Assembly: GCA_051942245.1 (NCBI GenBank)
Contig: JAVECL010000002.1
Coordinates: 62,001-126,000 of the forward strand
Length of the DNA: 64,000 bases
Source: Trypethelium eluteriae
Lineage: Eukaryota
Direction: 5' to 3'
A program made the position numbers and the translations under genes. Numbering within the stretch: the first letter of the stretch is position 1; every line of letters begins with the position of its first letter. Under the pieces are notes generated by a model that was not told where the DNA came from, searched no databases, and saw only the letters and a list, made by a program, of their open reading frames with translations. Of the stretch, positions 1-64,000 are shown piece by piece.

Positions 1-1382
1 GCTGTTGTGGACGGAGATGGGCTTTGGCCAAAAAGAAACGATGTTATCGAGGGTATGAGATGAGTGAAAACTGACCGATCAGCTTAGCATGAAGTTATAA
101 TTGCCCATTGCTAGGAATGACTTGGACGATGAATTGACCAGCCATAGCTAGTGCATCACATATATGTTTTGCAGACTCTAGCGTGATAGTCTATCACAAA
201 ATGCACTCTTTGTACTACCGTGAAAATTGGAAGGGCTCTTAAAAGATTCAGTAGTGAATGCCAGCGGTGGATATTAATATATCAGGCGATCGTTGAAATA
301 GAGAGGACGTGATTCCCCTAGAGATTTAGTATCGATAACGATGTTTACCTTGGAATCAACATCAGTAATCCAGATCAAAGCTAGCACAGATGCGGGATCT
401 ATCGCATCTTGAGTAGGTCGGACAACTTTCTAGCTTGGACCTAACTTGGAAAGTCGTTAATAGCTTGGTACTGGAACAAGGAGTCGCTTGAGTCGTTAAG
501 CGCAAGGTGCTGTAAAATTTCTGCCATCTTTCCGTTACATGGTGCACTGGTTAGGACTGCCCTTATCTTCCAGAGGGAGCGGCCACATTGATTATTCTCC
601 AGACTTTTCTCCAGACTTTAAAATGCGCTTGAGCCCTCTCGCTCTGCTGTTGTGTCTTGTTTCTGATTTCCTCAATAAGCCCAGAATCTGGGACACATTC
701 TTCTAAGGTGACCGATTTATTCCATCATCTTCCTTTGAGCCCTGTACCTAAGACTTCTGGATCTCACAACTGCTAGTTCATTGTTCAAGTTATGTCCTTC
801 ATTTAATCTGCAACCACTTTGAAGGCTTCCTTCAGATGATTGATCGTGACGAGAGCTTGATGTTTCGTAAATTTAAAGGACGGTAGATATGAGTCTCATG
901 ACAGTAAGAGCCGGGTATGACGTGCGAGCAGGCGCGAAAATAAATTAGGCGCTTCCCCGTATGTAATGCTTGGAACATTTGAAAGTGGAGATAGCTATTC
1001 CATCGCTCAGGTAAGAGTGTCTGAAAAATTGAGAGACGAGGGAACTCACTTTCTGTCCTTGTCTTATGCTACTGAAATCCCAGCCCGCTCACTGCTTCCC
1101 AACAGACTATATGGAGCTATATCGACAAAATGATAATAGAGGGCCTCGCTTTATTAGTCATTGTACAATTGCAAACCGAATGACTAACACATAGGTCTAT
1201 ACGATCCCTCCACCGACAGAAATTTTCTACACAAAATCTAGGCCGAGGGATCGTACCACACAGATAATTAGACTCCATGATGACAGGTAGATATGGAGCC
1301 GACACCCGAGCCATGGCTTTGTTGTCTTTGCTTTTGATTTAAGAGATTCCCATCATACCCCAGGCGACCAGGTTCATGCACC

Positions 1383-2408
<1,026 letters not shown>

Positions 2409-3040
2409 TGTGGAGGAAAGTAGGAGGTGGAAGAGGATCAACGGGGAGTGGAGACCGTGCGAGACTGTGAAATGGTCAGGGAGGGCGCAAGAGGTTGTCA
2501 ATTGGGAGCTGTCGAGCTCACTGGATGATTGGTAAGTACTTCACTTTAGGAGCTGTTTGGCTTGTTGAGCGTGAGCAGCGGCTCCACCTCGGCTGCAAAA
2601 ACCCGCTTCGGCGAGCTTGGATGAATTAGGTACCTAAGGCATTCCCTTGACCCGCACGCCATGTCGATTGCTGCAGGTACCCATGATCTTCGCTCATTTC
2701 CCATGGCTCACTGATAATTTAACGGATAAAATGCATCCCGCACTCACATGTGGGCATGATGTATTCCTTCTACAGCGGCATCGCAATCTATTGCAGAACA
2801 GAGACGACAAGACTTCAGGACTGACCACCCTATCGTTTGACTACCTCGCTATTTTGGACAAAAGGAAATTGAGACTGAGATGTACGAGTACAAAGCGGTT
2901 GCGCTCCCTACACTGCCCGCCCCATGTGCCGCAAGTTTCCCAAAGCCAGTCCATCTTAGTTCACTGTACAGTAAGACGACTCTGCTGGAAATTGAGGCAG
3001 GCCTGAGCTTCCAAAAGGGTGGGAATTTACTTTATCCTAT

Positions 3041-5038
<1,998 letters not shown>

Positions 5039-5609
5039 TTTGAGACGTCAAGAGCTGAGGGAGAGGGTGGAGAGAAGATGGTCTGTTGATGAAGTAGCTT
5101 TGGTGGAAGCAGGGTGAAGCCGGGAACGAGGAGTCGGGAAAACCACACCAAGCCTGGACGAAACGTTGGCTGACTGGATCCTTTCGTGCCTCTCTCGACC
5201 AAAACACACTGGATTGAATGTTACAGCCTAAGTTTTGACTGACTCTGGACATTTTGTCATAGCCTAAGTGGGCGCACTGAATCTTGATGCAACTCTCTGT
5301 AATCCTCAATCTACTCAGATCCTGCTCAAGAGCATAAGTCATCACTTCGCAATCAGCTGGGGCTACCCAATATTCCCCCAAAGGAAGCGCTCGCTTCAAG
5401 CCGTATTTTATGAGATGTGAAAACTTCATTGAATCTAAATAAGTCTGTTACAAGAGCTCCTCAAGACGCCATTACTGCAAACGCAATCTGTCAGATACAT
5501 GCCCCGCGCCAACCTGGATAATATCCCCTCGTAGAAACGAAGCAATCGTGAAAATACACCAGCCTCGTATCAGCTATGAAAATCCGATCTTGGTATCGTG
5601 TGAAAGGTA

Positions 5610-6510
5610 TTAGCAGCATTTTCCGCCCTTGGTACCCTCATCTGCAGGCTTTGTCACTTCAATAGTGGTGCGTGCCCCAATTGGATTCTGCGGGTTCTCG
5701 CCTTGGTCGAGCGCTTTCTGGGAAACAATCCGGTATATCTCTGTGAGAGGGGAATTCATCAGCACGATGAATCTCATCCGCCACATAAGTGCAGCCTAGA
5801 TCAGTGTTATTGTTTAGATGCGACATACCGGTAAGGATGTTCTGGAAGGCAAGCTCCACGTTACTTGCATCAAGAGCAGAAGTCTCGATGAAGGACAAAT
5901 TGTTCTCGCCTAGTTTGTATTCTTAGCCCCATCCGCAAGCCTTTGTTTCACCCCAACGGAATGACGTACTTGCAAATTGCTTAGCATCTTCTGTAGGCAC
6001 CGCTCTTAGGTGTCGTAAATCGCTCTTATTTCCGACCAGCATAATCACGATATTAGAGTCCGCATGGTCCCTCAGCTCCTTCAGCCACCGCGTGACGTTC
6101 TCAAATGTGTTCTGCTTGCTGATGTCGTAGACGAGCAAGGCTCCTACTGCGCCTCGATAGTAGGCTGAAGTGATGGCACGATATCGTTCCTGACCAGCAG
6201 TATCCCAGATCTGTGCCTTGATCGTCTTAGAGTCGACTTGAATGGACCGAGTCGCGAATTCGACACCGATGGTGGATTTGGAGTCCAGGTTGAATTCATT
6301 CCTTGTGAAACGACTCAAAAGATTGGATTTACCGACTCCAGAGTCACCAATCAGAACCACTGGGAAAAAGGAGTCAGCTCAAAGAATGACCTCTCAATGC
6401 TATCATGAGGTTCGCATACCCTTGAAGAGGAACTGCGCAAAGAGACATTATTATCAGTCACTGCAGTGTCTGCCTAGACAGGGCCTTACATCGTATTCAT
6501 CGTTTGCCAT
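5610..6510 (-). CDS. YPT31: Rab11/Ypt31-family small GTPase (RabE), 5 exons including a 13-nt micro-exon (6432-6420)
   Basis: [59 protein letters not shown]-terminal GGKCC* prenylation signal. Confidence 0.96.
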
Positions 6511-6784
6511 GTTCAGGACAGTTTCGAATGTGTGCTTGGGGCCTGGATGATGGCGTGTATGTGGGCTTGGGATCTCAACGTTGAAAGAGACAGGATTCTT
6601 GAAATTGACAGAAGAGTACTGGTAGCCGCAAAGGATTCTTATTATGCGACGTTGCGTAAATGTTGTGAGCTTGGACTACAACCACCTCTCCCAGCAAATC
6701 GCCGAAACCGTTTCAAGGGTCCGGCCAGCACGTGACATTGTCCTGAGTTGAGGACTCCGCCTTCCGTTGTGGTTACTAAGCACT

Positions 6785-6840
6785 CCAAGGTACGGTACCT
6801 TAGTAAGGTACCTTAGGTACCTCCGTACAGGTGCCTAGGA
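6785..6840. promoter_or_regulatory. GTAC/AGGTACCT palindrome array in the Rab11 / chromodomain-gene bidirectional promoter
   Basis: Five GTAC cores in about 40 bp, including the perfect palindrome TAAGGTACCTTA (6804-6815). Function is inferred only from position. Confidence 0.4.
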
Positions 6841-6942
6841 AAGTATTTATGCGCTGTGGTCCTTCCAAACATAGACAACCTCCCTCTTAATACTCTAGTA
6901 CCTCCGCCATCGACATGATTCGTCTCCGGCTATGCAAACATC

Positions 6943-9900
6943 ATGTCTACAACAATTGAGGGAATGTTTGTGCCTGACGATGACGATCTTTCGGTGAATC
7001 CGACGCCGGCTAGTTCTCCAAGGTCACACTATGCTCTCGAGGCCATCCTCGCTGAGAGAGTTGGTGACAATGGAGTCAAAGAGTATCTTGTAAAATGGGA
7101 AGACTATCCACTTCATCGCTCAACGTGGGAACCGGAAGAGAACTTCTCCAGCGACAAGCCTATGTGGGAATGGGAGGACACCAAAGCTAGAATTGCACGA
7201 GGGCTAGAGTCTGCTTTCGCTCTCAACGACTATTACAGAAGCGTTGATGAAGAGTCCAATCGAGTTACCCAGCTTTATTACAGACGACATCAGAAGCGGA
7301 TCAAGAACAACTTGTCTGTGACGCCAGAGCCAGTGGAGAGCGAGGGAGGCGATTCAGAAGCTTTTGAAATTGCCGACTCGGACCCTGGAGTGGAGAATTG
7401 GCCTTCTGAAGACGAGCGACGTCTACTCTCGAAGCATGAAGGGATACTGAAGAAAGGACTTGCCCGCCCGAAGAAGACGCGAGACCAACGTAGAAGAAAG
7501 GTGTGTCCGGGGGTTAGTCCGATGTCCACCTCCTCCGATAGCGATAGTGGTGTCGAGGATTCTCCAGCGATCCCAAGAAAGAAGCGACGCGTGATGTCTT
7601 CCGATCTTGAAGATGAGCCATATGTAGCCTCCCCGGACTCGGTCCTTGAAGAACATCAGGCGAGTGTTAACCAGCAATCTTGTAAAGCAAGTGTAGATTA
7701 TTCTTCGCTCAGAAACAAGGACATTATAGGCAGGAAGGCCTCCTTGGACTCATCACAGAATCTTGTTCTTGCAAAGGAAGCTACAACGCCTATTCTGCAA
7801 AAGAAGTCCAGGTCCGGCTCCGCCACTGGCGCTGGCACTATCCACATTCCCAAGAAATCAACCTCTTTCAGTCTTCTCTCAGGTATTTTACCTCGTCGGT
7901 CTGCTTTGATGAATAAGGTTGTTGCAGAGGAAGTCGTTAGTAGCCCCACTCGAGTAACGAAACGTACAGTCAATAATCTCAGTACGTCAATACTTCTGCT
8001 TCAAAACCTTTTCAGTATAATCATATTCAGGAGAGCAACCAACTTTCTTCCATGCTCTATATCGTAGCGGTGATATGCATATCGACCAAATGGCTTTATG
8101 CACATTAGCCAAACGTATATAATTCTTAAGTTCACTAGAAACCTATGTACACGAGACATCCAATGCTTTCTGCTCATGAAGTTTCTAGGCAAACCAAAAG
8201 GAGCTGGGATTTTTGCTTCCTGGGACGCTCCACGGAAGAAGAAAGGCAGAACACGGCTAGGTCAGGAAACGGCAAATGCAAATGAAGTAAAGAATTTTCG
8301 AACGCTCTCCCAACGACATAGACTTCAGGAATATGGTCGCAACGAACCTCCACCAAATCCAGAACATTTGAACTTCATAGATCTTAATCAGAACAAGCCG
8401 TTCCACCAGGCCATAACAGAGGCCCCACCAGGACAGGTAGCTTTGGAAGCTCAGCAAGGAAGTGTTGCTGATGCTACAAATCGGCCTTCGAGAAACAATT
8501 CTCCTCTACTACCTTCTGCGGTAGAAAGGCAAAGCAGTCCGGGCTTTGTCGATCTTGCAGATGATTCGGACAATGACAGTTCTCCTGTGCCACCTTCTCT
8601 TATCGAGAAGGAAATTCGTCCAAGCCCAACGGCAGGTGGATTCAGGCAGAGTTGGGGAGTAGTATCTAGTGTATCTCCAAACCTTTCGGATCCTCCTGCT
8701 ACCAACCAGGATAGTATAAACTCTACTTGCGATTTAACTCAGTCGATCGGGGAAGCCATCTTCTCCATGCTCGGACCTAGCACAGAAGGATTTCATGATT
8801 CGACAGTGGCAAGTTCTGCCTTGGCAGAGCCCATGCTTAATGCCAGTGCACCATGGACGGGTAAGCCGCCAATGACCTGCCGTCGATGGAAGATAGACGG
8901 CAGCTGCCCATATTCGGACTCACAATGTCCGCTTCAGCATCGTTCACTGCCTCTTGTAGAGCCTGTCGGCGGACCGCCGCCAAAATTCCGGCCTCAGCCG
9001 CAGACCTGCGATTTCTGGTATAAGAAGAAGTCTTGTCACTTCACCCCAGAGCAATGTCGCTACGCCCATTGGAATACCGGCCTCCTTGGCAACCGGTTTG
9101 ACCCACAGAATCCTATACCCATTTCGAAGAGCGCGGATGCCCAACCGCTGTATATTCCCAGAATCTTGAAGACCTGCTATTTCTGGAAGACAAATGGTCG
9201 CTGCATGAAGTCGGATCGCGAGTGTTCGTTCGCGCATTTCCAGTGTGACGAAGATGCCGATCCTCCAGGATCTTGGAGAGAATTAGTGCACACCTCAGGT
9301 GAGTAGCTGCTGCAGAACACACACATACCGTGTGTTCAGTGCGTTGCCTACATATTGAACAACATTCCCAGTCGCCCCGCGTACAGGCATCAAGCCTGCG
9401 GATGATTCTACGGATAGCTCGCCACCATCAACGCGTCTAGAATCCATCTTGCAACAAGACACCATGGGCGAACATGTAATGGCGACGTTGTGCGTGCCAA
9501 TGATGCAGGAAAGTCTAACAATATTGCAAGTCCTTATGTTGGGCATGGAGCTTGGCGTCAAGAACGAATTCTTGGCTCAGACTGGAAATAACCCTAAATT
9601 CCTTCTCAAGCATATGTGCATGTCGGAAGACTACAGACATCATGTCATTTCTGTAAGGCCGTTCAAAATCGAGATAAAGACATCACTAATACCATACATC
9701 TAGCGGAAGCCAACGTGCCTGGCGAAAGGAGAAATTTCCCCAATTGCAGATACGAAACTAGAAGATTTTGTGCAAAATCTCAAGTTACATTCCAGCGCAG
9801 CTCTATACTACCATCAAAACTTCACGATGACTATCTATCCAGCAGATGAGGAATCGTGGAAATTCTTACCCACGAACAGAAAGACAGCTCCAGAGGTGAA

Positions 9901-11104
9901 GCTTCGCTTTTACATCCACACGCCGGTATCGCAGCCACTCGCACTTCCAGGACCAGCCGCATCCTTGACCAGACACAGCCTATCGGAGGCTCCTGTATTA
10001 CTACTTTTTCGTGAAGTCATAGGCATCACACCTGAAGGTTTATTCACATGGCGCGACGGAAAGACGAATCCCATACCAATTGAGCGTAATGTGTTTCTGA
10101 TGATACCCCCTTGTTATGCAGATGAGCTTATGCTGCTTGAAAAATTCTTTGCAGCTTGTAAGGCCAAGGTGAGCACCATCGGGTCATGGGGAAAATTTTC
10201 CAATCAATACAAGAGCTCTGGAGTTGTACTGGTACGTCGTATCCCTGTGTTACTTCTTTAAACGAAAAGCCGCACTCCACCAAAGAATCACTGTGCGCTA
10301 ACAATCTGCAACCCATTACAGTTTCACCCAACCTTTTTCTCCTATCACAAATTGGCTAACCTCCAAAAATTCCTTGTTCGCGGCTTCCGCTGGAACATGT
10401 TCCGCCTCGGGTGTCTTGCGGTCCCCTCAGCCACGCCGACTGGCTTGCCTCTCCTTCCCTCCAACACCATCAGCATCACGAAGCTTTTCCCTAACGGCGG
10501 TATCTTTCTTCTGACCGATGACGTCCTCGCCTCCCACCCCCTCTCCGCCCTCGTCATCATCCTTAAGTTCGTCGAGACGAACCGCACTAAGCGCCCTGAG
10601 CAGCAGAACTGGCGTCTCGTTGGCCGCCCAGGTCTGGTGCATTGGGTTCGGCAGCTTGCGTTTGAGCGGCGGGATCGTGACCTCTTTCAGATTCATGAAG
10701 AGCTCGAGCGGCTCCCATCGTCTCTCGATTCTGCAAAGCGTGCAGACAGTCCCATCAACGTCGGGCCAACACAGCCGCCGCTCGTAGTGTCACCGGATCC
10801 GGAGGTAATGTCAGAGTATGCGGATACGTGGGAGAACGACCCTGTCAGGGCGACGGAGTGGTTGGTGGAATGGTACGCGGGCTGGCTGCTGGATCAGGTG
10901 GAGATCGCGCGGAAGTTTTACGTTGTGTACTCGACGGCGGAGTGGGCGGCTTCAAGGGACTGGAAGGAGCGGTACCAGCATTTGGACGTGTTGAGCATGG
11001 ACAAGTTTGCCACAACCACGTGGTCAGATGTGGAAATTGATGGGGCAGTGATGAAGAGGATGAAGGCTTCAGTGGAAGGGACGAACCGAGAGGGGAAGAA
11101 GTGA
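6943..11104 (+). CDS. Chromodomain protein with three CCCH zinc fingers and a folded C-terminal domain (Chp1-like), multi-exon
   Basis: Chromodomain YALEAILAER...EYLVKWEDYPLHRSTWEPEENF; three C-x-C-x-C-x3-H fingers (TCRRW, TCDFW, TCYFW) in 8870-9240; introns near 7982-8188, 9299-9371, 9653-9703 and 10232-10321 join the ORFs in frame. Confidence 0.8.
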
Positions 11105-11444
11105 GGGAGAACAGTGCAGAAGTGATAGCGTGTCTCAAGAACGAAAGATATTGGGGACAGAGCTAGACGACGGTCTTACCCATCGATACCGGGTTTACTT
11201 CCGGTTACTTAACTGACTATTGGCGGTAAACGGACAGACAAGAGCTTTGCGGGAGGAGTTCTGGTGGTGCTGCATAACTTTGCTTTAGATGCAGTTTGAT
11301 CACCTTTAGACATGTCTTAGAGTATACGGGGAATTCGGGCTCGTATTCATATGTTACGATTTTTTAAAAAAAAAAAATTCGGCAGTTTTCTACTTGGGCT
11401 TTTGGCATTGTTACTTCCCTTGGGTAAAGCCATAATCGACCTTA

Positions 11445-13261
11445 CTATTGCATCGCGGCATTGCAACTCGTATTTCCACACGCTCCTGTTAACGCCTCGC
11501 TCGGCACAAATGCTTGGATCCATGTCGAATTCCTCAATGCTGTACCCTTTCCATCTACAGCCTGAGCTAGAACATACGGATACATCTCTGGGCTTTCAAA
11601 CATTGTCTCGAACCCAGTTTTATCCACGCTTCCTAGCAAGACAACTTGTGCCGTATCCCCGACGGTGTTTGGATAACCTGCCTTGTTCGGCGCCACCATC
11701 GACCCATAAAAGCTCCAGGATGCAACCTCAGTGGCACCATTCCAGCTCACGTATACATATAGGGGGTAACTTCCATCAGCGGTCTTTGCGTACGCCCACA
11801 TAGCAGGGCTATCGGCAGGAGTTGAGTTCCAACCATCGAAGCTGAAGGCACGGTAGTTCATCGTAACGCCCTGGGCGAAGTTGGCGGCCCAAACAACATG
11901 AGTGCCACTGGAATCGTGCTCAGTGGCCCAGGCATATGGGCCCCATCCATTGAAGATATTGCTGTTTGAGAGTAATTGTGTATTACCTTGTGAGCCAACG
12001 AGGAGGCCGCCCTCAACAATACTGTCAGGGAAGCTGACTGAGGACGTCAGAGTAGCGGTTCCAGCTAATAAGTCGATAGCAATGAATTTTCCGGAGGAGT
12101 AAGAAGAGGTTTGGTTATAGCCGTCAGAAGCGTTGTCGAAGATGCTGAGGGTGATGTGGGTACTATTCTCGGATATGAGCCGCCCATCGTGTTGGAAAGA
12201 AAAATTGAAGTTGGTAAGCGTGAAATTGGAGAGTGAGGATGAGGTGAGTCTCCAGATGATGCTACCATCAGAACTAGAGATATAGTAGAGTGTTGATGTA
12301 TGTCGTGAAGAGACAAGGTAGTTTCCTGTGGTAGTGGATTTGTCGATTGCGTTGATGTGGAAATAGTCATAAGGCGTGGCCACTGATAACCCGTTACCCG
12401 AGGTGTCAGTGGAGTTCGGTTTGACATAAGACGATGAGATCGGTACATGATCGATACTAGACCACGAGAAGAGGACTTCACCAGATGTGACATTTATCTC
12501 TTGGAAAACACCGGAAGTAATGTAGCCGATACCGCTGGTAATTCCTTGGGCGCTCAAATCCCACGGCAGTAAGTCGTATGCAGTCATCAACGCCGTCCCA
12601 TTATCTGTCAGCTGAAATTCATGCATGTCTGCTTGTGTCTGGCCGGCCCCGATCTGTACAGACTGTATCGTTTTGTAGTTGCTATCAAGAATCACCGCTT
12701 GGCCTCTGCCATATCCGAGAAGCTGGTTCTCCGAAGAGAAGCACAGGTGGGGCTGTCCTTGCCAATTACAGACATGGAAATTATGGGCATTCGACGGTCC
12801 TGAAGCACCCCATCCGTCCCATATAAGATTCTGTGAAAGTGAGCATTTCTTTTTGAAGTAGACAATATAAATGCTTACTCCCTGTTTATCATAGATGTAA
12901 GGACCTGATTGCAAAGCTTGATATGGCGCAATGAAGACGTATCCTATGCCTGTCAACACTATGCTCTTGCATTTTATACTTGATCAGTCAAAGTCACCTG
13001 GAGCGTGGCCAGAGGAGTTGCTGTCAGATATTGTGACATTCAAGATTGGTGGCGTTAGCTCAGGTCTCTGGTCGGAATGCCCCCAGGTCAGCCAAGAAAT
13101 CATAGAAATGGGACGAAAAAAAAGCTTACACTGAAGAAGACTGAGGTTGGAGCTGTCGCATTACTAGTCGGCAAAGCTTGGTTCTGCTGAGCAAATGTCA
13201 CAGTGGAGCACAGGACTACAATCCAATAGAAGAGTCTTAAGAACGCATTAGGAAAAACCAT
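11445..13261 (-). CDS. Secreted arylsulfotransferase (ASST)-like beta-propeller protein, 4 exons
   Basis: Hydrophobic signal peptide MVFPNAFLRLFYWIVVLCSTVTFA; RPELTPP, DMHEF, DYFHINAI, SSRH, FQHDGR, FDN, SQGNTQLL, YRAF and YVSWNGATEV motifs; many N-x-S/T sites. Confidence 0.88.
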
Positions 13262-15150
13262 GAAGGGCGACGAGCTTGTTTGCCATGTATTGAGCAAACA
13301 CACACTGGCGGGAGTAAAGTAAAAAGACTGGATTAGAGTGGAGGGCTTTACTTTGTGGATTACTAGGTAGACCAAAACTTGGCCCTGCCGCTGCACAAGG
13401 GTCAGGCATCAGATACGCAGGAACCAGGCTGCGATGGTCCAGCTGCCACACAATCCTGGTCAGCAGTCGTCATGGATAGGTAGGCCAGTGCAATAGCCGC
13501 ACCTGACCACCTGACATCGCTCGGAAAGGATTCATGCGGTGAGGGTAGGAATGCCAGGCATGGCAAAGTCGACATTTGGTCTTGGTTAGGACAGTCTGTG
13601 TGTGCGGGGTAGAGATATAAATAGTCCCGAGGTTGAGACACCAAAACGATAGAGTAACGTAATATGGAGTACCAGTAATATCAAGCGAAGTGCTGTAAGA
13701 GCAGTATCACAGTGAGTACACGCTCCTCAACTCACCAGTAAGGCATAGCTAAGAAACCGCATGGTCCTTTCTGCAAGTGAATTCTTGTTATTTCATCGCC
13801 GTGCTGCTGGCCCGCTGTTCTGTGGCTGCGCTTTGACCGGAGGATCTGGAGGGGCAGAAGGGGCTGTTATGTAAAAATCTTGCTGAACCAGGCAGTATTA
13901 GCTTTGCCTAAGCCGCTATTCAATCCAAGGACGCTGCGAAATGGTGTTCGTTCCGAGAATATGACAAGCATCTCGCAACGACTTTAATGTCGGTTGTGAC
14001 TTTTACGGACAAGCCAGCCACAGATGCAAGAACATCGCATCTTTGCTCTTGGTCGAGCCATTACGGCGCAGAACCGGGCCATGTGAATCTCGTTGGGTGA
14101 AAATTCTAGTTTGGGCTCGATCTCAGAAGATCACTTCTTGGAATATTTCGCTAAGAAGGCAAGCCCGATAGACCGCTGTTGGCTCATGTTGCCTACGCAG
14201 CACGCGTAGTACTACCCAGTCCCATAGCCTCCTTGCGAAGGGGCACCAAGAAAAAGCACCCGAATGGTGTTGCAACTCGTACGCATTATCCAGCGGGGAT
14301 ACCAATCCTGCTCTCTGGAAGAACATGCAATGGTAGATTGCCACTGGAGTCATGTGACTCTTGATGTCTTAGGTAGTAGGTAGGTAACGTGCTGTAATCG
14401 CGAAAGAGTGCGCCACAACAACATCCCCTGGGCTCTGTAGAGCAGTGTACCTTCCCCAATACTGACGTCGATTTACGTGGCTTGGTAAGATTCACGGCAT
14501 GGTCATTGTGAGAGAGAGTGGAGTAGATAAGTAATGTTGATAGCGGTGCGATGTCTAATGCAATCCAGGGCCGTGGCATTCATTTCCCCTTCTTTGGCTT
14601 AGGTGCCTGTTTTTGAGCTACGGGTAAGAGCAAATTCGATGCTGAGGACTCGTGCTTCCTCTCTCATGCCATTTGAGTGTCCTGACAAGACACAAAAGAT
14701 GCAAGAGCGACCTGATAGGCATATGAAGCCAACCAATCCTCGAAGGCCAAGAAACAAAATGGAAGAAGATGAAAAAGAGAGCAAAAATGAGTTTGAACTT
14801 TTGATGTTCCCCCAGATGTCCGATTCATTGCAGTGCATTTCCGCCCTCAGGGTTGCAGAGGTCTCTGCTAATGCCTTCTCGCATCATCATGATGGTTCAC
14901 CAAGCCGTTTGCATACCACAATGGCCACCTTGTAAGAAATATACAAGAAAAGGGAAACAATACGGAAATTCGTGAATTGAGAATTGTGTGTCTAGCCGTG
15001 AAAGGTCATCGTTGTCGTAGCTCGCTCATGCTCGCCTGAAGAATTGCTAGGTGATCGAATCGCTGCACAAAGACTCAAATTGTCGGTGACTGTCCTGTAG
15101 ACTTGTATCGCGGTCGCCAAGGCGTGCGACTAATGTTGAAGGGAGTGGGA

Positions 15151-16057
15151 TTATTCCGGGCACATGGATTGGATATGGCCGGGCTTTTTGCATCGATAGC
15201 AGACACGCTCGGAAGAAGATTCGGATGGACAGTCGCGACTCAGATGGCCGACCTCTCCGCCTAGACGCGTAAGCATGAAATCTGTGAATAGGTCATAGCA
15301 CCAAGCTTACAGTTGTAGCACTTCTGGCCTTGGGTGCAGTCCCTGGACATGTGTCCATAGCCACCGCAGGAATAACAAGTCTGGCCACCGCGACCACCGC
15401 CAAATCCACCGCCACCGCCACCGCCACCTCCATATCCTCCTCCAAAGCCACGGCCACCACCAAAGCCACCACCACCTTGAGTGCAGTTCCTTGCAATGTG
15501 ACCCATGCCGCCGCACTTGTAGCATTCCTGTCCACCGCTCATACCACCGCCAGCTCCACTAGGCTCCTGCGGGCATTCGCGAGAGATATGACCGGTGTTG
15601 CCGCAACGGTAACAGGTGCGCTCCTTTTGAGGGTTTTGGCAGTCCTTGCTAAGATGACCCTGCTCGCCGCAATTATAGCATGTTGGATTCCCCTTGCTAG
15701 GGCAGTCTTTGGCTTGGTGAGACGTGTCGCCACCTAATGAGGCAAGTTAGAACTGCCGCGGAAGTGATAGGTAGCACACAGATATGGGAAAAATGCAAAT
15801 GTAAGCATGAAAAATGGACATTTGGATGGATTGACAGCTGAAATCATATGTGAAGGAGCTTTCCTCAGCAGCACTGTCTCTTGATGACATGTGATTGCTA
15901 GCTAGAGCATGTTGCTTCGCCAGCGTACGACCACGTCTCGGCACGTGGTTGTAGAACGCGTCCTGTGAAAAGTAGGACATCGAAGAAAAGAAATCTTCGG
16001 ACAATACTGACAGTTGTAGCATGCGCGACCACCGGATGGTCCCCAGGCGCTATCCAT
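15151..16057 (-). CDS. GIS2: CCHC zinc-knuckle nucleic-acid-binding protein (Gis2/Byr3/CNBP), 7 knuckles plus RGG/Gly tract; exons 16057-16012, 15733-15311, 15260-15151
   Basis: Spliced translation gives [26 protein letters not shown]...GHIQSMCPE* with seven C-x2-C-x4-H-x4-C motifs. Confidence 0.93.
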
Positions 16058-16571
16058 GTTGTGGGACGGTCTGGAGATTTTCCAAGTGTCGATTGGTAAT
16101 CAAGACGCGGAGCAGAAGGGGAAGGCGAGAAGGTCTGGAAAGGGCTTGGAAAAGTGATGATGAGTAGGTGGATTGGCTCGCCAATCACAAGAAGCTGAGC
16201 TAGCGATGCCACGCAACCGAATGAAGCAGCAAAGACGCCAGGCAAGATTGTTCCAAGCCAGACGAAAGAAAGAGGAGCAAAGTGGTGGAGGGAGCGAGGG
16301 AGAGGGGGGTCTGGTTGCTGCAGGTGAAAGAAAAAAGCGTGGGTGTGCAGTGGAGTTTTCGGACCAGGGTGCGACCGCTGCCCCGACAGCAGCCGCCGGT
16401 GCTATCCATGCCCATGAATAGGTACAGGTCAGTCAACGTCAACTAAGAGACACCGTCCATACATGTCCGTACGGATGTTTCAGGTTTATCCAATCATCTA
16501 ATATCTATGGGTATCTTCACATATCCACAACACCCACATGCTCACCACTTACTGGAGCCGTATATCGGTTT

Positions 16572-18190
16572 TCACGTAAAGTCGTACACGACCAGAGCCT
16601 GCTGGCCTTGGCTCTTCTCACGTAACACCACCACATTCTCATCATCGAAGCCGACCCAGCCCTTTGTCAACGTCGCCTCGACGCCGCAATTATGCACAGA
16701 GCTATGATCTGGACTTACTCTCACGCTGAGCGCACCCGTCGTGAGCCGCCTCCTCAAGGCGGCGGATGCTAACCCGCCTTCGAGTTCCCAAACCCGCAAC
16801 TCATTCCCTCGAGAGCTCACAGAAACTGCTTTGCCACGCCCGCCAACTTCTGCGCCAGACACAGATGATGTGTGACCCCAAAGCCTTCTACCAGCGCTTA
16901 TGGAGAGGGATGTCTCCGTAGAGCTCGCTAGGTAGAGTGTAAGGGTATTGTCGGGATGCGATACTAGAAGGTAAGGATGAGAGTAGGACAGTGAGGTTGG
17001 TTTAGCAAATATTGGGCTAGGAGACGAGTCTTCTTCATTATGCCATGGCTCGCTAGCTCCTGGCAAACGTGACTGAAACGTTGGATCCAAGGCCGTGGCG
17101 ACTCGAGAATCCAGGAGCTTCCCATCGGGGCTTAGACAAACCTCTTGAACGCCGACGGACCAGCCTGTGAGATACGTTGGCAGAGCATAAGCAATTGAAG
17201 CTATCAGGCCCTGTGCAGATGGTCTGATGGATAGTGTCAGCGGTGGCCATGACGTGTGAGACTTGAAAGAGATCAATAGCTTGGCTGGGTCGAGGTTGCG
17301 GTTAGGACTCGTCCCTGGCTCCTCAAATTTGTAGAGCGAGAGCTGCTGCTTCTCAGTCATGACAAGAAGATAAGGTGACGCCAGTGCTATTGCCGACAGC
17401 ATGCCACTTGAGGATGACGTATTCTTGTGGAGGTGCAAGAAATCTTTCGACTTCATCTGGAGCTCAAAAATGCTGAAAGCCCCGTCCTCGAATCCAATCG
17501 CCACTCGATGGACACAATTTTCAGCAGAGCGACTGTCGATAGCTAGCGAGGTAGGTGCTATCGCTCTCCGGGTCTGATCCGCGATATGTAAGAGTGTATT
17601 TGCTAAAAGCTTCTGCCCATCTTTTGAAGACCAAGCCCTTAGACCATGCTCTGAATCTACCGTAAACACGATGCCTGCATGGTAACGGACAAGCAAATGT
17701 GGTACAGGAGGGCAATCTGTGACTTGGATCTCGCTAACGCCGCACCTGCCTCTTGACCAGTTGTGCCGGATTTTGTACTGCCGTTGCCAGTTCATTTCTC
17801 TGCCTTTCTTAACAAAACTTTCCTCATCCAACCACTTCGCTGATTTGGACGAGAAGATAAGGTGATCTGCCACTCCATCTCGAACACCTGGTATTCGAGC
17901 TGCTCGGGGTCGGACAAAGCGGTTATAGTATGCAGCTTTCCATAACTGCGAATCTGCTGCTAATGCATGAAATCGCCGCGATGTTCTATCCTACCTTTCA
18001 GCAATGCTCGGTATTTTTGACTCGTCCTGGCTTACCCCTGACAAAGGTTAAGAGTCGTCACGGACAGATTCGATAGTATGCGAAGCAAAAGTTCATCACT
18101 GAGTTTGGATATACGGTCTGGGGGAGTCGCCCGTATCCTCTTCAGCGGGCTCTCTGACGACGGATCCTCCTCATTTGGACGCTTGGCCAT
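16572..18190 (-). CDS. F-box protein with C-terminal WD40-like beta-propeller, 2 exons (intron approx. 18035-17986)
   Basis: N-terminal ISKLSDELLLRILSNL...SRRFHALAADSQLWK F-box; NWSRG; LWGHTSSVSG...LRVWELE. Confidence 0.85.
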
Positions 18191-18346
18191 CTAGAATTCC
18201 GCCAATCGAGAGCGCTGCTTGCATGCTAGCTTTGCTTGGGAATCAAAGAATCGATATCGATATTGGGTTGGGATGTGGAACTTACCTTACGCATATCGCG
18301 ATATGAAAGCTAACCTAAATTGGCATAGGCAGATTGTCACGGGATC

Positions 18347-18550
18347 ACGCGTTTTTTTAAAGCAGTGTACGTGGTAGCTGTACCGCTATGGTACTTAACT
18401 ACGCAATCGACGCGTGTCCGATGCCGAGTCAAAAGTGACAACTCAGACTCTTAGATCAGCTTTTCTAAAGATTGTTACGTCGGTCAAATCGATGAGCGAT
18501 TTGTCAAACCAAATTGTCGCCGTGTCCCTCCTGCAATTCGACGCGCGTCA
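18347..18550. promoter_or_regulatory. MCB-like (ACGCGT) elements upstream of SAE2
   Basis: ACGCGT at 18347 and 18410, ACGCGCGT at 18541, within the 480-bp F-box/SAE2 divergent spacer. Confidence 0.5.
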
Positions 18551-18667
18551 CACGCCTTGCAGTCGCCGAAAATTCGTGTAACTAGTGCCGTTCTTACGAC
18601 ACCACTTTCTTCTTATCTTTGACCAATTGTGTTGCACTCACAATGCTGGGTTTCGACTAATTTCAAC

Positions 18668-21119
18668 ATGGAATCCCAGAATCATCCAGAGCCTTCAAGC
18701 GCACAGATTGGACTTCAGTGTCAAAGATTTCAGGAAGAATTAGCACGGAGTACGTCACTTTCCCCAGCTGGCTGGATCACTACCAAGCTGACACCTGAAA
18801 TAAGGAGACGAGCGATTGATTTCCGTACTATGCAGAAATGTGGAGCTGGAAGCTGCTTTGATGGAAAGTGTAAGGCTCAAAAAAGAGGTTCAACGATTAA
18901 GATTGCAGCTTGCCGCCCATCACGAACAAGCCTATTCCCAGTCTGGTCCGCCTCCGTCTTCAGGAATGTCGACTGAAGCTTTCAACGCGTTAGATGCGAT
19001 TCTGGAACACCATACGCCAGAAGCCGGGACAGAAGCCGACGAATCAACAGAGAATTTTCTTAGTCCAGTCAAGAAAGTTTCAAGAGTCTCCCGCAGCGTT
19101 GAGATAGAACGCGACCTCTATAAGTCTGCCTATCAGCAGATTAAGGAAAAATACGTGAAGCAGATTCATAGTTGGAAGAAGTGGCAGAATTATTACAATG
19201 CCATCGGTGGGCAGAGTCTGAATGGTAGATCCACAAAGCACCCCGAGGTTGAGCATACGGAACCTGTAGCAACGGAAGATGCCGCTATGAATTCTTCTCT
19301 GCATTGCCATCACATCCCAATGCATGATGATTGTCTCAGAGCTCCTGCCCGCCTCGAGCAGAAACCCAGGCAACCATTCGGGAAACGAGCCGCACCATCT
19401 ACTACTCAAGGGACAGAGGAAACGGGGTCTGATTTGCACATCATTGAAAGTCGGACATCTGTAGGTCTTGTTGAAGATGACATGCCTGTTGTAGTCTCTG
19501 AACGTCCCCTTAAACGCAAGAGAAGAAATGCAGCAAAAGAGAGCAACAAGAAAGCAGTCATTTTTAGAGGCCTAGGTAATAGTCAAAACAAACCTGTCCA
19601 TATCAAGGAAGAGTACTCTGACTCAGACTATCTTTCCAAAATTACTCATCAAGTGCAACGGACCGAGACTCTTGATCTTGACGGCTTGGGTTCTAAGATC
19701 ATCACTCCTAGAAAGCATCAACGCTTTCAAGCATTGCTGGAACGGACACAGCGTGAATCTTTTCGGCAGAGGGCTTTACAAGAGTTGCGTCAGGAGCGTT
19801 CTACAAGCCTGCCCGTTGACGTTCCTGTGCGATCGAGCCAACTCTTCGAGATCCACAACACCACCGAAATGGATCTCTCCGCCGATCACAACAATGCCGT
19901 AGACAGTGTTCTTGGGACTCGAGGGATTGATGACCCTCAGGCGACTAATGATGTGGTAGGGGCAAGCAGTAGACTCACTCGAATCAACCGAGTGAGTGGC
20001 GTTCTTGATCCGCTTAGTCCCAACGTATCAATCACAGCTCTTAGGCCAAGAGCAAGTCTTGTCAGAAAGGGATCGTCGAATTTCCAGGAGGCGGGCACAA
20101 GTGCCGTTTCCCTTGTGATAGAGGATGGTGAAGATACGTCTGTAATAAAACAGAATCGAAGAGGCAGTTGCAGATTGGCAGCTGCAAAGCTGCGTACGAT
20201 GCAAAGAAGTAGTAGCGATGCTATCGATGAAAAGCATGGTCGCCTGCAGGCATTGCTCAATACATCGTCCTCTACTCGTTACCCGTTATCGGATCGGACA
20301 ACATTTCATACAGACAGGCAAAGCACGATCCAAGGTGGGATGTCCAGATACCCTCAGACAGGTGATGATCGATCGGACCTGGAGCAAGAAATTCATGAAA
20401 TAAAACAAGAAAACGACGTGGGTACGTCGTTGCTGCGAGAGGGTGGGAACGGTCGAAGGCAAACTTCAGCAGCCAACAAGCGACAAGCCCAGAACGATGT
20501 TTATGAACGTCTAGCCCCTCCTCCACCTCCACCTCCGCCAGGGGGTACTCCTCTGCGGCTCCTTCCCACGCTAGCTCTTAAGCTTTCCGACTTCAAACCG
20601 AATCCCAGGACGAATCACGAGCTCGACTTTGCCTACAAAGAGACGGTCCGCTCTCGTCTTGGCCGACGCTGCCTCCCTGGCTGTACCGACCCGACCTGCT
20701 GCGGCGCCACTTTCCTCCGCCTTGCAGAAAACGATGTTCTTCCTCCCCGAGAGCCCGCCCGTGGTCTCTGGGAGAGCTCGCCGTCGCCCGACTCAGCAGA
20801 AGCCGATATGGACACGCGCCTGCTGGCGGCCTATCTTGGCATCTCGGCTGAGGCGGTGGGTTGTCTATCGGCGGAGACGCGACAGAAGGCGTTAGTCCGA
20901 GCACGCGCGGAGCGTTTCGCCAATGAAGTCGGACGTCATCGGCAGCAGTGGGCGCGGGCTCGATCGCCGCCGGGGTTCTGGAATGCGGACTTTCCGGGGA
21001 CGCAAACGCAGGAGAGGGAGAGGCAGGAGGCGGAAGGGAGAGAGCGGGAAAAGATAGAGGAAAGGGCGAGGGAGGCAAGGCGGGAAGGGGGAAAGTGGAT
21101 TTTCAGGGACGAGGCTTGA
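18668..21119 (+). CDS. SAE2: DNA end-resection factor Sae2/Ctp1/CtIP (intron approx. 18750-18803)
   Basis: N-terminal coiled coil; C-terminal SAE2 domain with DFKPNP, CLPGCTDPTCC, GRHR and SPPGFWNADFPGTQ. Confidence 0.9.
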
Positions 21120-22192
21120 AGGATATGCGGAGTATGAAGGTAAAGTGAAAGGTTCTGTGCGTAGTAGTCGTCTTGCTGGATCGGATGCTTTCCTGTTCTT
21201 TGGTGTTTCTACAATGTCACATAGCTGCTTGAATCATGCTACAGTCGACTACGACTGCTAATTTCCTGACTTGGGATTCGTAATTAATGGTAAAGTTGAC
21301 ATAGTTTGCAAACAGTAAAGTATAGACCTTGTGATTAGAGGCGAGATGAAAAGCTTCCACAGAGAGGAGAGGGACATGCGTAGAGATTGCAGAGCAGTGC
21401 AGGGATCAAAGACCTGCGCAAAGATGTGAGAGGCCTATATGGAAAATGACGACTCATGTAGAAACCAGAGGCCGACATAGAGGACCCATAGAGTTAATAT
21501 GCTTTTAGTGAAATCACTGTGTTGCCGAATTACCTTAGTGGTGGGCGTGTTGGTTGGGCGCACGATATCCTCTGCTGGTCAAAGATAACCTGCCAATTTT
21601 TCACACTTCCAAATCTTCAAACATAATGGCTACTACAAAGCTCTCCTCAGAACGGTTATCTCCGAACCTGAGAGCGGCTAAACCCGTACCCGTCACCCCT
21701 TGTTCGCTTGACTGCGGCCGCTCCCTTGTTGGGCGGCTAGGTACATAACAGCTATAAAAACTGAAAGAAAGTGCTGACAGGTGGAGACAGGCGATTCTCA
21801 AATGGGCAAAGTAGCAAGCCGAGGCCAGCCTCTACAGCTAAGTTACTTTTCGACCTTACATAACCAAGTGTTGGACCAAGGAATGTTCCGAGTCAATATT
21901 GACTGAAAGATAATGTACGGAGTATGGAGTTGTCGGTACTCCGTGGAGGCGGCTACACAGCGCAGGTTCCGGTGTTACGGTGCTGCCCTTGCGCTAATTC
22001 CGGACCAATGACTTCATAAGCACAAATAATTTATGATCTCATTCTGTCATGGGAAAAGGCGGTACCGATTTCCAGTGGCATCTGCTTTTTAAAAGCCTCG
22101 ACAGACGTCGCTCCTCGAAGAAGTCCCTTTTCCTCTATCCTCTGAAATTCCCTCTTCGTCTACACTGTGATTAGTCGCTCAACTCATCCGCA

Positions 22193-23489
22193 ATGGCCTT
22201 CGCACCCAGACCAGAACCCGAATCTCCACTCGCCAAGCACCGGCCATTGGCCCCCACCGCCGGCGGTAGGCGAGATCTGGTACACAATCTAGTATCGAAG
22301 AATGACTAACAGTTTCCTCAGTTCGTGTTTCGCCGCTATGCCTTGGAGCGATGAATTTCGGAGACGCGTGGAAGGACTTCATGGGACCCTGCGATAAGAA
22401 GACGACCTTTGAAATGCTCGACTTCTTCTACGAGAACGGTGGTAACTTCATCGACACTGCCAACAATTACCAGAATGAAGAGTCTGAGGAGTGGATCGGA
22501 GAGTGGATGGAGCAGCGTGGTGTCCGTGACGAGATGGTCATTGCCACCAAATACACGACCGACTTCAGATCTGGCAAGCGCACCAAGAACTCCATCCACA
22601 GCAATTACACTGGAAATTCTCACAAGTCCATGCACCTGTCTCTGGAGGCATCTCTCAAGAAACTCCGCACCAATTACGCCGATGTTCTGTACCTCCACTG
22701 GTGGGATTTGACCTGCCCTATCGAAGAGGTCATGCAAGGGCTCAACCACATGGTTCAAGCGGGCAAAATCTTGTACCTTGGCGTCTCTGATACTCCGGCA
22801 TATATCGTCTCTCGTGCCAATCAGTACGCTCGTGACCATGGCTTGAAACAGTTCTGCGTGTACCAGGGTCAGTGGAGTGCGGCGAAAAGGGACCTGGAGG
22901 CTGAGATCCTGCCCATGTGCGATATGGAAGGAATGGCCATCGCGCCCTGGGGTGCTCTAGGCGGCGGGCATTTCAAGACGGAAGAGCAGCGAAAAGAGGT
23001 CGGTCGGAGTTTCCCTGGCTTCACTGCCTCCGAGACCGACATCAAGGTAGGTCCTCGCCCATTCATGCTCGCATCTTTGGCTCGTCCTCATAGCCCAGAA
23101 GAAACACACGTTGACGAAAGCTGTAGGTCTCTAGAATACTCGAGAAAATCGGTAAGAACCACGGCAATGTTCACATGACCGCCATCGCACTCGCGTACGT
23201 CATGCATGCCGCTCCAGATGTGTACCCTATCGTCGGCGGCCGTAGCATCTCCCACCTCAAGAGCAATGTTGATGCCCTTAAAATCCGTCTCTCGGAGGAA
23301 GAGTTACAAGAGATTGAGCAGGCATATGGATACACATTCCCTTTCCCCTGGAGTATGATTCAAGGCTCGCAGAAGAACGCGCATCGCCGTTTGACACCTG
23401 CCGACAACTTCTTAACGAGGAGTGCGATGTGGATTGAAACGCCGGCGAAGAGGCAGCCCATACTTCCGACCGGGCCGAATGCGAAGTAG
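22193..23489 (+). CDS. Aldo-keto reductase of the aryl-alcohol dehydrogenase/NorA type; introns 22266-22321 and 23047-23127
   Basis: VRVSPLCLGAMNFG, GNFIDTANNY, IATKY, YLHWWD (D/Y/K/H tetrad), LYLGVSDTPA, PWGALGGG. Confidence 0.92.
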
Positions 23490-24816
23490 AGCTGAGACTA
23501 GCTATGGAAAAGCAGATTACATAGATTCCTGCGGCGGCTTTCTGGCTAGACGCACAAGATGTGCCTCGATCGCAACCCAGGAAACCGTTTGGGCCGGGTT
23601 TGGGCTTAGCTAGCACAGTTTCTTCTGTTGGAAATGGAAGAGTCCGTCGTTGTTCCACCAATTTGTTTCCTGTGGCGTAAGTGTCTGCTATTTCGCTTTC
23701 ATGTGATTCAATCATCCACTATGGTTGAAAATACACATGACTGAGTTCTGTATTTCGATATTCCCCGTGAGTGAGCGGGCGGGCGGTCTGTGCCAGATGT
23801 GGAATTTCTTCCGCTCCCTTTCCTCACCTACGAAGTATTAGCAGGAAGCCGCAGAGCAATGATGTACGTGATAGACCTAGCACCGCACCGCTAAATCCTT
23901 GTGAAACATGTCAAAGTTGGCCTACACCCGTTCCGTAGTCAAACGGTTCGGGAGCAGCATGACCCCGGTCAGTCCCACCTTGAAGCTAGGAACTGGTCAC
24001 GAGTGCATGGGGTCTTCGAAGAATTTTTCCGTACACAGATCATCATGCCATCTCCCACATCCACGGTTTTGATCAGCCCGTCATTGCGCATCCAACATTT
24101 CTGATGCGAGGTGATGGCGTCAGCAAGGAACAAAATTTACCCCCCTATTTTAACCGGATGGTCGGGCTGGCCCATCCATACAATATGAAGCGGAACTCTT
24201 AACCACGCCAGCGTTCGGAGCCAAGCTGCGGAGGGTGGAAGTAGCCCGTTGTCGCACAAAACCACATGGGCCAGATAGAGTTTGTGAGCTTATTCCGTTG
24301 CAGTCTTGTGCTCCGTGTTTGCATTTCTTAACGCCCGCCGAACCTTGCTGTGCCTTGGTCTTTGACGCCTGCCCCTTGAATGGAACTTGCCTTTAAGAAA
24401 GTTCGAACGTTCGATGGACGATGAGAGCATTTCTTGCACGTCTACACGCATGGCTCGATCTGGATTTACGAAGTTGCTATTAGTATCAGCTACGAAACGA
24501 ATAATCTTAGACTAAGTATTAGGTGAGAAGTATTCGAGGTGGATGCTTGAGGCCCATGGAATATTGACTAGCTCTTCTGAACGGTCGTCAATGTACCACA
24601 GATACTTGGAATCGAGCTAGGAAGTGCGTGGTGGCGTGTTGAGATTCCTGCTCACGTTCATGTCAGCCTTCCTGTGGCTGCTGAGACCCTCACTTTGACC
24701 AGGACCTAAAGCGAGGGCTTCTATAATACCGCTTCGCAACTTTTTTCAGCCATGATTCAAGAGCACGGATTGGTATCTCCCTGACTTCGGTTCTCTCAAA
24801 TCAATGGCGTAGGGTA

Positions 24817-25900
24817 TCAACGGGCTTTGTTGCGACTGAGCTCCCGAACCTCCGAATTGCTCGGCAGATAAACTTCGTTTCCGCTTTTGGAAATACTTCG
24901 TTCTTCGGAAAATTCAAGGTGCAGGGGGAGACCCGACATCCCCACAAGCCCTGAAAAGTGTTTAGTCCCTGGGATCATACCCCTAACGGTAAATTTGACC
25001 TCAGTGTTTGCAAATCCTGACAATCTCAAATCACGCACTATATTTTGGCGTTCCTCGTTAGCTGATACGTACTTGTGCAGATCTTCATATGAAAGAGCCT
25101 ATCACTTAAGCTTGATTAATTACGTTTGCTCAAGGTGGCTCAATTTCTCTCTTCTTCACTTGGAACCTTGCCCTTGTGTGTGGTCCTACCCGCAAGGACG
25201 ATTTGCAGTTACGTGCTGTCCTACATTTCTTACCTGCACACTGTACTGGACATAACATTTCTGTTGTTTGGGAATTGCCTGAAGGGGGATCACTGTACAG
25301 GCGTTCCGTCAGCAATTTTTGTCTGCTATCCTTCTCGTCACTATGGCCATCTCAATCTCACTTTACATATTGCCTTCGACGCCGACTTTTTCTTCCTGTA
25401 TAAATTCTGCAGAATTCTGAATGTGTGTCACTTCCCCGTGGGTAACGTCTGGTTACCATCGCGCGAAAATGAAGTCTCCTTGCTCTTGCCAGCAATGAAT
25501 GCAGGAAAGATACCCGTTGATTCTCCACCATGTTAGACATTTTGTAGTAGCGTCTCTGGCTCAACAATTTCAATCAACATAGTCTATGTCTATGAGGATA
25601 ACGCAAAAGTTGGCAGTCTACTGAATCACTAGCCGCGGATATTCAAAAGCTCATAGAATACCTGAACATTGCGAGTTCTCCTCCAATGCTAAAACTGCAA
25701 ATCAGCCAAACACTTTGGGATATGCCCCTTCCCTTGCAAGGACGATTTGCGATAATGTTGTCTTTGAACCTAAATTTAAAGACGATCCTCAACGAAGTAC
25801 ATTCTACTACTTCTTTCCCGTAACTTGCTGAGAACCTTACTTGAGTGTTTCTATTAGAAAGCACACAATGCGTTCTTTTATGAGCTGAACCAACATCTGA
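24817..25900 (-). pseudogene. Possible degenerate spliced gene remnant of unknown family
   Basis: GTAAG...TAG and GTACGT..GCTAAC..TAG intron-like units, protein-like frames broken by stops, duplicated 15-mer. Confidence 0.25.
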
Positions 25901-28116
25901 TCCTACTGCTGTCCTGGACCTCGGATGTTAGAAGCGGAGGATGTTAGTAATCAGCTCTGTACTTTCCATTTAATTTTACCCTCCTCTCCGGACAACCATG
26001 TACATGATATCCGGTCATGGAGCGATATGAAACCGAGCGTTTCCTTACAGTGGGGAAATTCTGGCAATAATAGTGTAATAAATTACGCCATGTAGTTATG
26101 GTTTTGGTGTAGAGGCCAGTAGAGTCACACTTGTTGCTATGTGTACGGCTTTCTATTATTATTATAGGAGGCAGTAGACTTAACGTTACTCATGCAATTG
26201 AGTGCAGATTGAAACTCTTCTAATGTATCTCAAATTATCTCAGTCTATCTTGTAAATTGAAGCGCGGCATGTCAGTCTCTTTCAATGTCCTCGGCAAAAT
26301 TCTCCTAAAGATGTGTAAGTGTCATATGGCGGAAAGAACGGACGTATTTTTCTAGATTATATAATAATTCTTAAATTCGATAATTTGCCTTCGGGCATTT
26401 GGTCATATTGTTACGATACAGAGAAGATTAGCATGGCCCCTGCACTAAGGATGACACGCATAATCAAAGAGAAGCTACAGAATTTTTTTGCCCGTAGTTT
26501 ACCCGAGTTTCCAGGTTCGATCCGAGGACTCGGCAATTGGTTGTCCCCATTTTGCTCTATTATTTTTTGCTTTTTCTCTTTTAGTGATTATCAATCCTTG
26601 TTCAGCATACTATTGCCCCACTCATATCCGTATAGTCACATGGGCATCCGGACTCTCCTGTTGGATACTCTACTGCACAATTTTCTGCAGTGTCAAGGAT
26701 GACGATTGCTGGCTGTGTTAAGCTGCCAATGTTCACTGCCATTGGTAAATTCTAGAATGTACCTAACACGGATGAAGGTGGGTGTGAAATATCCAGATAT
26801 AGAAATGAAGGACAGCGATATGATACTTTATTGATTTCTTACCGATACCGCGCCTCACCTCGCCCCCGGCGCCGCGATATAGTGCTATCACAAGCGGATA
26901 GAGCGCTCCAATCATAATTCTGTACTTCACTGGCGAAGTCATAAGAGATGAAGTATTGCATGGTGCTTCTCTCACCCCCAATATCTCTCACTAGATTGAT
27001 CCTGCCGTTGTCGGCTAGGTTAGGCTATACGGGTCTTTCCGTTAGCCATGTTGATTGACGCTTGTGCATCCTTCGAAAATTTTTCTCATTGAAAAGTCAA
27101 GCTATCGTTGACGTATTTCGGAGCTAATTACTTCAAATGCAAAGAGAAGGAAGACTCTTACGGTGCTGTGGCCTTCGATCATCGTCCACGACCGAGACAA
27201 CCGACAAGCGGAGGCCCATCCTTGCGAGCTTGGTGCGATTACCTCCTTGAGGGTTAGGTTATAAACGCATTCTGATTGGATAAATGGGACATTGTGCTCG
27301 CACGTAATAAAGACTGGTATGAAGAAGTTGCGTCAAGAAGATGCTGTTGGCTACATACACCAAGACCCAAAGATCTCAAATTAAACTTTGAATGTCAAAA
27401 CTCGAATCAATGGGCCGAAGAGCTCGCAGAGCACTGGGCCGTACGCAAGATCCGATTGATAAACGCCTCGCTAGCTCTCATGCACGAGGAGCAAGGTAAA
27501 CACCAATACCCAAACTGCTGTAAAACGAATGGGCTTGCTCTTCGGATCTAGAGCACATGAGAAACGAATGCGAAACCTTACTATACACAGTTACTGTGGC
27601 TCCCTGTGCTGCTTGGCTGATCCAAAGCCTCGAGCTCTGCTCAAGGACTTCAACGGCTAGTGAAGCAAAGCTTGAACGCAGGAAGACAAAGTAAACAACG
27701 CTGGAAAATACTTCAGAATCCACAAGAGCATCAGGTAGGGTTCGAAGCAATACATGCAACTGCAAATACGAATACAGGTTCCAAAGAAAAGCTAGACGAG
27801 ACATTAATGCTCAAGCAGAATTGACAACAGATACTGACTGAAATAAGACATGGTATCCCATCCAGCTGTATCCTTCCATCTTCGTCCACGGAGTTGATTA
27901 GCCACGCTTCCAAGACAAAGAGACGCCACCGCCATCGCCATTAATGATAATGGCATCATCGTACTCTCGTTTTCATCATCATCGCCATGCATGCGTCCTG
28001 TGAGTCCACATGTAAAAGAGAAAAGAAAAGGGGGTAGATTTCGAGACCAAGGAGGTTGAAGAAAGCGACGAATAGCAGGCTAATACGGGTCCATAGACTT
28101 GTTCTTCAAATTTGCC

Positions 28117-29285
28117 CTATTCTCCACTACTCTCAGGAGTGTGAAGCCTCTTCAACGGTCTACAGTCCTCGTAGTCCTGCAGGTAGCCAGTATGGATGCT
28201 GTCATCGGTAGCACTGTAGGGCCTTTTCAGCGGAGGTCGCGTCCCATTCTGGCCGAATGGCTGGCACCAAGGAAGATTGGATGTCTCGCTGGGAAGAGCT
28301 TTGACGCCGTCTGTTCGACGGCGCGCGGCGGAAACAGCGTAGCTGTGTCTACGGGCATGGGATGGAACGGACGCTGGCACCATTCCCGGCGGTGAAGCTA
28401 GCGGTGAAGGGCCCGCATTCGAAGCATATCCAGAGTAGTGGGATGGCATGACTGGAGCAGAAGCGGATGACGTGTTTTGCGGGACAGAAGGAACCGATGT
28501 AGAGAGGTTCGACAGCTGGAATATCGGTACGTTGGCTCTGGTGGCCATTTCATGCTCGCCCAGATGCCAATGCATGGCTTCAGCTGCCCTATAGGGCATG
28601 CAGAGCTCTTTAGCAACCTTCTCCCACATCTCCTTTTTGAATCTGTAGAAGTGTCAGAGAGGAGATCGAGAGCAGTGACATGTACAATGTGTAAATATGA
28701 GCGCAGAGGCCTGGCAACGTACCTTTCGTACAGCCTCGCAAGCTTATTCTTCTTCTCTTCGTCCCATTCCGATCGCCTCTCAATGTAGTTTTGGTATCGC
28801 AGCCGGCAGCTAATTGCACTCCTTCCGGGAAGTCTCTTCGATATGTCTTCCCATTTCATTCCGCTCCCTCGAAGCTCAACATTCAACGCATCCTCTTCGG
28901 GGGTCCATTTTGTCTGCTTTTTTGCCGGCGAAGCTTCACTTGTCGAGGCACAGCGTTTGGCCGACCCATTAGCAAGAGCAGCGGCAGCAACTGGTCCTAG
29001 TGATGATGTCGATGATGAATGCCGGTGGTGCATGTGGTAAAAGCCATTTGGAGGACCAGAAATGGCCTGAGAAAATTGCTGTGGTTGTTGCGCGTTTTCC
29101 CCAAATGACGCTGCATAGTCTGAGCCAGCAATAGAGGTGGGAGTACCGTATGCATAGGCCGCACCGTTGGTGTTGGAGCTCTTATATCCCCTCGAACTGG
29201 CTGGTGAAGAAGAACGTGATTTGACGCTCACCGGGCCTGGCGGCGACACGGGAGCGCGTGAATCGAGAAGTAGGGAGATATCCAT
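28117..29285 (-). CDS. Myb/SANT-domain transcription factor, 2 exons (intron 28722-28643)
   Basis: KWTPEEDALNVELRGSGMKWEDISKRLPGRSAISCRLRYQNY and WDEEKKNKLARLYER|FKKEMWEKVAKEL...RAAEAMHW; N-terminal MDISLLL. Confidence 0.9.
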
Positions 29286-31815
29286 GTTTACGATTCCCTA
29301 AAATAAAAGAAAAAAAGAGAAAAACAAATGACTGGGCGCTTCAGTCAATAGCGATATCTTGTCCTTTGGAAAATAAATCTCGTCTTATTTCTTGGAGGGT
29401 TCTGTAAGAAGAAACAGCCAAACGGATTTGAGAAATATGTTCGCCAGGAAAACGAGAGTTCGACCGGTCCCGAGACGTCCCGTACTAGAGACACTACAAT
29501 CACAGGCTTGGTTGGGGTATGACTGATGATGTTTCTTGTGGCTCTTGTTTATGCGACTAACAAGTTTGCGGCTTATACATCAAGATTCTAGATTGGTAGA
29601 TTCCGGTGCCTTTCCTGCTTCGACTGAGGTTCCATGCAGGCAGGAGTAAGAAAAGCGGTACGGATAGTTGTTTCCGGATAGTTGATGAGGCTCAAGACGA
29701 AACCTGGTGTGTTTTGGAACGACAGAATATGGCGTCACGAGCGTAGGGATAAATGTAATACCAAGGAACACCGAGGGCGTTCTGGTGAGACGGCGGAACA
29801 CTCAAGGAGAAAGTATAATGAAAAGATATGAAAGCGGTGGAGTTGGCCTTGTTGTAAGGGGTTGAGCGGATGGGATCTAGCGGTCCCTTATGCAAGAAGA
29901 AGGTCGATTAAAGTCAGAGCCAGGCGAAGATGGAAGGGAAATGGTGGCAATAGAAGTACGGTATTGCTCCTATGCTAATCGAGTGACGGTGGTTGCTCGG
30001 GCCAGGCATGGGGTGTGGGGGGAGGAGAATTGCTTGATTCAAGACGCAAGAGACATGTTTGAGATGGTGCTGGACGCATGCGATTCAACGAACAGAGCTT
30101 TCCCGCGGTACAATCGCACAAAACAGGTGGCCAGCACCGGGCCCACGCCATGGGGTTCCATGCTAAACAATGGCCTTACGACCGGGATAGCCTCAAGATG
30201 CAATGGTCGGATGTGGCTAGTTCGAATACCGAGTAGTTGTCGATCAGGCAAGCAAGTTTGGCCCGCTCGACAGTAGACCCTTGGCCCAGCCTCAACTTAG
30301 AATGACGTTCTTCCCGCCGGATCGGCAGCGTCCACCACATGCTCCGGAAGCTTACTGAGGTTTAGCGAGGGTTTGGTGCCAGAAGTGGATGGTATTGCTG
30401 CCGCCAATGGCTGGAGCTCCCTGTCAGGCGTGTAGAGAGGATGTCGGTGAGGATGCTTTCGTGCCCGATTCGCAATTCCAGATTTGGATACGAATGCAAT
30501 GTGTAGGCGAGCGGCAATCTCCAGGGTGGCGGGCCCCAGATCTGTGAGATGCAAGCAGCGGAGATGCACTCTGCAATATTACAGGGAAGAATGATGTCCA
30601 GTAGAGCCTGGTTGAGAATGGCTTGATGTTTCGTCTCGTGAGCATTCGCCAATGGTGATGAGGAGATTGGCGTGCATAATGGCGGTGAAACAGCGGCATA
30701 ACGAATAGTTGACTTGTTGAAGGGATGGTAGGATGTAGGCGAATCGGTTTGGTCGATTGAATATTCGAAGAGTGGCCCATTTTGGAGAACTGCGCCGAGA
30801 GCTACCAGAAGTGTCTCGTTTGCATCCTTACTCCCACGTTGCGATGGCTGCGCTAAGATGTCAAATCTTGGAGCGACCGAGGGGCAAAAGGCGTGTCAGC
30901 TTGCTTTGGTAGGGGCGCCATTTGGGCTTCAAAGTCAAGAAGGTTCGGAAGGTGTTCCAGCAGGGGGTTTCCCACAATAGCCGCGATTCGATTAGCACAA
31001 ACCTTGGCGAACCTTTTCGTATCCGGCAGCGCGTCAGAGAATGCATGATGTAAGGCTAAGCAGGGTCTACCAAATTCGTTGCAGGCCCGTCGATGACGGG
31101 CCACTAACGCTGGACGTAAGGTCGAGCAATGGGAGCAGATAGCAGATATCCGGCAGCAAGCTATTCAGTCACCAACTCACCGACTCATGAAATTACTGAG
31201 AGCCTCCTGAGAGCCTGCCAATGCCAACGATGGGAGCATCTACCCATTCTACCCGCGGTGCCGCGGCTCCCCTGCAATCGCGACATCCATTATGTGTTTC
31301 GTCACCTTGGCCATGCAGTATGTACGGCACGCACGCACCCCTACGATACTCTAGTCCATGACAGTGGTGAGCGGCACACCCAGCGATGCCAGGCTGGGAA
31401 CGTGCGGGATTCGCGCTAGATCACTTGGCTCTAGTTTGCGCATTGCATACCATTGATACATAGTAGGCTTGAGCCATGATGATGCTGCGAGGGGGTACGA
31501 GAGGCTCAAGTCGCGTAGGGATAGACTACTTATCACGCAACTATGAGTAGGGCCCGAAGCTGCCGAGCCAAGATGCGACTCAGGGCGCATGAGGAGAGAA
31601 ATCGGGGTTCCAGGGCACCTGGGACAGCCGAGACACTCCACACATGTCAAAACGAAGAGACCACCAAGACGATCTTCCTCGGTAGGAGGGCAAAGCATGA
31701 AACGTTCTTCTCAACTCGAGGCAGAACGGTGCTCCTTGCCAGCGGTTTCGGCCACTGTTCCCACGACCTGCAAGGAGAAGCTGACTGCAGCGGAAAGTAC
31801 CCACGTCACACACTA

Positions 31816-31844
31816 CCTGGCACCCTGGCACCCTGGCACCCTGG
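31816..31844. repeat. Tandem repeat (CCTGGCAC)x3.6
   Basis: Read directly from the sequence. Confidence 0.85.
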
Positions 31845-32666
31845 GGTGCTGGGGTAGGTGTTCTACCTAGTTTAGCTCATGATCGCTGTGGTGGCTATCA
31901 CAATCCAGGGGCGGCGGAACCGGTGGGAGCCCTACAGGCCGCCTTCTGCCAAATCGGTGCTCTACAGTTGAACGGCAAATTCCTTGCAGCGGCGTCTGAC
32001 CGACGAAATGGCTTGAGATCCCTAGACAAACTCATCGCCATGTTTGGCAGTATGAAGACATGCCCCATGCGAAATGCAACATGTAGTCGAAGAGCTTTAT
32101 TGCTTAGCATACCTGTCTACCTAAGTTACCTCAAGTGATATTGGGATATCTCCATCGCGCAAGTTGGAGTGTCGTGTGTGCCATTCGTGCACATGATATA
32201 ACCTTGGGAATTCCATTTGTTTTTTTTAGGGCAAGGGGGATCTCAGGGTTTATTTGGCAAGACAACCACCACAATTCTGCATCCTTCGGCCAGTGCCGAA
32301 TCAGATCAGTTTTTGCTTTTGATCTATAATCGTGTGGCTGTTACCCCAGATGGAGACAGGCGACCAAGCACCAAGGGATGAAGGGACCGACTACTTAACG
32401 CTAAATACAACTACGGTACTCGCTACGAGAGTAGTGACGGCACGAAGTACTTATGTGCCTTACTACCATGCTGCCTCTTGGAAACCCTACTACGATTGGA
32501 AACCCTACCGCTTATTGCACGCCAGACGACCGAAACCTAAGTGTACCGCGGCTATCCCGCACCCGCTCGGGACAAAGACCCGCGAGAGCACCTAAAGCAC
32601 CTAAGCACCTGAAGGGGGTAAGCAAAACCCCCCAAGCGGCGTCGATCTCGTCCCAAACACGTTCCA

Positions 32667-33695
32667 ATGTCGCACCGGGTAGCTACGGACATCCCATTAC
32701 TTGTTCGCTCAGAGAACACATCCTCAGAGCGGCGCGTCTCACCATCATGGACCATCTCTCACTTCAAGTCCCGGCTCGAGCCTATCACTGGCGTCCCAGC
32801 TTCGTGTCAAAAACTTACTCTGGGAACATCCCATCCAGACCGTACATTGGAAGTCGAGGATGAGGACTCATCGAATGTGCAAGACTGGGGTCTTCAGCCG
32901 TATTCCGAGATCGTCGTACGTGGATTTTGTTTGATTTCCGAACTCTATGCCGACCATAATCGATCAAGACGCATTTGCAATTCTGTCTTGCATTCATCTA
33001 GCCACCTTCTCGATTGCCTTTGCGCGAAGCCTTACGCCTCGACGATGGCGAAGGCTTAATCTCACGTGCCGCCACGTGTGTTCTACTGCAAGTTTGGTCT
33101 AATTAATCTGTACCTCGGCTAGCGCCGAATCTTGCAGCGCCACTTGACGCTTTGGGCTGCATAGAGTCGCTGACTTTTCCATGAATGATACTTATTTCCG
33201 CCATGTTAGGTCCAAGACACGCGGCCCACTTCAGCCCGCACCAATTTCCATGATCTAGAATCCGTCAAGAAATATGAGATGCCGACAGAGCAATACGAAG
33301 CCCGGCCTGACAGTGTCCTGGCCTGGAAGCGATCGCAAAAGCTTGGTCGCTTCGACCCTAGTGCACCCAGCCTGGAGGACCAGAAAATCCGTGCACTTCG
33401 GCGGGAGGTGGAAGAGAGGGGAGTCTCTACCGGCAGACGCTGTCATCTGCTGCCAGTGACGGATGCTCGACGCGGAATCGTCAGCTACATCGGAGACGTC
33501 CCCCAAATTCCGGGTGTTGGCACCTGGGTGGGCCTAACTCTCGACGAACCTACTGGCAAGAATGACGGTTCCATCGGAGGCCAGCGCTATTTCGAGTGCA
33601 AGATGAACTGTGGGATCTTCGTCCGGCCCGAGCGGGTTGAAGTTGGAGACTACCCTCCACTGGAAGATCTTGACTCGGAAATGGAGGAGATTTGA
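32667..33695 (+). CDS. ALF1: Tubulin-folding cofactor B (ubiquitin-like plus CAP-Gly), intron 32916-33209
   Basis: SERRVSPSWTISHFKSRLEPITG ubiquitin-like domain; CAP-Gly WVGLTLDEPTGKNDGSIGGQRYFEC...GIFVRP; ends EEI*. Confidence 0.93.
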
Positions 33696-33958
33696 GCGGG
33701 CCGGCAACGACATCAGTAGCGAGGGGATCCGATAGGATCAAGATGGCTTCAGTAGTCGGTCGAATTCTAAATTCAAAGATACTAAAAGCCGCATCACCAG
33801 AATTCCATGCTAGACGTCCCACAATACGATCGAAGTAGGTGCACTCCGCAGAACGCCCAACTACCTGCCCTAGGTATACCCAATCCGTCCTCCGTATAGA
33901 CAGAAACATGAAACGTAGCCACATACCCGGTCATGCATGCATCCATTCGAAAGCGTAA

Positions 33959-36900
33959 TTACCCCACATTCTCTTCTTCTGTCGAGGCTTGCATTACGCA
34001 ACTTTGACCAAAAAAAATCTTTGCCTCGCTTGTCGTACTCTCGTTACGGATGGCGTAATTGTTCCCTGCATGCACGTGACGTTAGTCTATATACACTGTG
34101 CAGATGCGCATTATAGGAAAACAAGGGAAAAGTAGTACGAAAAAGGAACAGCAGAATTGGGATGCCCCCACGAAGACCTTCGGACCAAAGCGGCAGTCCC
34201 AATAGGCGACTGGGCAGGCGAAGCCGATCACTCGGTATCGCACCGAAGCAGGGTCTAGCCCAACGGTTTGAACGTGGCCAAACACATCCGCATTACGACA
34301 GAGGACCGAATAGCAGTATCCAGATTGCTTTCGCGTAATGACGCAGGAATCGCGCAGGGGATCGGTTACGCTTATAAACCATCCGGTGCGGCCATCCGCT
34401 GTGTCACCCCACGAAGAATGTGGATGACTGGCCAAGACGCAAACACGTCGATACGTTGATGTCCGCAAGCGAAGACTGATAAGGTGGACAACGCCCCGAG
34501 GAGAAGAGGAAAAAGAGCAAAGGCACGTCATCTTCTCGTGACGACACTCCGAAAAGACCTCGATCCGGAAATGGTAGAGATATCGGCCCCCCACGCTGGC
34601 AAAAGCTTCCTTGTGCAGAATGGATGGATGCAACAACAGCAGAAAAACGACAAAAACCCCACGCCTTCCAACGTACCTCTAGGAACTTGAAATACGCCCC
34701 CCTTCCCAATGCTGAATTCTTGATCAGCCACCTCGACTCTGACGCGTCCTGCATGCATGAAGAAGACCATCTGCATCTTTCTGGAGTTCTTGCTCCTCTT
34801 GAAGCCATTGGGAGGCAACTCCACCATCCCACATCCGAAGAAGGGAAGCGCCATGATCTTGGCGTACCGGAAGTTGGCCGACGCGACGTTTCGGGTGACG
34901 ATCGAGGTCGATGCAAACGCGAGTTCTAGATAGCGTAACAGATCGTTAGCCATTGCTGTCCGCTTGCGTAGAATGGAAACGCCGCCTGTCGACGATTATG
35001 GTGAGGATGCCGCCACAACAATATATCCCCACGACCTATGGAAGTTTTGGAGCACAATCACACATACCAGTCTGCACCTCCTCCCTGATCCCAAGCTCCA
35101 GGAAATTGTCATATCCCCTCACCATCCCCGTCAAGATGCCCCCACTCTCTTCCCACTCTTCTAAGTCATCTTCTTCCTTGACCTCCTTGCCGGCTCTCCT
35201 TCCTGTCCCCCTTTGCCCCCGACTCCCTCCTCCAGCCTCCTCCTCTACACTCTCCAGCCGTGGTCTCCTCCTTCTATCCCCTCTCTCCTTCCTTCTTGTC
35301 TCCTCGATCTCCACCTCCTCCGCTCTTGTGACCCCCGTGACCTGTCCTCGATGATATTCATACCCCTCGTTCAACCACCACTTGAAGGGCTTCACGCTTG
35401 TCCGTCCTGACCGCGTCATCCGCGCCCCGTCGTCTTCCGTCGGGGTTCCCTGACGAAGAAGCGTCAGGCTGCGGGCGCCTGGCCGCTTGAAGCCGGCTGC
35501 TGTAGATGGCACACTAGAGCCGGCACGCGAAGTACCGCGCGAGGAAGGAGCTTTGTAGAAGGCATCGCGGTCATGGGAGGATTCCTCATCATGCTCTTCA
35601 GTATCTTGGCTGCGGGTACTGGATAGGGTTTGGTGAGCGGGAGAGACGAGTTGAGCGCCCTTCTGACGCTTGGTTGGTGGTTGTGATGATCCTTTGGCAT
35701 CTTTGCGGGGTCGACCACGTTTTTTGGTCAAGACTCGGGGTTGTGAGCGAGCGACTTCTTGGACAGGGTTTATGTGGTTGTCTTCGGAGTGGTCTCGAAC
35801 CCCGTTCTCAAGTGGTAAATCCACTTGCGTCTCGTCTTGTACGTCGCTTTGGGTATCAGTCGCTTCGCCGGCTTGTACCTTGGTCGTGGCATTTTGCTTT
35901 CCGTTCAAATCCCCTCGTGCATTTTGTGCAGGCGATATCTCGTTTAGAGTATCGTCTTTTTGAGAAGCCTTTGCCCCACGCTTGACTTTCTTGTCTGACT
36001 TCTTCCGTGGCTTCGGCAAGAAATCAGAAGGAAATCGATTTTCTTGATTCTGAGATTCACCACCAGCTTCGTCATCATTGTAGTTTTGCTTGCTTTTGCC
36101 CTTTCGTGCAGGCGCTCGTTCCGGTGCAGAATCTTGTACTTGTATAGGCATCGGCATAGGGTCGTTTGTGGAATCATTCTGCACAATTTGCACCGAGTCA
36201 TCTTCATTGGAAATGGGAAGACTGCGGTTCGCATTGTCATCAGCCTGACCCTGCGACTCTTCCTTTTCGTATATCGAGTCAATCTGACCACGCGGTTCTG
36301 GTAACGGTAAATATGTAGCAGTAGGGCTGTCTTGAGTACCCTCCGCGGTAGCGTTCAGGCGCGTGATAGATCGTCCATCAGGACTTTGCTCGATGCTTGG
36401 AGTTATCTCGTCAACGGAATAGTCGAATTTGCGATTCACTGTGGTGGGTGGTGTTACGCCATTTGGTGTGTGCTTAATGCGGGACGGCGGTCCGAGAGAA
36501 GGCGGCCTTCTCGGTGAGGAGCCAAGTGCTGTCTTCATCGGTGAGCGTCCTGGAGGAGGGATTCGGTTGTTGAAATTGCCAGTGAGTCTCTTCGCGCTTG
36601 GATGGTTGACCGGTTCTATGATGGGATCTGCGGCAGGCAATTAGTTATTATTCCATGCGTAACTTTTCAATTATTAAGATCAAATTCAAGTTCACTGACT
36701 TTGCGCGGCCTCTCTAATCTCAGAAGATGGCTGCGTTTTGTTGCCAGTGTGGTCCCGTTTGGGAGGCGACTTCTCGGGCGATGAGAAAATTCCGTCGATT
36801 GGTTCGAGACCGTCTGCATCTCTTATGCCATTATCCTTCAGTGTGATTCCAGTTTTTCTATCAATATACATCAGAGACCAGACCTGTTCTGGATGCCATC

Positions 36901-36983
36901 AAGAGAGCCCACCTTCCCTGCTTCCCCACATCAAAGTATATGTTGTCGCGCTTTTTGCCCCGGGGAGTTATCACAGGTGCCAT
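33959..36983 (-). CDS. MIF2: Inner kinetochore protein CENP-C/Mif2; exons approx. 36983-36913, 36857-36700, 36627-35068, 34925-34677, 34065-33959
   Basis: Mif2_N-like FDVGKQGR|KTGITL...DGLEPIDGIFSSP; AT-hook KRGRPRK; CENP-C motif TRSGRTSVKPFKWWLNE; cupin FFGCGMVELPPNGFK...FQVPR|GNNYAIRNE...KIFFGQ. Confidence 0.92.
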
Positions 36984-37189
36984 GGTGCGTTGGTTGGCGG
37001 AAATAGTCTGAAGTGGGCGCGAGCGACTCATGTGCAAAGAGGGTAATAATGATACTGTTATATGTTTCGGGCCTTAAAGAAGCGCTCTCAATGCATTTTC
37101 GGGGGGAGTTTGTTCTGTAGCCATGCACGCCATGTTGATGCGTCGACCAAAGGCAGACTAGCCTGCTCCGGCCCGCTTGTCGATCTACA

Positions 37190-37213
37190 ACGCGCTCCGA
37201 CGCGTCACCGCGT
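37190..37213. promoter_or_regulatory. MCB-like cluster in the MIF2/RNH201 bidirectional promoter
   Basis: ACGCGC (37190), ACGCGT (37200) and CCGCGT (37208) within 24 bp. Confidence 0.55.
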
Positions 37214-37343
37214 GTTCCACCATCGCAACGGTCAAACCCGTCCCTGTGAACTTTGGAAATCATTGAGCAAATGAAGACTCGGCCATCCCTTGGTTCTGTT
37301 CCATCGCCATCTTTAACCTCTGTCTTTCCGTCCTCGACTGATT

Positions 37344-38546
37344 ATGGCAGAAATTGAAGCTCAAGAGATTCTCCAAGACTCTCAAGACTTTACCAAAGAA
37401 ACGATACCAGAAGACGTTTTCGTTGCGCCATCAATCAACCATCGTGAAATATTGTCTGGCTGCTCGTATTCACATTTCTCACCTCTCCCAGAAGCTCTTG
37501 GCAATGGTATGAACACTGAGTGCGTAATTGGCATTGACGAAGCAGGGAGAGGACCTGTGTTAGGTAGAAAGCCCCTTGAACACATTGCAACATGACTGAT
37601 GATCTCTACATATACTTGGAACCCATACTGACAGTACATTAGGACCTATGGTTTATGCTCTTTTCTACTTGCCTCTGTCCCTTCATCATTCTCTCCTTGC
37701 CGAAACACACCATTTCAATGATTCCAAAGTCCTTACCCCTGCCGTTCGCTCATCCCTAATGGAAAAGCTTTGCACTGGCAACTCAGATTTATTCCGCCAG
37801 TGTGGCTGGGCTACTACAGTCATGTCCGCACGGGACATCTCCGCGGGAAGGCTAAAATCAGTTGGAACGTACAACCTTAATGCACAGGCGATGGATGCTA
37901 CAGTGGAACTGATGAAAAAGGTTCTGGATATGGGAGTCAATGTCAGAGAAGTATACATTGATACGATTGGGAAGCCAGAGCATTACCAGTCGAAGCTAGA
38001 GAGGATATTTCCAAATCTACAAATTACCGTCGCCACCAAAGCCGACTCGTTGTATCCGTGCGTTTCGGCGGCTTCAGTATGTGCGAAGGTTACACGTGAT
38101 GCTGCACTGGACGTATCCTATGACATATATAGAGAGGAGGGGGTGAAAGAGTAGGCAAACTCTGCTCGGAATTTGCAAGTACAGTCTGCCAATACTGACT
38201 CTTTTTCAATAGTTTTAAATCAATAGCCACGGACTCTCTGCTCGCACAACCCGAATGGGGCTCCGGCTATCCATCGGATGCGCGTTGCTCCATGTGGCTG
38301 AAACATCGAATGGACCCTATATTTGGTTGGGGGCCTGAGTGTAGATTCTGTTGGGACACCGTGAAGAAAATGCTTGATGCCAAAGCTCCAGCGGCGCACG
38401 TCGACTGGCCTGTGGAGGTCGAAGATGACAGTATGAAAGTGACTAACTACTTTTCCGGAAGCGCGGCGGCCGGAGAGACTGAATCTACCGAACAAGACGA
38501 GTTGTCAGGATGGTTTGGAAGACGCGTTTCTGAGCCTGTTTTTTAG
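37344..38546 (+). CDS. RNH201: Ribonuclease H2 catalytic subunit A; introns approx. 37563-37642 and 38151-38212
   Basis: GIDEAGRGPVLG|PMVY, DSKVLT, YIDTIG, KADSLYPCVSAASVCAKVTRD, WGSGYPSD. Confidence 0.95.
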
Positions 38547-38699
38547 CGGCGTGTCGAGCCCACAAAACAGTTCCATGTGGAGTCCCTCCTTTTCTAATAC
38601 GTCTCTATGACGGATACCCAACTACCCATGAACGCGTCTACGTCAAATAGTGTCCAGTCGCAACATCGTTGCCGTGCGTAGCTCATTTTACCCGGCCCG

Positions 38700-39919
38700 C
38701 ATCGAGATCGAGTCATCCAAAAATCAACCTTGACAGCCAGAAATCAAGATCAATGTCCTCCCGACATGTCTTCATCAAGGACAATTTCTGTTTCCCCCAA
38801 AGTACGACAGGTGGTGACAGTCTTGCCATCTACGGCAATTCGGTATATGCAATTTGTGCGCGAGCCATGATAAGTCGATGTCAACGTTGGTTTCATCGTA
38901 GACTAGAATTACTCGGGCCCGCAAAATTGCAAGGCACCAGGTATCTGTTTTCATGAGCCGGAAAATAGTACCGAACAACAGATATCTAAAATCCGATAAA
39001 CAGGTTTTGGTCAGCGTGCCCTTCCGCAAACATTCATTGTTCCGGTCCCGCACTACCACATTGGATTTCTGATCAAATTGAGATAACTCTCAGCATGCAG
39101 TGCAGCAAGCCATGTCAATGTTTTCATGCAAATCCGCTCGACACCTGCGAATTTGCTGGTAACTGACAAGTTGTGACCCTGGGAATGGGCACGAAGCGGA
39201 ACCCTTTGCGGATCATTCCTTGGCAGGATTGCCACAAAATCTCTCCAATTGCTCAGAATACTCTCTGTTCAACCCTCAAATCATGGCCACCAGGTCGACC
39301 CGACCCGGGCTTGATTCCACGTTGGATGGTATCACAGTGTATTGCAAAATCTGTAATATGGAAAAAGGGGTGTGGATTGGGGTGAAGACTGGATACGGCT
39401 GTGTTTACAATGGCCTACGACGCGCGTGTGACAGCGAAGCATGTTGCTTAATCAGCCCCCTTTTCTGTCATCTTCTGGAACAAAGCAAAGTGGGCCTGTG
39501 ACGTGTGGAGCCATCTCAATTTAGTTGAACCATACCCACTCGTGACGCATAGTCCACTTCAGCTATATACTGATACAGAGCCCCGAGCGTGTAGGAAATA
39601 TTGTTGAGGTCCATGCTGAGGTGATAAGGGTGCACTGTGTAGCATCCTCGGAGCTCTGCAGAACGACTTGCAAGAGCGCCACCGAAAACCGTTCTGAGCA
39701 AGGGTGCGTTAATTGCGTAAATAGAAGTACCTGCCGAACCGGCGTACGATAATGCCTTTTCTCGACATCTCGGGGATATGCAAAGTCCTCAAAGTCACTC
39801 GCGTACATGTAGATTGTGGACTCAGGAATACCACTCGCGCTAGCGAGGTAGTTGAAGGTCTTCTCCAAACGCTCCAGTGCTATGTCATCCGACTGGTCCA
39901 ACAGTTGCACAGTGCTCAT
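38700..39919 (-). pseudogene. Possible degenerate ORF remnant of unknown family
   Basis: 118-aa ATG ORF (MSTVQLLDQSDDIALERLEK...) with an intron-like unit near 39730-39694, followed by stop-interrupted protein-like frames. Confidence 0.25.
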
Positions 39920-40312
39920 TTAGCAGAGTCAATGATCCTAAACATGCATTGTAGCGCCGGCAGCCTCGTCCTCCGAGAGGCTGCGAACAGGGACAAAGCC
40001 TATTATACAGGGCATGTCCCAATTAGAGCTCTAGCCAAGACCAATTCCTTAAGAGTTTCTATGGTATACGCACTTAGGGATGCCTGAAACGAAGGTCTAT
40101 GTGACTTCATTCTGAAAAGCTTTGCCTTGTACAGATTTGTCTAGGTGTGGTTTATGCCTGAGCTAACGGCACTTAAAGTAGAATGCTTGATGAGTGGACG
40201 CGTGTGCTGCCGTGACGAAGGGGTTTATCAAGGAGTCTTTTAACGACAAGAAAACGATATGCAGAATAGTGGCATACATGCCAAAATCTTCCAAACCAAG
40301 ACAGAAGAACAT

Positions 40313-41079
40313 CTATTTCGAGTTATGCTTGTCTAAAGGCTTAGCAGTGTTGAGCACGGTTTTTACGGACTCGCGGGACACCATCTTGCCAATCCACTCC
40401 ATTAGATGCGGGAAGTTATGAACATTGTACTCATCCTTCTCAAGAATCATACTTATGGTGCTTTGGTACGGCACGAAGGCAATATCTGCATAGGACAGTT
40501 TATTACCCACGAGCCATGGTCCATCACTACCAGCGCTGAGACCATGTCTCTCTTTCTGCCGAGCAAGATATCCATCCAGAACGGCAGAAACTCGATTGAC
40601 TTCTTTGACATAACGCTCAAGGGCACTGGGTACCTGCTCGTGGTGATACTTTTTGAACCAGGCCGCCTATGCAAGCTTCAACGTTAGTTGTATGGTGGCA
40701 TGCGGTCCGCCGCGAACGCGAAACAAACCTGTCCAAAGTATGGTCCCTGTCCTGTGGTCTGATAGAAGAGCCATTGCTTCGCATGCCACGACTCTGGACT
40801 TCCTGACACAAAACTCAGGAGATGCTCAGTGTCGTAGAGCTCGATAAGATACTCGATAATGGCACCAGGTTCGAATAGCGTGATTCCTGTGTTGGGGTCA
40901 TGTATAGAAGGTATTCGGCCATTAGGGTTGATGGTGAGGTACTCGGGCTTCTTCACATCCGAAAAAGGGATCGGAACTATTTCGCAAGGAATACTGAGTT
41001 CTTCTAGGATAATGGCAACTTTAGGTGGATTAGGACCGCCCTGGCCCCAAACTTTGATTGGTCTGATTTGTGGCGGCAT
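40313..41079 (-). CDS. Glutathione S-transferase, Ure2/Nu-like class; intron 40728-40667
   Basis: GPNPPKVAIILEEL, INPNGRIPSI, LFEPGAIIEYL, QWLFYQTTGQGPYFGQ|AAWF, WLVGNKLSYADIAF. Confidence 0.93.
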
Positions 41080-41441
41080 CTCCTCTTATGTCCAATTTAC
41101 ATGCAAAAATCGACGGTGGACTGGTCGGACTCGGAGAAGCGTAACAAAAAGGCGACTGTACAAAGAAGAGTAGATATACGAAAGTTGGTGAACTGGAGAT
41201 GGAATACTGCAGACCACACAGAGGATTTATAATATACACGCTATTTTACTCGATGTCTGAATTCGACCGTCATTGCACTCAAAAAAAACTCACGTTGACA
41301 GCATCCAGAACGAAGTTCCTGATATTTGTCATGGTAGTGTTATCATGCTTTGAAGGATGCTCAGGATTGTCGTTCCACTCGCTGCGTCTTTCCCAGACGA
41401 GCTCGGGCTCGCTACTTTTAATGGGGGCGGTGGGTGCGAGA

Positions 41442-41472
41442 GTTTGCACGTTTGCACGTTTGCACGTTTGCA
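41442..41472. repeat. Tandem repeat (GTTTGCAC)x3.9 in the GST / C6-factor divergent promoter
   Basis: Read directly from the sequence. Confidence 0.85.
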
Positions 41473-41801
41473 ATGCTGCTGGCGGTGAAAGTAGGTGAAA
41501 ACGGAGGTTCGGCGTTTAAAACTACCTATCGTAGAGTACTAGTAATCTTCGAGTCACCACCATTACCTAAGAATCATACCGTAAGCTATGAGGGAGGACC
41601 GGATTTAGGGTACTGTAGATTCCGACGGGCACTCCGGCAGGCTCCGGTCTCTAGCGTATCGTACTGGGAGAAAGCCATGGCAGTCACTCTCTTCCTCTTC
41701 CCAGTGCACGTACATGCACGCAAGCTTGTGAAACGTTCAGGATGTTGACAACCTCTAAAGCTCTACCTGTCTTATGATCTTCCTGATTCACATAGAAAAT
41801 C

Positions 41802-43335
41802 ATGCCATTTCCAAGTGGGGCATGCCAAACATGCAAAACGCGACGAATCAAGGCAAGCATTTCAACCTAACAGCCTCATTGGACCGGCGTTGGCTGATTC
41901 GTTGGTCCAGTGTGACGAGACTAAACCGGCCTGTCAGAGATGCATCAAATCCCAGCGAATCTGCCTTCAGACAAGTCATCCTACCCAGGCTAGCTTCTTG
42001 TTTCATCTTGAGAATCGCTATGCAAGTGGGAAGACAAAGCGTCCGAGAGGACCTCGCTCAGACTTGACTGCGTTACGTCCCCATATTGATCTGCAAACGC
42101 GAGCTCTTGCGTACTATCTGAAATATCATGTACAAGCGTCGACAGAGGTACTCAATGTTTGTGGCGGTCTCTCTGAATTCGTGACTGAGTGGAACGCTTC
42201 AAAAAGGACATGTCCCATGGTCGACCTCGCTCTTGCTTCCGTTGCTCTTTTTGTTTTCGCACAGACACAGCAGTGTCCACTGGCAGCTGCTGAGGCGTCC
42301 GCAAGATATTGCCGGCTTTTGCGGATGGCGAGAGACCAGATTCCGCGCGTGGGAGATCCCGTATCCGACCAAAGAAACTTTGATTCCTGCTTACTTGCCG
42401 TCTTCCTCATGGGCCGATACGAGGGTGCAAGGCATCGTCCTGGAGATCCTCGCTCCAATGCCTGGTCGCATCACGATGGGGCGATGGCAATTCTCAAAGT
42501 TTGGAATGACAATCCAAGTCGCCAGACGGCTACGGCAATGGTCAAGCAAACTAGAAGGGGGTTGATGAGATCCCTTCTACTAAGGGATCTTCGGCTGCCG
42601 GACTGGATGCTGGACGGTGATCAATTCGGTGAGCATGGCCTAGAGCTTGATTATGATCGTATCATAGTTCGAATCATCAATCTCCGATACGCGTCTAAGG
42701 ACCATCCTCAGAGGAGTAGTCCGCTGGTTGTTGGTATTAATACGCTCAACAAAGAGGCACAGGAACTTGATGAGGCTTTGCAGAGTTGGGCTACCAGACT
42801 ATCGATTACTTGCTCCTACCATTTACGCATCCTTACAGCATCTGATTCCTGGCCTAGCACACATTTCTATTCTTCGAGGGTGTATATTTACTCATGCCTA
42901 GAGATTGCCGCGGTCTGGAGTCAGTACTTTGCTGCGAGAATGCTTATCAACAGTACCCGTCTAAGAACCCTCGAATTGACTCGTTTGAGCTTCCTTAACG
43001 ACTTCACTTATGAACAGCAGCGGTTAGAGTGTGTGACCCAATTGAATGCTATGGCCGATAGCCTGGCATCGACTGTACCATATTGTCTTGAGAGGTTTAA
43101 AGTAGATGATTCCACATCCTCTATTCACCAATCACCACTGTTGATCAACACAGACGAAAGGATTAAGCCATACCTAGCCAGCTCGGTGGTGTGGCCATTA
43201 ACCGTTGCCGTTGGACTTGAAGGGATAGATCTAAGGCAACAGCTGTGGTTCAAATCCGAGCTTGCAAGAATGGGGGAAATACTTGGCGACGGCGCTGTTC
43301 AATTTGCCGATAAATGTTCATGGGCTATAGTCTAA
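41802..43335 (+). CDS. Zn(II)2Cys6 transcription factor with GC-AG intron 41853-41910
   Basis: Spliced N-terminus MPFPSGACQTCKTRRIK|CDETKPACQRCIKSQRIC supplies all six Cys; fungal-specific middle region WSHHDGAMAILK. Confidence 0.9.
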
Positions 43336-43835
43336 CGAAGAGAGGGGAAATGGCCAGATCACGGGCCAGCGGCGTTGTAAAGAATCGTTACGGGAAGATA
43401 TACCCTGTCAAGTGTTGGATCAGAGATCAGTCGAAGATTCGAAGGATTGTTGAGACACCCACTACTGGGAAGAAGCACACTCTTCCATTCTGGAATCCTC
43501 GCAGAGTTTCTCCTAACGTGGACTAGCTCTTTTGTGGCAGCCTGTCGGCTTCGCCTCTGTAAACTGACGTCTACCGCTTGATTGGATGGGCAAAGACCTT
43601 AAATCCGAGCTCCATCTTGGAAGGTTCCGATGCCGGATTATTATGATGACCTCGCGTGAGTTTCTCCCAAATGGGAAGCATGACTCGAGTCATCTCGGAT
43701 GCTGTCGCCCTCGCGTACAAGACTTATCTTGTTTTTAAGGGCGTGCAGATTGCTTCGGAATATTTGAATGAGTTTCTCGACTGAATCAACAACCCTCAGC
43801 GTTATTCTGAAGCATTCATTCTTTAGACTTAACAG

Positions 43836-44641
43836 ATGCCTTCTAAAATTATCCTCATCACTGGTGAGGACATACTTCCCCCCTCTAAAGAATCCACCGC
43901 TCATTCAAGGATTGCATAGGAGCCAATTCTGGCGTGGGCTTGGCCACTACGAAAGTTGTAGCGAGCGCTTCTGAAGCTTACCATGTCATCATGGCCGGCC
44001 GATCCCTGGACAAGGTGAAGAGCGCAATGTCGGAAGTTCAGGCGACTGGCGTCAAAGGTTCATTATCTACAATTCAGCTTGACGTTACCAACGAGGATTC
44101 GGTCCAGGAGGCGGCGCAACACGTCGAAGAGAAATATGGACTACTCGATGCGCTTATCAACAATGCCGGGGTTGGCAACAGGAATCCAGACGTGAAGACG
44201 CGCATGCAAAATTGCATGGACACGAACGTCATCGGACCGGCGGTGGTCGCTTCAGTCTTCAGACCACTACTGTTAAAAGCGCAAAAGCCATACTCGATTT
44301 TCGTCAGTAGTGGCTCGGGTTCGCTGACGAGATTTGCGGAGAACCCTCCATCTGGTTACTCCCTCGAGAATGGAGAGGCATATCGAGCAAGCAAGGCCGC
44401 CCTTAATATAATCGCAATCAATGAGGCCAAAGAGTTTGGTCCGAAAGGCTTGATGGTGTTCCCCGTCGCTCCAGGGTTTGTAGTGTCAAATCTTCGGGGA
44501 ACCGAAGAGGAGGCTAGGAATGGCTGGGGAGGTGCTGGAGACCCAATGGTTTCGGGCAGGCTAATGCTTGCTATCCTTGAGGGGAGACGAGATGCAGATG
44601 TGGGCAAACTTGTTCACAAGGATGGAGTCTACCCCTGGTGA
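43836..44641 (+). CDS. Short-chain dehydrogenase/reductase; intron 43864-43919
   Basis: ILITG|ANSGVG Rossmann motif, QLDVT, LINNAG, FVSSGSGS, YRASK catalytic motif, PGFVVSNL. Confidence 0.94.
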
Positions 44642-45018
44642 GGATAATTTCAATATTCACGGTTTATGAAGGCCTGCCAAGGATACCTAGCAAGTAGCTA
44701 CAATTTGGGCGATTTAGAGAATGTAGTCATTCTTACCGCACATCGATACTTTGGTGAAATCGCGAATGAAGCTTCCCTCAAGCCCGGTTTCTCAGCGATC
44801 TTCATTGTGAGAGGAAGCTCCAGAGAAAAGGAAGAAACAACAAGCGAGATAGGCACCGGAGTGCATTTACGATCCCAGCTCTCGAAAATGATTCAGCCAT
44901 TAGAACTCAGATCCAGCAAAGCCTGTCCTCGGCTATCTCCCTACGCAAGTACTCGTCGCTGCATGCTCTCAACCTCGCGACTGCCTCGGCGACGGTGTTC
45001 GTTATCCAGGTCCACTCT

Positions 45019-46315
45019 TCATGTCCCACTCTTCATGTCCCACTCTTCCAAGGACACTTCGTTCAGCCGCATGAACTCTTCACTCATTCCCAACAACCCC
45101 AACCCCTGCCGAACACGTATCTCATTAATCCTTCGCTGAAACTCTCCCAGCGCCACAAAGTCTCTCCAATGCATACTCCGCACATCCAGAAACTCGCCCA
45201 TGATATCCATGAGTTCTCCACGGGGTATGAAGTACCGACCGTTACATTTCGCATATCCGTTGGCCTCGCACACAAAACGCGTGAGAACTTCGACACCAAG
45301 CATGCGCTCAAATACCCAATCCCAGCCAGCTCTCGAAAGTTTGACATGTTGAAGGTTGAGATACTCAAGGGTAGTTGAGTTTTGTTTCATAAGCCGGACA
45401 AGGTGTTGTGCCGGTGAGAAAATATGCTGGATCGAGAGGTGTCTCAATTGATTGAGATGAGTGATGTCCAGTTGGCTGAGCTCGATGATCTCTGGATCCG
45501 AGGCAGCGTCAATTTTAAGCTTGGTGAGGTGGCGTGTCATTTCGATTGTATTGAAGAAAGCTGTATAAGGTAATGTCGTGATTTCATCGGTCCTCCACGG
45601 GTTGACAAGCTTGATGCGAAGATGATGGAGCTGTCTCATAGTTGATTCCAGATTCGTCGCCTCATACTCATCGCCATAAACGAAGGTGGCAAACTCTTCA
45701 TGGCGAGAAAGTGTTACGCTGAGAGTTGTGAGACTTGGGAAAGAACTGAGTCTCAATGCCCTTGTAAACGATGCGACAAGATTGCAGTGCAACCCAATCC
45801 CTGAACCGAATAGCTCGCAGATTAGGGAATAAGCCCAGTCGTGTTGGAAGATCAGACGCGAGAGCGTCGATATACCAACCCAATTTTTCTCCCTGGTTGG
45901 TTGCTCGGAATTCATAACGAGATCCTTGACGGTGTCCAATGACCAGGTTACGGACGTAGATTGCATTATCACTGGACGAGAGCATCAAATATCGCTGGAT
46001 CTTGTGTTCCTCATCCTGAAGCAATGGATCTGTGGCACGATCGCAACCGAAGTCTAAGAGGATGTCCCGAAAGAAAAGCGGGGAGACAACTTGGTTGACG
46101 TTTTTGCTCAGAAGTCGCATGGAGCCCAGGTCTCTCAGAGCTGAAAGGTGTTCTGTTGGGCACATGATGAACGATGAGTGCATTCTGATCGAGCCATCGC
46201 TCGGATTTCGTACGAATCTCGCCATCTGGAATATTGAGTAAATAATGTGCGTTTAAAAATTGGACGATGTCGATGCACTTACTAACAAGAGAATCTCTGG
46301 AGGCAGTCGCTCCAT
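45019..46315 (-). pseudogene. F-box-like/leucine-rich protein with an apparent frameshift near 45770-45810 (pseudogene or sequence error)
   Basis: MERLPPEILLL|intron 46282-46226|...SMRLLSKNVNQVVSPLFFRDILL; LRR-like FPNLRAI, FPSLTTL, LRHLSI, LEYLNL split over two overlapping frames. Confidence 0.6.
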
Positions 46316-46853
46316 TCTGGAGTTGACGAGTAAATGGAAATAGGTTTCGAGAAGCCATTGAGTGAATGAAATAGGTATATAATGAATGCCAAGACAAATG
46401 GTGCAAGGACTTATCCTACACACAATGTGATCGACACTTGTGGGAACACACACGGAATCACCACCGAGGGACTCGGGCATCGGTTCGCCAGTGAACGACT
46501 CGTGACGTCTTTCCGGGTCCTATAGGGCTGGAATTACTTCAAACCAATGCTGTTGGAGTGTCTAGGGCTCTGGGAGTTAACGGATCTCTACATTTGTTCA
46601 ACAATGGGCTCACCAGGCTTGGATTCGAGACGAAACATAGCGCCTCTACACCTGATCTCTTGCTGAAGGTACTAAGTCAAATCCAGTCTTCGACCACGCC
46701 CCAGGCCGATCCCATGCAAACTGAAATCAGGCCCACCATTCTATGGTACATGAAGAGGTCTATTTTAACCCAGGCTTGACTTCGCCCCCCAACTGTGGCA
46801 CCAAAAACCGAACAACGCCCATAAGCCAAGAACTTCCCTGTAGATCCTCATGC

Positions 46854-49800
46854 TTACCGCGCGGCAACGGAAGGGCCTTCCTGAACGTGATATTGCGCCA
46901 TCTTACTGACCATTTTTGAGAAATACTGCATCACAAAACTCTCCCTGACCCAAAGTTAGCAACAGGCAAGGGGGGCCTTCCTTCGAAGAAAATCACCAGG
47001 ATACTCACGTATAGTAACTGTGGTCAGCACTATGGCTTTCTACCAGGTTATGTGCCAGCTCGTGGCACAACACCACCCACCAATAGATCAACGCTTCCCT
47101 CCTCCCCTCCGTCCGTCCCTCAACCCAGCTCCGCCAGTGTAATTGCCCGAAGAACCGATAATTGCAGAATAGGCTTCCTTGCCGATTGAATGCAATAGTG
47201 CCCCCCTTTTCGTCGTAGAAGACATGCAAACCCCCTGGCCGAATTCCAAATATGCTTCCACAGTCCAGCAAGAGCACCGCAAACGCATTAAGCCCCTCTA
47301 CGTTTGCGGCCGCAAATTCGGATTTGTCGGCGATGGCGTTCGACATGAAGATCTTGATCCCGGGAGCCGAAGACCCGTAGTACGAAATATCTTGTCCTGG
47401 GGAGGTGTCACAGTAGGACGCCTGTTCCTTGATGACATTGGTCGCTGGGGATGAGAAGACAGAGGTGCTGTCGTGCGAGCGCGAAGCGTCAATGGCATTG
47501 AGAAGGTTCTGATATGTTGCATGCGGGGCGGTTACGGTTTCAGGGTTGCCAATGGAGCTCTTAATGGCTTTGGTGGGTTTACGATGAGAGGTGTCGTTCT
47601 GGGTATTGGGTGGCGGTGTGTCTTCGGATTCGCGTGACGTTTGATCTTCCGTGGCGGTGGATTGGGATTGGCTCCCGAAAATGTTTTGGAGTTGCCTGGA
47701 GGTGCGGTCGTCGTCGAGACCGAGGGTGCGAGTGAGATTCGAGAAGAAGCCTTTGTTTCTTGCGGGGGCCAGAGGAGCTGGCACGGATGGCGGGTGTCCA
47801 TCTGGCGTATCCGAACCGAACGCTCCCGGCATGGCCTCAGCAGGATTAATAGACTTGCGACTCTTTCCGGTATCCTTTTCTGAATGCACCTCTGTCCAAG
47901 CCTGCTCCTGTTCTCTGAGGCGCTGCTGCTCTTGGTCGATTTGCTTCTGCCGTTCTTCTTCCGCAATGCGTGCTTCAATGGCTTTCTGGCGTAAAATGCG
48001 ATCCGTATTGAAGCCCTTGGCTTTGAGCTTACGAAGATCTGTAGTCAAGATCATCTCCAGCGCCATATAATCGTTTTGACGAGGCTTCCTAAGAATGAGC
48101 GGTAGCAATTCCCGACTAACGTCGAACAAGTCGTATTTTGGGGTCACATGTAACACCCAGCCTCTCCGTGACTCCTTCTCAAGAGCGGCTGTCTTCTTCA
48201 TTGAAACTTTAAGATTGTACCCACGTAGACTCCTTTCGACCGAAAGAGACTGAACTGCTTCAACTAAGAGATTCTTCTCCAGCCACCTGGAAGTGTGGAG
48301 AACCACTTCAGAGCTCTGTTCATGCAGAAGCAGCCTTGTTCTCTCCAGAACAAGGCTACATAACCTGACTGCAGAATCTTGATCTCGGGAGCGACTACCG
48401 GTCCGAAGATAACTCTCAACCAGAGAGCTTAGGTATGGCGTGCCCAGTGCGGAATAGAAGCGCTCTATCACGTCCTCTTGTGGGGCAGCTCGCAACTTGT
48501 CGTAAAAGTGTCTGTAGATGAGAATTTCGTCAACAATGACAATGTCGCTCGCGCTCGCAAGACCGAACTCTCGAATAGACTCCTCATCCTCGGGATCATC
48601 GTAGTCATCATCTAACTCCTCGTCAACGCCTTTGCCCGACTTCTTGACCCGAGGAACTTGCTTGTATGACAAAAGACATGCCGAGCGACGTAAATCTTTC
48701 CAGAGCTGTTTGTCAGCCTTCAGTGTAGTAACGTTATCAGCCAGTCTGCGGAGCATCTCCAAGTATCTCTCGTGACTATCGAAAATTCCCAGCAGGCGCG
48801 CAGGCTCTCGTGCAACCAGAGCTGCAATTTCGACGCTGGTAGGCTCCTGTTTTGAACCGACTTTCAGCAAGAAAGCATTTGCTTCTGGTCCTAAATCGAC
48901 AAAATCGAAGATATCGCCATAAGTGACACCGTCCCCGAGAAAAACAGACTTGGGGGTGGCATGTCTTAGAGCGGAAGGATTCGGCTTAGTGGATTCATTT
49001 TTAGGGGCTTTGGTGATGGGAACTATTGCACACTCCCCGAGTTGTCCGGCTAATGTACCCTGAATCTCGTTAAGTCTTCCAGCCATATAGCCAAACACGC
49101 CTCGGGCTTCCGCCCGTGTTTGTGGCGGATTTTGGGCTACCTGCCTTGCAGCATCGTTAATGTGGGGATCGGGAGCAACGCCAAGCTTCTGTCCATGAGG
49201 GTGAAGATCCTGCCGCAGGATCGAGTATCCAAGTAGTGCGGCATTGGTGTTGGTAAAGCAAGAGCTGGGACTGACCAGTTTCGACAATTTGCCATCCGAA
49301 AGGGGCAGGAAAGGTACGTCTATGCTCGACAGATTGATTTTGAAATAGTTATTATTGGAATGATTGATGATGAAATAGTTCAGGCTATGCTCGTAGCGCT
49401 TAACATCACCACGTTTGGCGGCTTTGACCATTATGTCAATGAGCTCGGGCACAGATGGATATGGTTTTAATCCGAGGAAGGACATGAATTTGCCTTCTGT
49501 AGTGGACGAGTGATACAGACCAGGCCATTGCAGGATAGGTAGGTCCAGGGCACGTAGGTCATTCTTCGGTTCAAAGAGTTCAGAAAGTTTGAACAAACGA
49601 TCCGGTGGTGGTTGCTCGTTGGAGCCTTCCGCGGGGCAGATCGCAGCGTTGCGAAGCCTATCTATGTCTTGCTTGGGAATGTCGTCGCGCACAGAGACCA
49701 GATACCTAATGAGGTCGACGTGACTCCATTTGCCTTGTGTTGCCTTGTCAGAAGATGACTGTGCCATAAGTCGGTCAAAAACCACATTGAGCTCAACCGT

Positions 49801-52227
49801 CTTGCGAACACCAAGCGCAAGCAGAAACTTTTCCTTCGTACCATGTAAGCCATGAATCGTAGGCAAGTCATCGAATAGCTTAACAGATGCAAAGTACGAT
49901 TCAGGAGGTTTACGTAAGCCTTGCTTCGTGGGTATTACAGTTTGTGACCGAAGCAGCCCTACAACTGTCTCTTTAGACGATTGGCTCAAGGCATCCCAGG
50001 CCTTTGAGAGAACGGGCAGTATTTGTGCGGCAAAGGATGTAGATGTTGTGATATTTTGTTCTGGGTCAATTGCTCCTGCACTCGTAACAATGAACTTCAG
50101 CCAAGGTACAACCTGAAGTTCTTCCCAACCAAAAGCCTCCAATGTACTTCGAGCAATACCTTTGGAGAAACGCAACGGGATGGTATCCTGGGGTATAGGG
50201 AGCTCTGCTGGTATCTTCGAAGGGATTTGGAATGCAACGATTTCGCCAAGTACCAATACATTCCCCTTACTGGAGCTACCCTGTGTACCGTTCAGAGTTG
50301 CAACAACGACGCTCATGAGCGTCTTTATGGATGGTGGATCTAGTTGGCCGGTTGAAATTTTAGTTCCTGCCCATTTCAAAAATTCTACGAGCTGAGCTTC
50401 GTTCAAAGCACGTGCTTCGAGCTCATTTTTGATGTCCGTATGAGTTATTTCGGTTAACAGGCCGAAATCCCGCAATTTAGCAACGAAGCCTTTCGCCCCT
50501 TCAGCTAGTGCTTGGGGGATCACGGGAACGCCATCAACGAAACTGAGATCTTCTGTCGCGATACGTACCCGATGGCTGGGCAATACACCCCGCGTTGACA
50601 AGATATCGACGGTAGCGTTTGTATTACATGTCCAGAACGCCTCTTCAATAATCTCGCCAACTTTGGAGGAGGGTGTGGATTCCTGGCAAGTATATTGCTT
50701 TAGTGTATGTATCGCAGTCGGCAGCAGCTCAGCAATTTCCGCCTTTTCGATGCCGCTTTTGGATCGAGCGACGTCTGCGTGGCGTTGTTCAAGCCTGGTC
50801 TTCAGATCTGCCAACTCGCCTCCGTATGCTATTCGGCATGCTATGCCAGCCACTCGAAGCATCTCAATGTTCCACGTTCGGACGTACCGCGCATTAAGGT
50901 CAATACTTTCACGCTCTACGGTTGGTATGACTGAAGGGGCGGAAATATGCGCGAGCAGTCCTGTTGTTTGCGCAGTAGGAAATCCGATGAAAATCCTTCC
51001 ATTTCGCGTAGGAAGCACGGAGGCAAAGATTTCGCCTGCTTTTTTTGTGCCTGAATTGCCCATCGTGGACATGGATGCTACCGTTTCGTCATGGGGCGAA
51101 GTTAGGATGGCAATCCTGGTATGCTTTGGAGGTGGTTTTTTCGTTGCACGTTCCAATTCTTGTGCCAGAGCCTTGGGGACATAGGTCTGAATATTAACAG
51201 TACTTACCCGAAGGAAAACTGTGGCCTGACATTCGCCTGCGAGATCTTCGGCAATCGCACGCTGCGTAGCTTCTTCCTCTCTTACGGCCTGCTTCTTGGC
51301 AGCATTTGCGCTCGAAGAGCTGACGTTCAGTCGTGAGAAAAAGCTCCGCAGCGAAGGGGTAGCATCGCTTGCGTTGTCCGATTGGCTTAGATCTGTCGAC
51401 TTCACCAGAGACCAACCGACAATATTAAGCCATCTAGCATCGATCTGAGCGCTCTGATGTTCGACACCAACAATCTTCATCAGACCTTCTTGGGTTTTGA
51501 GATTAACTTCTCGTGGGAGTTGAACGTCCGCTCCAGGAGCAGTCTTCTTTGTGAGCAGAAGGAGCCTCCACTGGTCCAGATAGAGTTCGATGCATTCCAG
51601 ACCAACAAATGTGAGACTAGTACTGAGGAATTGACATATTGACATGAGATTTGGTACAGGCGAGCTTTGATTTCGGTAGTCAAGGACGAACGCGGTTTCA
51701 GGGGAGACCTGCTGGGTCGGTACTTTTCCCATTCTCGTGAACAAGCTGTTGCCCTTCCAATAAAACGCCATGGTCTGCTGGCCTGAACTGACGAAAGGTG
51801 TCTCACATTCCGAAAAAACGCTGTAGAAGCCCACACCAAAAGCACCAATCTTTGTTTCATCCGGATTTCCTTCTGCAATACGCTTGAGTCTTGCCCAATC
51901 CGTTGACGCAAATGCTTCGCCGTTATTTTTGACTGTCAAACGCTGTAATGTATGATTTAGTAACGTATGCTTGAGGAGGACTGATGGCTCGGTTGCTTGA
52001 GGGACGGGAATATTCCGAGAAGGTAAGGTTTCGAACTTGATGATGACTTTGGTTGCTTGGGCGTCGGCGGCGTTTTGTATTAGCTCACGAAGTGTCGTCC
52101 ATTCTCCGGAGTAACGAGCAAGCACTTTATCGATCAGAGCCCGTGTATTTACAGTGACAGCCTCCTCCTCGCCACCAGCGCCCATGGTCTGTTCGCGAAG
52201 GCGGGCATAGTCAATACCGTCTGCCAT
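46854..52227 (-). CDS. Large (approx. 1770 aa) sacsin-like GHKL ATPase protein with C-terminal HExxH motif (DUF3684-type); single intron 47008-46945
   Basis: RELIQNAADA, NNGEAF, KIGAFGVGFYSVF, IFIGFPTAQTTGLLAHISAP-IPTVERESI; C-terminal LCHELAHNLVESH; last exon ESFVMQYF...VAAR*. Confidence 0.85.
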
Positions 52228-52898
52228 ATTTGGACGCGATGGAGGCTGGGTCGGAAAGATGGAGGAGTCCGAGCGGACAAGATGACAGGCCGATGTACAG
52301 CAACTTTGTTCCGTCTAGCGTCTAGATTTCACGAACAGAGCGAGGAGTGACTGCAAGTGAGCGAGGCAGTTTTCTAAGTCTAGGTGAGAGGCATGGGTAC
52401 GCCACTGACGGATACTGGTGTAGCAAATACGCCGAGAAATGCTAGCATAAAACCCACAAAACACCAAGGCGAAAGAAAGGAAGGAGGTTCAAGGATGTAG
52501 AAGACGTTTACGGTACTGAGGGTTCCGTGTTTGTAGTGTTCTTTCAAGTGCTCAGGTCTCCAAGACGATGTCATCACCGGAGATCCGTGCATGCAGCGTA
52601 CCTCTCACACCTCTGTACGGTAGCCCAGCCCTCCGTACAGCAGAGTACTAGCTAAGGGCTTAGCTCGCGCCAACCAGCGGAACAGAAGCATCACACGGTA
52701 CGGAGTACGGAATACATGCAACATTCATCCATTCGCCGCGGTGACGGTTACTTTTTCCAAGAAGCTTCTACTGGCTTTTGCTGCTGCGCCGCGAACCCTC
52801 AAGGCGCAATGCGCACATTGATCGTGACCATCTTCACAAACATATAGCACCATCCTTTCATTCCTCGGCCCACTCATCATTACCTTCCAAATGTCGCT

Positions 52899-55800
52899 AT
52901 GCCGCTCGATCCACTTTCACCCATCGCGCCGGCGCGCGTACGGGTACTGCTATTACCTGTGGGGAGAATCAAGAGGTCGAGATTTCAGACCTTTGTTGCT
53001 CGAGTTGAGCCTCACTTTCTTGTGCGTCTGGGAGATATCAGTCCGGATATAAGATCGGACAGAAGTATGGTCTCCCTTTATTTCTCTCCAGATATTTGGT
53101 GCCTTTCCAGCAACTAATCATTGGTCAAGACATGTTCTCCCCTGCTGCGTTTCCCAATGGCATGGTCATCTACGGCTTTTCTACTCATCTACCAGCTCCG
53201 TCTCATCTTGTTCTCTCGCCATTCGAGCTCTTTCGAGAACCTCTCATGATACTGGGCCTTGCGGACGGGACCGAATACGCATCTATAGATCCAACAGAGT
53301 CTGGACATGAAGTAATGAAAGGAGATAGATACATGGGCCAGGACGGCTCCTTTTCAATGGATAATCTATTCCAAGAGATGGATCTTCTGCGCGAGCGATA
53401 TCCAAAAGTCCTTGCTCATAAGCTTCTAATATTTGATAAGACACCAGTCTCTTCAATTCCACCACTCATGCCTGATGATGTCATGTTCGTTCCCCCGATA
53501 GAACAGCTGAAGACGACTACAATGAAGACTATCGTGTGCGACATCACGGCCACGTTTCTTGCAGAACTTACGGCGTACGCACGATCGATACAAGCGCTTT
53601 CAACGATCGATTCCCCTTCCGTTGCCGAAGCGTCTCCACCGGCTTGGTCAAATCGATCAAACAATAATATTGGTCTCGACAACGCTAGAGCTGGTACCGT
53701 CTCACGAACTTCCTCTGGCACATTTGAGAAGAGGATGAGTCTGCCTGCACAGCTGCCGTCTTCGACATCAGACCGACCGGCTGATGGAAAAAGCTCACGA
53801 CCTGGTACGCCCCAGGATAGTGCCCACGGAAGGTTAGCCTCCGACCACGAGACAGGCACTGCTTACGGACGGCCGAATGGCGAGATCGGTCTTTCAGGTG
53901 CTGCAGCTCGGTCGAGCGCAGCAGTCGAAGCTCGGGACGCTAGTCGTGAGAGAATTGCTCTGCAAGGGTTTGGATCAGGAAGTATAAGTGAACGCAACCG
54001 AAATAGAGGAAAAGGAAGAATCGGTATTGTCATTGGGACATTCTATCTTCTCGCTGGTAGGTGGAACGATGCCCTCAGAGAACTCGTTGAAAGTACAAAC
54101 CGAGTCCGTGCTTTCAGCGACCACATTTGGTACGCAAAAGGCGTGGAGAACATACTAGTGTGCTTGCTCCTCTGCGCATGGAAGGGTATAGATTTTGAAG
54201 TAAGTTTGGTACACAGTGCAGCTGTTGTCTCCTGGATATCACCATCTCTGCGAGGAAACTCTAAGAGCTAAATGACATCTCTATCTAGATATCCTCCGTT
54301 GTATCACCATATGCAGAGAAAGTACCCCCCCCAAAGCCCACACCACATATTACCACAACAAGCACGCCTAAAGCTCCTACATCCCACGATCCATCGGTCG
54401 ATACTGCTCGCTCTGCTTTAGTAAAGTTATCAGAGTTACTTCCCGATTCATTGAACATGATCATGAGCATCTACGATCGCGCTACACCTGATGTCTCGGA
54501 AGCCTTGCCCGAGAATGCCTTCTCAGAAGTTAACATCAGAATATCAAAGTTATTTGCGACTCTGCATATCTTTGGTGGAGTTCTGACTCACGATGCAATA
54601 GATGCACTCATTTGCTGTAAACCACTTGAGAGCTTCGCCCCTAATCCAAGCTCCCGTCTCTTCATCCGTCCTCTACGACAGGATATCGCTGAGATGGTGT
54701 TTAAGGCTCTTCCTCCTCGACATACGGCGATGGCTACAGGCGATCGCATCACCGCGCTTGCTGGTATCGCCTCTGTCTTATCAATGTTAGGTCTGCAGAG
54801 AAAGAAGGCTCTCGTGATCAAGGAATTTCTCGCTATTTTTTCTCCTTTGCTTATTGACGCACGAAAAGCTGGCGCTGCGGAGCTCGGGATACATCCGGCT
54901 GCCGGTCTTTCGGCACTGAGCATGATCAATTCTGTCAGCCCGCAAGGTCAAAAGTCGGCTGCTCCATCAGAACATGGCTTTAAGGAATTGCTAGTCGCTG
55001 TTGGAGAAATATATGGCGTACGACTACGCCACCTATTCCAAGTCGCGGGAAACAGATGTGACGACCTTGCAGTCGATGACGTGCATGAAACCGATGGTGC
55101 CAGTAGACTCGGACAAGACATGAAGAGTAAATCATCAGCCGGACTTGCTGAGAAAGCCTATACTCGGTCATTTGGTAGCTTACAGTTGAAGTATGACATA
55201 CTTCGAACTGGACTTAATTTTTGCGAAGCGCTACCGGATTTTGACGGCGTCCTACAACTTAGCGCAACAATGCTCAGAGTTGCTGGTCCTGCTGGCGTTC
55301 CAAGCGCTAACTCATCGAACAATACGGTCTTGTTAGCAAAGGAGGAACAGGTGCGCCTGGTAACTAATATACCTAGGACGCTCGGCGCTGCTAAGACGTT
55401 GGGACTCTGCGGTCTGGAGGTAAATTACTGGGATGAATTTCTTGTCAGAGATATCCAGTTTATCGAGGCACCGATCCCCTTGCAAACCATAAGTCATCCG
55501 AAATCCGACCTTGACATTGGGGTGAAGAAGCAGGCGACCAAACCAGTCGGACCTTTTATCTATGACCCGTCCTCGAAATCCACCCTAGCCAATGTCGCCG
55601 AAACGGTCCTAGTTGCTCGTGACCAGTCTCGCTTTGCGGTGATTCTACGAAACCCATTCGAGTTCGAGGTGGATATCGAATCGTTGAAGTTGGCTGGCGA
55701 TGGGGTTGAACTAACTTCATTCGGGGAGCAGCTCACTCTAGGACCTTTCCGTACACAGTCGGCAATCCTGACTATCGTTGCTCTGCAGCCTGGCGCACTG

Positions 55801-57651
55801 AAAATCACTGGCTGTACTATTAAGGTCCGAGGATGTTGCGAGAAAACTTTTGCCATCTTCAACAGACCTTGGGTTCCAGATCCCGATGTTAAGGTTAAGA
55901 GCACGGGTCTTCTTGCAGCCATATCTAGTAGCGAGCACCCTGCATTGCAGGGATCGTCTCCAGAAGATAGAAAGTCATTGGACCTACCTGGTCCTGAGCC
56001 GTCAATTCTTTCATTGACTGTCATACCGGAGCAGCCACTTCTGAAGATCGCATCAGTCTCATTGGTCCAATCATCCATCATGGTATTGGAAGGTGAACGT
56101 CAAGTATTTACAGTGACTCTTGAGAATGTTGGGGCGCGGACCAGTGTTGATCTGCTCTTGGTTTCGTTCCAAGATTCGACCATTGCCCCTATACAATCTG
56201 CGATGAAGAATAAAGATCTACCTCGTCAGGAGCTTTACGAGCTCGAGTTACAACATTCACGCAATCAAGCTTTTCGGCTACAGCAACCCGAGCGACTGGA
56301 GAAGATCGCGATCGAGCCTGGCCAATCTGTCAGCTTCGAGTTTGAGGTTCTTGGCAAACCAGGACTCAGCGACGGCGTCATCCAGTTCGACTACGCTCAC
56401 CTTGGAATATCCCACTCGGAAGTCAAAGATGGCTTCTTTACCCGGAAGATCTCGTTACCCCTTTCAATCACCGTCAATGCCAGCGTGATGTTCCAACGTC
56501 TCGACCTTGTTCCTTTTTCCAGCGAATTTGCCTGGTCAAACCACCAGCGACTCGAAGCCAACGCTCTGGAGACATCTAGCATTCAAGAACGACATCCAAA
56601 AATCCACCCAAATCGTTTCTCCGCATTGCTTGATCGTGTGGGCCGAGATGGGACTGCCTCCGACCATTGTCTTGCTCTACTCGATCTTCGCAATGCCTGG
56701 CCTAGCCCCATCACTGTCTCTATTGACGTACTTGGACTTTCATCATTTCCATCTCATACTGCTTCCCCTGCCCTTTCACCCACCGAATGGACCCGCTCCT
56801 ATACCATCCACGAATATTTGTACCCCGGCCATACAACCCGCCTCTTAATGCTGCTGCCTCGCATCTACCTTCCCAACCCTTTCGCCTCAATCCCCATCCT
56901 CGATGAGAAGAATAAGCGCCAGTTTGTCCGAAGCCAGGGTCAACTTAATCCTGAGGCTGAGAGGGACACGCGAGAGAGATTTTGGTATAGAGAGGAGCTC
57001 CTCAAGTATATCCGCGCTCGATGGAAAGAGGAACCCGGCACCGGTGGTCGAGGTCGCGAGGGCGATTCTGATCTTCGCGGGGCGAGACTCTCAAGGGCGA
57101 TGCTAGAAGTGCTTAAATTAGGCGACGTGGACATTTCGATTTCTGTCGTACCCGAAGACGGTGCCACCGATGATGCGAATACGGGAGAGGTGACGAAGCG
57201 CCTTGGGCGCAGTAGCTTCGCTCTCCGCGTCCAGGAGTTCGTTGTCGTGAGAACTAGGCTGCGGAACTGCTCCAACGCCCCAATTCAGCCCATCCTACGG
57301 CTCTTGCCTACATTGGCTGGTCAGTCACCCGGCACGGCACTCGATCTTGATCGCAAGCTTGTATGGACAGGACCTCTCCAGCGAATCCTACCAACTCTGT
57401 CTGCTGGCACAGCAATAGAAGTCGAGTTGGGTTTATGTGCGCTGTGCGCTGGTGAGTACGAGATCACGGCTTCAGTGGAAGAAACGCAGGTTGGAAAGGA
57501 ACCATCACTAGCAGAAGGCGGGGCCCACCAGGGGCATGGCAGAAGACGATCAGAGATGGAGGTAATGGGTGAGGACTTAATGAAGCAGCGGGGGAGAAGG
57601 ACCTGGTTTGCAGCGGAACCATGTAGGATTTTTGCTAGGGAGGCCTTGTGA
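52899..57651 (+). CDS. TRS120: TRAPPII-specific subunit Trs120/TRAPPC9 (HypA); introns approx. 53066-53129 and 54200-54288
   Basis: DPLSPIAPARVRVLLLPVG, MFSPAAFPNG, LSPFELFREPL, GRIGIVIGTFYLLAGRW, DHIWYAK, NFCEALPDF, YWDEFLVR, GPFIYDP, LRNPF, DLRNAWP. Confidence 0.92.
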
Positions 57652-59325
57652 GATCTAACGGATGATACCCAAAATACGAATCGATTGGTGTTGTTGTTTT
57701 GTTGATCGTTCATTGGCTAGTCGCTGCTTACATTTATCGAAATATTACCACAAGTACTTCAAGACACTCTGGATTTTGTGTGACAGGGTAAAGTAGTGTG
57801 ACGCCATCTACGTAAGAAGGCTGCTCCCACTTTGGTAGCTTGCAGTGGTCTGGAAACGCTTGGTGAGCAAGTCGCTTCTCACCTCACGTGCAGAGAATAG
57901 CTCATACCTTCCATAGGATGGTTCATTGCGTCTTTGGTTGACGAATGATTGATTCCAGAATTGCGCACGCTAAAGGCCCTACCGATGTGTCAACCGGCAA
58001 ATACCTTAAGGTATTCAAGCTTGCCGGAAAATGACGCAATTAGGCAAGATCCAACGTTCGGATATTAGGGGGAGACGCCGGGAGAGTCCGAGTAAAACCT
58101 GGAAGCAGCGCGATGCTAGATCTCCAGGCCGAGACGTACTTTCACCAAGTCGAACCTGCGAATTGCTCAGCGCTGTTGTAGATCATTGGATGTGAGACAG
58201 GTACCTTGCGCATGCCAATGCAAGCCCGACGATCCTCCCCGAAAAACCACGCGTGAATTGGCATTCACGTTTCGCGTCATCCACAATGGACTTGTTCAGG
58301 AGAATGCAGTTTTGTCGATCTATGCAAGCTCGCTTGTAGCTGAAAACCTATGGAGTAAAAGATTGACACGGATTACTGAATAAGGAAGATCTCTCGTCTC
58401 GCTGCAAAGAGCTGACTTCAAGACGAGGGATGAAGTCAGCAGCTCTCATTAATGTCCAACAAGCCGACACAAAGTATCGTATGGTTGTAACAATGGAAAA
58501 CTTCTTCAAGCATCAAGATCCCGTTTCCTGAATCTCTCGGCCAGGTTGCCATAGTGTGAGAACCTCCTAAATACGATAACATGGAGTGTGCCGGAGGTGC
58601 GCGTAGGCTATGTACAAGACGTGACTAGAGATGGCAAAACTTTGGTTGCAACACTACTCTACCTATCCAACGCACGTGAAGTTCTCGAAACGAAGATCAA
58701 TAGAGACTGACAGAAGCCTCGAAGACGCTGCTCCATACTCTAGTACCACGAGATAGCCGGGCTCTGCAAACTACAGCGCGGCAATTGCTTTCCAGTCTCC
58801 TAGTGAGCCATTCGTCATCTTTTTTGCACTCCGCTCGCTTAAAGCTTACGGCTGACCGTCAGCCACCAACACCTTCGATAGACGTTCAACCTTTTGTGTC
58901 CCAAATGAGACATATTGAGAGTTGGCTAGACGCACGAATTGCCTCTCAACATCCTTGAATCTCCCAGCCCTCATGCAGCAGCCCTCCATACTAGCGGGGC
59001 TAGACTGTCTTATCCAATAGAAGACCTGGGCCGTCGCTTCTTACACTACCGTGCGTGACGCAATTCAAGACTTGACCTTACCTAATCTGGCGAACAAACA
59101 ACTGCGTACGGCTATACTGCACATAAGATATCATGGGTTCATTCGCCTTCCAACCCATTTTCGAGGGTTCGTGTTGAGCGAATGTTAAAACTAATCTAGT
59201 ATTTCTCCACACGACATCCAACTTTCAAGTCTTTCCAGCGTCCTCTAGATGCTGAACTCCATCCATTTTGTCATCTTTCCATACCGGATCGTCCTTCATA
59301 GAACTGCCACCTCTGCTTGAAGAAA

Positions 59326-60753
59326 ATGGCCAATCCGACATTCACGCAGCCTCGATTCAGCTCAACGGAGTTCCTGGTATGTTGCACGTACTCGAAATGC
59401 TCGGTGTCAATTGACAGTGTCTTGCCTAGGGACTCGCTTGGGGAGGAACAGCGATCTCGCTTGGATTTGTCATTTTTCGGGCCTTCGTTCGAGTGGTGAC
59501 TTTCAGAAGGCTCTTTGCAGATGACTTTTTAGTCTTTGCAGCGTGGCTCATGCTTCTGGCAAGCACGATCATCTGGCAAACCCAATATCCGGCAATGTAT
59601 ACACAGTACGAACTTTCGAAAGCTACTATCGAGCCCACTCCGCAAGTCTTGGCAGCCGAGAAAACCTTGCTACGAGCAGAGGTTGCCGTGTTCTGGCTTT
59701 TCTATAGCTGCTTATGGTCCGTTAAACTCTCCTTCCTGCTTTTCTTCCGAAGATTGGGGGAGAATGTCAGACGCATCGGAGTATGGTGGTGGTGTGTCCT
59801 AGGGTTTACTGTGGTCACTTGGATTACCTGTGTTGGCGACATCCCGTACTGGTGTTTACTTGGGTCGGTTGAATATACTTTTAGTAAGCAGCATCACCTT
59901 GATTAAAATATGTGAACTTACATGATGTAGCACAATGCCCGACTCTCCACCAGGTCTCCTATCAGTGGACAACGTTACACTACAATTGTGCGGTGGATAT
60001 ACTCTCAGATGCGTCAAGTAAGTATTTTGAATTTTGCAACACTCATAACTAATCGTGTGGCAGTAATATCGATTGCAGTCGTTTTACTTTGGAACGTCCG
60101 AATTTCTATGAGAAAGAAACTTGCTCTCTTAGGCATCTTCTCGCTCACAATTATCGACATCATAATATCGATCGTCCGCGTTACCGAAATCATTTCTAAG
60201 AGAACTCAGGTAGATCTAGCTGGACTTCAAATGTGGGGCGAGATCGAGATGACTGTTGGTATGTCTCCTTCATTCTATCGCTGATTTTCAATGTATTGAT
60301 ACAGTGCCCCTCAAAGCCGTGATAGTTGCATGCCTTGGTTCTTTCCGCCAGCTCTTCGTACGATCAAGCCAGTCTGGCTACCTGAAACAAAGTGAGAGAT
60401 CCTCGACTATGCACCGTTATAAGATTGCCCATATATTTGAGTGGCCACGGAGAAAAGCATCGTGGCTAAGTCAAAGCCTTTCTTTCTGGAGGGCCGGTTC
60501 TCGAAAAAGTGAAGAAAGCCTTCGTTCTTCCCGTCAGGCGACCGATCAGGAGGAACCAAGGAACACTATCCAGACTTATGACCAATTCGAAGCGAAGGTG
60601 ACGGCGCTAAGAGAACCAAAGCAAACTTCGGCAGCACATATCGATACGAGTGATACCTCAACAGTGCCTCGCTCGAATGACTCACTGAGACCTTGGCCGG
60701 AAGTCAAGGAAATTGATGATGAATTGCCTCTGCATCACATGGGGCAAGTATAG
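59326..60753 (+). CDS. PTH11-like (fungal rhodopsin-domain) integral membrane protein without CFEM, 5 exons
   Basis: RRLFADDFLVFAAW, LWSVKLSFLLFFRRL, LLWNVRISMRKKLALLGIFSL, WGEIEMTV|AVIVACL; GT-AG introns near 59378, 59884, 60018 and 60259. Confidence 0.85.
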
Positions 60754-62409
60754 ACAAACACTGTGTGCCTAATGTGTTGGTTTTGGTGTTATACCTGTCG
60801 CTGATAGACCGTAGGGTCCATTTGGCGGGCCGGAGCGGAGCCCGATATCTTTATTTTCAATCTAGATGCAAGATACAGCCTATATCCGGACACGTTGGGG
60901 AGCTTATTGAGTACTGGTTACAAGGTGTCCCACTTGCAGATGAACCGCATCCATTGATCCAAGCTTCGAATTGAGAAGTTTTGTGGGAAGATCTTATCAA
61001 AAGTGTCAGAGCGAGGAAGTCGATGGAATACCCAGAAACAATCGTTTCTTGCCTGCAATGTCTTTACACTTACTAGCTTCCATAAATCATCCAAGATCAA
61101 ATCTTTTGCTGAGCGCAACATACACGATGCTCGAACTACATACGAATCGCTGGCTATGACTGTTGTCTATACATTATCGTATTAATGAGGCGGATGCCGC
61201 TCAAGCTACTGATCAAGCTACTACTCAAGCCTCAAGCTGCCATTCACGCCATCTTCCCCAAGGAAGTGGAGACAACCAATCAAGCCACGGTTCTAAGACA
61301 AAGCTGGACTAACGCATATCGAAGTTATTTCAAGAGAAGTGCACCTAGGCTCCTGGAGGCTGAGGTTTTAGGTGCTTGGAATTTCATGACTGTCCTCGTG
61401 AAGGCCTTGGAAGATTGGTACGATATCAAAAGAACGCACAAGATTTCGCTGACCGCGAAAGAAGGCTGACTGTCGGTAAGATCATTGGTAACATCTCTTA
61501 CTAGTTTTACACAGCAAAAACCAAGTACGAATCACTCTGCCTTCATCATGGTATGATAATCTTGCTTGCAGCTTATCTGGAGACGCAATAACGGGCACAG
61601 AAGGAGTTTGACGAGGTTGTTAGATTCGAATGGAAAGCCTTGGAGCTACTAAGAGGGGTTTCTCCCATCTCAAACAATGTCGAGCGGCTCTACTGCGTGT
61701 CGTTCTCGTTCTTCGCGATCCCGTCTTCAGTGCGCACCTTAATTGAGCGCGCGCACAAGGACAAGTCTCTCCGCCTGACTCTGCCAACCGTAGCATCTGT
61801 ATGCTCAATCGCTCGGAAGAGCTAGACCTTCAAAGTGGGCAAGGGGGATGTCCTGATCGATAATTGCGTATCCACATGTAGTCATTGAGGTGACCTTGCA
61901 GTACAGGGCCATCCAAGGTACTGTATCGCCCCGTACAGGCACGGGTTCCTCATGTATGAACCTTAAGAATACGAGTGCGCGTTTGCTGCATGTATTGTCA
62001 AATATTATGCACTGCTTGAACTTGAGAATACCGAACGCAGAACTTGGTTATCGATACGTAAGCTTGATTAATAGCCTTCACAAGTACTTGGTGACTTTTC
62101 TGGATAGGTTGGAAACTTGAAGAAAACCACAACCACTGCCCTATATGTTATCATGGACCGCTCTGCAAACATGATACCCATGATCTGCCAAGTTTACCTG
62201 TGGTTGATTTTCATACTTCACAGTAATCTTATCCCAAATCTTGGGAAATGAAGAAAATGCATAACGTAGCTGTTTTCCGTTATGAATCATTAAACTACCT
62301 ACTGATACCAACTTTAAGCTTCCGGCATCACGTAGTTCCCTTTTTCCGTCTTTCTCATATACAATTGTGAGTGGCAAAGACTTTCCTCACGCTTTTAGGC
62401 CTTAAGATT

Positions 62410-64000
62410 CTACCCCGTACCCCACTCCCTCTCTGCTCCTTCCCCTGGCCTGCCGAAAGCGCCGCTAACAGAGCTCCGCCAGTTTCCTCCACCTTCTACC
62501 ACACTCCTCCTTCTCTCGGTAACGACTTCTTCTCGCTCCCCTATGACTCGCTCCCTCAGCTGTTTGATTACTCGCAGCCGTGCACGCCATGATGACACAT
62601 ACGTATCAGTATTATTTCCCGAGGGATCGCGGGTGGTCCAGACGCTCGAGAGTACACTCGCATTCAGGGCGAGGAGACGAATAAATGAAGGAAGGGCGGC
62701 ACCAGAGACAATCTTGGTTTCAGTCGCCGGAGAAGTAGCTGGGAAGCCAGATTTGGTAAGCACCTGCACCTTGTAGGAGAGGCTTACGCTGATGTCGGGG
62801 TCGAGGTGGTCGGCATTGGAAAAGTGTACTGAGTGGCGAAATGACGTATGCGCTTCTGGGGTAATGACAATGTACACTGTTGTGAGCTGGGAAGGAATAG
62901 TGGATTCGGGATGGAAGCGACGACCTGAAGCGTTCCAGATAATGTTAACGAAATCATTCCCGACATGCATTTTTTTCTGGTAGTGCCGTGGGTCATCCAG
63001 GGGATAGTTGGGCATGAGGGTAGTGACATGGTATATAATTTCGGTGACGCGATCGCGCCAGCAGTAAGTGTAAATACCATCTGTGTCAGTACTACGATCT
63101 AAGCCGTGCATATTCAGTGTGCTGCCGCGAAGACGAGTAAGGGTGCCTAGGCCATTGAGGAATGCGTTGTAGTCAGCTGCGCCGCCGGTGTTTGCAAGAA
63201 TATCTCTCTCTGCAGTTTGACCTACGTCCATATATATAACGCCAATCTTGTGGCTGTCGAGAGCAGGAATGCGATCGAATGTGCTGAGCGCACGGTTGAT
63301 GTATTCTTCGTCCTGCAGTAGAATCGGCTGCCCGGCGGTGGATCCATGGGATAGCATACTTATTGGTGCGTAGAACTCCTGCATGACATCTTCAGGATAG
63401 ATGCCGACAAAATCCGAAGTGTGGTAGATCTCCGCTCTTACGCCAAGTGCGAGTGGAACTTGATGCTGTGGAGGATCGATAAGGTGGGGCTTATACAACG
63501 AATATCTTGTGTACGAAGGACGACGGCGAGTGATCTGTGACAAGCCCGATCTACCGGCAGTATCGATCGTGAGCAGACTATTGCCAATGAGCCAGGTCCG
63601 CTTTGAGATTTGCCCGTCGCTTTCTTTAGCGAAGCCCAGGTCTGGAGCAGTTTCGTCACGGTCGGAATATGCTACTCGCTCAATCATATCCATTGTGACT
63701 TCCCCTTGTTCCTCCACTGTAGTTTTTCCCCATTGGTTAGTATACGACAGATTCGCCATGATATATGGTACATGCTTCGGTCGATCTTGGATTTTCATGG
63801 ACATGAACCAAAAGGTGATCACGTGAAATGCCAATGCATGGACGTATTGAGGAAGGTCATCGGACGAATTTTTGTGATGGTCGTCATGCTCAGAAATGGT
63901 AGCGAAGTCTCTGGAAGCTCCACTGTGACGGAGGGTAGACACTTGACTCACCCTGACGGGCGTCTGTGGTGTTGTAGTTCTTTCTCGCTGATCGCGTACT
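62410..64000 (-). CDS. TSC2: Tuberin (Tsc2) C-terminal part with Rap/Ran-GAP domain; 5' end lies outside the window
   Basis: HKIGVIY, FLNGLG, GLDRSTDTDG, IIYHVTTLMP, KKMHVGNDFVNIIWN, RLLALNAS, WRARLR. Confidence 0.92.
   Translation of the reverse strand, partial: VRDQRERTTTPQTPVRVSQVSTLRHSGASRDFATISEHDDHHKNSSDDLPQYVHALAFHVITFWFMSMKIQDRPKHVPYIMANLSYTNQWGKTTVEEQGEVTMDMIERVAYSDRDETAPDLGFAKESDGQISKRTWLIGNSLLTIDTAGRSGLSQITRRRPSYTRYSLYKPHLIDPPQHQVPLALGVRAEIYHTSDFVGIYPEDVMQEFYAPISMLSHGSTAGQPILLQDEEYINRALSTFDRIPALDSHKIGVIYMDVGQTAERDILANTGGAADYNAFLNGLGTLTRLRGSTLNMHGLDRSTDTDGIYTYCWRDRVTEIIYHVTTLMPNYPLDDPRHYQKKMHVGNDFVNIIWNASGRRFHPESTIPSQLTTVYIVITPEAHTSFRHSVHFSNADHLDPDISVSLSYKVQVLTKSGFPATSPATETKIVSGAALPSFIRLLALNASVLSSVWTTRDPSGNNTDTYVSSWRARLRVIKQLRERVIGEREEVVTERRRSVVEGGGNWRSSVSGAFGRPGEGAEREWGTG

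Follow-up and report, generated by a model that had tools for sequence, protein, structure and literature searches.

The long last intron of CENP-C in Trypethelium eluteriae and a constrained non-coding element in its fungal orthologs

How cells keep CENP-C at the right level is, to our knowledge, poorly understood, and the Mif2/CENP-C gene (MIF2) of Trypethelium eluteriae raises the question whether a long intron could have a part in it. The stretch of DNA analysed here comprises 64,000 nucleotides (contig JAVECL010000002.1, positions 62,001 to 126,000; hereafter the window, in whose coordinates all positions are given). The cupin of Mif2/CENP-C, which is its dimerisation domain, is interrupted there by an intron of 611 nt, for which an original prediction, made from the letters of the DNA, had proposed a structured non-coding RNA or a splicing switch.

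The MIF2 gene and its fourth intron

MIF2 lies on the minus strand and has five exons, which encode an open 714-aa protein without internal stop. The coding part of exon 1 (36913..36983) and exon 2 (36700..36857) are supported by the gene model and by contig matches; exon 3 (35068..36627), of low complexity and with an RGRPR AT-hook-like word, follows from the gene model, as does intron 3 (34926..35067, 142 nt), where a loose contig end at 34926 matches exon 3. Exon 4 (34677..34925) is identified by a contig and by its match to PF11699 (CENP-C_C), which recovers the C-terminal cupin at 85.7 bits against a cut-off of 29. Exon 5 (33959..34065) supplies the end of the cupin (GNNYAIRNE...) and the stop, as evident from the gene model, a contig and homolog tails. 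Since the upstream exon covers PF11699 positions 1-65 and ends at position 65 of 85, intron 4 splits the cupin.

Intron 4 (34066..34676, minus strand, phase 1, GT-AG), defined by the sequence, the spliced joint and the gene model, has the features of a U2 spliceosomal intron. Its GT donor lies in GTACGT (34671..34676) and its YAG acceptor is CAG (34066..34068), both seen in the sequence and at a contig joint; a CTRAC-type motif, CTAAC (34081..34085), is read from the letters and presumably serves as the branch point, as in the fungal consensus. A contig of a relative (~90% identity) joins 34064 to 34676 with CT..AC ends and skips exactly 611 nt; the contigs come from one sequencing run, taken to be RNA by guess. 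Neither a retained nor an alternatively spliced form was seen among them, although contigs cannot show retention to be absent, and their lack of coverage of the intron says nothing for or against an intronic RNA. The 611-nt intron is real and is removed from transcripts, and the splice motifs, the divided PF11699 match and the contig joint agree with the original prediction of an intron splitting the CENP-C cupin. Its size had been put at about ten times the usual; it is far longer than introns 1-3 of the same gene (55, 72 and 142 nt), but the factor is 4-11. Retention would, as had been predicted, truncate the cupin in the reading frame, adding by translation 49 residues and then a stop (34528..34677, minus strand), a tail unlike that of the orthologs.

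Some further observations concern the gene and its surroundings. By motif spacing, intron 3 is ~50-60 nt in most orthologs, compared with 142 nt in the window, and is missing in three loci (L002, L004, L007) and in Leotiomycete-like loci. Several public MIF2 models (P0021, P0037, P0040, P0047, P0056, P0081) end in an intron read-through or at an internal acceptor, not in the GNNY exon; these odd ends are probably annotation errors due to the long intron. In the window (32622-38154), RNase H2 is divergent and tubulin cofactor B (TBCB) convergent to MIF2, an order kept in many Pezizomycotina loci; the arrangement RNase H2, MIF2, TBCB recurs with 22 loci matching upstream and 25 downstream. Elsewhere the window holds a U6 snRNA gene (26387-26486, plus strand, 85 bits, matched without an intron), a single-exon frame of 1769 codons that encodes sacsin and DUF3684 domains (47005-52314, minus strand), and chromodomain, SAE2/CtIP and Myb-domain genes (6919-9306, plus; 18804-21119, plus; 28398-29297, minus).

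Length and conserved blocks of the orthologous introns

Orthologs were collected by a metagenome scan in which 135 stretches were confirmed and 80 loci kept; eight of these 80, without a resolved acceptor, were dropped. A GT follows VPR-G in all 80 loci, and the position of intron 4 is kept in 72 of the 72 loci with a resolved acceptor. When identical introns were counted once, 53 distinct ones were obtained, of which 16 measure 46-63 nt, 13 measure 121-316 nt and 24 measure 415-721 nt. The 24 long introns form nine clusters, one of which holds 11 of them. L028, a near-copy of L024, was excluded from the constraint, consensus-fold, motif-pairing and leave-cluster-out analyses.

In a tree built on 116 columns, the short introns fall mostly with named Leotiomycetes, and the long ones fall with Aureobasidium, Cladosporium or Friedmanniomyces, or are unplaced; three short introns (61, 63 and 121 nt) stand among Dothideomycete-like rows. 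The labels 'Cladosporium-like' and 'Aureobasidium-like' used below are taken from this tree. The neighbouring TRS120 gene has its nearest named relatives in the Trypetheliaceae and shares only ~40% identity with other Dothideomycetes, so that the Trypetheliaceae source represents a long branch. In protein searches no relative exceeded 77% over the cupin, and no close ortholog intron is therefore available for comparison.

The long introns contain ordered blocks, beginning with a 5'-splice-site-like motif, YCG|GTSWG, followed by clustered TGTGYRAC sites. The word TGTGCGAC occurs in 8 of the 9 long-intron clusters and is missing from the window. Counted on either strand, TGTGYNAC is found 50 times in the long introns (13,585 nt; the introns are not independent of one another) and 19 times in the flanks (205,574 nt), a density in the introns about 40-fold that of the flanks, where it is 0.09/kb with promoters included. 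In a leave-cluster-out matrix score, whose seed pattern was picked on the same data, 8 of the 9 clusters reach 11/300 shuffles or fewer, and the remaining one, L009, stands at 46/300. YCG|GTSWG is sense-biased (12 sense and 4 antisense, 1.6 expected) and in 10 of 11 sequences lies 5' of the first motif; its information content is just above control (12.8 vs 11.3-12.0). Motif profiles give weak cross-cluster matches among the orthologs, with best E values of 2e-5 and 0.002.

Three introns of medium length (L039, L044 and L036; 142-316 nt) carry one or two motif copies, at 7, 16 and 9 of 300 shuffles, respectively, and are possibly shrunken forms of the long intron. In the intron of L004, CGGTGAGAGAA is present three times (2730-2745, 2830-2845 and 3195-3210 of that locus).

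Constraint is clearest in the Cladosporium-like cluster, where 178 of 719 intron columns are invariant, with 10 runs of six or more, as compared to 36 of 686 downstream columns and 5 of 25 four-fold sites. The other two clusters display a smaller contrast in invariant columns, their downstream control being conserved as well. No conserved read-through frame is seen in the orthologs, in which it extends over 21-239 aa with block spacings that vary modulo 3; a coding alternative C-terminus was rejected on the lack of a conserved frame and of a Pfam match to the intron ORF. Short or non-conserved ortholog introns had been named as evidence against the original prediction; many are instead long (24 of 53) and carry conserved non-coding blocks, an outcome in favour of a functional element. 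Judged from these alignments, the long ortholog introns hold an undescribed constrained non-coding element.

The intron copy in the window

The minimum free energy of the window's intron is −195.9 kcal/mol, with a z of +0.10, and of +0.14 in a second run (34 of 60 shuffles as good). Sliding-window folding gives z values no lower than −1.8 for the sense strand and −2.0 for the opposite one. Perfect local stems of 5+ bp number 19 against a shuffle mean of 16.8 (35 of 100 shuffles having as many), those of 6+ bp 4 against 4.3 (58 of 100), and those of 7+ bp 3 against 0.9 (6 of 100). The intron had been described as structured; comparison with shuffles places its folding at chance, and structure beyond chance, as modelled here, is not supported for the window copy.

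The accompanying claim that the intron is full of local stems stands for the letters, in which all five named stems are present, but not for their pairing. Four of the five pair at 0.05 or less, the mean pair probabilities in the full-intron ensemble being 0.00, 0.05, 0.00, 0.02 and 0.89. The sole named stem predicted to form is TTGGGA/TCCCAA (34157..34202, minus strand; p 0.89, local z −1.6), and a central rod of three 5-bp helices (34318..34425, minus strand; p 0.94-1.0) is likewise predicted. The stems listed originally differ from the ortholog element. Base pairing between introns 3 and 4, which would loop the cupin exon out, was also considered and rejected, as 37 of 40 shuffles were as good.

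Motif searches of the window's intron gave a similar outcome. No match between it and the orthologs was found by BLAST, nhmmer or covariance model, ortholog motif profiles did not match it, CG|GTSWG was not found in it, and Gibbs motifs in it were no better than shuffles. The covariance model of the Cladosporium-like core, run against the 24 long loci, matched only its own cluster, and the composite block-2 pattern gave one match in the window's own genome, which is the control level. The sole strong match to the motif of the orthologs, TGTGTCAC (34400..34407, plus strand, hence antisense to MIF2), scores 10.2 bits and is not significant alone, since 41 of 300 shuffles are as good. Group I core, HDV-like and TPP look-alikes, noted by eye against consensus sequences, were dropped as not conserved. 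The word GTTCAAACC (34263-34271, minus strand), which we take to fit the Pol III B-box consensus, is by eye not conserved in the orthologs.

The window's intron appears to be a positional ortholog that has kept its length while its motifs have diverged beyond recognition or decayed. Decay is the substance of an alternative that we regard as rather unlikely, in which the intron is a neutral relic in the window's lineage, long by descent and constitutively spliced after loss of the ancestral element. Every test on the window's intron at chance is what such a relic would give, the relative's contig is spliced, and in other lineages the intron has shortened to 46-63 nt. Against it, 611 nt have been kept while the sister introns measure 55-142 nt, and on a branch as long as this one (~40% TRS120 identity) divergence can hide homology.

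A possible splicing-control element, its alternatives and known systems

The reading we prefer, tentatively and with somewhat less than even confidence, is that the CENP-C intron may carry an undescribed cis-acting splicing-control element, diverged or decayed in the window. In many Dothideomycete-type fungi the last MIF2 intron, long and without a coding frame, would then be under selection and would harbour a cis element that works within the pre-mRNA. In this scheme a local hairpin may sequester a decoy 5' splice site (YCG|GTSWG), repeated GUGYRAC/GUYRCAC sites may pair as helices or bind a factor, and the two together would delay or redirect removal of the intron. An mRNA left unspliced or wrongly spliced would lack the last part of the dimerising cupin and be broken down or inactive, and in this way the element would set the dose of CENP-C. 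The read-through peptide is not conserved, so any switch would act on the amount of mRNA, not through a designed short isoform.

Folding of the orthologs bears on whether the element is read as RNA. The consensus fold of the Cladosporium-like cluster has z −3.9 on the sense and −1.1 on the antisense strand, and that of the Aureobasidium-like cluster −2.3 and −1.4. In the former, 96.8% of cells are paired and 5 are compensatory, a result equalled by 1 of 500 shuffles; covariation is thin (3 of 56 pairs compensatory), and the control used ignores relatedness. Variable linkers on average fold no better than shuffles, and single ortholog cores have mostly weak z values (3 of 13 below −2.2). The donor-like motif sits in the 5' arm of a hairpin whose 3' arms differ in five clusters, and 1 of 11 local hairpins at this splice-like motif falls below z −2. 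Complementarity between motif pairs is matched by 2 of 500 shuffles for Watson-Crick pairs and by 46 of 500 with G-U.

A DNA-level cluster of transcription-factor sites, such as an intragenic enhancer or antisense promoter of the Ndt80/VIB-1 family, in which the helices would be paired inverted motif copies, is distinctly unlikely. The motif does occur in both orientations among the orthologs (12 and 9 for TGTGYNAC), with variable number, spacing and central bases. TTGTGYRAC, in our judgement, is similar to the Ndt80 element GNCRCAAAW read in reverse, and in two loci (L014, L021) the variants match that element exactly. Against a site cluster stand the rarity of the motif in the locus flanks, promoters included (0.09/kb), and invariant runs that reach well past the motif, with better folds for the sense strand. 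The motif is also unlike the Sak1/RFX motif GTTGnCntggcAAC as given in the available text of PMC4538799.

A trans-acting ncRNA absent from Rfam and freed after splicing, including an snR30/U17-like H/ACA RNA, is quite improbable as the intron's cargo. A core of ~300-400 nt with invariant blocks, variable linkers and a long-range closing helix, two of whose pairs are compensatory, would suit such an RNA. Rfam covariance models (snoRNA, riboswitch, ribozyme, RNase P/MRP, SRP) gave no match to the window's intron at E up to 10 and none in 12 ortholog loci, the searches being blank at E 10 and at E 1; the structured ncRNA proposed originally thus finds no support as a known family. The snR30 box m1 is AUAUUCCU(A/G/U) and m2 is AAACCAU, the latter invariant in 14 of 14 species in Table 1 of PMC7601244. 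The window has look-alikes of both (m1 7/9, m2 6/7), but m2 is altered and AGA stands where the terminal ACA box is expected after the 3' hairpin; this identity was rejected, and in the long orthologs m2 is found in 0 of 24. Box C occurs in 1 of the 24 long orthologs and a telomere template in none. Moreover, the element is missing where the intron is short, and an essential RNA could survive there only by moving. Pattern searches of the window's own genome for snR30 gave four matches, at control level and none convincing; an exact m1 and m2 lie 61 nt apart at L084:1501-1590, at control frequency and with no ACA at the expected place.

A transposon or introner-like remnant within a normal intron, for which length alone speaks, is hardly credible and largely refuted, since the intron is single-copy in the 29-Mb assembly, has no terminal repeats and no Pfam match to its ORF, and occupies an ancient position at which orthologs are long and constrained, even if diverged copies could lie below search sensitivity; the transposon match that would have counted against the original prediction was not seen.

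The preferred reading of a splicing-control element extends to a bolder form, which is improbable: the Dothideomycete CENP-C intron would be a fast-turning RNA switch of decoy donor and GUGYRAC helices, read by a factor, possibly CENP-C itself, that holds back the cupin's last exon and keeps the dose of the kinetochore scaffold in range, the window copy being functional and fully re-written. The weight of the argument lies with the orthologs, the window copy by itself being weak evidence. A constrained element in an intron that splits a dimerisation domain is compact enough to be deleted in fungi amenable to experiment (Aureobasidium, Cladosporium), and lineages with a naturally short intron serve as controls; a DNA site cluster, if that is what it is, would define an unassigned fungal motif.

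Several known systems invite comparison. Detained introns with decoy splice sites, as in OGT and SF3B1, also have a conserved donor-like intronic element and a proposed control of dose by incomplete splicing; those are animal introns, whereas retention in MIF2 is proposed only. TPP riboswitches control alternative donor use. The fungal TPP riboswitch is located in an intron (PMC5640933, as far as its available text goes), and the introns concerned are likewise long, with an internal 5' splice site beside a folded element; the MIF2 intron, in contrast, has no TPP aptamer match or ligand, its host is a kinetochore gene and its donor use is predicted. The snR30/U17 H/ACA snoRNA, as far as PMC7601244 describes it in the part available, shares with the window's intron its length range and two look-alike words, but the intron fails the m2, ACA box and conservation tests. 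The Ndt80 MSE and the Sak1/RFX X-box (the latter in PMC4538799) also consist of short sites that recur in either orientation close to a gene for chromosome segregation; their consensus differs at key positions, and the MIF2 sites lie in the last intron, not in the promoter.

The titles and abstracts of the literature searched describe no intronic control element for a fungal MIF2 gene. A close parallel is provided by the conserved intronic RNA motifs of fungi (Li and Breaker 2017, PMC5640933; Gao et al. 2021, PMC8216456), whose main texts make no mention of MIF2 or CENP, though their supplements could list the locus; the five genomes queried by Gao et al., according to the main text, include no Dothideomycete. 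The MIF2 element, which shows weak covariation and turnover between orders, shares with those motifs, as their main texts present them, non-coding conserved blocks, predicted structure and a proposed control of host splicing.
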